Below, in pieces: positions 1 to 64,000 of a stretch of DNA of 64,000 nucleotides. The stretch comes from Pseudomonadota bacterium (GTDB lineage Bacteria; Pseudomonadota; Gammaproteobacteria; Poriferisulfidales; JAYYZZ01), in the NCBI GenBank assembly GCA_036687665.1, contig JAYYZZ010000003.1:132129-196128 (forward strand). The letters are read 5' to 3'. The notes below the pieces were generated by a model. That model was not told the DNA's origin. It saw only the letters and a list, made by a program, of their open reading frames with translations, and ran no database searches. The stretch's first letter is position 1. Every line of letters begins with the position of its first letter. Made by a program: the position numbers and the translations under genes.

Positions 1-47
1 AATGAAGCAGCTAACGCCATACTTGTTACTAACGCTTTTGTTTTCAT
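1..47 (-). CDS. 5' end of an unidentified exported protein (runs off the window)
   Basis: Minus-strand ATG at 45-47 lies 7 nt downstream of a strong SD (AGGAGGAG, complement of 55-62). The translation MKTKALVTSMALAAS.. looks like a signal peptide. Only 15 codons are visible. Confidence 0.5.
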   Translation of the reverse strand, partial: MKTKALVTSMALAAS

Positions 48-87
48 AGTTTTACTCCTCCTTAAGAGGTCCTTTATTGCGTTTAAT

Positions 88-101
88 TGCAGTTAACTGC
101 A
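88..101. promoter_or_regulatory. Perfect 14-bp palindrome TGCAGTTAACTGCA, candidate operator for the truncated minus-strand gene
   Basis: Read directly. It lies 41 nt upstream of the ATG at 47, inside a 240-bp non-coding spacer. Confidence 0.3.
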
Positions 102-288
102 GAAAAACATTCTTATTGTTTTATTCTGCGTTTTTTTATACACGCCTTTACTGACTTACAAATAGTAGAGGCGAATTTCCGATTCTACTGATAAAGAGGA
201 AGGAAGCAACCCCTAGCTATATACATAAGTATATTCGTATATATTCATATTTTTCTTAATATTTGTAAGCTGGGTTTGTGCTTTATTA

Positions 289-1554
289 TCAGGCTTTTGT
301 AGTCTTTAAATGATTTATTAAGTCATTGATTGAGATTGCCGTTTTATCTTCACTATCACGTTTTTTGTATTCAATTTTCTCTTCTTTCAAAGTTTTATCG
401 CTGATTACTATTCTATGAGGTATACCGATTAAGTCTGAATCAGCAAACATTATGCCAGGTCTTTTATCGCGATCATCGAATAAGACTGAAAACCCAGCGT
501 TTGTTAAGTCGGAATAAAGTTTGCCTGCTCGCTGTTCTAGCTCTGAAGATTGATGCATATTAATTGGTATTAATGATATTGCAAAAGGAGCCATAGTTTG
601 TGGCCATATTATCCCATTGTCGTCGAAGTTTTGTTCTATTGCTGCTGCAACAATACGTGATACACCAATTCCATAACAACCCATTTGCATGATGTGATTT
701 TTACCATCCTTGTCTAATACAGAGGCACCCATAGATTTGCTGTATTTGTCTCCTAGTTGAAATATGTGCCCAACCTCTATTCCTTTTGTTATAGATAATG
801 TCCCTTTACCATCTGGCGATGGGTCGCCTGTTTTCAGCTCTTTCTCCGATAGCTCAATGTTTACCGCGTAATCTGATGCATCAGAAAACGCAATTGAATC
901 TTCACCGGAGTCTGCTAGCACATGAAACTCATGGGATGTAGAGCCTCCTATGGCTCCTGAATCTGCTTTTACCACTTTATAGCCTAAGCCTAGACGTGAA
1001 AAAATATTTGAATATGCTGTATACATTGCCTGATACGTTTCTTCTAATGATGACTGAGTCATATGGAAAGAATAGGCATCTTTCATTAAGAATTCTCTAG
1101 CACGCATAATGCCAAAACGTGGTCTTACTTCATCCCTAAACTTGGTTTGTATTTGATAATACGTAATCGGTAATTGTTTATAGCTATTCAGCTCGCGTTT
1201 TGCTAAATCAGTTATGACTTCCTCATGAGTAGGCCCAAAGCAAAAATCCCTGTCGTGTCGGTCGCGGATTCTTAATAATTCAGGGCCATATTCTTTCCAC
1301 CGCCCTGATTCTTTCCATAATTCAGCAGGCTGGACAGCAGGCATCAATATTTCTAAAGCCCCTGTTTTATTTATCTCCTCGCGTATAATTGCCTCAACTT
1401 TTTGAAGCGCCATTAGCCCCAAAGGCATCCATGTGTACAAGCCTGAGGCTAGTTGTTTTATGAGATTTGCACGCAGCATTAATTGATGGCTTACTGTGTC
1501 AGCATCAACTGGTTTTTCTTTAGTTGTCGATAAAGCTAGTCTAGATGTACGCAT
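289..1554 (-). CDS. proS: Proline--tRNA ligase, bacterial type but lacking the INS editing domain
   Basis: Class II motifs are present: [26 protein letters not shown] and [15 protein letters not shown]...[10 protein letters not shown]. There is a C-terminal anticodon-binding region. The protein is only 421 aa (E. coli ProRS is about 570 aa). Confidence 0.95.
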
Positions 1555-1615
1555 TTGAGTAATAATGGCATTTATAGTTTTCTTTTTGTAAGTATAGAGA
1601 CTTTCGTGACTTTAA

Positions 1616-2515
1616 GTGGAGGAAATCACATTGGCTGATCGAAGAATGCAGGTATTTTACACCGTAGCAAAGTTGCTTAGCTTTACTAAAGCTGCTGAGA
1701 CACTGCATATGACGCAACCCGCAGTAACATTTCAAATACGTCAGCTTGAAGAACATTTTAATACGCGCTTATTTGATCGAACACATAATCGCGTAAGTTT
1801 AACAGAAACTGGAAGGGCGGCTTACAAGTATGCAGAACAAATTTTTGAGCTATATGCGGAGATGGAGTCTTCTGTTAAAGAAGTTACGGGAGACCTAAGC
1901 GGTGTTTTGACAATAGGGGCAAGTACAACCATTGCTGAGTATGTTTTGCCCACTATTCTAGGAGGATTCTCAAGCAAATATCCTGAAATCAATTTACGAC
2001 TCAATGTTTCTAACACTGAAGGCATCGTTTCAATGGTAGAAAATAGTATGATTGACCTCGGGGTAGTTGAAGGCCCTGTAATGAATAAAAATTTACAAGT
2101 TGAGTTGTACAAGGTTGATGAGCTGGTCCTTATTTGCTCTTTAGACCATAAATTAGCACAAAATTCATCGATATCTTTATCTGATGTTATAGAGTTTCCT
2201 TTTATTTCAAGAGAAGAGGGGTCGGGTACAAGAGAGATTATTCTAGGTTTTTTAGAAAAAGCAGGATTAGATAAGAATAATTTAAATATAACCATGGAGC
2301 TGGGAAGCCCAGAATCTATAAAAAGGGCAGTGGAAGCACGCATGGGATTGTCAGTCATGTCGCGAGCAGCAATAGAAAAAGAAATAGCATTAAAGACTCT
2401 CACATGTGTTTCTTTCGAACCCAAACTCCAACGTGATTTTTCTTTTGTTCGCCAAAGACAAAAGTTTCACATGGGCGCAATGGAAGAGTTGCTTGCTTAT
2501 GCAAAAGGGCATTAA
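1616..2515 (+). CDS. LysR-family transcriptional regulator
   Basis: N-terminal HTH FTKAAETLHMTQPAVTFQIRQLEE followed by a substrate-binding domain. It is divergent from proS. The ORF starts at GTG 1616; ATG 1646 is an alternative start. Confidence 0.85.
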   Translation: MEEITLADRRMQVFYTVAKLLSFTKAAETLHMTQPAVTFQIRQLEEHFNTRLFDRTHNRVSLTETGRAAYKYAEQIFELYAEMESSVKEVTGDLSGVLTIGASTTIAEYVLPTILGGFSSKYPEINLRLNVSNTEGIVSMVENSMIDLGVVEGPVMNKNLQVELYKVDELVLICSLDHKLAQNSSISLSDVIEFPFISREEGSGTREIILGFLEKAGLDKNNLNITMELGSPESIKRAVEARMGLSVMSRAAIEKEIALKTLTCVSFEPKLQRDFSFVRQRQKFHMGAMEELLAYAKGH

Positions 2516-2533
2516 TAATAAATCGGGTTTAAA

Positions 2534-3592
2534 ATGATTTTCTATCTGAAAGATTGGTATAACCGCAATTTTTCTGACCCTCAGGTGGCGGTCCTAGCGA
2601 TTTTCCTATTTGCAGGATTAGCTTCTATTATCTTCATTGGCAATATACTAGCTCCATTGATTGCTGGAGTGGTGATCGCTTATGTTTTAGATGGGGCTAT
2701 ACAGCAGTTTGAAAAAAGCAGAATTCCAAGATTTTTTTTATTTTTGATAGTGTACGTTGGGTTTTTATTTTTTGTAGTTCTACTTATGTTTGGCATAGTG
2801 CCTTTGTTGTCCAAGCAGTTAGCCGGATTATTTAAAGAAATTCCTGATGCTTATGAAGCAATAATGATCTATATAGAAGGATTGCCTGGAAGATATCCAA
2901 ATATTATCGAGCAAGGTCAAATTGTAGAATTCGTTGCTAGCATACATGCGCAAATTGGCAACTTTGGGCAGCAGGCTATTAGTTTTTCATTAGCTTCTTT
3001 TCTAGACTTGATTACTATTGTTGTATATTTGTTCCTAGTGCCCCTTCTCGTCTTTTTTTTATTGAAAGATAAAGAGAAGATTGTAGAGTGGGTTGTTCAA
3101 AGACTCCCTGATAATCGCAAACTTAGCAATACAGTTTGGATAAATGTCAATAATAAGATTGCTGGCTACATTCGTGGGAAGTTCTTGGAAATACTTATTG
3201 TATGGCTATTAACTTATATTGTTTTCGAGTTTTTTGACTTGGAATACTCTATATTGCTTTCATTTTTAGTTGGGTTGTCTGTAATAATTCCATATGTGGG
3301 CGCTATAATCGTTACAGTCCCTGTAGCTTTCGTAGCTTACATGCAATGGGGTTTTACTTCGGATTGTGCATATGTGCTTCTTGCTTACATAGCCATTCAA
3401 ATTATTGATGGTAATCTAATAGTTCCAGTATTATTTTCTGAAATAGTAGATTTACATCCAGTGGCAATTATTGCAGCCATTCTGATATTTGGAAGTATAT
3501 GGGGAATTTGGGGTGTTTTCTTTGCCATCCCTCTTGCGACACTAGTTGATGCAATATTTGCTGCATGGCCAAAAACTACTTTATCTGAGTAA
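2534..3592 (+). CDS. AI-2E (PerM/YhhT) family transporter
   Basis: 352-aa polytopic membrane protein with the family-typical pattern (IPYVGAIIVTVP..., DGNLIVP). It sits next to bcp, as perM does in E. coli. Confidence 0.8.
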   Translation: MIFYLKDWYNRNFSDPQVAVLAIFLFAGLASIIFIGNILAPLIAGVVIAYVLDGAIQQFEKSRIPRFFLFLIVYVGFLFFVVLLMFGIVPLLSKQLAGLFKEIPDAYEAIMIYIEGLPGRYPNIIEQGQIVEFVASIHAQIGNFGQQAISFSLASFLDLITIVVYLFLVPLLVFFLLKDKEKIVEWVVQRLPDNRKLSNTVWINVNNKIAGYIRGKFLEILIVWLLTYIVFEFFDLEYSILLSFLVGLSVIIPYVGAIIVTVPVAFVAYMQWGFTSDCAYVLLAYIAIQIIDGNLIVPVLFSEIVDLHPVAIIAAILIFGSIWGIWGVFFAIPLATLVDAIFAAWPKTTLSE

Positions 3593-3593
3593 A

Positions 3594-4067
3594 CTATTTA
3601 TTTAACTCATTCACAGCTTCTAGCACTTCGGCTGCGTGTCCTTTTACTTTTACGCGTCTCCACTCTTGACATAATTTTCCTTGAGCATTGATCAAAAAGG
3701 TGCTTCTTTCTATGCCGCGGAATTTTCTTCCATACATATTTTTCATTTTTATAACATCAAATATTTTGCATAATTTTTCTGTGTCATCAGATATTAATTC
3801 AAACGGAAATTTTTGTTTTAGTTTAAATTTTTCATGAGAGCTTATGCTGTCTCTTGAAATTCCAAAAATAATGGTATTTTGTTTTTTAAATTTCTTGTAG
3901 TTTGCACGAAAGTCTTGCCCTTCTTGAGTACAGCCGGGAGTATTGTCCTTAGGATAAAAATACAGCACAACATTCATGCCTTTCAAAGCGCTTATGCTGA
4001 TTTTTTGGCTATTCGTGCAAGAGACCCTAAAAGCGGGGATCTTGCGCCCAAGTTCTGCTTTTGACAT
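3594..4067 (-). CDS. bcp: Thioredoxin-dependent peroxiredoxin Bcp
   Basis: YFYPKDNTPGCTQEG peroxidatic-Cys motif; 157 aa. Confidence 0.9.
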   Translation of the reverse strand: MSKAELGRKIPAFRVSCTNSQKISISALKGMNVVLYFYPKDNTPGCTQEGQDFRANYKKFKKQNTIIFGISRDSISSHEKFKLKQKFPFELISDDTEKLCKIFDVIKMKNMYGRKFRGIERSTFLINAQGKLCQEWRRVKVKGHAAEVLEAVNELNK

Positions 4068-4156
4068 TGTCTCTAGCCCTCACTGTCTTTAATTTGTATG
4101 ATACTCAATAAGAAAGTTTTATAAAGAGATAATCACTATTGTCACAAGGCGCAAAA

Positions 4157-5032
4157 ATGTTTCAAGGTAGTATGGTAGCAATGGCAACCCCAATGCAAGA
4201 TGACGGCACAATTGATTACCCGTCACTGGATACTCTTGTTGATTTTCATCTGCAGAATAATACTGACGCAATTGTTCCTGTTGGAACGACGGGTGAATCG
4301 GCAACATTAAACAACAAAGAGCATGAGGAGGTCATAAAAAGAGTTATACAGAGAGTAAATAAAAGGATCCCTGTGATTGCTGGCACAGGAGCAAATTCAA
4401 CAGATGAAGCCATTGAACTTACTGAGTACGCTTTCAAAGTAGGGGCAGATGCTTGTTTGCTCGTTACTCCATACTATAATAAACCAACACAAGAAGGTTT
4501 ATACCAGCATTTTAAGGCTGTAGCGCAGGCTGTCCCGATTCCACAAATACTCTACAATGTTCCGAGCAGGACCGCATGCGACATGCTCCCAAAGACTGTT
4601 TCACGGCTTGCTGATATAGAAAATATTGTAGGGCTAAAAGAGGCAATAGGTGAACTCGATCGTCTTAAAGAGGTCATAGATCTATGTGGGGACAGAATAG
4701 CAATAATTAGCGGAGATGATGCCACATCTATGGAGACATTGCTTTTAGGGGGAAAAGGAGTAATTACTGTCACAGGAAATATTGCACCCCAACTTATGCA
4801 TGATATGTGTGTGGCAGGGATAAGCGGCAAGCGTCAAGAGGCTGAGAGAATTAACTCTTTGCTTGAAGGTTTGCATCATGATCTTTTTCTGGAATCTAAC
4901 CCAATTCCGGTAAAATGGGCCTTAAATGTAATGGGCTTGATACCACCGGGGATACGATTACCCCTTACAACTTTATCAAATGAGCACCATGAACAATTGC
5001 GAGAGTCTATGAAAAGAGCCGAGGTGATTTAA
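4157..5032 (+). CDS. dapA: 4-hydroxy-tetrahydrodipicolinate synthase
   Basis: MFQGSMVAMATPM..VPVGTTGES..YNKP motifs. The ORF opens at TTG 4139, but ATG 4157 matches the usual DapA N-terminus. Confidence 0.95.
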   Translation: MFQGSMVAMATPMQDDGTIDYPSLDTLVDFHLQNNTDAIVPVGTTGESATLNNKEHEEVIKRVIQRVNKRIPVIAGTGANSTDEAIELTEYAFKVGADACLLVTPYYNKPTQEGLYQHFKAVAQAVPIPQILYNVPSRTACDMLPKTVSRLADIENIVGLKEAIGELDRLKEVIDLCGDRIAIISGDDATSMETLLLGGKGVITVTGNIAPQLMHDMCVAGISGKRQEAERINSLLEGLHHDLFLESNPIPVKWALNVMGLIPPGIRLPLTTLSNEHHEQLRESMKRAEVI

Positions 5033-5033
5033 C

Positions 5034-6128
5034 TTGCGTATACGTACAACGGTTTTAACTAAAATATTTCTATTAGTTGCAGCGTTAACTTTATCTGCTT
5101 GCAGTAATAAGCCACTTTCACTGGACGACCTTTGGGAAAGTGCAACGGATGCATGGGCAGACTTGCCAGTGGTTGGAGGGGGCGATGATAATTATTTGAA
5201 AAGTGGCTCTTCAAAAGCTTTACAGATCCCCCCTGATTTAACGACTCCTAATCACGCTGACGCGTTAGAAATTCCAGATGACGAGGTCAGCGCAAAACAA
5301 GTTGGGTATAAGGCATCAATGCAGCAAGTTGTTTTGCCAGAGTTTTTAGATATGACTATCAGACGACAAGGAAATGTTAGGTGGCTTGAAGTAGACACTG
5401 ACCCCATGAGTCTATGGGAGCCAATTAAAAGTTTTTGGTTCAACCAAGGTTTTGACTTAGTAAAAGATTTACCAGTTCTTGGGCTGATGGAGACACAATG
5501 GAAGGAAGTCAATCAAGTCATTCCTAGCGCCGGCAAATATTCTGATGCAGATGAGGCACGCAAAAGTTCCTATGCTGCCCTACGTCAAAAATATAGAACT
5601 AGAATGGAGCGTGAACCAAACGGTAGAACGAATATATTTATAACCCAGAGATCTTCTGTTGTAGTTGGCCTGAATAAATCGAATGAAGTGGTCTGGGGTA
5701 TGAGACCTCCGAATCCCGAAAAAGAAGCAGAGATTTTTGTAAGGATAATGGAATTTTTAGGATCAACGCGCGGGAATGCTACAGAAAAGATAAAAGGTGA
5801 AGATTTAAAAGATGCAGCAAGAATTAAAATGGCTGATCTAGCTGGAGTTCCTGTGCTTTTTGTTGAAGACGAATATAGCAATGTATGGAGGCAAACAGGA
5901 GTTGCTTTAGATAGGGCCGGGTTATATGTAGACGATTATGATCGTGACAAAGGTGTTTATTTGGTTAGCAAGATAGATGCAGAGGGAGGCCAGGTTCAGT
6001 ATGAAGTACGCTTATTGCAGCAAAAGAAAAGAACAGTAATAACGGCTCACTTAGCAAAAAGCAACAAAAAGATTAATTTTGCTTTAGCAAAAAATATTCT
6101 AAGACATGTGTTAGCTGCTTATAATTGA
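5034..6128 (+). CDS. bamC: Outer-membrane protein assembly factor BamC (lipoprotein)
   Basis: Lipobox LTLSAC. It lies immediately downstream of dapA (conserved synteny). TTG start with a GAGGTG SD. Confidence 0.8.
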   Translation: MRIRTTVLTKIFLLVAALTLSACSNKPLSLDDLWESATDAWADLPVVGGGDDNYLKSGSSKALQIPPDLTTPNHADALEIPDDEVSAKQVGYKASMQQVVLPEFLDMTIRRQGNVRWLEVDTDPMSLWEPIKSFWFNQGFDLVKDLPVLGLMETQWKEVNQVIPSAGKYSDADEARKSSYAALRQKYRTRMEREPNGRTNIFITQRSSVVVGLNKSNEVVWGMRPPNPEKEAEIFVRIMEFLGSTRGNATEKIKGEDLKDAARIKMADLAGVPVLFVEDEYSNVWRQTGVALDRAGLYVDDYDRDKGVYLVSKIDAEGGQVQYEVRLLQQKKRTVITAHLAKSNKKINFALAKNILRHVLAAYN

Positions 6129-6149
6129 GGAAAAAATTCTAAACGAATC

Positions 6150-7043
6150 TTATTTGTCTTTTGCAGACATGCTTGATGCTTTTATTCTAGACATATCAAG
6201 GAAAGTGATGTTTTCTCTCGTGGTTGTTGATATGTCTTTCCTTTTATCTTTTTCAATGTAAGCGTAAGCAGAGTGATTATGTATTGATTCGAAATTTTCA
6301 GATTCTATTGAGTACATAGATATACGCTTGTCCTCATTTAATTCAAGCGCAATATCACGCACTAAATCTTCTACAAATTTTGGGTTGTCGTATGCTTTCT
6401 CAGTAACATATTTTTCGTCTGGTCGCTTTAGAATGCCATATACTTCGCATGACGCATGTTTTTCTATTAATTTAACTAACTCTTCTAACCAAATGCCCTT
6501 TGTTGTTTCTACTTCAACGGTTACATGAGAGCGTTGATTGTGAGCACCATAATCTGAGATATTTTTTGAACAAGGACACAAACTGGTAACAGGAGCCTGA
6601 ACTTTTAAAAATATTTTGTATGACCCTTTTCTGAACTCCCCAGTTAGGGTTGCTTCATAATCAAGCATGCTTTCGACACCTGTAACTGGAGCAGATTTTT
6701 TAAGAAAAAAAGGAAAATCGATTTTTACATAACCGCTCTCTGAGCCTAACTCTTTTGTCGTATCTTGCAATAAGCGTTTAAATGACTCGATTCCAGCAAG
6801 GGTATCAAATTGCCCAAGCAAGTCGACAAATCTTGACATATGCGTGCCTCTTACATTGTCAGCTAAATTTACAGCCATAGTGAAATTCGCGACAGTTGCC
6901 TGAATATTATTGTTCGTGGACTTAATATTGACTGGGTGCCTGATATTTTTTATCCCTACTTTATTTATAGGAATTTCTCTCGCATCAGCACTACTTTGCG
7001 TGTCTGTTAGTTTATTCTTTTTTTCTTCTGCCTTTATAACCAT
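6150..7043 (-). CDS. folE2: GTP cyclohydrolase I type 2 (FolE2)
   Basis: Family motifs GTHMSRF, SLCPCSK and AHNQRSH. Confidence 0.85.
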   Translation of the reverse strand: MVIKAEEKKNKLTDTQSSADAREIPINKVGIKNIRHPVNIKSTNNNIQATVANFTMAVNLADNVRGTHMSRFVDLLGQFDTLAGIESFKRLLQDTTKELGSESGYVKIDFPFFLKKSAPVTGVESMLDYEATLTGEFRKGSYKIFLKVQAPVTSLCPCSKNISDYGAHNQRSHVTVEVETTKGIWLEELVKLIEKHASCEVYGILKRPDEKYVTEKAYDNPKFVEDLVRDIALELNEDKRISMYSIESENFESIHNHSAYAYIEKDKRKDISTTTRENITFLDMSRIKASSMSAKDK

Positions 7044-7069
7044 TTTTTTCTCATATGCCTAATTTCAAG

Positions 7070-8962
7070 CTATTCTGATGATACTTTAGCTTCTTTATTA
7101 CTACAAGTCTTTGGTTCAGACAGGTATTCAATTATTGATTCATAAATACTCTGCGGATCTAAGCGTGCCTCCTGTATCTGATCTTCCCTGCTGCCATGAT
7201 CTATAAAGAAATCTGGCAGTCCTAGGTTTAAAATTTCTGTTTCAAGGTGTTGTGATTGCACGAATTCATTAACAGCACTTCCCGCCCCTCCTTTTATGGA
7301 GTTGTCTTCTATCGTAACAAGTAGGTTATGATTCATTGCGGTTTTTATAATCATATCCTCGTCTAATGGTTTTACAAAACGCATGTTTATTACTGTCGCG
7401 TCAATCTTGTTTGCAACAGCTATCGCATTTTCTAATAAACCACCAAAAACTAACAAGGCAGTGCCATTGCCCTGCCTTATGCATTCAGATTTACCTATTG
7501 GGATCAAAGCCATTTTTTTGTTAACGAGAGACTGAGGCCCGCTTCCTCTTGGGTAACGCACTGCGGCCGGACCCTTATGTTTGAATCCGGTATATAACAT
7601 TTGTCTGCATTCATTTTCATTTGACGGTGCCATAATAATTACATGTGGAATGCATCTTAGATAGGTTAAATCAAAGCTACCCGAGTGTGTTTGACCATCT
7701 GGGCCCACGAGACCTGCTCTATCTATAGCTAAGAGAATATCTAATTTTTGTACTGCTATATCATGAATTAATTGGTCATATGCTCTTTGTAAAAAAGTTG
7801 AATAAATAGCAACTACGGGTTTTAGCCCCTCACATGCCATGCCAGCTGCAAGTGTTAAAGCATGTTGTTCAGCAATACCAACATCAAAATATTTTTTAGG
7901 AAATTTTTTCGAGAATTTTACCAAACCAGAACCTTCTTTCATCGCCGGTGTAATTGCTACTAGCGCAGAATCTTTTTCTGCCATATCACAAATCCAATCA
8001 CTAAACACCTGCGTGTAGGTTTTCTTACTTTTTGTTTTTGGGTGTATTACTCCTACTTTTGGATCAAACTCAGGAACAGCATGGTATCCAACAGGGTCGG
8101 TCTCGGCGGGCTCATATCCTTTCCCCTTGCGTGTAATTATATGGAGTAAGCGTGGCCCTGAAAGTTTTTTTAAATTATCCAACGTTTTTACTAAAGTGTG
8201 TATATCGTGCCCATCGATAGGGCCATAGTAATTTATACCCATTTCTTCAAACAAAGTGCCTGGTGCGATCATGCCTTTGATATGTTCCTCTGTTCTTCTT
8301 GCAAACTCATGAACTGAAGGAACTTGTTTTAATATTTGTTTGCTGCCTTCTCTTACAGAAGAAACAATACGTCCTGACATTATGCGAGTTAAGTAATTTG
8401 ACATAGCTCCAACATTTGGGGAGATAGACATTTCGTTATCATTTAAAATCACTAGCACGTCTGTGTCTAAAGTGCCCATATGGTTCAAAGCTTCATATGC
8501 CATCCCAGCTGACAACCCTCCATCTCCAAGAATAGAGATAATCTTGCGAGGAGAGTCTTGAGATTGAGAAGCGATTGCCATACCAACTGCTGCACTTACA
8601 GATGTGCTGGAATGACCTACTCCAAATGTATCATATTCACTTTCTTCACGCGCTGGGAACGGAGCAAGGCCGCCTCTTTTTCTTATAGTTTTAAGTTGGT
8701 CGCGACGACCAGTTAATACTTTGTGCCCATAACATTGATGCCCTACATCCCATACTAAGCGATCATGTGGTGTTTTATAAACATAATGTAATGCGACAGT
8801 GAGCTCAACGGCACCCAGACTGGCGCCAAAATGGCCACCACACTTAGAAACTGTCTGAATTAAATATTCTCTTAATTCTTCACAAACTTGAGATAATTCT
8901 GATGCGTCTAGATTTCTTAAATCTTTAGGGCTATTTATATTTTCTAGATATGGAAACTGCAT
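7070..8962 (-). CDS. dxs: 1-deoxy-D-xylulose-5-phosphate synthase
   Basis: 630 aa with the GHSSTS and GDG..SAGMAYEALN TPP motifs. The ispA-dxs synteny is present. Confidence 0.97.
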   Translation of the reverse strand: MQFPYLENINSPKDLRNLDASELSQVCEELREYLIQTVSKCGGHFGASLGAVELTVALHYVYKTPHDRLVWDVGHQCYGHKVLTGRRDQLKTIRKRGGLAPFPAREESEYDTFGVGHSSTSVSAAVGMAIASQSQDSPRKIISILGDGGLSAGMAYEALNHMGTLDTDVLVILNDNEMSISPNVGAMSNYLTRIMSGRIVSSVREGSKQILKQVPSVHEFARRTEEHIKGMIAPGTLFEEMGINYYGPIDGHDIHTLVKTLDNLKKLSGPRLLHIITRKGKGYEPAETDPVGYHAVPEFDPKVGVIHPKTKSKKTYTQVFSDWICDMAEKDSALVAITPAMKEGSGLVKFSKKFPKKYFDVGIAEQHALTLAAGMACEGLKPVVAIYSTFLQRAYDQLIHDIAVQKLDILLAIDRAGLVGPDGQTHSGSFDLTYLRCIPHVIIMAPSNENECRQMLYTGFKHKGPAAVRYPRGSGPQSLVNKKMALIPIGKSECIRQGNGTALLVFGGLLENAIAVANKIDATVINMRFVKPLDEDMIIKTAMNHNLLVTIEDNSIKGGAGSAVNEFVQSQHLETEILNLGLPDFFIDHGSREDQIQEARLDPQSIYESIIEYLSEPKTCSNKEAKVSSE

Positions 8963-8980
8963 TTTTTAATTTATAATCAA

Positions 8981-9886
8981 TTAGTAGGCGCGTCGTACAA
9001 TATATTTAGATAGGTTTCTTAATTGTTCGCCAGATTCTTCAAGAAAGTCTATATGTTGTAATGCTTTTTCAAGTAATTTTTCGAGTATATCTTTCGCTAC
9101 TTCTATACCAAATACTGTTACGTACGTTGGGTGTCCTCGCGCAGCATCAGAACCTTTTAATTTTCCTAAGTCAGCACTACTTCCTTCTACATCAAGAATA
9201 TCATCTTTGATTTGAAAAGCGAGCCCTATATCCAATGCAAACTGGCTAATTTCATCATTTTCTTTTCTGGAAAGGTTGGCGTCATCGAGTAGAGTTGCCA
9301 TCATAATCCCAGCATGAATTAAAGAACCTGTTTTTAGTCGATGTATTTTTTCAACATCATTCTTTGAAATGTTTTTGCCAACAGCAGCAAGATCAAGCAC
9401 TTGCCCGCCTGCCATGCCTTGGGAGCCAGCAGCATCACCCAGCATCTTTACCCATTGTGTACAGAGACCCCCATTTTTTTTTGCTTCAGCAGAAGCGCAT
9501 AATTTATTAAATGCGAGAGCTTGAAGAGCATCGCCTGCAAGTATTGCATTAGCTTCACCAAAAGCTTTATGGCAAGTCGGCTTACCCCTTCTAAGATCAT
9601 CGTTATCCATTGCAGGAAGATCATCGTGGATTAGTGAATACACATGTATGAGTTCTATTGCTGCTGCTACTGAATCCAGTTTTTCGTAAGGTATGTTAAA
9701 AGCTGATCCAACAGAATAAATTAGCCCTGGACGTATACGTTTGCCATCACCAAAAACTGAATACCTCATTGCGTTGTGCAAAATACCGGGTTCAGTATTT
9801 TTAGGTGGCAGCCAATTATTTAGTGTTTTATCAACTCGTAAATTTATTTTTTCAAGGAATTTTTCAATTTCAGCCTTATTCATCAT
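8981..9886 (-). CDS. ispA: (2E,6E)-farnesyl diphosphate synthase
   Basis: Two Asp-rich motifs, LIHDDLPAMDNDD and FQIKDDILD. Confidence 0.93.
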   Translation of the reverse strand: MMNKAEIEKFLEKINLRVDKTLNNWLPPKNTEPGILHNAMRYSVFGDGKRIRPGLIYSVGSAFNIPYEKLDSVAAAIELIHVYSLIHDDLPAMDNDDLRRGKPTCHKAFGEANAILAGDALQALAFNKLCASAEAKKNGGLCTQWVKMLGDAAGSQGMAGGQVLDLAAVGKNISKNDVEKIHRLKTGSLIHAGIMMATLLDDANLSRKENDEISQFALDIGLAFQIKDDILDVEGSSADLGKLKGSDAARGHPTYVTVFGIEVAKDILEKLLEKALQHIDFLEESGEQLRNLSKYIVRRAY

Positions 9887-10127
9887 TTTCGTCTAAAAAT
9901 GGCTCAGATATTATTTTTTCATTTTTTTTTGTAACTTGCTCGACACGCTGAGAGGCTTTATCCAATAGGCTTTGGCACGTAGTGTTTATTTCGACGCCCT
10001 TTTCGAACTCTTTCATAGACTCCTCAAGGGAAAGATCTCCAGATTCAAGTTTAACTAATACTTCTTTAAGCTGATTAATTAGTTTTTCAAAATCAACTTT
10101 TTGATTCGTGTTTTTCTTTTCTGACAT
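9876..10127 (-). CDS. xseB: Exodeoxyribonuclease VII small subunit
   Basis: 83 aa with the FEKLINQLKEVLVKLESGDLSLEES pattern. It overlaps the ispA start, as in other Gammaproteobacteria. Confidence 0.9.
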   Translation of the reverse strand: MSEKKNTNQKVDFEKLINQLKEVLVKLESGDLSLEESMKEFEKGVEINTTCQSLLDKASQRVEQVTKKNEKIISEPFLDENDE

Positions 10128-10163
10128 GTTTTATCTCCTAGCCTGTTTTAGGATAACCTAAGT

Positions 10164-10192
10164 TTGACACATATGCATTTAACATTTAGACT
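10164..10192 (+). promoter_or_regulatory. Sigma70-like promoter TTGACA-17-TAGACT upstream of rubrerythrin
   Basis: The hexamers and 17-nt spacing were read directly. It lies about 40 nt upstream of ATG 10231. Confidence 0.35.
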
Positions 10193-10230
10193 AGATCTAA
10201 ATCAAACTAGAGAATATGGAGAGGTTAATA

Positions 10231-10650
10231 ATGAGCATAAAAGGGACTAAAACTGAGCAAAATTTAAAAGATGCTTTCGCCGGTGAATCTCAAGCAAACA
10301 GACGTTACTTATATTTTGCAGCTAAGGCCGATGTTGAAGGCTTCAACGACGTGTCAGCGGTTTTTCGTTCGACTGCAGAAGGTGAGACTGGCCACGCACA
10401 TGGGCATCTTGAGTACCTAGAAAGTTGTGGTGATCCAGCTACAGGACTTCCAATTGGTTCTACATCTGATAATTTGAAAGCCGCAATTGCCGGAGAAACA
10501 CACGAATATACTGACATGTATCCGGGAATGGCCAAAACAGCTCGCGAAGAAGATCTCAATGAGGTTGCTGATTGGTTTGAGACGTTGGCTAAAGCTGAAC
10601 GTTCTCATGCAAACCGTTTCCAAAAAGCATTAGACACATTAGATAGTTAA
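10231..10650 (+). CDS. Rubrerythrin-family diiron protein without a rubredoxin domain
   Basis: KTEQNLKDAFAGESQANRRY, EGETGHAHGH, AGETHEYTDMYP and KAERSHANRF give the E / ExxH / ExxE / ExxH diiron ligand pattern. ATG 10231 follows a GGAGAGG SD; the ORF track starts at 10216. Confidence 0.85.
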   Translation: MSIKGTKTEQNLKDAFAGESQANRRYLYFAAKADVEGFNDVSAVFRSTAEGETGHAHGHLEYLESCGDPATGLPIGSTSDNLKAAIAGETHEYTDMYPGMAKTAREEDLNEVADWFETLAKAERSHANRFQKALDTLDS

Positions 10651-10737
10651 TTTTGCATCCAAATAGAAGCTGTCAAGCATATGCTGAAAATAGTATGTGT
10701 AAAGGTAGTGATGTGTTTTTAAAAATTACGAGCGAAA

Positions 10738-12069
10738 ATGAAATATAAAGAAGGGAGTCTAAATACTCCAATAAGACATGCAATTGATTGGAAAAATCAA
10801 GAATTTTACGATGAGGCGGCGCTCGAAAATGAGTTAGAAAGAGTTTTTGATATTTGCCATGGATGCAGAAGGTGTGTAAGTTTGTGCAATGCATTTCCAA
10901 CATTGTTTGACCTGATAGATGAGTCGGAGACAATGGAAGTCGACGGCGTTAGTAAGCAGGATTACAGCAAAGTTGTGCATAATTGTTATTTATGCGACTT
11001 GTGCTATATGACAAAGTGTCCTTATGTACCCCCACATGAATGGAATGTCGATTTTCCGCATTTAATGTTGCGCGCAAAAGCGGCACTGCATGTGAAAGGC
11101 AACACAAAAACAAGAGATACTGTTTTAACATCTACAGACCAGGTTGGTAAATTTTTTGGTATTCCAATTGTTGCTCAGATTTCAAATAAAGCTAGTTCTC
11201 AGAAATGGGTCAGAAAGCTGCTAGAGAAGTTTTTTGGTATTCATCATTTGGCTGTACTTCCTAAATATACAAGCAGATCTGCGAGGCATCAATTTAATAA
11301 TTATGTGACTCCTCACAGGAAAGCAAATTCTGATGAAAATACAACTGGTAAAGTTGCAGTTTTTACAACATGTTATGGTAACTATAATGACCCTTCTTTA
11401 GTCAAGGATCTTATAAAGATTCTTGAACATAATGGCATAGTTGTAAAAATTGTAGAAAAGGAAGTTTGCTGTGGAATGCCTAAGCTGGAGCTGGGGGATT
11501 TGCAGTCCGTTGACGATTTAAAAACGCAGAATATGCATCAACTTGCACAATTAGTTAAAGAGGGCTGGGATGTTGTAGCGCCAATCCCGTCATGTGTTTT
11601 GATGTTTAAACAAGAATTACCATTAATGAACCCCAAAGACAAAGAACTGAGTATAGTTGCAAAACATATTTTTGATCCCTTTGAGTATTTAGCCTTAAGA
11701 AATAAGTCTGGTAACCTAAAAACAGATTTTAAAAATACACTTGGTAAAATTAGTTACCATGCTGCATGCCATTTGCGTGTTCAGAACATGGGATTGAAAA
11801 CGCGCGATATCCTATCCTTAGTTCCTCAGACGGAGTTGCAAGTGATTGAGCGATGTTCTGGCCATAATGGCACTTATGCTGTCAAAGAAGAGTTCCATGA
11901 TATCTCAATGAAAATTTGTAAACCTGTAAGCGATAAAATTGATGCTTTCAATCCTGATCACTACACAAGCGATTGCCCAATGGCAGGGCAGCAGATAAAA
12001 AGCAATCTCAAAGGTTCAGGGTCCCCTCAGCACCCATTAACTTTATTGTGTTTTGCTTATGGTTTATAA
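10738..12069 (+). CDS. Fe-S oxidoreductase with two ferredoxin-type clusters plus CCG (HdrD/GlpC-like) domains
   Basis: Cys clusters CHGCRRCVSLC and CYLCDLCYMTKCP are followed by VCCGMP and a second, degenerate Cys-rich domain. Confidence 0.8.
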   Translation: MKYKEGSLNTPIRHAIDWKNQEFYDEAALENELERVFDICHGCRRCVSLCNAFPTLFDLIDESETMEVDGVSKQDYSKVVHNCYLCDLCYMTKCPYVPPHEWNVDFPHLMLRAKAALHVKGNTKTRDTVLTSTDQVGKFFGIPIVAQISNKASSQKWVRKLLEKFFGIHHLAVLPKYTSRSARHQFNNYVTPHRKANSDENTTGKVAVFTTCYGNYNDPSLVKDLIKILEHNGIVVKIVEKEVCCGMPKLELGDLQSVDDLKTQNMHQLAQLVKEGWDVVAPIPSCVLMFKQELPLMNPKDKELSIVAKHIFDPFEYLALRNKSGNLKTDFKNTLGKISYHAACHLRVQNMGLKTRDILSLVPQTELQVIERCSGHNGTYAVKEEFHDISMKICKPVSDKIDAFNPDHYTSDCPMAGQQIKSNLKGSGSPQHPLTLLCFAYGL

Positions 12070-12084
12070 AAATATACAAGAATT

Positions 12085-12669
12085 ATGCAGACTCTAGCGC
12101 ACAAAGATTTATTTTCATTGGAAGATTATGATAAGCAACGTGATAGCTTTCGCGAACGTATCATACTGCATAAAAAAAATAGAATAATATTTCTTAATGA
12201 GAATGCTAGTTTGCATTTTGAGGACAGATTAACCATGCAGTACCAAATTCAAGAAATGCTAAGGGCTGAAAAAATTTTTGAATCAGAATTAATACAAGAG
12301 GAGCTAGATGCATATAATCCATTGATTCCTGATGGGACAAATTGGAAAGCTACTTTTATGTTGCAATACTCAGATGTGGCAGAGAGAAAACACTGGCTCC
12401 AAAAATTAACTGGAATTGAAAATCATGTTTGGGTCAGAGTAGGAGATAACCAATTAGTTTATCCAATCTCTAATGAAGATATGGAGCGCACAACTGAAGA
12501 TAAAACATCATCGGTTCATTTTATGCGGTTTGAACTCACAAAAGGCATGGTGGGTGATGCCCAAGCAGGCGCTAACATATCAATGGGAATAGATCATCCC
12601 GAGTTTATAGTTAATATAAATAAATTACCCGATGAGATTAGGGCGTCTCTTATCAGCGATCTTGATTAG
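12085..12669 (+). CDS. DUF3501-like protein
   Basis: 194 aa. The family assignment is from memory of the N-terminal pattern and of its usual neighbours (rubrerythrin and a CCG Fe-S protein). Confidence 0.65.
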   Translation: MQTLAHKDLFSLEDYDKQRDSFRERIILHKKNRIIFLNENASLHFEDRLTMQYQIQEMLRAEKIFESELIQEELDAYNPLIPDGTNWKATFMLQYSDVAERKHWLQKLTGIENHVWVRVGDNQLVYPISNEDMERTTEDKTSSVHFMRFELTKGMVGDAQAGANISMGIDHPEFIVNINKLPDEIRASLISDLD

Positions 12670-13516
12670 TGTTTGGAATTTGATCAAAAATAATATTTTC
12701 TTTTCCGTTGTAAACTAAGAAAGCTTTCCCTTTTGCTCTTGCAATCATTGTGACATTAAGATCTTGTGCAAGTTCCAACCCCATGTGTGTGACACCGGAT
12801 CTAGACAATAATATAGGTATTCCCATATTTGCAACTTTCATTACAATCTCAGAAGTGAGACGACCAGTTGTATAAAATATCTTATCGTTGCCATCAATTC
12901 TATCTAGCCACATTTTCCCTGCAATTGAATCAGCAGCATTATGCCTTCCGACATCTTCAACAAAAGAAACCACTCTTGTTTCTTTGCATAATGCGCAGCC
13001 ATGTACAGCGCCGGCTTTCTTGTATATGTCGTTATATTGTATAAGTTCGCGCAAGAGCGCGTATATTAAAGATTGCTTAACCTTCGCTACTTGGGGTAGT
13101 TTCGAATTATAGATTTTGTCAAGACTGCAGCTAAAAACTGTTCCCTGCCCACATCCTGTTGTTACAGTTCTTTTTGAAAGTTTTTCTTTCCAGTCTACCT
13201 TTTCCTCTTGATTCACCGTTTTCACAAAAACAGTTTCTTTATCCCAGTTCACGTTCACAGATTCAATGTCTTCAATATTTTCGAAGAAATGCTGATTCTT
13301 AAGATATCCGAGCGCAAGTTCTTCTGGTGACATACCAATAGTCATTAATGTAACAATTTCTGTTTCATTTATTTTTATAGTTAGCGGAAGCTCTCCAGCT
13401 ACATCTACTATTTTTTCTTTACCGGCATTATCATATGCAGTAATTGAATGCGTTGGAGGTATCCCAGATTGTGACATCTTTGGAATATAGTTATCTTGTA
13501 TATGTTTGTGTTTCAT
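12653..13516 (-). CDS. fdhD: Formate dehydrogenase accessory sulfurtransferase FdhD
   Basis: VEDVGRHNAADS motif and a C-terminal TTGRLTSEIV...SRSG pattern. Confidence 0.85.
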   Translation of the reverse strand: MKHKHIQDNYIPKMSQSGIPPTHSITAYDNAGKEKIVDVAGELPLTIKINETEIVTLMTIGMSPEELALGYLKNQHFFENIEDIESVNVNWDKETVFVKTVNQEEKVDWKEKLSKRTVTTGCGQGTVFSCSLDKIYNSKLPQVAKVKQSLIYALLRELIQYNDIYKKAGAVHGCALCKETRVVSFVEDVGRHNAADSIAGKMWLDRIDGNDKIFYTTGRLTSEIVMKVANMGIPILLSRSGVTHMGLELAQDLNVTMIARAKGKAFLVYNGKENIIFDQIPNTNQDR

Positions 13517-13520
13517 ATTT

Positions 13521-14810
13521 TTAATCTACATCGTGGTTCGTTTGCACCAAGTCATTTTTGAGGCGCGGGGATATGCGAACAGTTTTCACTGTGTTGTCTG
13601 ATGTTTTAATAATTTCTACAGGGTAGCCGTCAATTAACATGCTTGTTCCTGGCCCGGGTATTTGTTCCATGTGCTCTAACACAAGACCATTCATTGTTCT
13701 TGGACCATTTGCATGAAATTCACACCCTAGCATTTTATTTATTTCACGCACATGAAGACTTCCGTCAAGCAAGAACGTCCCGTCTTTTTGTGGATAAATA
13801 TTTGTACTGATGGTATTTGGGTCGCTGGTAAATTCCCCGACAATCTCCTCAAGAAGGTCTTCTAAGGTAACAAGACCAAGTATATCTCCATATTCGTCAA
13901 CAATTAGGCCTATACGTCGCTTCTCTCTTTGAAAGTTTACAAGCTGTTGGTTTAATGTTGTCCCGGTGGGAATATAATATGCATCCCTTAAAGCACTACG
14001 CAGTTTCTCTAATGTGAGCTCTTCACTAATGATTAGTGACAAAATTCTACGTACATGCAGAACCCCTTTAATATTATCCACACTGTCTTTATAAACAGGT
14101 AGTCGCGTAAAGATAGGATTTTTTAATTGCTCAATTATGTTATCCCAATCATCGCTAATATCTATCCCTACGATCTCATTTCGAGGGACCATGATATCCT
14201 CAACCGTTTCTTTTTCTAGATCTAATATACTAAGCAACATATTATGATATCTGCTTGGAAGCAGCCCCCGTGCTTCGAAAACAACACTACGTAACTCTTC
14301 TCTGTTCAGGGCTATTTCTGCATTTTTTTTATTTAAACCAAATAGCCTGAGCAGACTATTTGCGAACAAGTTGATAGTCCAAATTAAAGGGTAAGTTACT
14401 GTTAGGAGTGGTTTATATATTAAAGCAGCAGGGTAGGCTATCTTTTCTGCATGCAATGCAGCAAGTGTTTTTGGGGCAAGCTCAGCAAATATTAAAATGA
14501 GCAGTGTTAGCAGGCCGGTTGCAATTGCAACACCTATTTCCCCATATAGGACAAAACCCAAATAGGTAGAAATTTGTATAATTACTATATTTACAAAATT
14601 GTTTCCAAGTAAAATCAAACCAATTAATCGATCTGGTTTATCAAGCAGTTTTTTTGCACTAATTGCGCCGGCATGACCTTCGTTTGCCAAATGGCGCATG
14701 CGATAACGGTTCAGAGCCATTAAGGCTGTTTCTGATCCCGAAAAGAATGCTGAAAGCAAAAAGAGAAAAAACAACAGCGCTGACAGAGCGCTTACAGAGA
14801 TGCCGTCCAA
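13521..14810 (-). CDS. HlyC/CorC-family (DUF21-CBS-CorC) transporter
   Basis: N-terminal 4-TM DUF21 domain, a CBS pair (MVPRNEIVGIDI...) and a CorC_HlyC C-terminus. It neighbours ypjD, as yfjD does in E. coli. Confidence 0.9.
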   Translation of the reverse strand: MDGISVSALSALLFFLFLLSAFFSGSETALMALNRYRMRHLANEGHAGAISAKKLLDKPDRLIGLILLGNNFVNIVIIQISTYLGFVLYGEIGVAIATGLLTLLILIFAELAPKTLAALHAEKIAYPAALIYKPLLTVTYPLIWTINLFANSLLRLFGLNKKNAEIALNREELRSVVFEARGLLPSRYHNMLLSILDLEKETVEDIMVPRNEIVGIDISDDWDNIIEQLKNPIFTRLPVYKDSVDNIKGVLHVRRILSLIISEELTLEKLRSALRDAYYIPTGTTLNQQLVNFQREKRRIGLIVDEYGDILGLVTLEDLLEEIVGEFTSDPNTISTNIYPQKDGTFLLDGSLHVREINKMLGCEFHANGPRTMNGLVLEHMEQIPGPGTSMLIDGYPVEIIKTSDNTVKTVRISPRLKNDLVQTNHDVD

Positions 14811-14880
14811 AAGTTATGTATACCTCATTTATTCAAGGGGTTGTTATTTTACCTTTTACAGGATTGAGTGCAAACAAGAG

Positions 14881-15678
14881 TTAGCTATTTTTATTTAAGA
14901 TTAGCTCCATAACGAATTTGCTGCCAAAATAGGCCAAAAAGAGACATAAGAAGCCATAAAAGGCATACTTTGCAGCGTATTTTCCTCTCCACCCATGTTT
15001 CCATTTACCCCATAACAGCGCAACAAAAATCATCCAAGCCACGATAGACAAAATAGTTTTGTGTGCTAGGTGCTGAATAAACATATCATCTAGGAATACA
15101 AAACCACTGATTAAACTTACAGATAACAAAAAAACACCAATACCTATCAAATCAAATAAAAAAGCTTCCATCGCCTCAAGTGACGGTAGTGAATATGAAA
15201 ACCACTTTAAATCTTTGTTTTTTAATTGGCGGTCTTGGAGAATTATTAATAAAGATTGTGTCGCAGCGATAGCTAAAAAACTATAGGCTGCCAAGGAAAG
15301 CGCTACATGGATATTGATTGCTTCTGCGATGATTAGAGTTGTATTTTGAGGCTGTAAGGCAGAGATTAATAAGATAGCTGAGGTGGCAGGAAGTAAAATA
15401 AGCCCAAGATAAGTTAAGGATGTTCTCAGAGAGAGCAGGAGAGCAAGGCTAGTGAGAGTTACAGAAACTAGCAGCAGGGCATTGAAAAAATTTAAATTTA
15501 ACCCCTCAGTAGTAAAAATTGTTGGATAAATATATAAAATATGTAAGGCTATAGCTAAAAACCACAATGGAAAAAATATGCGCTCATAGCTTTTTTGTGT
15601 CCCGCTCTTATTCCGCATATGTAAGAAAAGGAATATTGCTGCAAGCATGTATGTGGCTATTGCTAATATTAAAATCAT
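14881..15678 (-). CDS. CcsA/YpjD-family inner membrane protein
   Basis: 265-aa polytopic protein with the C-terminal pattern WGKWKHGWRGKYAAKY typical of YpjD-like proteins. Confidence 0.75.
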   Translation of the reverse strand: MILILAIATYMLAAIFLFLHMRNKSGTQKSYERIFFPLWFLAIALHILYIYPTIFTTEGLNLNFFNALLLVSVTLTSLALLLSLRTSLTYLGLILLPATSAILLISALQPQNTTLIIAEAINIHVALSLAAYSFLAIAATQSLLIILQDRQLKNKDLKWFSYSLPSLEAMEAFLFDLIGIGVFLLSVSLISGFVFLDDMFIQHLAHKTILSIVAWMIFVALLWGKWKHGWRGKYAAKYAFYGFLCLFLAYFGSKFVMELILNKNS

Positions 15679-15701
15679 AAAATTAAACTAACATTCGTAA
15701 A

Positions 15702-17660
15702 ATGCAAAGTGTACACAATACTGGACGGATTTATAGATTTATATGTAAGTTATGCTTTATATTTATAGTTTTATTTTACGCTGCTTTATATTCAGAACAA
15801 GTATATCCAAAATCAATAGATACACTAAGAGCTGAGTATGTGAAAGCGAATCAGGCTCTTAAGTCACGGCAAATTACAAAGTTTCATAAAATCAGAAAAA
15901 CTTTACTTGATTACCCCCTGTATCCATACCTTGTTTATTCAAATATTACGCGGCGCATATCAAGAGCTAAAGAAACTGAGGTCACGCATTTTTTAAAAAC
16001 ATATCCAGATATCCATTTGACTGAAACCTTAAGAAAGAAGTGGTTGTATGCCCTCGCGCGGAGAGGAAAATGGGACGTGTTTACTAAATTTTATACTGAT
16101 GTAGGTTCAGCTGCTCTTAGTTGCTTGCATGTAAAGGCAAAAATAAAGCTAAATTATAATTCTAGTTTAGCAGGTGAAATTGAGAAAGTATGGTTACACG
16201 GCAAGTCGCAGCCCAAAGAATGTGATTATGTTTTCCGGGTAGCTGAAAAAAAAGGATATTTATCAAAAGAGCTGATATTGCAGCGTATTTTTCTAGCGAT
16301 TGCTAATGGTAATAGAAATTTGAGTCTTTATCTGTCTAGAAAGTTACCGAAGGCTGAAAAGGAGTGGATTGATTTCTGGGTAAAAGCGCACCGGTCCCCA
16401 AAAAAATATTTAAAACATAAAAAACTAAAAGTTGATAATCGTTTATCAAGACATGTTATTGCTCATAGCCTTATTAGGCTAGCCAGAAAAGATGCATTAA
16501 CCGCAACTAGTTTTTGGAAAAAATATAAGAGTTATAAGTTCGGCCCAGAATGGTCTCATCAGATAGAAAGAGATATTGCAATCGCATCTGTGCGTAGCCG
16601 GCAGAAAGCAGCAAAAGCTATTATGGATATGGTGGTAAGCGAAGCTCGTAACGGCGAGTATTATCTTTGGTTATGCGAGTATGCAATTCAGAATCAAGAT
16701 TGGTATACGCTCTATAATAATATTGATAGGCTGCAAAAAAACGAAAGAAACAGAAATAAATGGAAATATTGGGAAGCAAAGGCTAATTTTGCAGTAGGTC
16801 AAAAAGAAAAAGCAACCGCAATCTTTTCTGAGCTTACTCAAACAAGAGGGTATTATGGATTTTTAGCAGCAGAGCTCGTTGGCGTTCAATATAAACTAAA
16901 TCACCAGCCGCTTGAGTTTTCTAGACAGTACATAGAAGCGATAAAGACCATTCCTATTTTCGCAAGAATTCAGGAACTCAAAAACGTGGGCGAACATCTG
17001 AACGCAAAACGTGAGTTTCGTTATCTTATTAACTCCAAGGACAATGAATTAGTCAACGCAGTCGCGTTACTTTTATATAATCAGGGCGATTATAGTTTTG
17101 CAATCAGAGCATTAGGTGCGACAAAGTATTTTAATGATCTGACGATGCGCTTCCCCTTACCTTTTAAAAACCTTTTTAAAAAACATGCAAATAAATCGGG
17201 TTTAGATTTAGCATGGCTATATGCAGTTGCAAGGCGTGAGAGCGCATTTGATGCTGCAGTTGTTTCACCTGCAGGTGCTACCGGGCTGATGCAGCTGATG
17301 CCCCGAACGGCGAAACTGATGGCGAAAAAACTTAAGTTAAAAAAACCATACCGCCGGCATTTAAAAAAACCAAATTTAAATATTATTCTTGGTGTTGCGT
17401 ATCTAAAGAGAATGCTAAAAAGATATAAAGGGAACCTTGTGTTAGCATTAGCAGCATATAATGCCGGACCTCACAGAGTTGACAAATGGTTGCCTTATCA
17501 AAAAACTCCAGCTGACATATGGATTGAGTCTATACCTATAACTGAGACACGCCTTTATGTGAAGTTTGTAATGGAATATATATCTATCTATGAATGGCGA
17601 CTTAAAAAACAATTTTCAAGTATTAGAAAACGCATGCATGCTGTTAAGAGCAATTATTAA
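15702..17660 (+). CDS. slt: Soluble lytic murein transglycosylase (Slt70-like)
   Basis: Long helical superhelix followed by the SLT catalytic motif RRESAFDAAVVSPAGATGLMQLMP...AYNAGP. Confidence 0.85.
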   Translation: MQSVHNTGRIYRFICKLCFIFIVLFYAALYSEQVYPKSIDTLRAEYVKANQALKSRQITKFHKIRKTLLDYPLYPYLVYSNITRRISRAKETEVTHFLKTYPDIHLTETLRKKWLYALARRGKWDVFTKFYTDVGSAALSCLHVKAKIKLNYNSSLAGEIEKVWLHGKSQPKECDYVFRVAEKKGYLSKELILQRIFLAIANGNRNLSLYLSRKLPKAEKEWIDFWVKAHRSPKKYLKHKKLKVDNRLSRHVIAHSLIRLARKDALTATSFWKKYKSYKFGPEWSHQIERDIAIASVRSRQKAAKAIMDMVVSEARNGEYYLWLCEYAIQNQDWYTLYNNIDRLQKNERNRNKWKYWEAKANFAVGQKEKATAIFSELTQTRGYYGFLAAELVGVQYKLNHQPLEFSRQYIEAIKTIPIFARIQELKNVGEHLNAKREFRYLINSKDNELVNAVALLLYNQGDYSFAIRALGATKYFNDLTMRFPLPFKNLFKKHANKSGLDLAWLYAVARRESAFDAAVVSPAGATGLMQLMPRTAKLMAKKLKLKKPYRRHLKKPNLNIILGVAYLKRMLKRYKGNLVLALAAYNAGPHRVDKWLPYQKTPADIWIESIPITETRLYVKFVMEYISIYEWRLKKQFSSIRKRMHAVKSNY

Positions 17661-17668
17661 CGGCAAGA

Positions 17669-18955
17669 TTATTTCTTCGCAGCATTAAGGGCTTGGTCGA
17701 TATCTTCTAGTAAATCTTCGATGTGCTCGAGGCCGATAGATAATCTCACTAGGTCAGGAGTTACTCCTGCTGTTTTCATTTCCTCACTATTTAACTGCCT
17801 GTGTGTTGTTGTTGCAGGATGACATGCGAGGGACTTTGCGTCACCAATATTTACTAAACGCACAATAAGCTTTAGAGCGTCTATAAATTTTGCGCCTGCT
17901 AAAGAACCACCTTTTATGCCAAAACTTAAAATTGCAGATGGTTTTCCATTCATATATTTTTTCGCAAGCGAGTTATGTGGGTGGTTTTTCAATCCGGCGT
18001 AATTTACCCACTCAACCTCAGAATGTGATTCCAAGTGTTTTGCCACAGATAAAGCATTCTCGCAATGACGATCCATACGCACCGGCAAACTTTCGATACC
18101 TTGCAAGACTAGAAAGCTATTAAATGGTGATATTGCTGCACCCATGTTTCGTAAAGGCACAACACGGGCACGCCCGATAAAAGCTTGGTCCTTCATAGCT
18201 TCTGTATATACGATCCCATGATATGAAGGGTCTGGGTTACACATAACAGGAAAACGTGCTCCATGTTCGGCCCAAGGGAATTTACCAGAGTCAATAATAA
18301 TTCCGCCTATCGTTGTGCCATGCCCACCCATATATTTTGTCAATGAGTGAACGACGATGTCAGCACCACTTTCAAATGGCCTACACAAATATGGAGTTGG
18401 CACTGTGTTATCAACAACTAATGGTACACCAAAGGACTGAGTCATCTTGGCGGCAGCTTCAAGATCTATTATATTACCCGCAGGATTACCAATTGATTCG
18501 CAAAATACTAGCTTTGTTTTTTTGTCAATTAGTTTAGATAAACTTTCAATATCCTCTGCATCTCCAAATTTGACTTGTATACCAAGGCTTGGAAGAGTGT
18601 GAGCAAATAAATTGTATGTTCCTCCATACAAGCTGCTCGTTGTGACAATATTATCTCCTGAGGCTGCAATTGTAAGTACTGTATTTGTGATTGCAGACAT
18701 TCCTGAAGCTAAAGCCAGACCTCCAACACCGTTCTCCATTGCGCTGACTCGCTGCTCTAGAACATCTGTTGTGGGGTTCATGATTCTAGTGTAGATATTT
18801 CCTTTAACCTTGAGGTCGAACAAATCTGCACCATGTTGCGTATTATCAAACGCATAAGATGTTGTTTGGTAGATAGGTACTGCCACTGCTTTAGTGGTGT
18901 CCTCAGGATCATACCCCGCGTGAATAGCTTTTGTTTCTATTTTCATTTTTTTCAT
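17669..18955 (-). CDS. metY: O-acetylhomoserine aminocarboxypropyltransferase/sulfhydrylase
   Basis: PLP enzyme of the Cys/Met metabolism family, with HSLTKYMGGHGT (PLP lysine) and the NPT..V.E motif. Confidence 0.9.
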   Translation of the reverse strand: MKKMKIETKAIHAGYDPEDTTKAVAVPIYQTTSYAFDNTQHGADLFDLKVKGNIYTRIMNPTTDVLEQRVSAMENGVGGLALASGMSAITNTVLTIAASGDNIVTTSSLYGGTYNLFAHTLPSLGIQVKFGDAEDIESLSKLIDKKTKLVFCESIGNPAGNIIDLEAAAKMTQSFGVPLVVDNTVPTPYLCRPFESGADIVVHSLTKYMGGHGTTIGGIIIDSGKFPWAEHGARFPVMCNPDPSYHGIVYTEAMKDQAFIGRARVVPLRNMGAAISPFNSFLVLQGIESLPVRMDRHCENALSVAKHLESHSEVEWVNYAGLKNHPHNSLAKKYMNGKPSAILSFGIKGGSLAGAKFIDALKLIVRLVNIGDAKSLACHPATTTHRQLNSEEMKTAGVTPDLVRLSIGLEHIEDLLEDIDQALNAAKK

Positions 18956-19000
18956 CTAGTTTTACTATATTTCTATTTTTGCATGAAACCTTTTAACTTC

Positions 19001-19225
19001 CTAGTTTTCTTCAGCTGTAGTTTTTAAGCTTAAAGCATGAATCTCACCGCTTGAGATTTGTTGGTCAACTGTCGCATATACCATTTTATGTTGCTCAATT
19101 GTGGTGATATTTAAAAATTTCTTACAGATAACTGTTGCCTCAAATTTGCCCTCTGAGCCTGTGACGCTTACTTTAGCGCCCTCTAATCCTTGTTCTATAA
19201 GCTGTTTTATTTGCTCTGCAGTCAT
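19001..19225 (-). CDS. BolA/IbaG-family protein
   Basis: 74 aa with the pattern GSEGKFEATVICKKF...IEQHKMVY...GEIHALSLKT. Confidence 0.8.
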   Translation of the reverse strand: MTAEQIKQLIEQGLEGAKVSVTGSEGKFEATVICKKFLNITTIEQHKMVYATVDQQISSGEIHALSLKTTAEEN

Positions 19226-19370
19226 ATAATCACTTTTTATAATTAACCCTTAAAAAGGTTTATTTAGATTTATTTACTAAATACAATTACAATTTTAGTC
19301 TATTTTATGCAAACAATTTATAGAACTTGTAATTATATTTTATGTCAACACGTTTTTAGAGTATTGAACG

Positions 19371-20117
19371 ATGTTATTTAAACAGCTTTTTGAGCCAGAG
19401 TCTTCTACTTATACATACATGTTAGCTTGTGAAGAAAGTGGCAAAACACTACTAATCGACCCTGTTCTTGAGACCGTTGACAGAGATCTTCAATTATTAC
19501 AGGACATGGGGTTAAAGCTGACCCATGTATTAGAGACTCATATACATGCTGATCATCTTACTGGAGCTCTTAAGTTGCGCGCAATAACTGACTGTAAAAT
19601 AGCAGGCCCAGCTTTAGACAACTTGCCTTGCCGCGATATTGGTGTACAAGAGGGTGAGCCATTTGTATTGGGGAGCATCCAAATTAATCCTCTATTTACA
19701 CCCGGGCATACAGACCATCATCATGCATACTTGTTATCGAATAATATGGAAAATAGACTATTTTCTGGCGATGCTTTATTAATCGATTCTTGTGGTAGAA
19801 CTGATTTTCAGCATGGGAGCCCGGAGGATTTATACAAATCCATACATGAAAAATTTTTTACTCTTCCAGACGACACTATAGTTTTTCCATGCCACGATTA
19901 TGCTGGAAAATTTTCGACTACAATAGGTTTGGAAAAAAACGAAAATTCACGTATAGGAAATAAACGTACGCTGCGAGAATTTGTTTCCATCATGAATAGT
20001 TTGAATTTACCTTTTCCGCAAAAAATTGATTATGCAGTACCTGGCAACGAATTATGCGGCAAATGCCCCGACAATGTTCCTGATGAAAAATCTAAAATAT
20101 GCGATAAGCAGGGTTAG
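19371..20117 (+). CDS. MBL-fold persulfide dioxygenase (ETHE1-like)
   Basis: FEPESSTYTYML, THIHADHLTG and the C-terminal AVPGNELCG pattern. Confidence 0.75.
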   Translation: MLFKQLFEPESSTYTYMLACEESGKTLLIDPVLETVDRDLQLLQDMGLKLTHVLETHIHADHLTGALKLRAITDCKIAGPALDNLPCRDIGVQEGEPFVLGSIQINPLFTPGHTDHHHAYLLSNNMENRLFSGDALLIDSCGRTDFQHGSPEDLYKSIHEKFFTLPDDTIVFPCHDYAGKFSTTIGLEKNENSRIGNKRTLREFVSIMNSLNLPFPQKIDYAVPGNELCGKCPDNVPDEKSKICDKQG

Positions 20118-20120
20118 TAC

Positions 20121-20606
20121 TTACCAGCGGAATTTGTCCCAGTTTTCAGGGTTTGCCCAATCTTTGCTATTCAGCCAGTCAGGTGTCTTTTTGTAATCTT
20201 CCATGTTGAAATGGTAAAGATCCCAATTTTCTTTTTGTTTTCTATATTCTTTCTCTACCCTGAAACCTAATGCCACTAGTTCTGCTGAGTTCCATGTTGA
20301 GCATTTTTGGTAGTCCAGAAATAAATAAACAGATGTCGCTAAAATATCACGTGTTTTTGAAATTAAGTGCTGAGTTTTTTTCTTTGGTAAAGATTCAATG
20401 ATATTGTACAAAATAATTATGTTAAAACGTTTAGTATTTTCAGATGACTTGAGTAGCGATTCTATTTGAGCTATCTCTACATTTTTTCTTAGCGTTTTAC
20501 TAAGAATTTCAAAATCATTTGCATCTTTAGCCGCAATTACGACATTTGAATTAGAATTAATAATTGATTCTATTTCACGTTTTACTGAAGCTTTTATAGA
20601 ATCCAT
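20121..20606 (-). CDS. Hypothetical protein with a Trp-rich C-terminus
   Basis: 161-aa ORF immediately downstream of mreD (9-nt gap). It ends TPDWLNSKDWANPENWDKFRW. I could not assign a family confidently. Confidence 0.55.
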   Translation of the reverse strand: MDSIKASVKREIESIINSNSNVVIAAKDANDFEILSKTLRKNVEIAQIESLLKSSENTKRFNIIILYNIIESLPKKKTQHLISKTRDILATSVYLFLDYQKCSTWNSAELVALGFRVEKEYRKQKENWDLYHFNMEDYKKTPDWLNSKDWANPENWDKFRW

Positions 20607-20615
20607 ATGCCAAAG

Positions 20616-21104
20616 TTATATCACGAGCTTCAGTCTTAGTGTACGCAAGAAAAGAAATAACCATGGCCAGATCAGAACGCTACTGAAAATATGCGTGAAA
20701 TAAATAATCGTGTTGACTTTTCTTCCCAGCATGCCATCAACCCAAAGCATAATTAACATATAAGGTAGCAATATAACTCCTACAAATAACATTTGTTGTG
20801 CCAGAGAGGATACTCTTAGTCGTGCATGAAATCTGATAGAGGTATACACAATGATGGAGAAGCATAGCGCATGCAACCCTAGCAAACTTCCAAGCAGTAC
20901 GTCTGCAAGCAGACCTATTGTCCATGCAGTTCCTATATTGATTTCTTCTGAATGCGCCATCGACCAATATATTAAGATTAAAGCAATCCATTCAGGGCGG
21001 TAGGGAATGAACCAATGAGGAACAGGCAGGATAGCAAGAATAGCTGCAATAAATATCGTTGCGAAAAAAATTGTTTTCACAGGGTATCTACGTTTTATTA
21101 GCAT
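20616..21104 (-). CDS. mreD: Rod shape-determining protein MreD
   Basis: 162-aa polytopic membrane protein downstream of mreC. Confidence 0.85.
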   Translation of the reverse strand: MLIKRRYPVKTIFFATIFIAAILAILPVPHWFIPYRPEWIALILIYWSMAHSEEINIGTAWTIGLLADVLLGSLLGLHALCFSIIVYTSIRFHARLRVSSLAQQMLFVGVILLPYMLIMLWVDGMLGRKVNTIIYFTHIFSSVLIWPWLFLFLRTLRLKLVI

Positions 21105-21144
21105 GTGTATTTCTGTATATTTGCTGTAAGTTTAATGCTGATCA

Positions 21145-21966
21145 TTATTTTTTCCCAATAAGTAATATTTCGCGCCCTCTATCTCCTTTGCCATGCGGCC
21201 TAGCTTTGGCAGCAGCAAATGAGTCTCCTTTTTGATATTGAATACTTGTAACTTCGGCAACAGGGTAATTTTTAGGGTAGCGCTTGTCTAGACCAGATGT
21301 AATGAGTAAATCCCCAATTCGCAAATCAGCATTAGGTGGTATGTGTTGTAGCCGCAATTCGTCTTTTTTTCCTGATCCAGTGGCGAGAATAAACATGCCT
21401 GTTCTTTCTGATTCAACTAATAGGCTATGTGCAGAATCTGTTATCAGAATAACAGTTGAGTTTAGATAGTTGATGCTTGCGACTTGGCCCAAAATACCAT
21501 GAGAATCAATTACAGGTTGTCCAACTTCAACTCCATGCTTGCTACCTTTATTGATTAAAAACTGCTGCCTGAAAGGATCTAAATTTATTGAAATAACCTC
21601 TCCTATTAAAACTTTATGTTTTTGAAAAGCTTTTGACGTCCCTAAAAGGCTCAAAATGCGTTTGTTTTCATTCTCCAAAGCTTTTAGCCTGGACAACTTG
21701 CTTTCTAAAAACAAATTTTTTTCTTTGAGAATTTTATTCAACTCGACTAATTCTTGATGTTTTATAAAATTATCTTTTAGCCAATAAACAGCTTTGCCAG
21801 GAAGCATGGATATATATTGTATTGGAAGAACTATCAGGCCTATTGCTTTCCGGAGTTGCTGACCATGTTGGTATTTATGGTCGGTAGTCATCATTCCTAA
21901 CGAAAGAATGATAAAAAAAGTTAACTTAAGTATTAATGACGATGCCTGAAGGTGTCGTGATTTCAT
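21145..21966 (-). CDS. mreC: Rod shape-determining protein MreC
   Basis: N-terminal TM segment, coiled coil (LESKLSRLKALENENKR) and a beta-rich C-terminus, downstream of mreB. Confidence 0.9.
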   Translation of the reverse strand: MKSRHLQASSLILKLTFFIILSLGMMTTDHKYQHGQQLRKAIGLIVLPIQYISMLPGKAVYWLKDNFIKHQELVELNKILKEKNLFLESKLSRLKALENENKRILSLLGTSKAFQKHKVLIGEVISINLDPFRQQFLINKGSKHGVEVGQPVIDSHGILGQVASINYLNSTVILITDSAHSLLVESERTGMFILATGSGKKDELRLQHIPPNADLRIGDLLITSGLDKRYPKNYPVAEVTSIQYQKGDSFAAAKARPHGKGDRGREILLIGKK

Positions 21967-22002
21967 CCCAGTCTTCCTTCAAATATTTTTGAGTCCGTAT
22001 AG

Positions 22003-23058
<1,056 letters not shown>

Positions 23059-23191
23059 TTAATATTTTCTTTGCCTGTACTGTAGCAGTGGTCAGCATCC
23101 AGAGCAAGCCTAGCGCTTCGTTATTACCATATTTTAAAAAAAATATGATGTTCAGAAGGGCATATCAGTATAATTTGCTATCAGAAAGCTC

Positions 23192-23479
23192 ATGAAAATA
23201 AAACCAGAACAAATAAACAAGATCGCCTATCTAGCTAGATTAAAAATAGATAAGGCTGAGGCTGCTTCATACGCAAATACTTTATCTGAAATATTTGAAT
23301 TAGTGGAACAAATGAACGCAATTGATACCGATGGCGTTGAGCCTCTTCTACATCCGATAGAAGTTATCCAGCGATTACGGGAGGATGTGGTTACTGAAAA
23401 AAATGAAAGAAAATCTTTCCAAAAAATTGCACCTGAAACAAAAGACGGCTTATATCTTGTGCCGAAGGTTATTGAGTGA
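23192..23479 (+). CDS. gatC: Asp/Glu-tRNA amidotransferase subunit C
   Basis: 95 aa with the pattern IAYLARLKIDKAE; first gene of gatCAB. Confidence 0.93.
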   Translation: MKIKPEQINKIAYLARLKIDKAEAASYANTLSEIFELVEQMNAIDTDGVEPLLHPIEVIQRLREDVVTEKNERKSFQKIAPETKDGLYLVPKVIE

Positions 23480-23511
23480 ATATCTTTTAATACAGCAAGC
23501 TTTTTAAAAAT

Positions 23512-24966
23512 ATGCATTTACAAAATTTAATTGAACAATCTAAAGCGTTATCAAAAAAAGAAATCTCTAGTGTTGAGCTTACCCAACACTATTTAAAACG
23601 TATACAGAAAAATGACAAACTTATTAATTCTTTTATAACTGTTTTAGAGGAAGAATCAATTAATCAAGCAAAAGAAGCTGATAAAAAAATTTCTAATGGG
23701 CAAAAATCACCACTCCTAGGAATTCCTTTAGCTCACAAGGATATTTTTTGCATGTCAGGTACAAGAACAACCTGTGGCTCAAAGATGCTTGAAAAATTTA
23801 TTGCACCATATGACGCAACAGTTGTATCCAATTTAGAGTCAGCCGGCATGGTAACACTCGGAAAAACTAATATGGATGAATTTGCTATGGGCTCTTCTAA
23901 TGAAACAAGTTATTACAAGGCTGTTTTAAACCCGTGGAATAAAAAAATGATTCCAGGAGGTTCATCAGGTGGGTCAGCAGCTGCAGTGGCTGCGAGATTA
24001 ATTCCTGTAGCAACTGGTACCGATACTGGAGGGTCGATACGCCAACCAGCCGCATTGTGTGGCATTACTGGCATTAAACCAACGTATGGGCGCGTTTCAC
24101 GTTATGGAATGATTGCATTTGCATCTAGCTTAGACCAAGGGGGAGTTTTAGGAGCTTCGGCAGCTGATTGTGCATTAATCCTAGAAGCTATGGCAGGTTT
24201 TGATACAAAAGACTCAACTAGCATTGATAAAGAAGTCCCAAGCTACATAAGCTCTATAGATAAATCACTCAAGGGTTTATCAATAGGTTTGCCAAAAGAA
24301 TATTTTACTGCGGATTTAGATAATGCGATCGCAGATCAAATTGAAAATGCAATAGACGTATTAAAATCATTAGGATGTAAATTCAAAGATATCAGTTTGC
24401 CTAATACACACCTTGCTGTCCCGGCGTACTATGTGATTGCCCCTGCGGAATGTTCTTCAAATCTTGCAAGATTTGATGGTGTTCGTTTTGGACATCGTTG
24501 CAAGAATCCTGACAACATAAATGATTTATATATGCGCTCTCGTGCTGAAGGTTTTGGCGCTGAGGTCAAAAGACGCATTATGATAGGAACTTATGTACTT
24601 TCTGCAGGTTACTACGATGCTTACTACCTAAAAGCACAAAAGATAAGAAGATTAGTTAGCGAGGATTATAAGCAAGCTTTTCAAGATGTTGACCTTATTT
24701 TAGGGCCAACATCACCCTCCACAGCCTTTAGTTTAAAGGAAAAAGTAGATGATCCGGTCAGCATGTATTTGTCAGATATTTATACGATCCCAGTCAATCT
24801 TGCAGGATTACCTGCAATATCTATTCCAGTTGGAAAAGCGAATAGCATGCCTGTTGGCATGCAGTTAGTGTCAGGATATTTTCAGGAAGAAAAATTACTG
24901 AATGCGGCACATCAATACCAGTTGCAAACAAACTGGCACACCTTAGTCCCCAAAGGATTTGAGTAG
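23512..24966 (+). CDS. gatA: Asp/Glu-tRNA amidotransferase subunit A
   Basis: Amidase signature [12 protein letters not shown]...[12 protein letters not shown]. Confidence 0.97.
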
Positions 24967-24974
24967 AGGTCAGC

Positions 24975-26423
24975 ATGAATTGGGAGTCAGTAATAGGTCT
25001 TGAAATACACGCACAGCTACTTACTAAAAGTAAAATTTTCTCTGGCGCATCTTCAACATTTGGTGGTGATCCAAATATAAATGCTTGTGCGGTAGACTTA
25101 GGTTTGCCAGGTGTTTTGCCTGTACTAAATAAAGAAGTTGTCTCAATGGCGATAAAGTTTGGAATAGCTATTGATGCAAACATCGCAGAAAGATGTGTTT
25201 TTGCTCGAAAGAACTACTTTTATCCAGATTTACCAAAAGGTTATCAAATAAGCCAATATGAACTTCCAATTGTGAGTTCTGGCAAAATACACATAGAGCT
25301 GGAGAATGGTAATAAGAAAGTTATAGGCATAACACGCGCACATCTCGAGGAAGATGCCGGAAAATCTTCTCACGAATATTTTAAGGGTTCTACTGCTGTT
25401 GATTTAAATAGGGCTGGTACTCCTTTGATTGAAATTGTTTCTGACCCAGATATGCGTTCAACAGAAGAAGCAATTGCGTATATGAAAAAGATTCATGCAT
25501 TAGTAACTTACTTATCTATATGTGATGGCAACATGCAAGAAGGCTCTTTCCGTTGCGATGCTAATGTTTCTGTACGAAAAAAAGGTGATACGGTATTAGG
25601 AACACGCACAGAGTTAAAAAATATCAATTCTTTTAAGTTTGTTGAAAAAGCTATCAATTTTGAGATTGAGAGACAAATAGATGTATTGGAAAGCGGGAAG
25701 GCTGTGATACAAGAGACACGATTGTATGATCCAAAGAAAGATGAGACTCGTTCAATGCGCACGAAAGAAGAAGCACATGACTATCGCTATTTTCCGGACC
25801 CTGATTTATTGCCTGTGGAGGTAGACAAAAGTTTGTTAACAAAATTGAAAAAAGAACTCCCCGAACTTCCTGACGCCAAGAAGATGCGTTTCCAAACGGA
25901 TTATGAATTGTCAGATTATGACGCTACATTACTAACACATGAAATCAGTATGGCTGATTACTATGAAAATGCAGCAACAGAAGTGAAAGGTGACTATAAG
26001 ATTTTAGCTAATTGGATCAATGGCGAGCTAGTCGCAGCATTAAACAAAGAGAATCTTTCAATTGCCCAATCACCAATTAAGCCTTTATTTTTAGCAAGAA
26101 TGATCAACCGTATTGCTGATGGAACAATCACACAAAGAACGGCCAAACAGGTCTTTGAGAGTTTATGGGATGGCGCGACAGATGTTGATCACATTATAAA
26201 AGAAAAAGGTTTGTTGCAACTTACAGACACTTCTAAGATAGAATCTATAATAGATAAAATCTTATTAGACAATCCAAAGCAGGTTACAGAGTATCTCTCA
26301 GGTAAAGAGAAGATATTTTCCTATTTTGTAGGACAAGTCATGCAAGCTTCTCAAGGAAAGGCAGATCCCGAAAAGATCAATAGTATATTAAGAAAAAAGT
26401 TGAATGAAAAAGCTATAAACTAA
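24975..26423 (+). CDS. gatB: Asp/Glu-tRNA amidotransferase subunit B
   Basis: [29 protein letters not shown] and a C-terminal YqeY-like tail. Confidence 0.97.
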
Positions 26424-27265
26424 CCATCTGACACTTTTGCAGACGTAACTCTTTCGTGTCCTGCTATATCGTTGTACGTCTTTATTTCTATAAAATTTTG
26501 CTTATACAGAAATTCTTTAATTTTAGCAGCATGATTAAAAGAGTGTTCCAAGAATAACATTCCTTTCTTTGAAAGCATTTGCTTTGCACCAGAAATTATC
26601 TTTTTAAGGTCACCCAAACCTTCATCATAGCTTACTAGGGCAGATTCAGGCTCAAACTGCAACTCATCTTTATTGTTTAGAAACTCTGTTTTGCTAAGAT
26701 AAGGTGGATTGCTAAGAATAATGTCAAAATTATTTTGAGCAAAAGGTTTATACCAGTTGCAATTTACAAAATTTATTTTCGATTTATTTATTTTTGCATT
26801 TTTTTGCGCCATTTGAATTGCTTTATATGATATGTCTGTAGCTGTTATATTTAACCACGGACATTCTTTAAAAATTGAGATCGAAATAGCTCCAGAACCG
26901 GTGCCAAGCTCTAGCAGTTTTGTGTTTGTTGTGCAGTTTTTTATTGCTAGCTCTACAAGTAATTCAGACTCTGGTCTTGGCGTTAAAACATTTTGGTTTA
27001 CATAAAACATTGATGACCAGAATTCCTTGTATCCTCTTATTTGTGAAAGTGGTTCACCGCTACTTCTTCTTTTGCAAATTGTATCGAGTTTCTTAATAGC
27101 AGTGTTTTCCAAAATTTCTTTATTATGTGTATACAAGTAACTTCTTTTGCACGAGAGCACATGACACATTAAAAGCTCAGCTTCTAGTGTCGGACATTGA
27201 CTTATTACTCTCAAATCTTTTGATGCTGCTTTTAAATAAGAGCCTAATGTTTTGCTTGTATTCAT
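26420..27265 (-). CDS. prmC: Release-factor glutamine N5-methyltransferase
   Basis: [15 protein letters not shown] motif and the NPPY motif, downstream of prfA. Confidence 0.9.
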
Positions 27266-27273
27266 TTTTTCTT

Positions 27274-28356
27274 TTAATCGCTAAATTGTGCTAAGAGTTC
27301 AGCTTGGTGTTCATTAGTTAGAGGCTGAATAAGAACATCAAGATTGCCATTAGTTAAGTCTTCTAATTTATATAAAGTCAGGTTTATACGGTGATCAGTC
27401 ACTCTCCCTTGTGGAAAATTATACGTGCGTATTCTTTCCGAACGGTCACCACTCCCTACTAAACTCCTTCTAGTTTCAGTTTCAGCTTCACGCTGTTGTT
27501 TTCTTTTTTCATCAAGCAGCTTTGCTTGCAGCAAAGCTAACGCTTTGGCTTTATTTTTATGTTGGGACCGGTCATCCTGGCATTCGACAACTACTCCTGA
27601 GGGTATATGCGTAATACGTATGGCGGAATCTGTTTTATTTACATGCTGGCCTCCGGCGCCGGATGCTCTGAATGTATCTATACGAAGTTCGTCTGTCTTG
27701 ATCTCAACATTATTGATTTCTTCAGGTTCTGGGAGTACGGCAACGGTTGCAGCAGATGTGTGAATACGCCCCTGTGATTCTGTTTCTGGAACTCTCTGAA
27801 CTCTATGGGCGCCTGATTCAAATTTAAGCTTTGAATAAACCCGGTCCCCGGTTACTTTAGCAATTATTTCTCTATATCCCCCGTGTTCTCCTTCGCTTTG
27901 ATTCAATATCTCTACTTCCCAGTTTTTTTGCTCAGCATAACGGGCGTACATGCGAAAGAGATCCCCAGCAAATATTGCTGCTTCATTTCCCCCAGTTCCT
28001 GCGCGTATTTCAAGAAAGACGTTATTTCTATCGTTTGGATCTTCTGAAATTAGTAATTTTTGCAGGTCTTGTTCAACTCCCCCAAGATCTTTCTTAAGGT
28101 TCTTTGCATCGTCTTCAGCTAACGATCTCACTTCAAGATCTGCGTCTGAAGACATTTCTATCGAAGCATCTAGTTCATTTTGGATAGCACTAAGTTTTTT
28201 ATATAAACTGACTATTGGGTCAATTTGGGAATATTCAACAGATAAATCACGAAATTTATTTTGATCCTTAATTATGTCAGGTTGTGACATTAATTCAGAG
28301 ATCTCTGTATGTCTTTTTGCAACCGTTTTTAATTTCTTCAGGATTGATGATTTCAT
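27274..28356 (-). CDS. prfA: Peptide chain release factor 1
   Basis: [14 protein letters not shown] (GGQ) motif and a PET-type tripeptide region; 360 aa. Confidence 0.97.
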
Positions 28357-29636
28357 TCCTCACTATCCCTAATACCTAATATTTTACATGCAGCAGAAAG
28401 CAACTCTTTTTTACCTTCTTGGCCTGCTTTATTAAGTTTTTGTGTAGGCACATGTGTGAGTTTGTTTGTGAGTGTGTAAGATAAAAATTCTAATACCTCA
28501 TTAATAGGTTTTCCTTGACGCACTAAATCATTTGCTTTTTTCAAAGTTTCATCTCTAACAGTCTCAGATTTTCTCCTATAGTTTTTTATTATATTAAAAG
28601 CATTGCGTGCTCTTTCTTTACGTATATGCTGTTCTACTCTAAAATCTATAATAGATTTTGCTTCATCTATAGCGTTCTTTCTTGAGCTTAAGTTGTCTTT
28701 AATAATGTTCTCGAGATCATCAATGGTGTACAGGTAGACGTCATCTAAGTTAGTCACCTGAGGCTCTATGTCTCTTGGGACAGCTAGGTCTACCATATAC
28801 ATTGGTTTATGCTTCCGTTTTTTAATAGCATTTTCAACAGCTCCTTTACCAATAACGGGGATAGGGCTGCTCGTAGAAGTGACAACAATATCTATGTTTG
28901 GTAAAACATTGTGCACTTTATCAAGCGTTGTAACACTGGCTGCAAAAGAGTTTGCAAGTTGTTTTGCAGACTCCAGAGAACGATTACTTATAATTATGTT
29001 GCTGACTCCTTGTTTTTCAAAATGTTTTGCTACCAAGGCGATGGTTTCGCCAGCCCCAACTAGTAAAACATTTTTATTTTTTAGAGTATCAAAGAATTGT
29101 TGTGCTAAATTTACTGCTGCATAAGCAACAGAAACGGGGTTACTTCCGATATCTGTATTTGTTCGTACTTGTTTTGCTGTTAAAAAAGCATGCTGAAATA
29201 ATTTTTCGAGTTCTCTTCCTAAAGTCCCGGCATTATTAGCAGCACGATATGCATCTTTTAATTGCCCAAGAATCTGGTTTTCACCAACAACCATAGAATC
29301 TAACCCGGCTGCAACATTAAATGCATGCCTTACTGCAGAATCGTCATAATAAATATATGAATGCTTTTCAAATTCACCAAGATCTATGGCATGAAAATCG
29401 CTTATCCATCGTGAAATGCTGTGTGAGACATCATTCCCATTTGAATGGCAATACAACTCAGTGCGATTACATGTGGATAGAATAACAGCTTCGTCGATTT
29501 GAGGTATTTCAACAAGCTGCTTTAAAGCTTTATTTTGCTGCTCTTTGCTGAAAGCCACTTTTTCTCGAATATCAACTGGAGCAGTATTGTGGCTAATACC
29601 TAAAGTAACTAAACTCCATGCAACTTTTGTATCCAT
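28353..29636 (-). CDS. hemA: Glutamyl-tRNA reductase
   Basis: [10 protein letters not shown] active-site Cys and the [13 protein letters not shown] motif. ATGA overlap with prfA. Confidence 0.95.
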
Positions 29637-29717
29637 ATATATTTGTTCTCTCAGGGTATATTTTCACATAAAATAGGCGTACCAGAGTGCTATCCATAAC
29701 TCATATTGTTTAAAACA

Positions 29718-31496
29718 ATGACAGTAAAGAATCTTACAATTTATAAGCTCCCCTTCATAGCTCTGCTGGCAGTTGTACTCTTACAGATGCCTGCTTGTCA
29801 ATATTATACAAGTAATACACCGCTCAATGAGAGCTTAGATGCAGAGCAAGAGATAGCAAAGGCCGAGTCTGCTGAATCCACGATATTTAGTCGAGGTGAG
29901 AATGACCTCCCAAAAGCGGATTTGCTTTACGAGCTGATGGCAGGCGAAATGGCAGGAAAGCTGGGGGACCTGGATCAGGCTGCCCAGCATTATTCAAATG
30001 CTGCAAAAATTACAGATGACCCGCAAACGGCAAAACGAGCAACACAAATTGCTTTACATTCCAAAAACACAGAACTGACAATTGGCGCTGCTAACCATTG
30101 GAAAAAACTTGCCCCCAATGACCCGCAAGTGTATTCGACATTAGGTTCCCTATACCTTGGCAAAAATAACATTATTAAAGCTACTGAAAATTTAGATAAA
30201 TATATCGGTTTTTATAAAAGTTCTCCCGATAATGGTTTCAATGCGATTGCTGTAATAATGTTTAACGAAAAAGAATCAAAAGTTCGACTAGCAGTTATGG
30301 AGAACCTTGTTATAAAGAACGAAAAGAATGCGTATGCACATTTCAACCAAGGCAATGTTGCGCTTCTGGAAGAAGAATATGAGCTAGCCGTCAAATCAGC
30401 AAATAAAGCTCTAGAACTTACACCCGGCTGGACAATGGCAAAAACTTTAAGAGCAAAAGCAAATTTTGAAGATGGCAATATGAAGTTAGCACTACAAGAC
30501 ATGAAAGAACTTGTTAAGGCTGAGCCAGAACAGAAGGAATTCCGCACGACTTATGCCCGAATGTTGATAGAGGATGGTCAGCTCAATGAATCTCGCACGC
30601 AATTTAAATTTTTGCTAGAGAAAAATCCAAAGGATATGAATCTTGTTAAGACAATCGCGCTGCTTAATTTTAATTTAGAGCAATATGATGAGGCAAAGCG
30701 TTATTTTAAAAAAATGTTAGCAGCAGGAAAAAATGATCACGAGAATAACTATTACCTTGGACGAGTTGCAGAAGCACAATCTAAGAACACAGACGCAATT
30801 TCTAAATACAAAAAAGTTTTTAGAGGCAGTCACTTTTTAGATGCGCAAATCAGAATCGCAGATTTATACTATAAAGCTGATTCTTTAGAAAAAGCTGTTG
30901 ATCATTTGGAAAAGACCAGAACTTCAAGAATCAAGGAGGATATCCGTATCAATCTATTTTTAGCTCAAGGCGAATTATTTTTTAAGTCAAAGAATTATCA
31001 AAGAGGTATGAATTTGTATGATCGCGCATTGATGCAATATCAAGATAACAGTGATCTTTTATATTCTCGAGCATTGATGGCAGAAAAAATAGGACGTATA
31101 GATTTGCTGGAACGCGATTTAAATATGATATTAGATAAAGATCCTAATCATGCCTCTGCGCTCAATGCTCTTGGTTATACATGGGTTGATCATGATATCA
31201 ACCTTAGGAAGGGACTGGAGTATATTGAAAGAGCGCTTGAGCTTAGACCCGAAGACCCTGCGATAATAGACAGCATGGGGTGGGCGCATTATAAGTTAGG
31301 TAATTATCAACAAGCAGAGATTTATTTGAGAAAAGCAATGTCTATATTTCCAGATGGAGAGATTGCTGCTCACCTGATTGAATTAATGCTTTCTGCTGGC
31401 AAAAATCAAGAAGCTTACAAAGTATATAATCAAGCAATAGAATTATCCCCGGATGACGAGAATTTACAAAAAATGAAGGAGCGATTAACTTTGTGA
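29718..31496 (+). CDS. TPR-repeat protein (conserved upstream partner of lolB)
   Basis: Many TPR-like repeats and an N-terminal TM/signal segment. It occupies the same position as the TPR gene upstream of lolB in Pseudomonas. ATG 29718 is preferred over TTG 29706. Confidence 0.8.
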   Translation: MTVKNLTIYKLPFIALLAVVLLQMPACQYYTSNTPLNESLDAEQEIAKAESAESTIFSRGENDLPKADLLYELMAGEMAGKLGDLDQAAQHYSNAAKITDDPQTAKRATQIALHSKNTELTIGAANHWKKLAPNDPQVYSTLGSLYLGKNNIIKATENLDKYIGFYKSSPDNGFNAIAVIMFNEKESKVRLAVMENLVIKNEKNAYAHFNQGNVALLEEEYELAVKSANKALELTPGWTMAKTLRAKANFEDGNMKLALQDMKELVKAEPEQKEFRTTYARMLIEDGQLNESRTQFKFLLEKNPKDMNLVKTIALLNFNLEQYDEAKRYFKKMLAAGKNDHENNYYLGRVAEAQSKNTDAISKYKKVFRGSHFLDAQIRIADLYYKADSLEKAVDHLEKTRTSRIKEDIRINLFLAQGELFFKSKNYQRGMNLYDRALMQYQDNSDLLYSRALMAEKIGRIDLLERDLNMILDKDPNHASALNALGYTWVDHDINLRKGLEYIERALELRPEDPAIIDSMGWAHYKLGNYQQAEIYLRKAMSIFPDGEIAAHLIELMLSAGKNQEAYKVYNQAIELSPDDENLQKMKERLTL

Positions 31497-32098
31497 GGAA
31501 GTTATTGCTTTTAACAGCAGCTTTAACACTTCATGCATGTAGTATCCTGGATTTACAGGATCCATTTGACAAAGAATTAAATAGCACTTCCTTGCACCTG
31601 CAAGCAAGAGATGCACATCTACTTGATCTTCAAAACTGGAGTATCGAAGGCAGGGCCGGTTTTAGGTTTAAAAATCAAGCCTGGCATGCAAGTATGCATT
31701 GGGAGCAGCAATCTAGTAACTTTAAACTTGCTTTATATGATCTATTTGGCAGGAAAATAGCAGAAGTTTTTGGTGACCCTCATCAAGCGATATTGCGCAC
31801 AAAAGAAGGAGAGGAGTATTCAGCGCCAGATTCGCAAGTGTTGTTACGCAAGTATTTAGGGTTTTCCTTTCCTGTACATGGTATGCGGTATTGGCTTATG
31901 GGAATTAGCAACCCTGATAGCAAAGTTTCAAAGTTAAGTTTCAATAAATCAGGATTACCAGATACTTTAGTGCAAGATGGGTGGAAGATTAGCTATATGA
32001 GTTACGATGTTTACCAAAGAATTAAATTACCTAACCGTATACAATTTAATAAAGAAAACTTAGAATTGAAGATCGCTGTCAAAAACTGGAATTTGTAA
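31493..32098 (+). CDS. lolB: Outer-membrane lipoprotein LolB
   Basis: Lipobox LTLHAC; 201 aa. It lies between the TPR gene and ispE. GTG start overlaps the TPR stop by 4 nt. Confidence 0.8.
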   Translation: MRKLLLLTAALTLHACSILDLQDPFDKELNSTSLHLQARDAHLLDLQNWSIEGRAGFRFKNQAWHASMHWEQQSSNFKLALYDLFGRKIAEVFGDPHQAILRTKEGEEYSAPDSQVLLRKYLGFSFPVHGMRYWLMGISNPDSKVSKLSFNKSGLPDTLVQDGWKISYMSYDVYQRIKLPNRIQFNKENLELKIAVKNWNL

Positions 32099-32102
32099 AT
32101 AC

Positions 32103-32951
32103 ATGAGCACATCATTTTTTAATAATGGTTTGCCAGCCCCTGCTAAACTTAATCTGTGCTTGAATATATTGAACCGTAAACCTGACGGTTATCATGAATT
32201 ACAAACTGTGTATCGTTTGATCGATCTGCAAGATAAAGTTTTTATGCAACCTCGCGAGGACACATTAATTCTTTATGCAGATAATTTAGGAACCTCAAAT
32301 ATCGAAGATAACACGTGTATTAGAGCTGCAGAGGTTTTGCAACAAAGTACGGGTTGTGATTTGGGTGTTGAATTATATTTAGAAAAGCATATACCTATTG
32401 GTGGTGGTCTAGGTGGAGGAAGCTCGGATGCTGCTACAGTTATTTATGGACTTAATTTGCTTTGGGAGTGCGGGCTTAACAAGGAACAATTGTCAGATTT
32501 GTGTCTCAAAGTTGGCGCTGATGTACCTTTTTTTATCTTTGGATATTCTGCTTGGGCTGAAGGTATTGGAGAGAGGTTTAGTAAAATAGAAGTGCCAGAT
32601 GCATGGTATTTGGTAATAAAGCCACCATTTGAAATTTCAACAGAGGAAATTTTTAATGCTCCAGAATTGACACGGAATAACGCCCCTATCACAATAGGGG
32701 ATGTTGATGCCCACTTTATTGGTGTAAATGTGTTCGAACCGGTTGTCAGGAAGCGTTATCCAAAGTTAAATGAAACAATGGATTGGTTGAGCGAGCATGC
32801 TGTTCCGCATCTTACAGGAACAGGTAGCTGCTTTTTTGCTGCCTTCAATGACAGAGTAGAAGCAGAAGAGGTGTTGGAGCGGTTGCCTGCAGATTGCAAG
32901 GGCTACATTGTTAAAGGTTTGCATCAATCTCCATTATTGGAGAATGAATAA
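32103..32951 (+). CDS. ispE: 4-diphosphocytidyl-2-C-methyl-D-erythritol kinase
   Basis: PAKLNL and IPIGGGLGGGSSDAA GHMP-kinase motifs. Confidence 0.93.
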   Translation: MSTSFFNNGLPAPAKLNLCLNILNRKPDGYHELQTVYRLIDLQDKVFMQPREDTLILYADNLGTSNIEDNTCIRAAEVLQQSTGCDLGVELYLEKHIPIGGGLGGGSSDAATVIYGLNLLWECGLNKEQLSDLCLKVGADVPFFIFGYSAWAEGIGERFSKIEVPDAWYLVIKPPFEISTEEIFNAPELTRNNAPITIGDVDAHFIGVNVFEPVVRKRYPKLNETMDWLSEHAVPHLTGTGSCFFAAFNDRVEAEEVLERLPADCKGYIVKGLHQSPLLENE

Positions 32952-32972
32952 TGTATATTCCTACATATCAAA

Positions 32973-33047
32973 TGGGCCGTCGCCAAGTGGTAAGGCACGG
33001 GGTTTTGATCCCCGCATTCGCAGGTTCGAATCCTGCCGGCCCAGCCA
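32973..33047 (+). tRNA. tRNA-Gln (anticodon TTG)
   Basis: Cloverleaf folded by hand. Acceptor stem TGGGCCG/CGGCCCA, anticodon arm CGGGG-TTTTGAT-CCCCG, T arm GCAGG-TTCGAAT-CCTGC, encoded CCA. It lies between ispE and prs, as in Pseudomonas. Confidence 0.93.
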
Positions 33048-33078
33048 AATTTAATTTATTTTATTTAAAGGTAAATAT

Positions 33079-34035
33079 ATGACTGAAGTAGATAATTTGA
33101 TGGTATTTTCGGGTAATTCACATCCTGCATTGGCCAAGAATATAGTTGATCAACTTAACATACCTCTTGGCAAAGCATTAGTAAGCCGCTTCAGTGATGG
33201 CGAAATACAAGTAGAGATTCAGGAAAATGTACGAGGGAAGGATGTTTTTGTTGTGCAATCTACGTGTCAGCCGACAAATGAAAATATAATGGAATTGTTA
33301 ATTATTGTTGATGCATTGAAAAGAGCTTCAGCCGACCGTATTACAACAGTTATACCGTATTTTGGGTATTCACGACAGGACCGGCGTGTGCGATCAACGC
33401 GTGTGCCGATTTCTGCAAAAGTGGTTGCAAATTTAGTAACCGGTGTTGGCACAGACCGAGTATTAACAATAGATTTGCATGCGGATCAAGAGCAAGGTTT
33501 CTTTGATGTGCCTGTAGACAATATATATGCTTCACCAATATTGATAGGTGATATCTGGCGTCAAAAATATCCAGATTTAATTGTGGTATCACCAGATGTA
33601 GGGGGGGTTGTGCGGGCAAGAGCGATTGCGAAACAATTGGATGATGCAGATTTAGCAATCATAGACAAGAGACGACCGAAAGCTAATGTTGCCCAGGTAA
33701 TGAATATCATCGGAGATTGTGATAGTAAATCATGCGTGATTGTAGATGATATAGTAGATACTGCAGGAACACTTTGCCAGGCTGCAAAAGCATTAAAAGA
33801 AAATGGAGCAAAAAAAGTGATGGCATACATCACACATGCGGTTTTATCAGGACAAGCAATTGAAAATATTGCTAATTCTGATATGGATGCCTTGGTAGTT
33901 ACAGACACTATTCCTCTCACCAAGGAAGCTGTAGCTTGTAAAAAGATTAGACAGCTAAGTGTGGGCAGCCTGATTGCAGAATCTATATCGCGCGTTCACC
34001 TGGAGCAATCCATTAGCACATTATTTATGGAGTAA
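33079..34035 (+). CDS. prs: Ribose-phosphate pyrophosphokinase
   Basis: GYSRQDRR and [12 protein letters not shown] motifs. Confidence 0.97.
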
Positions 34036-34132
34036 ATGTTACTTTACTTCAATTACTCTCTCATTAATAATACGCAACCCTTGCATGGTTCATATATAGA
34101 CACCCGGGTAAATTATAAGGAAAAATATTGCT

Positions 34133-34849
34133 ATGGAATTTGAGTTAAATGCTGAAAAACGAAATGAGGCCGGCACCCCCGCTAGCCGCAAAGGTCGCCA
34201 TGCCGGGCAAGTGCCAGGTATTGTATATGGTGGCGGAAAGAAATCAGTATCGATTATTTTAAAACATGATGAATTACAACATAGCTTAGACAACGAGGCA
34301 TTTTATTCCCACGTTTTAAGTTTACATATTGACGGGAAGACCGAAAAAGTTATTTTGAGAGATATACAAAGACATCCAAGTAAGCCCAGAATTCTTCACT
34401 TAGATCTCCAAAGAATCAAAGAAGATGAAAAAATTCGCGTGTTCGTTCCCTTGCATTTCTTGGGCGAGGATGTTGCCCCAGGTGTAAAGCTGGAAGGCGG
34501 CGTTGTCAGCCACCTGATCACAGAGGTTGAAGTTTTATGCCTGCCTGCTGATTTACCTGAGTATATAGAGATAGATATATCAACAATGGAGCTCAGCGCA
34601 CCCTTGCATCTTTCCGAAATAAACATGCCTGAGTCTGTTGAGATTGTGGAATTTGCACATGGCGAAGATTCACAGGATAAACCCGTAGTTTTGATCACCA
34701 AGAAACGCGGTGCTGCGTCTGAAATTGAACCCGAAGAAGAGGTTGTGGCCGAAGGCGAGGAAGTTGAAGGCGAAGCTGCAGAAGGTGATCCAGATGCTAG
34801 TGATTCCCCAGAAGCTGCAGAAACGCAAGAGCCGAGCGAAAATAAGTAA
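34133..34849 (+). CDS. rplY: 50S ribosomal protein L25/general stress protein Ctc
   Basis: L25 N-domain (RKGRHAGQVPGIVYGG), Ctc C-domain and an acidic tail. Confidence 0.93.
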   Translation: MEFELNAEKRNEAGTPASRKGRHAGQVPGIVYGGGKKSVSIILKHDELQHSLDNEAFYSHVLSLHIDGKTEKVILRDIQRHPSKPRILHLDLQRIKEDEKIRVFVPLHFLGEDVAPGVKLEGGVVSHLITEVEVLCLPADLPEYIEIDISTMELSAPLHLSEINMPESVEIVEFAHGEDSQDKPVVLITKKRGAASEIEPEEEVVAEGEEVEGEAAEGDPDASDSPEAAETQEPSENK

Positions 34850-34860
34850 GCTTAACTTTC

Positions 34861-35412
34861 ATGGTTGATCAAGAAAGCCCAATCCAATTAATAGTTGGCC
34901 TTGGCAATCCCGGGCAAGAATATAAGAATACTCGGCATAATGCAGGATATTGGTTTATAGACGAAGTTATCCAAGAATATGGTGGCACTATCAGTGTGGA
35001 AAAAAAATTCTACGGCGAGATAGGAGCGGTTCAGATCGCAGACATAAGAATCAAGATTCTTAAGCCGACGGCTTATATGAATGAAAGCGGTAGAGCGGTT
35101 CAGTCAGTGTCCGAGTTTTATAAATTGGCACCTCATCAAGTCTTAATTGCCCATGACGATATTGACCTTTCTCCTGCAACAGCAAAATATAAATTAGGAG
35201 GAGGCCATGGGGGGCATAATGGTTTGCGCGATATTTTTAATCACATAGGACAGGATTTTTGGCGGGCCAGGATTGGCGTTGGACACCCAGGACATAAGGA
35301 TCAAGTGACAGACTATGTTTTAAATAAAGCGCCCAGCGAGGAGCATGAACTTATCATGCGCAGCATTCATGCTGCTGTTCAGGATTTGCCTTCAAAAGTG
35401 ACTGGCACTTAA
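34861..35412 (+). CDS. pth: Peptidyl-tRNA hydrolase
   Basis: LIVGLGNPG..Y..TRHN motif. Confidence 0.95.
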   Translation: MVDQESPIQLIVGLGNPGQEYKNTRHNAGYWFIDEVIQEYGGTISVEKKFYGEIGAVQIADIRIKILKPTAYMNESGRAVQSVSEFYKLAPHQVLIAHDDIDLSPATAKYKLGGGHGGHNGLRDIFNHIGQDFWRARIGVGHPGHKDQVTDYVLNKAPSEEHELIMRSIHAAVQDLPSKVTGT

Positions 35413-35413
35413 C

Positions 35414-36505
35414 ATGGGTTTTAATTGTGGCATTGTAGGCTTACCTAATGTCGGGAAATCGACATTATTTAATGCTCTCACAAAAGCGCAAATACCAGCT
35501 GAAAATTATCCTTTTTGTACAATAGAACCCAATATTGGTGTGGTTCCAGTCCCAGATCCTCGCCTTGAAAAATTAGCGACAATTGCGCAATCAAAGAAGA
35601 TCATTCCTACTACCATAGAGTTTGTTGATATTGCTGGTCTTGTAGCAGGTGCCTCACAAGGCGAAGGGCTTGGCAATAAATTCTTATCGCATATTAGGCA
35701 AACTGATGCGATCGCAGAAGTTGTCCGTTGTTTTGATAATGATGATATTGCTCATGTGAGCGGGCAGATAAACCCCATTGATGATTCTGAAACTGTTCAC
35801 ACAGAACTTTTGTTAGCTGATTTAGAAACTTTGAATAATGCCATTGAACGCATTAATAGAGTTGCCAAATCTGGCAATAAAACAGCAAATGAAGACTTAA
35901 AAGTTTTCGAGACAGCAAGAGAGCACATTGACTTAGGCAGCCCAATGAGAGTTTATCAGTGCGAAGAAAAGGATAAGAAGTTACTGGAAGACTTGCATCT
36001 GCTGACCTTAAAACCATTATTTTACATTGCTAACATTTCCGAAGATGGGGTTAAGGAAAATACGCACATCAAACAGCTAACCCAGTTGTCTGCTGATAAT
36101 AATGCAATAGTAATTCCTGTTTGTGCAAAATTAGAAGCCGAACTGTCCGATTTAGATGAAGCGGAAAAGCTTCAGTTTTTAGCTGACATGGGTATGCAAG
36201 AACCAGGCCTGAACAGTATCATCCGCGCAGGTTACAAAATACTTGGATTGCAAACTTTTTTTACAGCAGGGCCTAAGGAAGCGCGTGCTTGGACAATCAA
36301 ACAGGGAATGCTCGCCCCTCAAGCAGCAGGCAAGATACATACTGATTTTGAAGAAGGATTTATTAGAGCTGAAGTGATTACTTACACGGATTACATAGAG
36401 TGCCAGGGCGAGCCGGGTGCGAAAGAAAAAGGAAAATGGAAATTGGAAGGAAAAGAGTATGTGATGCAAGAGGGCGATGTTGTGCACTTTAGATTCAATG
36501 TATGA
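35414..36505 (+). CDS. ychF: Redox-regulated ATPase YchF
   Basis: GIVGLPNVGKST P-loop and a C-terminal TGS-like domain ending VVHFRFNV. Confidence 0.97.
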   Translation: MGFNCGIVGLPNVGKSTLFNALTKAQIPAENYPFCTIEPNIGVVPVPDPRLEKLATIAQSKKIIPTTIEFVDIAGLVAGASQGEGLGNKFLSHIRQTDAIAEVVRCFDNDDIAHVSGQINPIDDSETVHTELLLADLETLNNAIERINRVAKSGNKTANEDLKVFETAREHIDLGSPMRVYQCEEKDKKLLEDLHLLTLKPLFYIANISEDGVKENTHIKQLTQLSADNNAIVIPVCAKLEAELSDLDEAEKLQFLADMGMQEPGLNSIIRAGYKILGLQTFFTAGPKEARAWTIKQGMLAPQAAGKIHTDFEEGFIRAEVITYTDYIECQGEPGAKEKGKWKLEGKEYVMQEGDVVHFRFNV

Positions 36506-36555
36506 TAGATAGTTGAAGAAATGGCGTCCTTTTAGTAAGGTCGCGCGACTCACAT

Positions 36556-36632
36556 GGCTACGTAGCTCAGTTGGTTAGAGCACGGCACTCATAACGCCGG
36601 GGTCGGTGGTTCAAGTCCACCCGTAGCCACCA
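36556..36632 (+). tRNA. tRNA-Met, elongator type (anticodon CAT)
   Basis: The acceptor stem and D arm are identical to E. coli metT (GGCTACGTAGCTCAGTTGGTTAGAGCAC). The anticodon loop is CTCATAA and CCA is encoded. An A31-C39 mismatch closes the anticodon stem. tRNA-Ile2 (lysidine) cannot be fully excluded. Confidence 0.88.
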
Positions 36633-36639
36633 TTTTTTA

Positions 36640-37461
36640 TCAATAAAGGTGATTTACTAAGAAGTAAGTGTGTACCCAGTACACTCCCCAACCTATAAAT
36701 ACGAAACCTGGGATTGTGCGGATGTACGAGTCTTTTATATAGGGTATCTTTTCAAATAATACAAAAAGTGCCAGCGCCATAATCCATAATAGATTCATGA
36801 CACCTAATGCAAAGAGGATTGCCATCAGCATCCAGCAACAACCGACGCAAAATGTTCCATGGTGTAAACCCATATATAATGCACCCAGCTTGCCGTCTTT
36901 CCAATGTGCAAACAAATAAGTCAAAGGGGTGCGGCAATGTTTCAGACACACTTCTTTTAATGGGGTGAATTGATAAATGCCAGCACTTGTGAGTATTAGG
37001 CCACTTAGTAAATAGCTTCTGCTGTTCATCATTGGGTTAAGGAGGGCGCTTTCATGTAGTGGCCACTGTACTAGAGTTGCGATAATTGAAAATACTGCCC
37101 AGGAAAGCAGGTAGCCAGACAAAAAAATGAATGTAGGCGCATAGATCTGTTCTTTTTCTTTTTTTGTTTTGTTGATTTTACTGAAGAGTAATACCATGGG
37201 GCTAATTGAAGGGAGCATCATAGCGATCATCATAATGATCCACATAACAAAGCACATCCAAAAATCATAAAACTCCCATGGTCTGGTTCCGCCACGGGGT
37301 GGCATCCACATTTCAATAACATCCATATGTTCCATTGCCCACGCCATCCAGAGCATGTAGCCCCAGCTAGCCAAACCAATAGTAAGCAAACCAGCGTAAA
37401 TGATTGTTTTTTGTCTAAAAAGTAGCGAGGACAGGGGCTCTGAACCCAACGAAATACCCAT
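36640..37461 (-). CDS. DUF2182-like predicted metal-binding integral membrane protein
   Basis: 273-aa polytopic protein with LKHCRTP and HHGTFCVGCCWMLM Cys/His motifs. The family assignment is from memory. Confidence 0.65.
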   Translation of the reverse strand: MGISLGSEPLSSLLFRQKTIIYAGLLTIGLASWGYMLWMAWAMEHMDVIEMWMPPRGGTRPWEFYDFWMCFVMWIIMMIAMMLPSISPMVLLFSKINKTKKEKEQIYAPTFIFLSGYLLSWAVFSIIATLVQWPLHESALLNPMMNSRSYLLSGLILTSAGIYQFTPLKEVCLKHCRTPLTYLFAHWKDGKLGALYMGLHHGTFCVGCCWMLMAILFALGVMNLLWIMALALFVLFEKIPYIKDSYIRTIPGFVFIGWGVYWVHTYFLVNHLY

Positions 37462-37572
37462 ATATATTTTAGTTTATTAGTAAATAATAATATATTTTAT
37501 TTAATTGCAACCCAACTAAAGGCAAGTATACTTTGTCGTCCAAAATGAGAAAAGATACAGACGGAGAAAGAT

Positions 37573-38172
37573 ATGTCAGATAACTGGAAGCTCGAAGGTA
37601 ATTATTTCGAATCATGTAATTGTGATTTGGTATGCCCTTGCATTTTTCTTGATCCACCAACTGAAGGTTTTTGTGAAGCTCAGGTTGGCTGGGAAATTAA
37701 TAAAGGACATTTAGATGACGTCAATCTAGATGGAGTCAAAATCGGAGTGTGGTTACATGCACCAGGGCCCCTGACAGAAGGTGGATGGGATCTCGCCTTA
37801 TACGTTGACGATAAAGCCAGCAAAGAGCAGTTTGATGCCGTATGTCAGCTGTGGTCAGGAGAACATGGTGGACACTTAGCAATTATTTCAAGCTTAGTTG
37901 GTAATGTTATGTCAGCAGAGCAAGTCCCTATTGAAATTAGCACAAGTAACCCCAGGTCTTTAAAAATTGGAGATGTAGGTGAATTAGTGATGCCTGAGAT
38001 AGAGGGTGCTGACGGGAAAACTGTTACAGTTTCTAATATGCCACTAGCTGTAGCTCCGGGTTATGACATCACAGTTTGTAGATCTGAAAAGAATACTTAC
38101 ACAGGTAATGGTAAAAATTGGTCACAGGTGGGCAAAGTCGGTCTTGCGTCACCATTTACATATGGGCCATAA
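37573..38172 (+). CDS. DUF1326-like protein
   Basis: N-terminal ESCNCDLVCPC motif; 199 aa. GGAGAAAG SD. It is divergent from the DUF2182-like gene. Confidence 0.65.
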   Translation: MSDNWKLEGNYFESCNCDLVCPCIFLDPPTEGFCEAQVGWEINKGHLDDVNLDGVKIGVWLHAPGPLTEGGWDLALYVDDKASKEQFDAVCQLWSGEHGGHLAIISSLVGNVMSAEQVPIEISTSNPRSLKIGDVGELVMPEIEGADGKTVTVSNMPLAVAPGYDITVCRSEKNTYTGNGKNWSQVGKVGLASPFTYGP

Positions 38173-38208
38173 CTGAATAACTATAATAATAAAAAACTCA
38201 ACCACTAA

Positions 38209-38234
38209 GGCCGCATCGCGGCCTTTTTGTTTTT
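38209..38234 (+). terminator. Rho-independent terminator after the DUF1326-like gene
   Basis: GGCCGC-ATC-GCGGCC stem-loop (extendable by 2 A-T pairs) followed by TTTTTGTTTTT. Confidence 0.75.
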
Positions 38235-38247
38235 AGGCGGGCAAAAA

Positions 38248-38802
38248 ATGGGTACTCATTACGTAAATGGCAATGACCTGAATGAACCATACCCACAACA
38301 AACAGAGATGGCGATGTTTGGTATGGGATGTTTCTGGGGTGCAGAAAAAAAATTTTGGGAGCTCCCCGGCGTGCATTTAACTTTAGTTGGTTATGCAGGT
38401 GGGGTTACAGAAAACCCAACATATCAGGAGGTCTGCAGAGGAGACAGCAAACACAATGAAGTTGTCAAAATAGTTTTTTATTCGCAACAGGTTGTTTACG
38501 AAGATTTACTTAAAGTTTTTTGGGAATCTCATAATCCTACACAAGGGATGAGGCAAGGCAATGATGTCGGTGAGCAATATCGCTCAGGTATATATTATTT
38601 TTCAAAGCAGCAATGCAGGCTAGCCAGCAAAACGCTAGATATTTATCAAAATAACCTAACTAGGGAAGGATATGGCAAGATAACAACTGAAATTATAGAA
38701 GCACCAACATTTTATTTAGCAGAAGAATATCACCAACAATATTTAGCTAAGAACCCTCAGGGTTACTGCGGTTTAGGTGGGACTAACGTGCCGTTAAGCT
38801 AG
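38248..38802 (+). CDS. msrA: Peptide-methionine (S)-S-oxide reductase
   Basis: [14 protein letters not shown] active-site motif. ATG 38248 is preferred because the TTG 38227 start lies inside the upstream terminator. Confidence 0.93.
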
Positions 38803-39168
38803 TTTTATTATTATTATTTTATCCCCGTCTTTTACTGCCAACAGTTTTTTGACATCATCTTTAGTTATTGCCCATATATTTGTTTTTGTCGCTAGACGTA
38901 TTTCATTTTTTTTGGATACAGGAGTTGGGCCAAATCCAATTGCAATACATTTACCCTCAACCCAGTATGCAATTTCCCCCGGTTCTACTACGTCTTTTGC
39001 GTTTAGCTCTAGCGATGTGTTTACAGGGGCAGAAAAATATACTTCTTCACCCCAGGTATGAGCTTTTGATTCTATAGGTAATGCTTTATAAATAGACTCA
39101 GCAGTATCCGTCGCGCACAGTTCAGCTGTTAATGAGATTCCTCCAGTTTTTATTTCAATTTTTTTCAT
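38794..39168 (-). CDS. Cyclophilin-like fold (TM1367-like) protein
   Basis: 124 aa with the pattern [24 protein letters not shown] overlap with the ptrB stop. Confidence 0.65.
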
Positions 39169-41270
39169 TCAATTTGGTCAAATATTTTTAAAATAAAAGC
39201 ATACATAAAAGCAATTTCCTTTAGCATTTCATATCTTCCTGAGACCCCGGCGTGCCCTGCAGACATGTTTGTTTTCAAGAGTAGCAGATTATTATCTGTT
39301 TTCAGGCTCCTAAGTTTTGCAACCCATTTAGCGGGCTCCCAGTATGTAACTCGCGGATCTGTGACCCCTGCTGTCACAAGCACATGTGGGTATTTTTGCT
39401 GCTTTATATTGTCATACGGAGAATACGAAGCTATGTATTGATATGCATGACTATCTTCAATCGGATTACCCCATTCTAACCATTCAGGAGGCGTTAGCGG
39501 CAATGAGTCATCACAAATAGTATTGAGAACATCGACAAAGGGCACATCCGCCACTGCAGCTTTAAAGATGTTAGGGCGCATATTGATAGCAGCACCTATG
39601 AGCATACCTCCAGCTGACCCTCCATGAATAGCAATATTTCCTTTAACGGCGTAGTTATTTTTGATTAGGAAGTCAGCACATGTTAGAAAATCTGAAAAAG
39701 TATTTTTTTTATTTTTAAGCTTTCCGTCTTCATACCAAGCGTATCCTTTTTCCATCCCTCCGCGCACATGTGCGATCGCGTATATAAAACCTCTATTGAC
39801 TAGAGATAGACGATGTGTCGAGAAACTTGCAGGTGTGATATTTCCATAAGCTCCATACCCGTAGAGAAGCAATGGTGACGTTCCATCGATTGGGGTTTTC
39901 TTGTGATATAAAATTGAAATTGGAATTTTTTTGTTATCTTTAGATTTTGCAAATAGCCTTTTAGATTGATATTGCGAGGGATCATGACCACTGGGGACCT
40001 CTTGTATTTTTCTAATAGTTTTTTTGTTTGTACGCATATTATAGTCAATAATTTGTCGCGGCGTAGTCATAGAAGTGTAACTAAAACGCATGTTATCTGT
40101 CTTAAACTCATAACCCGGAACATATTCAAGCTCATATACATCTTCTTCAAATTTGATAGTCTTTGTCTTTGCAAGATTCCCATCATTGTTGATTAATGAA
40201 ATATTCAACTGCGGTAAATTTTCAATCCTTTCCTCAGTGATTAAGTAATCTCTAAACATTCCCATTTCACATAACAATGTTCCTTTTTTAGGCACATATA
40301 AATCCCTCCAATTTTTCTTAGCTAGTTTATTAATAGGCGTAAACATTAATTTGAAATTTTTACATCGGTCTGCATTTGTTAGGATATATAAATAATCTCC
40401 ATTATCAGTTATATCGTATTCAACATTTTTTTTTCTAGGTTCGACGAGCACAGGAAGTTGCTCTGGCTTTTTTGCATTGACTAAATAAACTTCTGAAGTG
40501 ACGTGGTCATGAGATGTGATAGTTATAAATTTACCAGATTCAGTGCTATCTAAAGCAACAAAAAAAGCGGAGTCCTTTTCTTTGTAGACCATAGTGTCAT
40601 TATTAATAGATGCCCCAATCTTGTGGCGGAATACTGAGTCAGGGCGATGGTTTTTGTCTAACTGAGTATAGAATAGAGTTTGGCTATCCTGAGCCCAGAC
40701 AATCTCTCCCTGGATATTCTTGATTTTATCTTTGAGTAAGACCTTTTTTACTAGGTCAAATATCTGCAAGGTATAAAACTCAGAGCCTTTATCATCAATG
40801 CAATATGCAAGGTATCGATGATCAGGGCTATGTTCACAGTCCCCGATGTCAAAAAATTTCTTTTTGTCAGCTAATATGTTGCAATCAAGTAGCACCTGCT
40901 CATTTTTAATAGCACTTTTATACCTGCAAAACACAGGGTACTGTTTTTTCTTTTTATAGCGCACATAATAATAGTATTCCCCATCCTTGCTTGGCACCGA
41001 TGAATCGTCATCTTTGATCCTTCCTTTTAGTTCTTTGAAAAGTGTTGTTTGCAAACCCTTTGTATCTGTCATTACTTTTTGTGTGTAATTATTTTCTTCC
41101 TTTAGGTACTTTTTTATATCTGGGTTAAGTTTAGAGGGAGTTTTAATTACGCTTTGCCAATCTTTATCTCTCAACCAATTGTAGTCATCTTTCCTTGAAA
41201 TCCCATGGAGAGTTTTTTTATGCCTCATTTTTTGTGCTACTGGGGCAGTATGTATTTTTGATTGCGACAT
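39165..41270 (-). CDS. ptrB: Oligopeptidase B (S9A prolyl oligopeptidase family)
   Basis: N-terminal DDYNWLRD...YLKEENNYT pattern and the catalytic GGSAGGML motif. The start is taken at MSQSK (41270); the ORF extends to 41351, but that would overlap pdxH. Confidence 0.88.
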   Translation of the reverse strand: MSQSKIHTAPVAQKMRHKKTLHGISRKDDYNWLRDKDWQSVIKTPSKLNPDIKKYLKEENNYTQKVMTDTKGLQTTLFKELKGRIKDDDSSVPSKDGEYYYYVRYKKKKQYPVFCRYKSAIKNEQVLLDCNILADKKKFFDIGDCEHSPDHRYLAYCIDDKGSEFYTLQIFDLVKKVLLKDKIKNIQGEIVWAQDSQTLFYTQLDKNHRPDSVFRHKIGASINNDTMVYKEKDSAFFVALDSTESGKFITITSHDHVTSEVYLVNAKKPEQLPVLVEPRKKNVEYDITDNGDYLYILTNADRCKNFKLMFTPINKLAKKNWRDLYVPKKGTLLCEMGMFRDYLITEERIENLPQLNISLINNDGNLAKTKTIKFEEDVYELEYVPGYEFKTDNMRFSYTSMTTPRQIIDYNMRTNKKTIRKIQEVPSGHDPSQYQSKRLFAKSKDNKKIPISILYHKKTPIDGTSPLLLYGYGAYGNITPASFSTHRLSLVNRGFIYAIAHVRGGMEKGYAWYEDGKLKNKKNTFSDFLTCADFLIKNNYAVKGNIAIHGGSAGGMLIGAAINMRPNIFKAAVADVPFVDVLNTICDDSLPLTPPEWLEWGNPIEDSHAYQYIASYSPYDNIKQQKYPHVLVTAGVTDPRVTYWEPAKWVAKLRSLKTDNNLLLLKTNMSAGHAGVSGRYEMLKEIAFMYAFILKIFDQIE

Positions 41271-41314
41271 ATTTCTTAAACTTTTATAGTATCTATGTAA
41301 ATAAAGAATGAACG

Positions 41315-41914
41315 ATGAGATTAACCCAGAATACAATAAATCAAAACCCATTTGAGCAATTCAAAATTTGGTACGTTGAAGCTGCTAATACAGCCCTAAA
41401 GCTCCCAAATGCTGTGAGCTTAGCGACTGTAACGGCAGATGGGCAGCCTAGCTCACGCATGGTTTTATTAAAGGACTTTGGTGAACACGGGTTTATTTTT
41501 TATACCAACTATCAAAGCAATAAAGCTGTAGAGCTGCAATCCAACTCGTGCGGCGCGCTCAACTTCTGGTGGGAGCCATTACATAAGCAAATACGCATAG
41601 AGGGGCGCATTAAAAAGGTAGCTGCAGAACTTTCAGAATCATACTTTGCTGCCCGGCCAAGAGAAAGCCAAATTGGAGCTCATGCATCAGATCAGAGCAA
41701 AATTGTTGCCGATGCCGAGTTTCTAGAGGAGCAGTATGAGCGATATGAAAAAGAATTTTCCGGCAAAGCAATTGCCCGACCAAAACACTGGGGAGGGTAT
41801 TGCCTGGTTCCTGATATGTTTGAATTTTGGCAGGGACAAACAGCACGCATGCATGATCGGATACGTTTTATGAAACAAGGTAAGCGCTGGGTGACCCAAA
41901 GACTCGCCCCATGA
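41315..41914 (+). CDS. pdxH: Pyridoxamine 5'-phosphate oxidase
   Basis: NPFEQF..W, QPSSRMVLLK, IEFWQGQ..R.HDR and a C-terminal RLAP. Confidence 0.93.
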   Translation: MRLTQNTINQNPFEQFKIWYVEAANTALKLPNAVSLATVTADGQPSSRMVLLKDFGEHGFIFYTNYQSNKAVELQSNSCGALNFWWEPLHKQIRIEGRIKKVAAELSESYFAARPRESQIGAHASDQSKIVADAEFLEEQYERYEKEFSGKAIARPKHWGGYCLVPDMFEFWQGQTARMHDRIRFMKQGKRWVTQRLAP

Positions 41915-42309
41915 CTGTTTGGGATAATTACAGAACAGCTATTTTTATCGCAAACAAACCGATCAAGCTTCCTTCTGCATTTGCTATTCTCACAGCAGAC
42001 AATCCTGGCAGTAACGTGTTGCCTGAAATTGTTAACAAAAATGCGAGAAATGCTTTGTTGCGAGAGCTTCGTGACCTTCAGTGCGACCCAATCGAGATAC
42101 ATGGAAGCTCCAGAGATTTGAAGCACTCCGAATGTAGTTATATTGCAGAGATCAGCAAGCAGGAGGCTCTTCAGCTAGGAGTACGTTATCAGCAAAACGC
42201 TATTTACTGGGTCGATAATAACAAGCTTTATTTAATTCCATGCATAATAGACCAAGATTATGAAAAGGAGTATTTAGGCTTCTTTTCCGAGCGTTTAACG
42301 ACCTCCTAA
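41911..42309 (+). CDS. DUF3293-like hypothetical protein
   Basis: 132 aa with an AILTADNPGS motif. ATGA overlap with the pdxH stop. Confidence 0.55.
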   Translation: MTVWDNYRTAIFIANKPIKLPSAFAILTADNPGSNVLPEIVNKNARNALLRELRDLQCDPIEIHGSSRDLKHSECSYIAEISKQEALQLGVRYQQNAIYWVDNNKLYLIPCIIDQDYEKEYLGFFSERLTTS

Positions 42310-42333
42310 ACTTCATATTAAAACTTAATCAGC

Positions 42334-42363
42334 TTGCAAAAGCCTACGCTCAGCTTATAATAT
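42334..42363 (+). promoter_or_regulatory. Putative lexA promoter TTGCAA-18-TAATAT
   Basis: Hexamers read directly. The predicted transcription start is at about 42370, right at the direct-repeat operator. Confidence 0.35.
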
Positions 42364-42369
42364 ATAAAA

Positions 42370-42387
42370 TGAGAACATATTGAGAAC
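42370..42387 (+). promoter_or_regulatory. Direct repeat TGAGAAC-N4-TGAGAAC (GAAC-N7-GAAC), candidate LexA operator
   Basis: Perfect 7-nt direct repeat with an 11-bp period, ending 5 nt before the lexA ATG. No CTG-N10-CAG is present anywhere in the 83-bp upstream spacer. Confidence 0.45.
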
Positions 42388-42392
42388 TTTAC

Positions 42393-43013
42393 ATGAAATT
42401 AAGTAAAACACAGTACAGAGTGTTAAAAGCGTTTCAGAAGCATGTAGCAAAGCATGAATATTCTCCAACCCTCCAAGAACTTGGAGAAGAGGTTGGGATT
42501 TCGTCCAAAGGGACAATACACAGACATATCCAGGTTTTAATTGAGACAGGGTATTTAGCGTATAGCTCTTCCGGGTGGCGTAGTTTACAACTTGCGAACA
42601 CTGTTGGCTGGTTTGCTCCGACTCCACATAAAAAAGCATGTTTTCCCATCTTGGGGAGAATTGCAGCAGGTTTACCGATAGAGGCAATTGAGAATCAGGC
42701 AGAGCTAAATCTTACCGATGTTTTTGATGGTGAAGGGCGTTATATTTTAGAAGTAAGAGGCAACTCAATGGTGGATGCCGGAATTTTAGAAGGGGATATG
42801 GTTGTCATTGAGCGTCGCGATAGCGCAGATGATGGCAATATTGTTGTGGCAATTATTGATGGTTATGAAGCAACATTGAAGCGTTTGCGGTATCAAGCAG
42901 ACCGATCTATTGCCCTGGTTCCTGAGAACCAGAATATGCAGCCTATGGTATATGAACCTTCAAGAATTAATGTGCAAGGAGTATTAGTGGGGCAGTTTCG
43001 TAAATATGGATAA
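42393..43013 (+). CDS. lexA: LexA repressor (S24 autopeptidase)
   Basis: Winged-HTH N-domain, RIAAGLP cleavage site (Ala-Gly), GNSM catalytic Ser and TLKRL catalytic Lys. Confidence 0.88.
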   Translation: MKLSKTQYRVLKAFQKHVAKHEYSPTLQELGEEVGISSKGTIHRHIQVLIETGYLAYSSSGWRSLQLANTVGWFAPTPHKKACFPILGRIAAGLPIEAIENQAELNLTDVFDGEGRYILEVRGNSMVDAGILEGDMVVIERRDSADDGNIVVAIIDGYEATLKRLRYQADRSIALVPENQNMQPMVYEPSRINVQGVLVGQFRKYG

Positions 43014-44235
43014 TCAAAAAAACTGGGAAAGAGCCATTGTGTTTGTTGATATGGATGCATTCTTTGCATCGATTGAGCAGATGGATTTCCCAGAATTAAA
43101 AGGTAAGCCCATCTGTGTTACTAATGGAGAACAAGGAACCTGCATGATTACCTGTTCTTATGAAGCAAGAGCGTATGGATTGCATACAGGTATGAGGCTT
43201 AAAGAAGGAAGACGCCTATGCCCCCAATTAATACAACGCGCATCTAGGCCATCACGTTATGCAGAGATTTCAGCACGAATCATGCATACGTTACAGGATA
43301 TAACTCCAGATGTAGAAGTGTTTTCTGTAGACGAAGCTTTTTTGGATGTCACTAATTGTCAAAATTTACACGGATTGCCAGAACATATTGCCCGGCTAAC
43401 TAAAGAAAAGGTGCACCAGGTTTCTGGTCTAACGTGCTCAGTCGGAGTAAGCAGTGATAAAACTACTGCTAAATATGCGGCAAAGCGTGATAAACCTGAT
43501 GGTTTAACTGTCATTTATCCATGGGACGCAGAAGAGGAGCTTTCCAGTGTACTGGTGACTGAATTGAGCGGCATATCAGACGGCATAGGGGGGTTTTTAG
43601 CCAGCCGAGAGGTATATAAATGTGGCGACATGAAGAAGCTGCCTATTGGTGTATTGGCTAAACGTTTTGGTAATTTGGGTCGACGCATTTGGTATATGTG
43701 CCAGGCGCAAGACCCAGACAAAGTTATTACTACTGTGCCAGACCCAAAATCTATTGGACATGGAAAAGTTATGCCACCTAATACTAAAGATTCTGCTGTA
43801 GTGCGCATTTATTTGTTTCATATGGCCGAAAAAGTTTGTGCACGATTACGTAGGCATAGCATGCAAGCGAGTCAATTTTTTATTGGCCTGAAGACTGAGT
43901 TTGGATGGCTTGGCGGAAATTTTGAAGTTGCTCAACCTACTGATGACAGCCGCACACTACGAAAAATGTGTCGTGAGGTTATGCAAGAGTGTTGGCAATC
44001 AGAAGGCATTTATCAGGTGCAAATAACCGCACTTCACCCGTCCCCAAAAGATGGACAATTTGAGCTTTTCAGCGAAGATACAACGCAACAAGACTTGCTA
44101 AATGATGCGATTGATCGTATTAATTGCCGTTATGGCGATTTTACTATTGCCCCCGCTATTCTTCTTAATCGTTCATCTGCGCCAAATGTCATCGCCCCAG
44201 CATGGAAGCCACGCGGACATAGAAAATCGGTTTAA
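43006..44235 (+). CDS. dinB: Y-family DNA polymerase (DinB/Pol IV-like)
   Basis: FVDMDAFFASIEQ and SVDEAFLDVT catalytic motifs. The start overlaps the lexA stop by 8 nt (ATGGATAA). Confidence 0.88.
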   Translation: MDNQKNWERAIVFVDMDAFFASIEQMDFPELKGKPICVTNGEQGTCMITCSYEARAYGLHTGMRLKEGRRLCPQLIQRASRPSRYAEISARIMHTLQDITPDVEVFSVDEAFLDVTNCQNLHGLPEHIARLTKEKVHQVSGLTCSVGVSSDKTTAKYAAKRDKPDGLTVIYPWDAEEELSSVLVTELSGISDGIGGFLASREVYKCGDMKKLPIGVLAKRFGNLGRRIWYMCQAQDPDKVITTVPDPKSIGHGKVMPPNTKDSAVVRIYLFHMAEKVCARLRRHSMQASQFFIGLKTEFGWLGGNFEVAQPTDDSRTLRKMCREVMQECWQSEGIYQVQITALHPSPKDGQFELFSEDTTQQDLLNDAIDRINCRYGDFTIAPAILLNRSSAPNVIAPAWKPRGHRKSV

Positions 44236-44236
44236 A

Positions 44237-44314
44237 TGGCGCCCTGAGCAGGACTCGAACCTGCAACCTTCCCCTTAGGAGGGGGACGCGCTATCCAAAT
44301 TGTGCCATCAGGGC
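44237..44314 (-). tRNA. tRNA-Arg (anticodon CCT)
   Basis: The reverse complement folds with acceptor GCCCTGA/TCAGGGC, anticodon arm TCCCC-CTCCTAA-GGGGA, T arm GCAGG-TTCGAGT-CCTGC and encoded CCA. Confidence 0.9.
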
Positions 44315-44366
44315 ATGCCTTATGTATGATTGTAAAAAAATTAATCAACTTTTATAAGGTGTTTTT

Positions 44367-44807
44367 ATGTTTAAGAGCCATTTTCCTCTAATTTTAGGAG
44401 GCTTAACCCCCGCTGTATTGTTTGCAGTTTCTGCAGTTTTGCAAAAACAAACCGTCCAATCAGGCATTGGACTAGGTTTTTATATCATTGTCATTGGAAC
44501 TGGTATGCTACTTACAGGTGTTGCAATTTTTTTATTATTTCCAGATAAGCTGATTAGTTTAAAATCTGCTAGTTTTGGTTTCTCTTCGGGAGTCTTTGCT
44601 GCCATCGGTATTGCTTTAGTGGGTTTAACTATAATTAAGTATGGTACTCCTCTATCTCAGCTTGTTCCTATTTATAACATTAATACATTATTTGCCGTGT
44701 TGCTTGCGTTAGTGGTTTTTTCTGAGTGGCAGAATGTCAATGTAAGCACATTAATGATTGGTACGTTAATGGTGACTATTGGAGCAATTTTTGTGGCTAA
44801 TGCATGA
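44367..44807 (+). CDS. Small 4-5 TM membrane protein (half-size EamA/DMT-like)
   Basis: 146 aa and strongly hydrophobic. The family assignment is tentative. Confidence 0.55.
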   Translation: MFKSHFPLILGGLTPAVLFAVSAVLQKQTVQSGIGLGFYIIVIGTGMLLTGVAIFLLFPDKLISLKSASFGFSSGVFAAIGIALVGLTIIKYGTPLSQLVPIYNINTLFAVLLALVVFSEWQNVNVSTLMIGTLMVTIGAIFVANA

Positions 44808-44816
44808 CGACTATTA

Positions 44817-45278
44817 TTATTTATGCGCAATACGCCCCCGGTAAATCCATAAAAACAAGGCGAATGCGTCGTAAGGAGCAACACGCAACTCATTAAAAAT
44901 TTGTTCTGCTTTAAATGCACCATACTCTTGGCCTTCATGTAGTTCTAGCATGTTTAACTGTTCCATACTCATATTAACTACATAAAATTTTCTATAAATA
45001 TTGCCTGCATCAATCTTTGTTAAGTCATTATTTTGCTCTAACACTGGTTTTGCATTTGCAGCATCAAAATTTAGTTCTTCTTTTAATTCTCTGTATAAAG
45101 CATCAAGCGGTGTTTCATTATCTTCAACTGCCCCCCCGAACAGTCCCCAGTGATCTGGGTACCAGACGCCTTCTTTATCATCTCTTTTTTGCAGCAAATA
45201 GGTATGATCTGCAAGCTCAATGAAAGCAGCGACTGCATCGGCAGCATAAAGTATCGATTTGTCTGACGTGATTGTCAT
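44817..45278 (-). CDS. NUDIX hydrolase
   Basis: Nudix box GGAVEDNETPLDALYRELKEEL. Confidence 0.85.
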   Translation of the reverse strand: MTITSDKSILYAADAVAAFIELADHTYLLQKRDDKEGVWYPDHWGLFGGAVEDNETPLDALYRELKEELNFDAANAKPVLEQNNDLTKIDAGNIYRKFYVVNMSMEQLNMLELHEGQEYGAFKAEQIFNELRVAPYDAFALFLWIYRGRIAHK

Positions 45279-45294
45279 AATTCATCTAGTTTAT

Positions 45295-45381
45295 TGGTGC
45301 CGGGAGAGAGACTTGAACTCTCACTCTGTTGCCAGAACCGGATTTTGAATCCGGCGCGTCTACCAGTTCCGCCACCCCGGC
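45295..45381 (-). tRNA. tRNA-Leu (anticodon CAA)
   Basis: The reverse complement is GCCGGGGTGGCGGAACTGGTAGACGC..CCGGA-TTCAAAA-TCCGG, with a long variable arm, T arm GAGAG-TTCAAGT-CTCTC and encoded CCA. Confidence 0.92.
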
Positions 45382-45423
45382 TTTCTTGTTGTAAAGCACC
45401 CAAGTATATAGTAAAACATTTAT

Positions 45424-45612
45424 ATGATTTGGCTTAGCGAAATATTACTTGAGAATCACGAAATAAGTTCTTTTGAAGAATTAAAAAAAGCTGTAATTAG
45501 AAAAGCAGAAGACGGTGAAGTTTTTTTAGGTATGGATGTGAAACCTCCTTATGGAGATACGCCAGATGATTGGGAAGACTTGCTGGAGGGCATATTTACC
45601 TCAAAGAGGTGA
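45424..45612 (+). CDS. Hypothetical small acidic protein
   Basis: 62-aa ORF with no recognisable motif and no clear SD. Coding status is uncertain. Confidence 0.3.
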   Translation: MIWLSEILLENHEISSFEELKKAVIRKAEDGEVFLGMDVKPPYGDTPDDWEDLLEGIFTSKR

Positions 45613-45762
45613 TTAGCCTGCAACTTCACATAAATTCTTGTTAAAGTATCAAGGTTAATTAATAAATCATAAAAATATGGCTGGTATTATTTTAATTATA
45701 TTAGGTGTCATAAACTTAGCACTGCTGTTCTATTATTTTTTCACTATCTAGCGCACACAAGA

Positions 45763-46764
45763 ATGTTGTTTAGAGTATTTCTCTTATGCGGCTTCTTATC
45801 AGCATGCGACCACTCTGCTCATGAGAATACTTTAATTTCAGGTATCACCATGGGTACGACGTATTCTGTCGAAATGACTCAGCACATACATGAGTTCGAG
45901 CTTAATGCGCTAGAAAGAGAAGTGGACAATCGCCTAGAAGAGATCAATGATAAATTTTCAACATATCAGAAAGATTCTGAGGTTAACCAACTAGGGAAGG
46001 CACCATGCTGCGAATGGGTTGATGTGTCGGATGAATTTTTTCAGTTACTCATAGAAAGCGTACGATTGAGTAAAATAACAAATGGTTATTTTGATTTTAC
46101 GATAGGTCGTTTAATTCACGCATGGGGGTTTGGCCCCGCCAACAAACGCCAAGATGTTTCATCTCTAGCAGAAATAGAAAAACTTGATGAAAATTATAGT
46201 TTTATAAAGACTGACGAGGCACGCTCGCGTGTTAAAAAACTTCAAGATGGTTTTTTATTGGACTTTTCTGCAATAGCAAAGGGGTATGCGGTTGATCAAA
46301 TTACACAAATATTAATTAACAACAATATATCTAACTTTCTCATCGAAATAGGAGGAGAAATTAGGGCTCATGGAAAAAATCGCAATAATTTTTGGTTGGT
46401 TGCTATAGAGCAGCCTTCACGAGATGTGGTTGGAGGCAGTGCAGGGCAAGTCGTGAAGCTGCATGACTGCGCAATTGCAACATCTGGCGACTACAAAAAC
46501 TTTGTTAGAAAAGGTGATCATCTTTATGGCCATATAATAAATCCAAAAACAAAAACACCAACCACTCACAAATTGGCGTCCGTCAGCGTTATTTCAACAA
46601 CAGCGGCGGAGGCAGATTCTCTAGCGACAGCTTTGTTTGCCATGGGGCCAAAAAAAGGTTTTGAGTTTGCCCAACAGCACTCAATCTCAGCATATTTTAT
46701 TAGCCGATCCGAAACGAGTTTTATTGATCAATATGCTAGTGATTTTGAAAAATACTTGAACTAA
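45763..46764 (+). CDS. apbE: FAD:protein FMN transferase ApbE (lipoprotein)
   Basis: Lipobox FLSAC. ApbE patterns GTTYSV, DFSAIAKGYAVD, AIATSGDY and ADSLATALF. Confidence 0.9.
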   Translation: MLFRVFLLCGFLSACDHSAHENTLISGITMGTTYSVEMTQHIHEFELNALEREVDNRLEEINDKFSTYQKDSEVNQLGKAPCCEWVDVSDEFFQLLIESVRLSKITNGYFDFTIGRLIHAWGFGPANKRQDVSSLAEIEKLDENYSFIKTDEARSRVKKLQDGFLLDFSAIAKGYAVDQITQILINNNISNFLIEIGGEIRAHGKNRNNFWLVAIEQPSRDVVGGSAGQVVKLHDCAIATSGDYKNFVRKGDHLYGHIINPKTKTPTTHKLASVSVISTTAAEADSLATALFAMGPKKGFEFAQQHSISAYFISRSETSFIDQYASDFEKYLN

Positions 46765-46765
46765 T

Positions 46766-47485
46766 TTAGCGGCTACCTCTAGACCAAAGCATAATCCCGG
46801 TAACAGCAAGCACCAGAAGCAGTAGAGATATAATGTCCATGAAGTAAATTCCAGCTTGCCCAAAGAATCTGCCACTGTGTAAATCTTGCATGAATCTTTC
46901 CCAGGTAATAATTCTTTTGAGAGAGTCTTTTTGTATATATCTTCCTAGATCATTGTCTATATTTCCTGCAGACACTGCTTTAGTAGGCGAATCTTTATAT
47001 TTAGAAATATTAAGAAAATCTTTATCGAACAACCAATTTTCATTAGACCCAAGAATTACAACTTCTCCTTTATTATTTATAGATAAACCCTGTACTGCGT
47101 CACTAACTTCATCTGTTAAATACAGTTCATCTATGAGTCTCCCGTTTTTTTCAGTTATATATATTTCACTAGCTGATGCTAAGATTATTTTCCCTTTTGT
47201 TTCAACGGCACCCGTCAATTCAAGAGCATCAACATAATCTAAGAATTGTTTGTCCAAATATGTTGAGCCATTGGCAAAGGTGACCCAATGGTTTTTTGTT
47301 TTAAAAGCTGTGACCGGCTGAGATTCAATCCCATAGATTTTTAGCAGCTGCTGGTTTGCCAGATAACTACTATCTAGGCGCAAATCATTTGAATGCTGTA
47401 GAAAAAATCCTGTAAACACAAGAAAAATCAATACCACGCTTACAGTGATGCCAGTTCTTTTATGCCATTTTAGAAGATTTGCCAT
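46766..47485 (-). CDS. PepSY-associated TM-helix protein (2-TM variant)
   Basis: The N-terminal LLKWHKRTGI..TM and C-terminal DLHSGRFFGQAG..TGIMLW segments are the typical PepSY_TM helices. A soluble domain of about 170 aa lies between them. Confidence 0.75.
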   Translation of the reverse strand: MANLLKWHKRTGITVSVVLIFLVFTGFFLQHSNDLRLDSSYLANQQLLKIYGIESQPVTAFKTKNHWVTFANGSTYLDKQFLDYVDALELTGAVETKGKIILASASEIYITEKNGRLIDELYLTDEVSDAVQGLSINNKGEVVILGSNENWLFDKDFLNISKYKDSPTKAVSAGNIDNDLGRYIQKDSLKRIITWERFMQDLHSGRFFGQAGIYFMDIISLLLLVLAVTGIMLWSRGSR

Positions 47486-47513
47486 CGATAATACGTCGCA
47501 CTATTGGTGTAAA

Positions 47514-48047
47514 TTAATTGTCTGGATTTTCCCTTATATAGGAATCTAAATATAAAGCAAGACTTGCAATTTTTTTTACCGCATTTACCGATAAAGTGGC
47601 TCCAGAAATATTGGTAATGTTTTTATTTAACTGGAAATTTTTGGTATGGGCGATGCCCTTAAATTGGTCAGAAAAGAAGTCATATTTTACTTCCCAGCCC
47701 CTGGTTTCTCTAAAAATCAGCACTTTCATCTTTGAAATTTTTGATTTTTCAACGACAAAGCCAGTTGTTATAAATTCATATTTTCCTATTTCTTCTAATA
47801 TCCATACACTTTTTTGTTCATTGGCCCAATATCTTACTCTAATCTTGTTCAGATCACGCCCAAGAATATCGTTTATATTTTTATTTATTTCATCATCGAG
47901 AAATAGGCTGGATGTTTGTGGAGCATTACCATTGAATGCTTGAGTAATAAATTCTTCAGGCAACTGGTAAACTTTTTTACCATGGACTATTGAAATTCCG
48001 AATGCATTAAGGAAAAAAATAATAAAAATTATTGATAGTTTTTTCAT
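47514..48047 (-). CDS. Secreted FMN_bind-domain protein with a flavinylation motif
   Basis: Signal peptide. The C-terminal NISGATLSVNAV contains SGAT (codons at 47595-47606, Thr151), which matches the ApbE acceptor motif [S/T]GA[T/S]. Confidence 0.8.
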   Translation of the reverse strand: MKKLSIIFIIFFLNAFGISIVHGKKVYQLPEEFITQAFNGNAPQTSSLFLDDEINKNINDILGRDLNKIRVRYWANEQKSVWILEEIGKYEFITTGFVVEKSKISKMKVLIFRETRGWEVKYDFFSDQFKGIAHTKNFQLNKNITNISGATLSVNAVKKIASLALYLDSYIRENPDN

Positions 48048-48055
48048 TTTATCCT

Positions 48056-48092
48056 GATAAAAAAACAGCAGACTAAATTATGCCTGCTGTTT
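48056..48092 (-). terminator. Rho-independent terminator after the porin gene
   Basis: The minus-strand RNA reads AAACAGCAG-12 nt-CUGCUGUUU followed by a run of U. It lies 27 nt past the porin stop and upstream of the FMN_bind start. Confidence 0.6.
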
Positions 48093-48118
48093 CTTATCTT
48101 TGTTAGCTTTTTGAAATA

Positions 48119-49330
48119 TTAGAACATGTAACCTATGCCAATATTGTATCCATCAGCATCTTTTGTGGCGCTGTCTGCAACATTATCATATTCAATGTCG
48201 TAGTAATCTACTTTGACTACAACCTTAGGATCAATCCACCAGTTGAAACCAATAGACTTCGTGTCAAACTCCGTAGAAGATTTTCCACCCTCGACACTCT
48301 CTGTGCGCACAAATACGCCAAACTTTGGAGTGATTTGCCAGCTTGGCTCAATGTAATAACCATCTTGATCATCATAAGACAAGCCATTTATTGTTCCTGC
48401 CCAATCGCTATCAGTATCGATATCCCATTCAGCGTACAGAGCTCTCAACCCAAATCCACTGGCATGTTCGTATACAACATGCGCTTCGAATAGGTCGCCA
48501 TCATCTACTGCGTCATTGCCCACTTGGCTCAAGTCGTCCTGATGTTGAAATGATGCAGCAAGTTCTAACCCAGGTATTCCTGTGTATTTCAATCTAGCTG
48601 TTGTTGCCCAATGACTTGCGTCTGCGTTTCCTGTTTTTTGGCGACAGCCTCTTATGTCTACTTCACCGCCTGAGACTGTACATTTTAGACCTTCATGAAA
48701 TGCTAAATCAGCTGTAAAACCTTCGCCAAAGTTTTGGGTTATGCCAACACCACCTGCCCACCATGTTGCAGGCACGATCTTAGCTTCCACATTATTTCTT
48801 TCCACACCGTAGAATGTAGGGGGTTCGTGTGTCTCATTCATAATACCGATAGGTATTAAAAACAAACCACCGCGTACCGTGGTGTTGTCAAACAGGTCAT
48901 ACTCAACATATGCTTGCTCAAGCTCGATTTCACCAGCTTTCCCTTCTCCCGCTATACTATGTTCTAGCTCAAATTCTGAAAAGAAACGCAATCTATCTGA
49001 GTATTCATAATTTACAAAAGATACAAAGCGATGGAAGTCTAATTTATCAGTATCTGATGCGGTAACTTTTGCTTCAAGATTGTTGTAATGTAATTCCCCG
49101 TATCCACCGAACGAAATCTTGTCTTGGCCCCGAGGTCTTGATGAAAAAGACTCCACTGCTGTGATAGTTTTTTCACCCATTTTTTCCGCCGCATCAAGTC
49201 TTTTTAAGACCATGGAAAGTTGCTTTTCTAATTGTGCTATTCGTTCCTTGTCTGTTTGAGCTAATACTTGCCCACTTGAGACGAAAAACATAAAAGCAGA
49301 AACTGCGGTCATTATTGCCCTTAGTTTCAT
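48119..49330 (-). CDS. Outer-membrane beta-barrel porin with an N-terminal coiled-coil segment
   Basis: Signal peptide (..VLAQT), a coiled coil (ERIAQLEKQLSMVLKRLDAAEK), alternating beta-strand pattern, and a C-terminal YNIGIGYMF ending in Phe. Confidence 0.75.
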   Translation of the reverse strand: MKLRAIMTAVSAFMFFVSSGQVLAQTDKERIAQLEKQLSMVLKRLDAAEKMGEKTITAVESFSSRPRGQDKISFGGYGELHYNNLEAKVTASDTDKLDFHRFVSFVNYEYSDRLRFFSEFELEHSIAGEGKAGEIELEQAYVEYDLFDNTTVRGGLFLIPIGIMNETHEPPTFYGVERNNVEAKIVPATWWAGGVGITQNFGEGFTADLAFHEGLKCTVSGGEVDIRGCRQKTGNADASHWATTARLKYTGIPGLELAASFQHQDDLSQVGNDAVDDGDLFEAHVVYEHASGFGLRALYAEWDIDTDSDWAGTINGLSYDDQDGYYIEPSWQITPKFGVFVRTESVEGGKSSTEFDTKSIGFNWWIDPKVVVKVDYYDIEYDNVADSATKDADGYNIGIGYMF

Positions 49331-49356
49331 TGTCTACTCCTTATTTGCAATTCATA

Positions 49357-49385
49357 TTGACATTAATATTGATAGTCATTATCAT
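49357..49385 (+). promoter_or_regulatory. Promoter TTGACA-17-TATCAT reading toward the 97-aa ORF and the MCO
   Basis: Hexamers and spacing read directly. The spacer and the -10 are covered by the Fur box. Confidence 0.5.
49365..49383. promoter_or_regulatory. Fur box
   Basis: AATATTGATAGTCATTATC matches 16 of 19 positions of the consensus GATAATGATAATCATTATC. Confidence 0.7.
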
Positions 49386-49406
49386 TTGTATTAGTATTAA
49401 TGTCAA
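49378..49406 (-). promoter_or_regulatory. Promoter TTGACA-17-GATAAT reading toward the porin operon
   Basis: On the minus strand, TTGACA is the complement of 49401-06 and GATAAT is the complement of 49378-83. The -10 is the first hexamer of the Fur box. An AAGGAG SD precedes the porin ATG. Confidence 0.5.
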
Positions 49407-49428
49407 GGCTTAGAAAGGAGTAGTTTTA

Positions 49429-49722
49429 GTGAGTGCATATATAAATTATGTGAAACCTAGAAAGGGATGTGAGAGCACCTGCGGCAGTTGCAGCAGAAGA
49501 AAGGTCAATTTTAACCCCTCAAATAAAGCAGAAATTATTGATGCGTTAAAAGCAGACCTAACACAAATGTCATTAGCTTTGTGTGAGCCAGAGGAGACAG
49601 TCTTGCAAGCTATCAACAACCATGAGCTTTTAATAGGCACCTACGAAGATAAATTTGGCAACAAGCATCTTTATTTAGAGTATCAAGATGTCGGGATTAT
49701 GGCGCCTATAGCTGGACACTGA
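49429..49722 (+). CDS. Hypothetical 97-aa protein with a CxxxCxxC motif
   Basis: GTG start 8 nt after an AAAGGAG SD. C14-x3-C18-x2-C21 is encoded at 49468-49491. I recognise no family. Confidence 0.5.
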   Translation: MSAYINYVKPRKGCESTCGSCSRRKVNFNPSNKAEIIDALKADLTQMSLALCEPEETVLQAINNHELLIGTYEDKFGNKHLYLEYQDVGIMAPIAGH

Positions 49723-49729
49723 GTTCGCT

Positions 49730-49752
49730 GAGTCTTCACTCTAGGAAGACTC
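49730..49752 (+). terminator. Hairpin GAGTCTTC-ACTCTAG-GAAGACTC after the 97-aa ORF (possible attenuator or terminator)
   Basis: Perfect 8-bp stem with a 7-nt loop, 8 nt after the stop. No U-tract follows, so it is not a canonical intrinsic terminator. Confidence 0.35.
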
Positions 49753-49839
49753 TGTGCTGATGTAAAGTAGCAGGCCAAATAACTTCCTCTCTTCATATGC
49801 TTGCTACTTTCATCTGAACATAAGATGCCAATATACATC

Positions 49840-50928
49840 ATGAAATATACTTTACATTTTCTTATCGCTTGTTCTTTCATGCTTTCATCCTTTAGCGTGA
49901 ATGGTAAAGAGCGTGTTCATTTTATTGCTGCCGAAGAGGTTTACTGGGAGTATTTGCCCCAAGGTCAAAATATCATGATGGGCAGAGGAATAGATGAGGA
50001 CGAGGAAGTTTTCACTAAAAATACGTCGCACTTGATTGGCTCAAAATACAAAAAAGCTATCTATCGTGCATACACAGATGCATCATTTACAAAACGTGTT
50101 AAACGCCCAGAGAAATGGGAACATTTAGGCATTTTAGGCCCAGTGATTCACGCTGAGGTTGGAGACAATATAAAAGTTATTTTCAAAAATAAAGCTAGCC
50201 GATCTTATAGCATGCACCCGCACGGTGTATTTTATAAAAAAGATTCAGAAGGCGCACCCTATAACGATAAAACGTCTGGTGCTGACAAAAAGGATGATTC
50301 TGTTTCTCCTGGTGACACCTATGTATACAACTGGGATGTCCCAGAAACTGCAGGTCCTGCTAGCAATGATAGCAGCTCAGTAGGATGGCTATACCATTCT
50401 CATGTTAATGAAATTCGAGATACGAATACAGGTTTAGTTGGCGCAATAATTGTAACATCTGCCGGAAAGGCACGAAAAGACGGCACCCCCGCAGATGTTG
50501 ATACAGAGTTTATCAATTTGTTTACAGTAATGAATGAAAATGAAAGCTGGTATTTACAGAACAATATTGCTGAATTTGCAAAAGACCCATCGAATGCCAT
50601 GTCAAATGAAGATTTTGAAGAAAGCAATTTAATGCATACAATCAATGGCTATGTTTTTGGCAATGTTCCCAGCTTGATAGCAAAACAGGGTACCCGTGTA
50701 CGATGGTATACCATGGCTTTAGGAACAGAAGTAGATCTACACTCGCCTCATTGGCACGGGAATACCGGCATTAGCCACGGCAACAGAATCGATGTTGTTA
50801 GCTTAATACCAGCACAAACGATCACAGTGGATATGATACCCAATAACCCTGGAATATGGATGTATCATTGCCATGTAAATGATCATTTAGCTGCTGGAAT
50901 GACGGCCTTGTATGAAGTGACTAAATAA
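49840..50928 (+). CDS. Secreted two-domain multicopper oxidase, ceruloplasmin/hephaestin-like
   Basis: Copper motifs HPHG, WLYHSH, HSPHWHG and YHCHVNDHLAAGM. Signal peptide MKYTLHFLIACSFMLSSFSVNG. Alternative starts are ATG 49825 and TTG 49801. Confidence 0.85.
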   Translation: MKYTLHFLIACSFMLSSFSVNGKERVHFIAAEEVYWEYLPQGQNIMMGRGIDEDEEVFTKNTSHLIGSKYKKAIYRAYTDASFTKRVKRPEKWEHLGILGPVIHAEVGDNIKVIFKNKASRSYSMHPHGVFYKKDSEGAPYNDKTSGADKKDDSVSPGDTYVYNWDVPETAGPASNDSSSVGWLYHSHVNEIRDTNTGLVGAIIVTSAGKARKDGTPADVDTEFINLFTVMNENESWYLQNNIAEFAKDPSNAMSNEDFEESNLMHTINGYVFGNVPSLIAKQGTRVRWYTMALGTEVDLHSPHWHGNTGISHGNRIDVVSLIPAQTITVDMIPNNPGIWMYHCHVNDHLAAGMTALYEVTK

Positions 50929-50990
50929 CTTTTCTATTTTTTCTTTAAATATTGCCAAATTCAGGACTCTTAAAACTGATTTAGTGTCGA

Positions 50991-51010
50991 AATTCGCGTA
51001 GAATTCGCGT
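50991..51010 (+). repeat. Tandem direct repeat AATTCGCGT x2 (11-bp period)
   Basis: AATTCGCGT-AG-AATTCGCGT read directly, 29 nt upstream of the cytochrome c start. A degenerate third GAATTT follows. Confidence 0.5.
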
Positions 51011-51038
51011 TTGAATTTATAAAGAGAGCGGAGTTTTT

Positions 51039-51344
51039 TTGAAACAGCGTAATTTGACATATTTTTTTACTTTATGTGCTTTTATCATGCCATTTAATTT
51101 GCATGCAGATACCGGTGAGGAGATTTACAATGCCGTTTGTTTCGCATGCCATAATTCAGGCGTAATGGGATCACCGAAAATTGACGATAAAGAATATTGG
51201 GCTAAAGAGGTCAAAGAAGAGGGTTTAGATCATCTTTACCAGGCTGCTATCAATGGTAAGGGTGGCATGCCTCCAAAAGGTGGGCGTGCAGATTTATCTG
51301 ATGAGCAGGTTAAAGCAGCAGTTGATTTTATGGTTAAGCAATAA
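51039..51344 (+). CDS. Class I c-type cytochrome (c5-like)
   Basis: Signal peptide, CFACHNSG heme motif and a distal GGMPPKG Met ligand region. TTG start 5 nt after a GGAG SD. Confidence 0.85.
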
Positions 51345-51598
51345 TGGTTACTATTCGTTTAGCGAGAGGTGGTGTAAAAAAAAGACCTTTCTACCATATC
51401 GTGGTAACCGATTCTCGCAAAAGACGTGATAGCTCATACATAGAGCGGCTGGGATTTTTTAATCCCATCGCCTCAGGAGAGGAAGTGCGTCTTAAGATCG
51501 ACCATGAGAGGATCCAACATTGGGTCGGCAATGGGGCCCAAATTAGCGATCGAGTAAATAGCCTTATCAAAGAAGACCAAAAAACGAAAACAGTCTAA
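51344..51598 (+). CDS. rpsP: 30S ribosomal protein S16
   Basis: [24 protein letters not shown]-type N-terminus. Confidence 0.97.
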
Positions 51599-51609
51599 AA
51601 GCTCGCGCC

Positions 51610-52125
51610 GTGAGCAGACCACAAGATACAAAAATTGAATTAGGGCGCATCTCTGGTTTGCATGGTGTCAAAGGATGGGTCAAAGTTTTTTCCTACACAA
51701 AACCAAGAGCAGAAATTTTGAATTATTCTGCCTGGACAGTTTGCCAAAAAGGGACTTCAAGAATATTTCATTTGCTCTCAGGCAAAGAGCAAGGGAAGAA
51801 TATACTAGCGCAACTCAAGGGTATTCAGACTAGAGAGGAGGCTGCTTTGCTTGTTGAATCGACAATCGAGGTAGAATTTTCTCAGCTTAAGCCACTTAAA
51901 AAAGGGCAATATTATTTTTCTCAGTTGGTCGGGTTGGAGGTAGTAAATTTACGAGGGTGTAATTTTGGAGTAATTGAAGATTTGATTCAAACTGGATCAA
52001 ATGATGTTTTGGTTGTAAAAGGAAGTAATGAAATCTTAATTCCATATATTGCGAGTCAAGTTATAAAAGATGTGGACCTTGAGAATAAAAAAATGCTAGT
52101 AGATTGGGACCTGGAAAATGAGTGA
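51610..52125 (+). CDS. rimM: Ribosome maturation factor RimM
   Basis: LGRISGLHGVKGWVKV motif and a PRC barrel C-terminus. GTG start. Confidence 0.93.
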   Translation: MSRPQDTKIELGRISGLHGVKGWVKVFSYTKPRAEILNYSAWTVCQKGTSRIFHLLSGKEQGKNILAQLKGIQTREEAALLVESTIEVEFSQLKPLKKGQYYFSQLVGLEVVNLRGCNFGVIEDLIQTGSNDVLVVKGSNEILIPYIASQVIKDVDLENKKMLVDWDLENE

Positions 52126-52873
52126 TGTAGTTCAAAAAGTCGATGTAATATGTTTATTTCCGCAAATCATAGAATCAGTGATAAGTTGCGGCGTGACCGG
52201 CGGTGCTCTTGAAAAAAAGCTATTAGAGGTAAAATGTTGGAATCCCCGCGATTATACTGAAGATAAGCACCGCACAGTTGATGATAAACCTTATGGGGGA
52301 GGTCCCGGGATGGTTCTTATGGCAAAACCGTTGTCGGCAACTCTTGAGCAGATAAAAGATCAGGCGAAGGGTCCTAGTAAAGTTATATATATGAGTCCAC
52401 AGGGACACGCAGTTACTCAACCCATGCTACAAAGTGTCATAAATACGCAAAAGGTGATCTTAATCGCGGGAAGATATGAAGGCATTGACGAACGTTTCAT
52501 TGATGCAGAGGTTGACGAAGAGTGGTCACTAGGAGATTATGTGCTAAGTGGTGGGGAGCTAGCAGCAGCCGTTGTAATCGACGCTATTGCAAGGCTTTTA
52601 CCTGGTGCTGTCGGAGACAGCGACTCTATACAACAGGATTCATTTATGCAGGGTTTGCTTGATTACCCACAATATTCAAGGCCAAAAGAGTTTCAAGGAC
52701 GTAAAATTCCTCAGGTGTTGTTAAGCGGGGATCACGAGGCAATAAGACGATGGCGGTTGCAACAGTCTCTAATACGCACTTTTAAAAGACGCCCAGATTT
52801 GTTACAAATGTACAAAATGAATGCCGAAGAGCAAGGGTTGCTCGATGAATTTTTAGCTAATGAAGGGAAATGA
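52118..52873 (+). CDS. trmD: tRNA (guanine37-N1)-methyltransferase
   Basis: [21 protein letters not shown] and LSGGE motifs. Confidence 0.97.
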
Positions 52874-52877
52874 TCCA

Positions 52878-53273
52878 ATGACAGATATTATTAAACAACT
52901 CGAAGATGAGCAAATTAAAAAAGATTTACCTGATTTTGCTGCAGGCGATTCTGTAGTGGTAAATGTTAAAGTTCGTGAGGGAGAGCGTGTCAGGCTGCAA
53001 GCTTTTGAAGGTGTCGTGATAGCCATACGTAACCGAGGATTGAATAGCTCATTTACCGTACGGAAAATTTCACATGGTGAGGGTGTAGAGCGAGTATTTC
53101 AAACCCATAGCACGTTGATTGATAATATTGAAATTAAAAGGCGCGGAGACGTATCGCGTGCAAAGCTTTACTATATGCGTGAAAGATCAGGCAAGTCTGC
53201 AAGAATTAAAGAAAAACTAAGTTCTGGCTCAAAAAAAGGTTTTCTTTCCAAAGTTAAAGAAAAGTTTTCCTAA
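52878..53273 (+). CDS. rplS: 50S ribosomal protein L19
   Basis: [25 protein letters not shown] motif. ATG 52878 lies after a GAAGGGA SD. The C-terminus has a Lys/Ser-rich extension. Confidence 0.95.
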
Positions 53274-53282
53274 TTATTATTC

Positions 53283-53780
53283 TTGAACTACAGCGCTATT
53301 ATTAATTCTCCAGTCGGCTATATTGGGATTCTTGCACAAAATGAAAGTGTCCTGAATGTTCACTACCTTTTAAGCAGCGCCCGCGTAAAACAACCGAAAG
53401 ATATTTTTACAAAAGAGATAGTGCGACAGTGTGACGCATATTTCTCGGAAGCACAGTGGAAATTCAACATAAGATCGCAATTTTACGGTACTCCTTATCA
53501 GCGGCGCGTCTGGAAAGTGTTAGCTCGTATTAGGTATGGAGAAACAAAAACATATGGTGAAATTGCTCGAGAAATTGCAAGCGGCGCCCGTGCTGTAGGT
53601 AATGCATGCAAAGCTAATCCAGTACATCTGATTGTCCCTTGCCATCGAGTTGTCGGAGTGAAAAGTTTTGGTGGTTTTTTGGGTGATCATTCCGGAGCTA
53701 GAGTTTTAATAAAACAGTGGCTTCTCCAGCACGAAAAAGGCAAGAAACAAGAACCAATTAAGAAGAAATTTTTAGTATAG
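53283..53780 (+). CDS. ogt: Methylated-DNA--protein-cysteine methyltransferase
   Basis: IVPCHRVV active-site motif and the YGEIAREIA helix. TTG start 9 nt after the rplS stop. Confidence 0.88.
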   Translation: MNYSAIINSPVGYIGILAQNESVLNVHYLLSSARVKQPKDIFTKEIVRQCDAYFSEAQWKFNIRSQFYGTPYQRRVWKVLARIRYGETKTYGEIAREIASGARAVGNACKANPVHLIVPCHRVVGVKSFGGFLGDHSGARVLIKQWLLQHEKGKKQEPIKKKFLV

Positions 53781-53893
53781 ATGTCTTGCATTATTGGAAA
53801 CTAGATAAAGAAGATTGTTTGTGCAAGACAATCAGCATATGCTTATTATAGGTATTGTCTTTATTTATATTGTTTATCATTGCGGAGGTTGAG

Positions 53894-54079
53894 ATGAATG
53901 AGGAAACCCAAAAAGATATACGTTCTTTACTAAAGAGCTTTGGTATCAAAGCTCATGAGGCTATCGATCAGCATATTGCAGGCCAAGCTTCTCAAGGCTC
54001 TATTGAACTTAGAATTGTTTTGGAAGATAAAAGCTCGTCAGAGAAACTTTTGACAGTTGAAGGAGAGATTAACACTTAA
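53894..54079 (+). CDS. Small DUF6494-like protein
   Basis: ATG 53894 follows a GGAGG SD. The MNEETQKDIRSLLKSFGI N-terminus resembles that family as I recall it. The ORF track starts earlier, at 53855. Confidence 0.5.
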   Translation: MNEETQKDIRSLLKSFGIKAHEAIDQHIAGQASQGSIELRIVLEDKSSSEKLLTVEGEINT

Positions 54080-54097
54080 ATTGATGTATCTTAATGT

Positions 54098-54532
54098 ATG
54101 GCTAGTAAAAAAGAATTTTGGAAGTATAAGCAGCTTGACGACATGACCCATTCTGAATGGGAGTCTTTGTGTGATGGTTGTGGACAATGCTGTCAAATCA
54201 AACTTGAAGACAGTGACACAGGGAAACTTATACATACAAATGTGGCATGCCACCTGCTGGACTTAGAAACGTGTAAATGCTCAGACTATACGAACAGGAG
54301 GCAAAAAGTGCCTGATTGTGTAGTTTTAAAGCCTGAAGAACTAAAAAATAATGATTGGCTTCCTGCAACTTGCGCATACCTTCGTTTATCTAAGGGTCAG
54401 CCTTTACCTAAATGGCATTATTTACGTTCTGGTAAATCTGATAGCGTGCATCTAGCTAAAATATCTATTAAATCAAAAGCAGTCCATGAAACAGACGTTG
54501 TGGATATCGCTAAACACTTCATAACTTCATAA
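54098..54532 (+). CDS. ycgN: YcgN-family (UPF0260) cysteine-cluster protein
   Basis: FWKYKQLDDMTHSEWESLCDGCGQCC...CKCSDY pattern. Confidence 0.85.
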   Translation: MASKKEFWKYKQLDDMTHSEWESLCDGCGQCCQIKLEDSDTGKLIHTNVACHLLDLETCKCSDYTNRRQKVPDCVVLKPEELKNNDWLPATCAYLRLSKGQPLPKWHYLRSGKSDSVHLAKISIKSKAVHETDVVDIAKHFITS

Positions 54533-54543
54533 ACACTCTTACT

Positions 54544-55854
54544 GTGAGTATTTTAAAATTCAAGAACAAAACGCAACTTAGGCCAGACGTCTTATCTTTT
54601 TCTGATTACAACATTTCTACAGAGAACATAAGTGAAAATGCAAAAGAAGTTATCTATAAATTGTATGACAACGGTTTCGAAGCTTACCTTGTCGGCGGTT
54701 GCATTAGAGATATGATGGCAGGCGTTCAGCCTAAGGATTTTGATATTGTGACAAGTGCTCGCCCTGAACAGATTCGTAATCTTTTCAGTAACTCTCGTCT
54801 TATTGGAAGACGTTTTCGCCTTGCACATGTTTTATTTGGTTCTGAATTTGTCGAAGTCGCAACCTTCCGTGCTTTGCATGGTTTCACGGGTGCTTCAGGG
54901 GCAGCATCAAATAAAGAGGGCCGTATTATAAAAGATAATATCTATGGAAAAATTGAAGAAGATGTTTTAAGGCGTGATTTTACAGTTAATTCTTTATATA
55001 TGGATATCCAAAATCACACAATTATTGATTACTTGGGGGGTGCGAAAGATTTGGCGAATCAATGCATTCGTTTGATTGGCGACCCAGAAACAAGTTACAG
55101 GGAAGATCCTGTCCGTATACTCCGCGCGATACGCTTTTCAAGCAAACTTGATTTTAAAATAGAAGGCACTGCTGCAAAACTGATACCACAATTTTCTGAT
55201 TCACTAGATACAATTTCCCCATCACGCTTATTTGATGAGGCTATCAAGATTTTTCATTGCGGGGCTTCACAGAAAGCTTTGAACTTACTCATAGAGTTTG
55301 ATCTGCTTGAAAAGCTTTTTCCGCACACTGTAGCATTGCTAAAAGATACGCCTGAGAAATATGAACCATTTTTTCAAGAAGCGTTGAGAAGTACTGACGC
55401 AAGAGTCCAGCAAAATTTACCACTGAACCCTGCCTTTTTGTTCTGTGTTTTTCTGTGGCCGGTCATTAGCAAACTCAAGTCTGAACTGAATCCTGGTGAA
55501 TTCAGCGAATGGAATGCATTTAGGCTTTGCGGAACACGTGCTTTGGAAATTCAAGCTCGCAATACAACAATACCTAAATATTATATTAAAACAGCAAAAG
55601 ATATTTGGGCTTTGCAGTCTAGGTTTGCTCAAACTAAGAAAGCAAACGCGCGCAAATTGTTAAAGCATCCTAAATTTCGCGCAGCGTATGATTTTTTATG
55701 TTTGAGACTTTTTGAAGATGAAACATTGTCACCCACATGTAAGTGGTGGACAGATATTCAGGAGCTACCCGAGTTTCAACACGTCCTTAGTAGGGCCAAA
55801 AAGGCAGGTTACCAGAGATATAAAGATAAAAAAGACAAACGTGATTACCGATAA
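54544..55854 (+). CDS. pcnB: Poly(A) polymerase I
   Basis: AYLVGGCIRD and RDFTVNSLY nucleotidyltransferase motifs. GTG start. Conserved pcnB-folK synteny. Confidence 0.93.
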   Translation: MSILKFKNKTQLRPDVLSFSDYNISTENISENAKEVIYKLYDNGFEAYLVGGCIRDMMAGVQPKDFDIVTSARPEQIRNLFSNSRLIGRRFRLAHVLFGSEFVEVATFRALHGFTGASGAASNKEGRIIKDNIYGKIEEDVLRRDFTVNSLYMDIQNHTIIDYLGGAKDLANQCIRLIGDPETSYREDPVRILRAIRFSSKLDFKIEGTAAKLIPQFSDSLDTISPSRLFDEAIKIFHCGASQKALNLLIEFDLLEKLFPHTVALLKDTPEKYEPFFQEALRSTDARVQQNLPLNPAFLFCVFLWPVISKLKSELNPGEFSEWNAFRLCGTRALEIQARNTTIPKYYIKTAKDIWALQSRFAQTKKANARKLLKHPKFRAAYDFLCLRLFEDETLSPTCKWWTDIQELPEFQHVLSRAKKAGYQRYKDKKDKRDYR

Positions 55855-56368
55855 AATAAATATAAACAATCTTTCTGAAGATATTCTGTCTGACGTTTTT
55901 GTAGGCATTGGAAGTAATCTTGAAAACCCCAGCCTACAGGTGAAAGAAGCTTTCAAGGAATTGAGCTTACTTCGGAATACAAAGTGCCATGCTGTTTCTA
56001 GCTTGTATAAAAGTAAGCCTATGGGCCCCCAAAATCAGCCAGATTATATGAATGCAGCAGCTTGGCTAAAAACAAGCCTTGCCCCTGAACATTTTTTGAA
56101 TGAGTTGCAAAACATTGAAGATCAACATTGTCGCGATCATGACAACGAGCATTGGGGGCCACGTACCCTAGATTTAGATATTATTGTTTTTTCTGATATA
56201 ACGATGAGCAATAATAGGCTAACTATTCCACACCCCTTGGCGCATGAAAGAGGTTTTGTGTTACGGCCTTTGCATGAAATAAAGCCAGATTTATATATTC
56301 CAAACCAAGGGTATGTGCGTGAATTATTGCAGAACTGTAAATATAATAGTGTAGAAAAAGTTACTTAA
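55841..56368 (+). CDS. folK: 2-amino-4-hydroxy-6-hydroxymethyldihydropteridine diphosphokinase
   Basis: VFVGIGSNL, GPRTLDLDII and HPLAHERGFVL motifs. The in-frame GTG 55841 is inferred as the start (14-nt overlap with pcnB). The ORF track extension to 55712 lies inside pcnB. Confidence 0.88.
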   Translation: MITDKININNLSEDILSDVFVGIGSNLENPSLQVKEAFKELSLLRNTKCHAVSSLYKSKPMGPQNQPDYMNAAAWLKTSLAPEHFLNELQNIEDQHCRDHDNEHWGPRTLDLDIIVFSDITMSNNRLTIPHPLAHERGFVLRPLHEIKPDLYIPNQGYVRELLQNCKYNSVEKVT

Positions 56369-56374
56369 TGAGAT

Positions 56375-57031
56375 ATGGACACACAGTTACCACAATATAT
56401 TGTCATTGAAGGGCCAATTGGTGTTGGTAAAACAAGTTTAGCGACCAAACTAGCCGAACAATTTAATGCAGATTTGCTTTTGGAGGATGTTCTCGATAAT
56501 CCTTTTTTAGAGAAATTTTATGAGAATCCCAGGGAAGCAGCTTTATCTGCCCAACTGCATTTCTTGTTGCAACGATCACGACAAATACAAAACTTAAGAC
56601 AGCAAGATATATTTTCATCCACGCGTATTGCCGATTTTATGCTTGAGAAAGACAAATTATTTGCAAAAGTTAACCTTAGTCCCGATGAATATGGTTTATA
56701 TGAAAGAGTATATGAGCATTTATCGGTTGATGCGCCGACCCCAGATTTAGTGATTTATTTGCAGGCATCTCCTAAAGTTTTAATGGAGCGAATTGAAAGG
56801 CGCGCGCGCGATTATGAGAAGCGTATTAAGTTGCAGTATCTTGAGGATTTAAGTAGCGCTTACGCAGAATTTTTTCACAGATATGATGGGTCACCACTTT
56901 TAGCTGTAAACGCGAGTGCCGCTGACTTTGTGACTGATGAAAAAAGCTATCAAAATTTATTAGATGAAATACTAGCCACCAAAGCAGGAAGGAATTATTA
57001 CAACCCTTCTCCATATGTAATAAATTTATGA
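56375..57031 (+). CDS. Deoxynucleoside kinase
   Basis: IVIEGPIGVGKTS P-loop and an ERIERRARDYE LID-like region. Confidence 0.85.
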   Translation: MDTQLPQYIVIEGPIGVGKTSLATKLAEQFNADLLLEDVLDNPFLEKFYENPREAALSAQLHFLLQRSRQIQNLRQQDIFSSTRIADFMLEKDKLFAKVNLSPDEYGLYERVYEHLSVDAPTPDLVIYLQASPKVLMERIERRARDYEKRIKLQYLEDLSSAYAEFFHRYDGSPLLAVNASAADFVTDEKSYQNLLDEILATKAGRNYYNPSPYVINL

Positions 57032-57819
57032 AAAAGAATCTCTCAAGCAATAATATAACCTTATCTGTTTTAAGAAAAATGAAAGGTAAGCAAAAGATAG
57101 TTTGCCTTACTTCTTATGATGCAACCTTTTCTAGAATTATGGATGATGCTGGCATCGACATAATCTTGGTGGGCGATTCATTAGGCATGGTTATCAAGGG
57201 TAAAGACGACACTGTTTGCGTGACCATGAACGATGTTGTTTACCATACAGCATGCGTGGTAGAGGGGTCTAATCGTTCTTTAATAATAGCTGATATGCCG
57301 TTTATGAGCTACAACGATGCCGAGAGCGCTGTTAATAATGCAAAGCAGTTAATGCAAGAAGGTGGCGCACATATGATTAAACTAGAAGCCAATGAGCGAC
57401 AAATTGAAATCATTAGAGAAATGAATTTTTGCTCTATACCGGTGTGTGCACATTTAGGTGTGCGCCCACAAAGTGTTCACAAACAAGGAGGTTATACACT
57501 GCAAGGCAAAGATAGCGAATCAATGTCACGTTTAGTGGAAAATGCTCTTGCTGTTGAGGAGGCGGGGGCAGATATCTTGCTACTAGAATGTGTTGCTGAC
57601 GATCTAGCGAAAGAAATAACAAATACTATATCGATTCCTGTTATAGGCATTGGGTCTGGAAAATATTGCGATGGGCAGATACAAGTGCTATATGATCTTT
57701 TAGGAATTTCAGACCCGATGCCAAAGTTTGCTCAAAGTTTTATGCAGGCAAACAAGTCTATTCAAGACGCAATTATTGCTTATATCGAGGCTGTCCGCGC
57801 AGAGCAATTCCCGGCTTAG
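57028..57819 (+). CDS. panB: 3-methyl-2-oxobutanoate hydroxymethyltransferase
   Basis: LTSYDA, ILVGDSLGMV and HLGVRPQS motifs. Confidence 0.96.
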   Translation: MKKNLSSNNITLSVLRKMKGKQKIVCLTSYDATFSRIMDDAGIDIILVGDSLGMVIKGKDDTVCVTMNDVVYHTACVVEGSNRSLIIADMPFMSYNDAESAVNNAKQLMQEGGAHMIKLEANERQIEIIREMNFCSIPVCAHLGVRPQSVHKQGGYTLQGKDSESMSRLVENALAVEEAGADILLLECVADDLAKEITNTISIPVIGIGSGKYCDGQIQVLYDLLGISDPMPKFAQSFMQANKSIQDAIIAYIEAVRAEQFPA

Positions 57820-57832
57820 GTGTAACACTCAT

Positions 57833-58684
57833 ATGCATGTAATTACTTCCGCAGAAGAATTAAGTCAGATTCTTGAAAAAAAAAGGCCGCAATCAAAAAT
57901 TGCTTTAGTCCCAACTATGGGGAACATACATGAGGGTCACTTGAAGTTGATAAGAGCCGCAGGAAAAGCTTGCAACACTGTGATTGTGAGTCTTTTTGTC
58001 AACCCTTTACAGTTTAATGAAACTGAGGATTATGATGCTTATCCAAGAACAATGGATGCCGATATTCAGTTGCTTGAATTATCCAGCACAGACATATTAT
58101 TTGCTCCTGCAGATAAAGAAATTTTACCCAAAGGAAAGTTTCGAGCAGAAAAGGAAGATTTTGGGGAATTAATGGACATTTTGTGCGGAAAGTTCAGGCC
58201 TGGACATTTTCTTGGGGTTGCCAGCATTGTCCAGCAGTTATTTTTATTGGCACGACCAGATGTTGTAATTTTTGGAGAAAAAGATTACCAACAGCTAGTA
58301 ATAGTAAAAAAAATTGCTGAAAAATTACCTTTCCCTGTAGAAGTTATGGGGGTGGAAACTGTAAGAACACCTTCTGGTTTAGCTTTAAGCTCTAGAAATG
58401 AGTATTTAAGTAAAGAAGAAAAAAAGGTAGCGCCAGAGCTTCATGCATCCCTTTCTGTAATTAAAGCTACTTTAGAGGCTGGCAAGCTCGATTTTGAATT
58501 TATAGCAAACCAAGAAAAAGAACGCTTATCTAGCCTTGGTTTTAAGGTAGAATATTTGGAGTTGAGAAGATCTTTAGATCTAGGTATTGCAAGAGCGAGC
58601 GATACAAACCTTACCATATTAGCCGCTGCTTGGCTGGGGAAGGCTAGATTGATTGATAATGTGTGTTTGATGCGAACACGGTAA
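57833..58684 (+). CDS. panC: Pantoate--beta-alanine ligase
   Basis: VPTMGNIHEGHL and IVSLFVNPLQF motifs. ATG 57833 is chosen; the ORF track start at 57728 lies inside panB. Confidence 0.95.
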   Translation: MHVITSAEELSQILEKKRPQSKIALVPTMGNIHEGHLKLIRAAGKACNTVIVSLFVNPLQFNETEDYDAYPRTMDADIQLLELSSTDILFAPADKEILPKGKFRAEKEDFGELMDILCGKFRPGHFLGVASIVQQLFLLARPDVVIFGEKDYQQLVIVKKIAEKLPFPVEVMGVETVRTPSGLALSSRNEYLSKEEKKVAPELHASLSVIKATLEAGKLDFEFIANQEKERLSSLGFKVEYLELRRSLDLGIARASDTNLTILAAAWLGKARLIDNVCLMRTR

Positions 58685-58733
58685 TCTATCATAATCGCTA
58701 TAGTACTTAATGTTTAGATAAGGAAGGTAAGAC

Positions 58734-59114
58734 GTGGTGCTAACTTTATTAAAAGCTAAATTACACAAAGCCGAAGTAACACATTCTGAGCTTGAATATG
58801 AAGGGTCGTGCGCAATTGATGCAAAGCTACTAAAAGCTGCAAACATAATCCCCTATGAGAAAATTGATATCTATAATCTTACAAATGGTGAGAGATTTTC
58901 TACATATGCAATTGAGGCTGAACAAGGAAGCCGCATAGTTTCTGTAAACGGTGCTGCTGCCCATAAAGCTCAGCCAGGACACCAGCTTATAATAGCTGCT
59001 TATACACAACTTACAGCAAGTGAAGCTCTGAATTTTAAGCCCACCTTAGTTTACCTTGAAGCGCGAAATGAAATTAAGCGCGTAGTCCATTCAATACCTG
59101 TGCAAGCTGCCTGA
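58734..59114 (+). CDS. panD: Aspartate 1-decarboxylase proenzyme
   Basis: [25 protein letters not shown], with the Gly-Ser self-cleavage site. GTG start after an AAGGAAGG SD. Confidence 0.95.
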
Positions 59115-59115
59115 G

Positions 59116-60708
59116 TTGAAGATAACTAAAATAAAAAAAAATTGGGAAGATTTAACGCAACACGCATCTAAGATTAAAAAATTGCATATGCGTGACATGT
59201 TTCAGCAAGACCCCGCACGTTTTGAAAAATTTTCTGTTGAATTAGACGGATTGTTGTTTGATTACTCAAGAAATATAATCGATGAAAAAGCAATCTCTAT
59301 ATTGTGCGATATTGCAGAAAGCTGCAATTTAACAAAAGCACGCACCGCTTTATTTTCTGGAGAAAAGATTAATTCTACTGAAAATCGAGCTGCCCTTCAT
59401 ACTGCTTGCAGACAGAAAACCGACGACCCTGTTATCCTAGATGGCGCTAATGTGCTTCCAGAAATAAGAGAGACTCTTGCAAAGATGCGGAAGTTTTGTG
59501 AAGACGTTCATTCTGGAAAAATTTGTGGTTCGCAAGGCGATCCCTTTACTGATGTTGTACATATCGGAATTGGTGGCTCAAGCCTAGGCCCGCAAATGGC
59601 ATGTGAGGCTCTTAGCAAATTTCACTCTTCGGATATCCAGATACATTTTGTTACTAATCTTGATACAAGTAACATCGATTCTGTATTGGAGGCGCTTGAT
59701 GCTAAAAAAACTTTATTTCTGATTGCATCGAAGACATTTACAACGCAAGAAACAATGGCAAACACATCTTTAGCAAAAAAATGGTTGTTATCTAATTTAC
59801 CCGACTCGGAAATGATAAAAAAACACTTCATTGCAATAACATGTAATTATGAAAACGCACAAAAAAATGGAATCTCGAAGGAAAATATTTTCAAATCTTG
59901 GGATTGGATAGGGGGGCGTTACTCTATTTGGTCAGTTTTTGGTCTTCCTGTGGCACTTTTTGTTGGAATGAATAATTTTGAAAAAATGTTGAAAGGAGCA
60001 TATGCAATGGATCAGCATTTTTTAAATGCTAAGTTTTCTGAAAATATACCAGTGTTGTCAGCAGTTTTAGGTGTATGGTATATAAAGTACTTTAAGGCAC
60101 AAACACACGCAGTACTTCCTTATAATTATTTATTAAGATTGCTCCCAAAGTATCTACAGCAGTTAGATATGGAGAGCAATGGTAAGTCAGTTTGCAAAGA
60201 TGGTAAAAAAAATACAGAACAGACAGCACCAATAATTTGGGGCGATTCGGGAATTGAAGCACAGCATGCTTTCTATCAGCTAATACACCAAAGTAATCAC
60301 CTCATCCCCATTGATTTTCTTATTTCTGTAGAGGCAGACGGAAGACCGGACCATCATAGACTGTTGGTCTCGCACTGTTTTGCACAGACACAAGCTTTAA
60401 CTCAGGGGACAGGTCCGACAGGGAGCAGTGAGCCAACTTATAAGCAGCTCGAGGGAAATAAACCATCGAACACTTTTTTTTTCCAAACCCTAGATCCTTA
60501 TCATTTGGGATTAATACTAGCGTTGTACGAGCATAAAATTTTTACTCAGGGCGTTATCTGGGATGTAAACTCATTTGATCAGTGGGGAGTTGAGTTAGGT
60601 AAAGAACTTGTTGCAGGAATTGAAGCAGAGCTAGATCAAGAAACGAGTGAGGCTAAAAGCGACTTCTCAACAAAAGGGTTGATAGATTATTATAGAAAAC
60701 ACCGCTAA
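59116..60708 (+). CDS. pgi: Glucose-6-phosphate isomerase
   Basis: IGIGGSSLGP, SKTFTTQET and ESNGK motifs. TTG start. Confidence 0.95.
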   Translation: MKITKIKKNWEDLTQHASKIKKLHMRDMFQQDPARFEKFSVELDGLLFDYSRNIIDEKAISILCDIAESCNLTKARTALFSGEKINSTENRAALHTACRQKTDDPVILDGANVLPEIRETLAKMRKFCEDVHSGKICGSQGDPFTDVVHIGIGGSSLGPQMACEALSKFHSSDIQIHFVTNLDTSNIDSVLEALDAKKTLFLIASKTFTTQETMANTSLAKKWLLSNLPDSEMIKKHFIAITCNYENAQKNGISKENIFKSWDWIGGRYSIWSVFGLPVALFVGMNNFEKMLKGAYAMDQHFLNAKFSENIPVLSAVLGVWYIKYFKAQTHAVLPYNYLLRLLPKYLQQLDMESNGKSVCKDGKKNTEQTAPIIWGDSGIEAQHAFYQLIHQSNHLIPIDFLISVEADGRPDHHRLLVSHCFAQTQALTQGTGPTGSSEPTYKQLEGNKPSNTFFFQTLDPYHLGLILALYEHKIFTQGVIWDVNSFDQWGVELGKELVAGIEAELDQETSEAKSDFSTKGLIDYYRKHR

Positions 60709-61799
60709 TCTCTTGTGATGTGTTTTTCTAGAGCCCACAACACATGTTCACGCACGATCTCAGACTTATGGTTTACTTTATTTTGAAGGGCTCCAATAAC
60801 ATTTTCTGTAGATGGTGCATTCCCAAGAGCAACAGCTATGTTGCGCAGCCAACCCTCATAACCCACCCTCCTTATAGCCGAACCCTCAGTTCTTTTTAAA
60901 AATATCTCTTTGTTCCATGAAAAGAGTTTTACTAAAGTTGTTCTATCTAGCTTGTCTCTCACCATAAAGTCGCTCAAAGTAGTTTTTTTTGCATATTTAT
61001 TCCAAGGGCAAACAAGCTGGCAGTCATCACAGCCAAATATCCTATTTCCGATCGCAGTTCTGTATTTTTCAGGAATTGAGCTTTTAAGCTCAATGGTTAG
61101 GTATGAGATACATTTTCTAGCGTCTAACTCATAAGGAGCGACTATAGCGTTTGTAGGACATACGTCTATGCATGCTTTGCATGTTCCGCAAAGGTTTTTT
61201 TCCATTTTTACGTCAAGTGGTAGGGGTAAATTAGTATAGAGCTCACCTAAAAAAAACCACGAGCCATGAACTTTATTAATTAAGTTTGTATGTTTACCAA
61301 CCCATCCTAAGCCAGATTTTGCAGCAAATGCTTTTTCTAAAACAGGAGCACTATCTACAAATATACGGTATCCAAATGTTTCGACTTCCTTCTTTATCTT
61401 AGCTGCAAGTTTTTTTAGCCTGTTTCGTATTACTTTGTGGTAATCACGGCCAAGCGCATATCTGGAAATGAAAGCTAAGTCTTGATTATCTAAAATGTCA
61501 TTGCTGTCTGCACACATTTCTGGCATGTAATTCATGCGTAATGAGATCACACGCACTGTTCCTGGCACCAACTCTTCAGGGCGGCTTCTTTTACTTCCAT
61601 GTTTTTCCATATAGCTCATTTTTCCGTGATATTTTTTTTGTAACCAAGCAGTTAAATATTGCTCCTCTTTACCAAGGCTTGTATCAGTTATACCTATCTG
61701 CTGGAAGCCAAGCTCAGCACCCCACTGTCTAATTTGCTTAGCTAATTGGTGTAAATTTTTGACGGGGATGTCTATTCGATGCATTATTTCAGTATTCAT
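60705..61799 (-). CDS. queG: Epoxyqueuosine reductase
   Basis: CGTCKACIDVCP and CDDCQLVCPWN Fe-S motifs, with C-terminal HEAT-like repeats. Confidence 0.92.
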   Translation of the reverse strand: MNTEIMHRIDIPVKNLHQLAKQIRQWGAELGFQQIGITDTSLGKEEQYLTAWLQKKYHGKMSYMEKHGSKRSRPEELVPGTVRVISLRMNYMPEMCADSNDILDNQDLAFISRYALGRDYHKVIRNRLKKLAAKIKKEVETFGYRIFVDSAPVLEKAFAAKSGLGWVGKHTNLINKVHGSWFFLGELYTNLPLPLDVKMEKNLCGTCKACIDVCPTNAIVAPYELDARKCISYLTIELKSSIPEKYRTAIGNRIFGCDDCQLVCPWNKYAKKTTLSDFMVRDKLDRTTLVKLFSWNKEIFLKRTEGSAIRRVGYEGWLRNIAVALGNAPSTENVIGALQNKVNHKSEIVREHVLWALEKHITRD

Positions 61800-61828
61800 T
61801 TATTTAGTTTTATCACAAGTTTAAACAA

Positions 61829-63616
61829 ATGTGTGGAATTGCTGGCAAACTTAGATTTAGGGGATCAAATCACGACATTACTACGGTGCAGTCCATGGTG
61901 TCAAAGCTGCAACGTAGAGGGCCGGACTATGACGGTATTTTTTCCGATGAAAAGATTACACTAGGGCATGCGCGCTTATCCATTATAGATTTAACTTCGA
62001 ATTCCAATCAGCCCATGCATGACAAAGAACTAGGATTAGTTTTAGTTTTTAATGGGTGTATATATAACTACAAAGCCCTACGCAAAACGCTCGAGATGCG
62101 AGGATATAATTTTTTCTCTTCAGGAGACAGCGAAGTGATTTTGAAAGCCTACCATGCTTGGGGTAAAGATTGCGTTGAACATTTCGATGGGATTTTTGCT
62201 TTTGCTGTCTGGGATTTGCAATCACACTCCCTTTTCTTGGCAAGGGATAGGTTAGGTATTAAGCCGTTATATTATACTATTACAAAAAATGCTTTTTATT
62301 TCGCGTCAACAATGCAAGCATTGTTGGCATCTGGTGATGTTGACCTCGGGTTTGATGAGGTTGCTTTACACCATCATCTAACTTTACATGCAGTGGTACC
62401 AGCACCAAGAACAATATTAAAAAAAGTACGTAAACTTGCGCCAGCCCAGCATATTCAGGTTTCTAAGGAAGGTAAACTGAAAATAAAAAACTACTGGGAG
62501 TTAGAAAATAATAAAGTTAAGGAACCTTTTAGCGCAGAAGAATGGGTCCACAGGGTCCATGAGCTTCTTCTCGATTCGATAAAGAAACGCACAGATGTGG
62601 CTGATGTGCCAGTAGGTGTTTTACTGTCGGGGGGGCTCGATTCAAGCTTGTTAGTAGCATTGTTATCTAAGCTAGGATACACAGGATTGCAAACTTTTAG
62701 CATTGGTTTTGAGAAACAGCCAGAAGAAGCTGGCGATGAATTTTGTTATTCAGATAAAATTGCTGATTTTTTTGGGACTACGCATAAAAGATTCTTTATA
62801 GATGACAGTTCTCTTGTTGAAAGATTACCTGAAGCCGTGCTCCACATGTCTGAGCCTATGGTAGCTCAAGATGCCATAGCTTTTTATTTATTAGCTGAGC
62901 AGGTATCAAAAGATATAAAGGTAGTTCAAAGCGGACAAGGAGCAGATGAAGTGTTTGCGGGTTATTTTTGGCACCAAAAGCTACATCAAACATCCAAAGA
63001 TGAATTACAAGTATTCAAACAACACTACTTCGACCGCTCTCACCAAGAAATTCAATCTGCTTTATGCCCTAATTACTTGAGTCGTGATTTTACTTCCGAG
63101 TTAGTGTCGAGCTTACTTGATAAGAAAAATGGTGAAGATTTCATTGATACTTTTTTGCGTGCAGATATTACAACCTTCATTGTTGATGACCCAATCAAGC
63201 GTATTGATAATATGACAATGGCCTGGGGCTTAGAGGCACGAGTACCTTTCCTAGATATTGATCTTGTAAAAACAGCAATACAAATCCCTGCAGAGATAAA
63301 ATTAAAGGAAGGCGGAAAATATCCGCTGAGAGCAATAGCACGTGATTTGCTGCCAAATGAAGTTATTGATAGACCAAAAGGATATTTCCCTGTGCCTGCC
63401 TTAAAATATCCGCGCGGAGTTTTTCTTAATTTAATGCAAGAAATACTTACTTCAAAAGCATGCAAAGAAAGAGGTTTATTTGAATACGCCTACATAGAAA
63501 AGTTGATGAACAATCCTGAGAAATACACAACACCTATAGAAGGCAACAAATTATGGCATATGGCGTTACTAGAATTATGGTTGCAGTCAAATCTAGATAG
63601 TCTAATATCCAGATAG
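61829..63616 (+). CDS. Asparagine synthase (glutamine-hydrolysing), AsnB/AsnO family
   Basis: The MCGIAG Ntn nucleophile and the LLSGGLDSS PP-loop. Confidence 0.9.
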   Translation: MCGIAGKLRFRGSNHDITTVQSMVSKLQRRGPDYDGIFSDEKITLGHARLSIIDLTSNSNQPMHDKELGLVLVFNGCIYNYKALRKTLEMRGYNFFSSGDSEVILKAYHAWGKDCVEHFDGIFAFAVWDLQSHSLFLARDRLGIKPLYYTITKNAFYFASTMQALLASGDVDLGFDEVALHHHLTLHAVVPAPRTILKKVRKLAPAQHIQVSKEGKLKIKNYWELENNKVKEPFSAEEWVHRVHELLLDSIKKRTDVADVPVGVLLSGGLDSSLLVALLSKLGYTGLQTFSIGFEKQPEEAGDEFCYSDKIADFFGTTHKRFFIDDSSLVERLPEAVLHMSEPMVAQDAIAFYLLAEQVSKDIKVVQSGQGADEVFAGYFWHQKLHQTSKDELQVFKQHYFDRSHQEIQSALCPNYLSRDFTSELVSSLLDKKNGEDFIDTFLRADITTFIVDDPIKRIDNMTMAWGLEARVPFLDIDLVKTAIQIPAEIKLKEGGKYPLRAIARDLLPNEVIDRPKGYFPVPALKYPRGVFLNLMQEILTSKACKERGLFEYAYIEKLMNNPEKYTTPIEGNKLWHMALLELWLQSNLDSLISR

Positions 63617-63693
63617 ATATATAGCTAATGGATGATTTGAGATATATATACAGTGTTTTATCTTTTTCACAACAAATATAGAGAGGTCTAAAG

Positions 63694-64000
63694 ATGGATG
63701 TGATGGAACGAATACGAGAACACGTAGAAAAAAATCCTGTAGTGCTTTTCATGAAGGGTACGCCCCAAATGCCTCAGTGTGGGTTTTCAAGCCGAGCAGT
63801 TGAAGCACTTAAGCAATGTGGTAAAGAATTTGCTTACGTGAATGTGCTATTAGACCCCGAGATTTTTCAAAACTTGCCACAGTATGCAGATTGGCCAACT
63901 TTTCCACAGCTTTATATTAATGGAGAGCTGGTGGGGGGATGTGATATTACTGTAGAGATGCATGAGAAAGGTGAATTGCAAAAACTGGTTGATGGCGCAG
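63694..64000 (+). CDS. grxD: Monothiol glutaredoxin Grx4/GrxD (3' end cut by the window)
   Basis: VVLFMKGTPQMPQCGFS motif and WPTFPQLYINGELVGGCDI. Confidence 0.9.
   Translation, partial: MDVMERIREHVEKNPVVLFMKGTPQMPQCGFSSRAVEALKQCGKEFAYVNVLLDPEIFQNLPQYADWPTFPQLYINGELVGGCDITVEMHEKGELQKLVDGA

Follow-up and report, generated by a model that had tools for sequence, protein, structure and literature searches.

From bioinformatic work, Meheust et al. (2021, eLife, PMC8238504) predicted flavinylated PepSY-like systems and proposed that they reduce iron outside the cytosol and help to assimilate it. They encode a PF03929/PF16357 membrane protein beside a substrate of the flavin transferase ApbE, with DUF2271 and DUF4198 as usual partners. 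One of them, so1188-so1189-so1190 of Shewanella oneidensis, is a Fur- and iron-regulated operon annotated as a flavinylated PepSY-like system. PepSY_TM relatives act as reductases in the periplasm and depend on heme (PMC13038864; PMC8238504), and FoxB (7ABW), FpvG, FsrB, HiuB and CrpH share PepSY_TM-type helices with conserved histidines at both membrane faces. In yeast Fre1-Fet3-Ftr1 and the cyanobacterial porin/ARTO/FutABC model, ferric chelates are reduced non-specifically before specific uptake, with optional re-oxidation; a porin route for inorganic iron has been proposed in cyanobacteria (PMC7676907).

In the window (the whole 64-kb stretch of DNA analysed), a sequence-only reading had described a single Fur-controlled redox island (Table 1). 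All open reading frames and domains on its list were present (ApbE, PepSY_TM, FMN_bind, porin, small ORF, multicopper oxidase (MCO) and cytochrome c), and a domain profile search matched ApbE (PF02424), PepSY_TM (PF03929/PF16357), FMN_bind (PF04205) and the cytochrome (PF13442). The single island stood in part: its reductive arm was a conserved, Fur-boxed unit, whereas the MCO, the cytochrome c and the cysteine motif of the small ORF fell outside it. We lean towards three units lying side by side: a Fur-repressed triad (porin, FMN_bind and PepSY_TM genes) with ApbE, a small ORF/MCO unit, and a cytochrome c with rpsP.

As in the PepSY-like systems of Meheust et al., the PF03929/PF16357 protein was encoded beside an ApbE substrate, here together with ApbE itself, and Fur/iron regulation was common to so1188-so1189-so1190 and the triad. 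Unlike those systems, the locus lacked DUF2271 and DUF4198 partners, its substrate was an NqrC-like FMN_bind protein and its third gene encoded a porin. The sequence-only reading had not recognised the combination as a described system; the flavinylated PepSY-like iron-reduction class was already defined bioinformatically, but neither a porin nor a multicopper oxidase is mentioned in the main text of PMC8238504. No biochemically characterised member of either architecture was found in the searched literature.

Table 1. Features of the locus, with positions counted from the first letter of the window.
Feature	Position	Strand	Evidence or remark
ApbE-family FAD:protein FMN transferase, probable lipoprotein	45763..46764	+	PF02424
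Inner-membrane PepSY_TM protein, 239 aa	46766..47485	-	PF03929 49.6 bits, PF16357 37.7 bits
Secreted NqrC/RnfG-like FMN_bind protein, 177 aa	47514..48047	-	PF04205 29.6 bits
Outer-membrane porin, 403 aa, first triad gene	48119..49330	-	Porin_O_P family matches
Spacer, 98 bp	49331-49428		Between porin and small ORF
Palindromic divergent promoter	49357..49406	.	Two sigma-70-like promoters with common -10 region
Plus-strand promoter	49357-49385	+	TTGACA-17-TATCAT, 11/12 match
Minus-strand promoter	49406-49378	-	TTGACA-17-GATAAT, 11/12 match
Fur box	49365-49383	+	AATATTGATAGTCATTATC, 16/19 vs Fur consensus; covers both -10 hexamers
Small Fur-controlled orphan ORF, 97 aa from GTG	49429..49722	+	AAGGAG ribosome-binding site
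Secreted two-domain ceruloplasmin-like MCO	49801 (or ATG 49876)..50928	+	Ceruloplasmin match
Class I c-type cytochrome	51039..51344	+	CFACH motif, PF13442 64.8 bits

The triad and its Fur operator

The triad forms a probable operon, and its family was found in at least 582 species; the culturable Shewanella colwelliana and Kangiella sediminilitoris are among the carriers. Its gene order was conserved across Gamma-, Alpha-, Beta- and Zetaproteobacteria and Verrucomicrobiota. Among 80 loci of related species examined, a porin gene lay next to the FMN_bind gene in 76 and a PepSY_TM gene in 76, while ApbE adjoined the triad in 8. Neighbourhood conservation thus held for the porin, FMN_bind and PepSY_TM genes but not for the MCO (0/80 triad loci). 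The porin by itself matched Porin_O_P weakly; 24 of 26 family members matched (best E 9e-14), and with the conserved FMN_bind neighbour this bore out a porin at the head of the minus-strand gene string. A coiled coil lay at its N terminus, and the chain ended in Phe. Its Glu/His-rich motifs were invariant, with G75, G76, Y77, E79, H81, N83, E119, E121, E123, H124 and an N165-R178 motif among the invariant residues.

The FMN_bind protein contained the SGAT acceptor motif (S148-G-A-T151) recognised earlier, with T151 and its flanks invariant in 24 family sequences. Its AF2 model (pLDDT 83.6) resembled NqrC/RnfG, which share the FMN_bind domain and the Thr acceptor of the [S/T]GA[T/S] motif; NqrC (8a1t_C, 4xa7) and RnfG were the best PDB matches, at 14–20% identity. 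Unlike NqrC and RnfG, the protein was stand-alone and secreted rather than part of an NQR or RNF complex. The presumed flavinylase is the neighbouring ApbE, which matched PF02424 over its full length (262.6 bits, 1-266/266); its NCBIfam alignment covered residues 8-332 with a score under the equivalog cut-off. An LSAC lipobox ending at Cys15 agreed with the proposed lipoprotein, and the gene was convergent with the PepSY_TM gene across a 1-bp gap. The ApbE start was uncertain: gene callers in identical MAG contigs use Met30, 29 codons later, and with that start the lipobox is lost.

The third protein had been described as PepSY-type with two transmembrane (TM) segments. Two PepSY_TM-type helices were present, but only positions 177-293 of 295 of the PF03929 model were matched, and the periplasmic domain was of another kind. 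In the AF2 model (pLDDT 89.7), helices 2-30 and 210-238 enclosed 11 strands, and the domain appeared beta-rich and propeller-blade-like. Foldseek matches were to NHL, hemopexin and WD40 domains, with no PepSY or FoxB among them, and a PepSY periplasmic domain was ruled out on this basis. A PDB sequence match was not found. H8, H31 and H203, placed at either end of TM1 and immediately ahead of TM2, were invariant (family alignment including 77 sequences), consistent with a putative di-heme transmembrane electron conduit, presumably a homodimer. FoxB-type reductases have at least four TM helices, a PepSY periplasmic domain and a TonB-dependent receptor as partner; here, each chain has two helices and a beta-propeller-blade-like domain, and the partners are a porin and a flavoprotein. 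Since FoxB was not a structural match and the periplasmic domain is not PepSY, the analogy is confined to the TM helices. By that analogy, the 2-TM protein may also take part in periplasmic metal or ferrisiderophore reduction.

The proposed 16/19 Fur box was present in the spacer as the single match of this quality in the whole 64 kb (0.03 expected), and 0/1000 dinucleotide shuffles of the spacer reached its score. It lay inside an inverted repeat whose 18-nt arms were 89% complementary. Across relatives, 31 of 68 porin upstream regions carried a Fur-like box at p<=0.05 (3.4 expected), an enrichment of approximately 9-fold over composition-matched shuffles, and 13 of 68 did so at p<=0.01. At <=5 mismatches, 32/68 loci (47%) had a box, compared with 2% of control windows. 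Gene order and Fur-box enrichment, both observed directly, as are the domain identities and the conservation of motifs and ligands, support the reductive arm as a real, iron-regulated unit.

Up to 10 kb away in both directions from the locus, no called gene belonged to an iron permease family, and the precomputed Pfam annotation contained no Ftr1, EfeU or FeoB family within 10 kb. The earlier statement that a permease was missing was correct for this genomic neighbourhood but not for relatives, in some of which importers of the FbpABC or FecCD/E type immediately follow the triad. In approximately a quarter of relatives, the triad adjoined bacterioferritin or Fbp/Fec-type ABC iron importers: bacterioferritin was nearby in 19/80, an ABC ATPase in 19/80 and an FbpA-like binding protein in 11/80. 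In locus L021, the triad was followed by FbpA, FbpB and FbpC, all on one strand. Fbp-type importers carry Fe(III), an awkward fit with a pure reductase.

The multicopper oxidase, small ORF and cytochrome c

The MCO matched ceruloplasmin (Cp) with E 1e-243 (each Cp repeat approximately E 1e-80) and was 42–43% identical to each two-domain repeat of vertebrate HEPHL1, far closer than to SLAC-type laccases (E 1e-12). Translation probably starts at ATG 49876 (MKYTL..., Sec signal). The T1 and trinuclear copper ligands were invariant (H139, H141, H199, H201, H314, H317, H319, H356, C357, H358, H362 and M367), as were all four residues of the ferroxidase site (E274, H279, D361 and E310, aligned with Cp E935, H940, D1025 and E272/E971). 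This conservation, shared with ceruloplasmin, hephaestin and Chlamydomonas FOX1, strengthened the earlier suggestion of a ferroxidase. Unlike these ferroxidases, the MCO is bacterial, Sec-secreted and soluble, with two domains rather than six. As in SLAC, a two-domain chain would have to trimerise to form trinuclear centres, and a homotrimeric periplasmic ferroxidase is predicted from the sequence.

The MCO has probably come under Fur control here only through its position, and its role may be to re-oxidise Fe(II) or to detoxify it. An integrated reading goes further: under one Fur switch, the flavin/PepSY_TM reductase and the MCO would form a porin-fed, reduce-then-reoxidise iron uptake system that passes Fe(III) to a permease such as an Fbp-type ABC importer, the equivalent in bacteria of Fre1-Fet3-Ftr1 in yeast or FRE1-FOX1-FTR1 in algae. 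The single Fur box over both divergent -10 hexamers would suit this reading, as would the invariant MCO residues, the absence of a plus-strand terminator-like site between promoter and MCO, the Fe(III) ABC importers that relatives encode just behind the triad, and precedents known from yeast, algae and cyanobacteria (PMC7676907). Two loci of one distant lineage also group ApbE, porin, FMN_bind and MCO genes with iron-storage or transport genes. In L100, ApbE, porin, FMN_bind, a 4-TM protein and MCO lie on one strand beside ferritin and an FbpC-like ATPase; in L146, an FbpB-like permease, porin-MCO and FMN_bind-ApbE are found together.

However, these were the only 2 of 85 MCO loci with a porin, ApbE or FMN_bind gene, and the membrane partner in L100 was a different, non-PepSY protein. 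The 85 loci revealed no conserved neighbour of the MCO family, the closest homologue was transposon cargo, with Tn3 and IS transposases around it, and Fur boxes were not a general feature upstream of the family (median p 0.46). Together with the lack of an MCO in all 80 triad loci and of a permease within 10 kb here, this makes the integrated system unlikely. Unlike in the yeast and cyanobacterial models, the flavin and heme of the reductase are split over two proteins, and the MCO coupling is not conserved. The three-unit reading, towards which we lean, takes the MCO as a neighbour of the triad rather than an obligate or regular partner. Whether genes lie side by side tests only weakly whether they work together. 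A functional link between MCO and triad may still exist, given the common Fur operator, the lack of a terminator-like site on the plus strand and the L100/L146 grouping.

The small ORF carried the expected CxxxCxxC motif (C14xxxC18xxC21), but the motif was not conserved in relatives. Gene callers annotate just a 51-aa form, and homology to two relatives reached upstream of this later start. These homologues (L042:1026-1301 and L051:6600-6875) each had their own Fur box, and the latter adjoined fur. Approximately four relatives were found in 1.84 billion representatives, and the ORF had no Pfam, NCBIfam or PHROG family.

The "cytochrome c5" of the proposed island was a c-type cytochrome, with a signal peptide from a TTG start. 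Its TAA stop overlaps the ATG of rpsP (TAATG, 51342-51346), and for this reason it was placed with rpsP: it probably belongs to the rpsP-rimM-trmD-rplS operon, translationally coupled to rpsP and outside the iron module. A cytochrome c was near the triad in 1 of 80 loci, approximately 10 kb away, and next to the MCO in none of 85.

Substrate and direction of electron flow

The triad might instead reduce another metal or substrate, e.g. Cu(II) to Cu(I) for cuproenzymes, as proposed for CrpH, to the benefit of the adjacent MCO and a cytochrome c/oxidase chain. CrpH, itself a PepSY_TM protein, serves copper and heme-copper oxidase function, and the neighbours here are a Sec-exported MCO needing periplasmic copper and a c-type cytochrome; yet the 2-TM protein is half-size with a different periplasmic domain, and the models of PepSY_TM and related reductases in the CrpH paper show four or more TM segments in every case (PMC13038864). 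Moreover, the operators conserved upstream of the triad are Fur boxes rather than copper-responsive sites, its neighbours in relatives are bacterioferritin and iron ABC importers, and neither MCO nor cytochrome c is a conserved neighbour, which leaves copper reduction improbable.

Very improbable is the reverse direction, in which the flavoprotein would oxidise periplasmic Fe(II) or another porin-admitted reductant and the hemes would carry electrons inward, a flavin-based counterpart of a ferroxidase making Fe(III) for adjacent Fbp-type importers; the FbpABC importers immediately downstream in approximately 11/80 relatives and the joint flavin module and ferroxidase of L100 would fit, but most carriers live in oxic marine settings, where Fe(II) is scarce. 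The characterised PepSY_TM relatives are periplasmic reductases, and flavinylated NqrC/RnfG-type domains usually send electrons outward (PMC8238504).

We infer heme binding, dimerisation, electron donor, direction of electron flow, substrate and co-transcription in the following model of iron reduction by the triad. At low iron, Fur would leave the operator common to both sides, and small Fe(III) species would enter through the Glu/His-rich porin. Two copies of the 2-TM protein would pair into a four-helix, two-heme bundle that moves electrons from its cytoplasmic face into the periplasm and on to FMN bound covalently by ApbE to Thr151 of the NqrC-like protein, and this flavin would reduce Fe(III). 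The freed iron would be imported by transporters encoded elsewhere in this genome or, in approximately a quarter of relatives, by the FbpABC or FecCD/E-type ABC importers directly downstream. The triad is most likely a TonB-independent periplasmic ferric or ferric-chelate reductase. We read it as a variant within the predicted class of flavinylated PepSY-like iron reductases, situated beside a predicted, lineage-specific ferroxidase.

Conservation and Fur linkage of the reductive arm

The reductive arm of the locus, a triad of porin, FMN_bind and PepSY_TM genes, is a real, conserved and, by its predicted operator sites, Fur-linked module. The sequence-only reading had placed the triad in one iron-gated island together with an oxidative part, and its gene inventory was confirmed with the ORF list and profile searches.

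Features of the locus (positions in the window)
Feature	Coordinates	Strand	Assignment
ApbE	45763–46764	+	full-length PF02424 match
PepSY_TM protein, 239 aa	46766–47485	−	PF03929 and PF16357
FMN_bind protein, 177 aa	47514–48047	−	PF04205
Porin, 403 aa	48119–49330	−	Porin_O_P via family members
Spacer with Fur box	49331–49428		98 bp between porin and small ORF
Small ORF	49429–49722	+	ORF list
Two-domain multicopper oxidase (MCO)	49801 (likelier ATG 49876)–50928	+	ORF list, profile search
c-type cytochrome	51039–51344	+	profile search

When one genome of each GTDB species was scanned with the FMN_bind family alignment as the query, the family was found in at least 582 species. Gene order was surveyed in the best 80 loci of these species, 10 kb to either side. 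The porin gene was immediately upstream of FMN_bind in 76 of the 80 loci, occupying the position of a TonB-dependent receptor as originally proposed, and the PepSY_TM gene was downstream in 76. The porin and/or PepSY_TM gene was undetected in about ten loci, approximately half of which ended at a contig edge. ApbE adjoined the triad in 8/80 loci. Carriers were mostly Gammaproteobacteria, including eight Shewanella species; others belonged to the Alpha-, Beta- and Zetaproteobacteria and the Verrucomicrobiota.

A Fur-consensus site with at most 5 mismatches was detected within 250 bp upstream of the porin in 32 of the 68 loci surveyed (47%), compared with 2.0% of control windows. Relative to dinucleotide shuffles of their own regions, 31 of the 68 loci had p ≤ 0.05 (3.4 expected) and 13 had p ≤ 0.01. 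These predicted boxes argue for conserved control of the triad by Fur among relatives. In the window, the Fur box claimed from the sequence (AATATTGATAGTCATTATC, 49365–49383) indeed matched the 19-bp consensus at 16 positions. It was the only match this good in 64 kb (0.03 expected), and 0 of 1000 dinucleotide shuffles of the spacer equalled it. The box overlapped the −10 hexamers of two divergent promoter-like sites (11/12 each), whose two −35 hexamers were the ends of an 18-nt inverted repeat. Since the predicted box lies across both −10 hexamers, a single operator could, judging from these consensus matches, silence both directions. The spacer as a whole was roughly symmetrical between its two ribosome-binding sites (CTACTCCTT ... 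AAGGAGTAG), with mirrored −35 boxes flanking the Fur box.

Neighbour clustering of the 80 triad loci (all loci, those of the MCO too, carry an L number here) recovered bacterioferritin and an ABC ATPase in 19 loci each, and in 11 an FbpA-like binding protein. In L021, porin, FMN_bind, PepSY_TM, FbpA, FbpB and FbpC followed each other on one strand. Downstream of the triad in L035 were a FecCD-type permease, an ATPase and an apparent TonB-dependent receptor, the latter judged by eye. The earlier remark that the island lacks a permease held for this locus, with no Ftr1, EfeU or FeoB family member within 10 kb on either side, but not for relatives, which have importers downstream. Because the relatives' triads adjoin iron ABC importers, the absence of a permease is particular to this genome.

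Proteins of the triad and gene surroundings

ApbE matched PF02424 with 262.6 bits over model positions 1–266 of 266. Its score against the NCBIfam ApbE equivalog was 206.9, under the cut-off of 498, so it is an ApbE-family member and not the E. coli equivalog. The FMN_bind protein matched PF04205 (29.6 bits, cut-off 22) and carried an N-terminal signal sequence ending at VHG/K. The SGAT acceptor motif recognised in the sequence-only reading was substantiated: T151 was invariant in 24 sequences, as were G149, A150 and S153, and the residue before G149 was Ser or Thr across the family (scan pattern I[ST]GATLSV). The top Foldseek matches of the AlphaFold model (pLDDT 83.6) were NqrC (8a1t_C, E 5.5e-4; 4xa7) and RnfG (7zc6_G, 8rb9_G), all with a probability of 1.0. 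Thr151 is the predicted flavinylation acceptor in a modelled NqrC/RnfG-like fold.

The PepSY_TM protein matched PF03929 with 49.6 bits (cut-off 28.8), at model positions 177–293 of 295 only, and PF16357 with 37.7 bits. Its structural model (pLDDT 89.7) contained two long transmembrane (TM) helices (2–30 and 210–238), and not a single-chain four-helix bundle. The periplasmic domain of the model had 11 beta strands, and its best Foldseek matches were NHL, hemopexin and WD40 propeller blades; neither a PepSY domain nor FoxB was among the fold matches, and a search of PDB sequences gave nothing meaningful. The description as a two-TM PepSY-type protein was therefore borne out by the helices and the profile match, but not by the periplasmic domain. 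As modelled, the protein is PepSY_TM-like in its helices alone, with a propeller-like periplasmic part. H8, H31 and H203 were invariant in the family, at positions compatible with axial heme ligands. We infer that a homodimer would rebuild a FoxB-like four-helix, two-heme bundle, perhaps with a six-bladed pseudo-propeller above it.

Porin_O_P was matched by 24 of the 26 porin family members. The family shared a coiled coil at the N-terminus and invariant motifs rich in Glu and His (GGYGELHYNN, ExExEH and NETHEPxTFYGVERN), and searches of the PDB with the single sequence and the 26-sequence profile gave nothing meaningful. Speculatively, the motifs suggest a cation- rather than an anion-selective porin; together with the coiled coil and the lack of a PDB sequence relative, they indicate that it may be a metal-cation-selective channel.

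The ApbE and PepSY_TM gene ends converged with a 1-bp gap, and rpsP, rimM, trmD and rplS were the next genes beyond the cytochrome c. The identical sequence was present in several marine metagenome assemblies and one MAG. On these contigs, gene callers had assigned later start codons to ApbE, the small ORF, the MCO and the cytochrome. The long forms of the small ORF and the cytochrome were preceded by AAGGAG or GGAG ribosome-binding sites, and the long cytochrome also gained a signal peptide. The signal peptide of the MCO was located in the shorter ATG form (MKYTL...). The L12-S-A-C15 lipobox of ApbE existed with the start at 45763 and was lost with the callers' Met30 start; neither start was preceded by a strong ribosome-binding site.

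No match to plasmids was obtained for the whole region with megablast. An Rfam scan of 44–52.5 kb detected two tRNAs and nothing else: tRNA-Arg(CCT) (44237–44314) and tRNA-Leu(CAA) (45295–45381), both on the minus strand. They enclosed a NUDIX gene and a 146-aa membrane ORF immediately left of ApbE; the GC content of the region was not anomalous and no integrase was seen. At 42393–44235, a lexA homologue (LexA_DNA_bind and Peptidase_S24) overlapped by 8 bp with a Y-family DNA polymerase gene (IMS/IMS_C), forming a compact SOS mutagenesis cassette.

The multicopper oxidase and other plus-strand genes

The MCO matched ceruloplasmin (Cp) with a phmmer E value of 1e-243, and each of the three two-domain repeats of Cp aligned end to end with it at about E 1e-80. 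It was 42–43% identical to hephaestin-like repeats, each being one repeat of a vertebrate ceruloplasmin-family ferroxidase, whereas Streptomyces-type two-domain laccases reached only E 1e-12. The family was far nearer to vertebrate ceruloplasmin, hephaestin and factor V/VIII A domains than to known bacterial two-domain laccases. The MCO is one two-domain unit of about 350 aa and not a six-domain chain. Bacterial family members (360–380 aa, 55–67% identity) were common in marine and soil metagenomes and also occurred in Colwellia, Psychrobium, Oceanicoccus and Rhodopseudomonas. Two-domain bacterial proteins of this type were not reported in a 2013 phylogeny of six-domain blue copper proteins; the family could have arisen by inter-kingdom transfer or be of the two-domain ancestral type that has long been postulated.

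The T1 copper site (H314, C357, H362, M367) and the trinuclear-cluster histidines (H139, H141, H199, H201, H317, H319, H356, H358) were invariant in 24 sequences. The Fe(II) site of ceruloplasmin consists of E935, H940, D1025 and E272/E971 (PMC3738974); these residues aligned with E274, H279, D361 and E310 of the MCO, all of which were invariant. With both copper ligands and Fe(II)-site residues invariant, a ferroxidase function is credible and well founded on sequence. Since one two-domain chain carries both halves of the trinuclear site, the protein must oligomerise, most likely as a trimer.

The triad was kept in the neighbourhoods of relatives, but the MCO was found in 0 of the 80 best triad loci. 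De novo neighbour clustering of 85 MCO loci gave no conserved partner; the largest clusters comprised 5 loci each and were ABC and two-component genes of a generic kind. Among homologues, the closest (67% identity; L089–L091) was situated amid Tn3 and IS transposases. Fur-like boxes upstream of MCO genes were near chance (7/80 at p ≤ 0.05, median p 0.46), with a few strong ones, such as that of L133 with 2 mismatches. Accordingly, the claim of a joint reductive and oxidative island stood in part: the triad is conserved and Fur-linked and the MCO a credible ferroxidase, but porin, ApbE or FMN_bind neighbours were found in only 2 of the 85 MCO loci. The MCO is a lineage-specific neighbour that shares the triad's predicted operator, and not a regular triad partner.

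Only about four of 1.84 billion representative proteins were related to the small ORF. Its long form was supported because homology reached upstream of the 51-aa start. It showed weak repeat matches without an informative Pfam family and no PHROG. The sequence-only reading had counted it as a CxxxCxxC protein of the island; a metal-binding role for this motif was rejected, as it was missing from both full-length relatives. A homologue was near the triad in 2/80 loci, both with PepSY_TM proteins among the most similar. These homologues, in L042 (1026–1301) and L051 (within 6600–7698), had 91 aa, were 2–7 kb from the triad and each had its own strong Fur box; the one in L051 was directly upstream of fur. 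The small ORF looks like a tiny, lineage-restricted gene of the Fur regulon. As its relatives have their own Fur boxes, the plus-strand Fur-controlled promoter looks native to the small ORF, behind which the MCO appears to have been placed. The closest MCO homologue was preceded by a 54-aa ORF that was unrelated to the small ORF and, by eye, resembled a transposase fragment.

The cytochrome c, also read as an island member, was dismissed as such: its stop overlaps the rpsP start (TAATG, 51342–51346), and elsewhere it was near the triad in 1/80 loci (approximately 10 kb off) and adjoined the MCO in none of 85 loci. The overlap suggests that a periplasmic cytochrome gene is translationally coupled to rpsP-rimM-trmD-rplS. 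Such joining of a cytochrome c gene to a ribosomal operon is an unusual arrangement.

The two MCO loci with flavin or porin neighbours, L100 (4128–9065) and L146 (6119–13605), represented one distant, high-GC metagenomic lineage. In L100, ApbE, a coiled-coil porin, FMN_bind, a 4-TM His-containing protein without a Pfam family and the MCO were encoded on one strand, next to a ferritin and an FbpC-like ATPase. L146 encoded porin-MCO and FMN_bind-ApbE along with an FbpB-like permease. Flavin module, porin and ferroxidase thus recurred independently, with a different membrane partner. This arrangement keeps the integrated idea of reduction followed by re-oxidation alive at low probability. In such a TonB-independent, high-affinity pathway, a cation-selective porin would let in weakly complexed Fe(III), and its reduction would fall to a flavinylated protein of the NqrC type, wired to a PepSY_TM cytochrome of half size. 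A trimeric ceruloplasmin-type ferroxidase would re-oxidise the Fe(II) and pass on Fe(III), which an Fbp-type ABC importer would receive. Genes for all the parts would then stand together in the window and in the L100/L146 lineage. Features of the Fre1-Fet3-Ftr1 type were lacking, in that no Ftr1, EfeU or FeoB permease was present within 10 kb and reductase and oxidase genes were not regular neighbours in the 80 triad and 85 MCO loci. We consider it unlikely that such a pathway operates in bacteria.

Relation to known systems and significance

Flavinylated PepSY-type iron modules predicted by comparative genomics, as mentioned in the sequence-only reading, are the subject of Meheust et al. (PMC8238504). 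Their class of 'PepSY-like' flavinylated systems comprises 3220 clusters, in most of which DUF2271 and DUF4198 are partners; they put forward a role in reducing iron and pointed to repression by Fur in Shewanella and Caulobacter. The window falls within their operational definition, having a PF03929/PF16357 gene clustered with FMN-binding/ApbE genes. Its architecture is nevertheless distinct: the substrate resembles NqrC, a porin is included, and the membrane protein is of half size and has a periplasmic domain other than PepSY. Among the window proteins, neither DUF2271 nor DUF4198 was found. The triad is a distinct version of this predicted class. S. oneidensis so1188–1190 was rejected as a characterised orthologue, having another architecture without a porin and with so1190 annotated as an ABC-type Co2+ periplasmic component. 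It is a case of the PepSY-like class that is iron and Fur regulated and, in the literature searched, functionally uncharacterised. In the CrpH paper (PMC13038864), at least four TM segments are modelled for the characterised PepSY_TM proteins FoxB, FpvG, FsrB, HiuB and CrpH as well as for their relatives VciB and FrcB, and FoxB and HiuB are encoded beside TonB-dependent receptors. In contrast, the PepSY_TM protein of the window has two TM helices per chain and is encoded beside a porin. Porins and multicopper oxidases were unmentioned in the main text of both flavinylation papers (PMC8238504 and one further), and full-text literature searches found no paper on this gene combination.

If the reduce/re-oxidise pathway were true, it would be a prokaryotic counterpart of the fungal and algal Fre-Fet3/FOX1-Ftr1 pathway, with an oxidase step that is possibly an evolutionary relative of that pathway's. 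The MCO family itself is relevant to the old proposal that ceruloplasmin and the A domains of coagulation factors V and VIII descend from a trimeric, two-domain ancestor. The triad, present in at least 582 species with Fur-type boxes and without experimental study, would be the first PepSY_TM reductase of half size to be linked to a flavin, and it would combine an unusual, propeller-like periplasmic domain with a porin dedicated to it. Culturable carriers exist (several Shewanella species, Kangiella sediminilitoris and Pelagicoccus), which makes it directly testable. There is little understanding of how environmental bacteria, including marine ones, acquire iron in inorganic or weakly complexed form independently of siderophore receptors, and the triad is a candidate answer.
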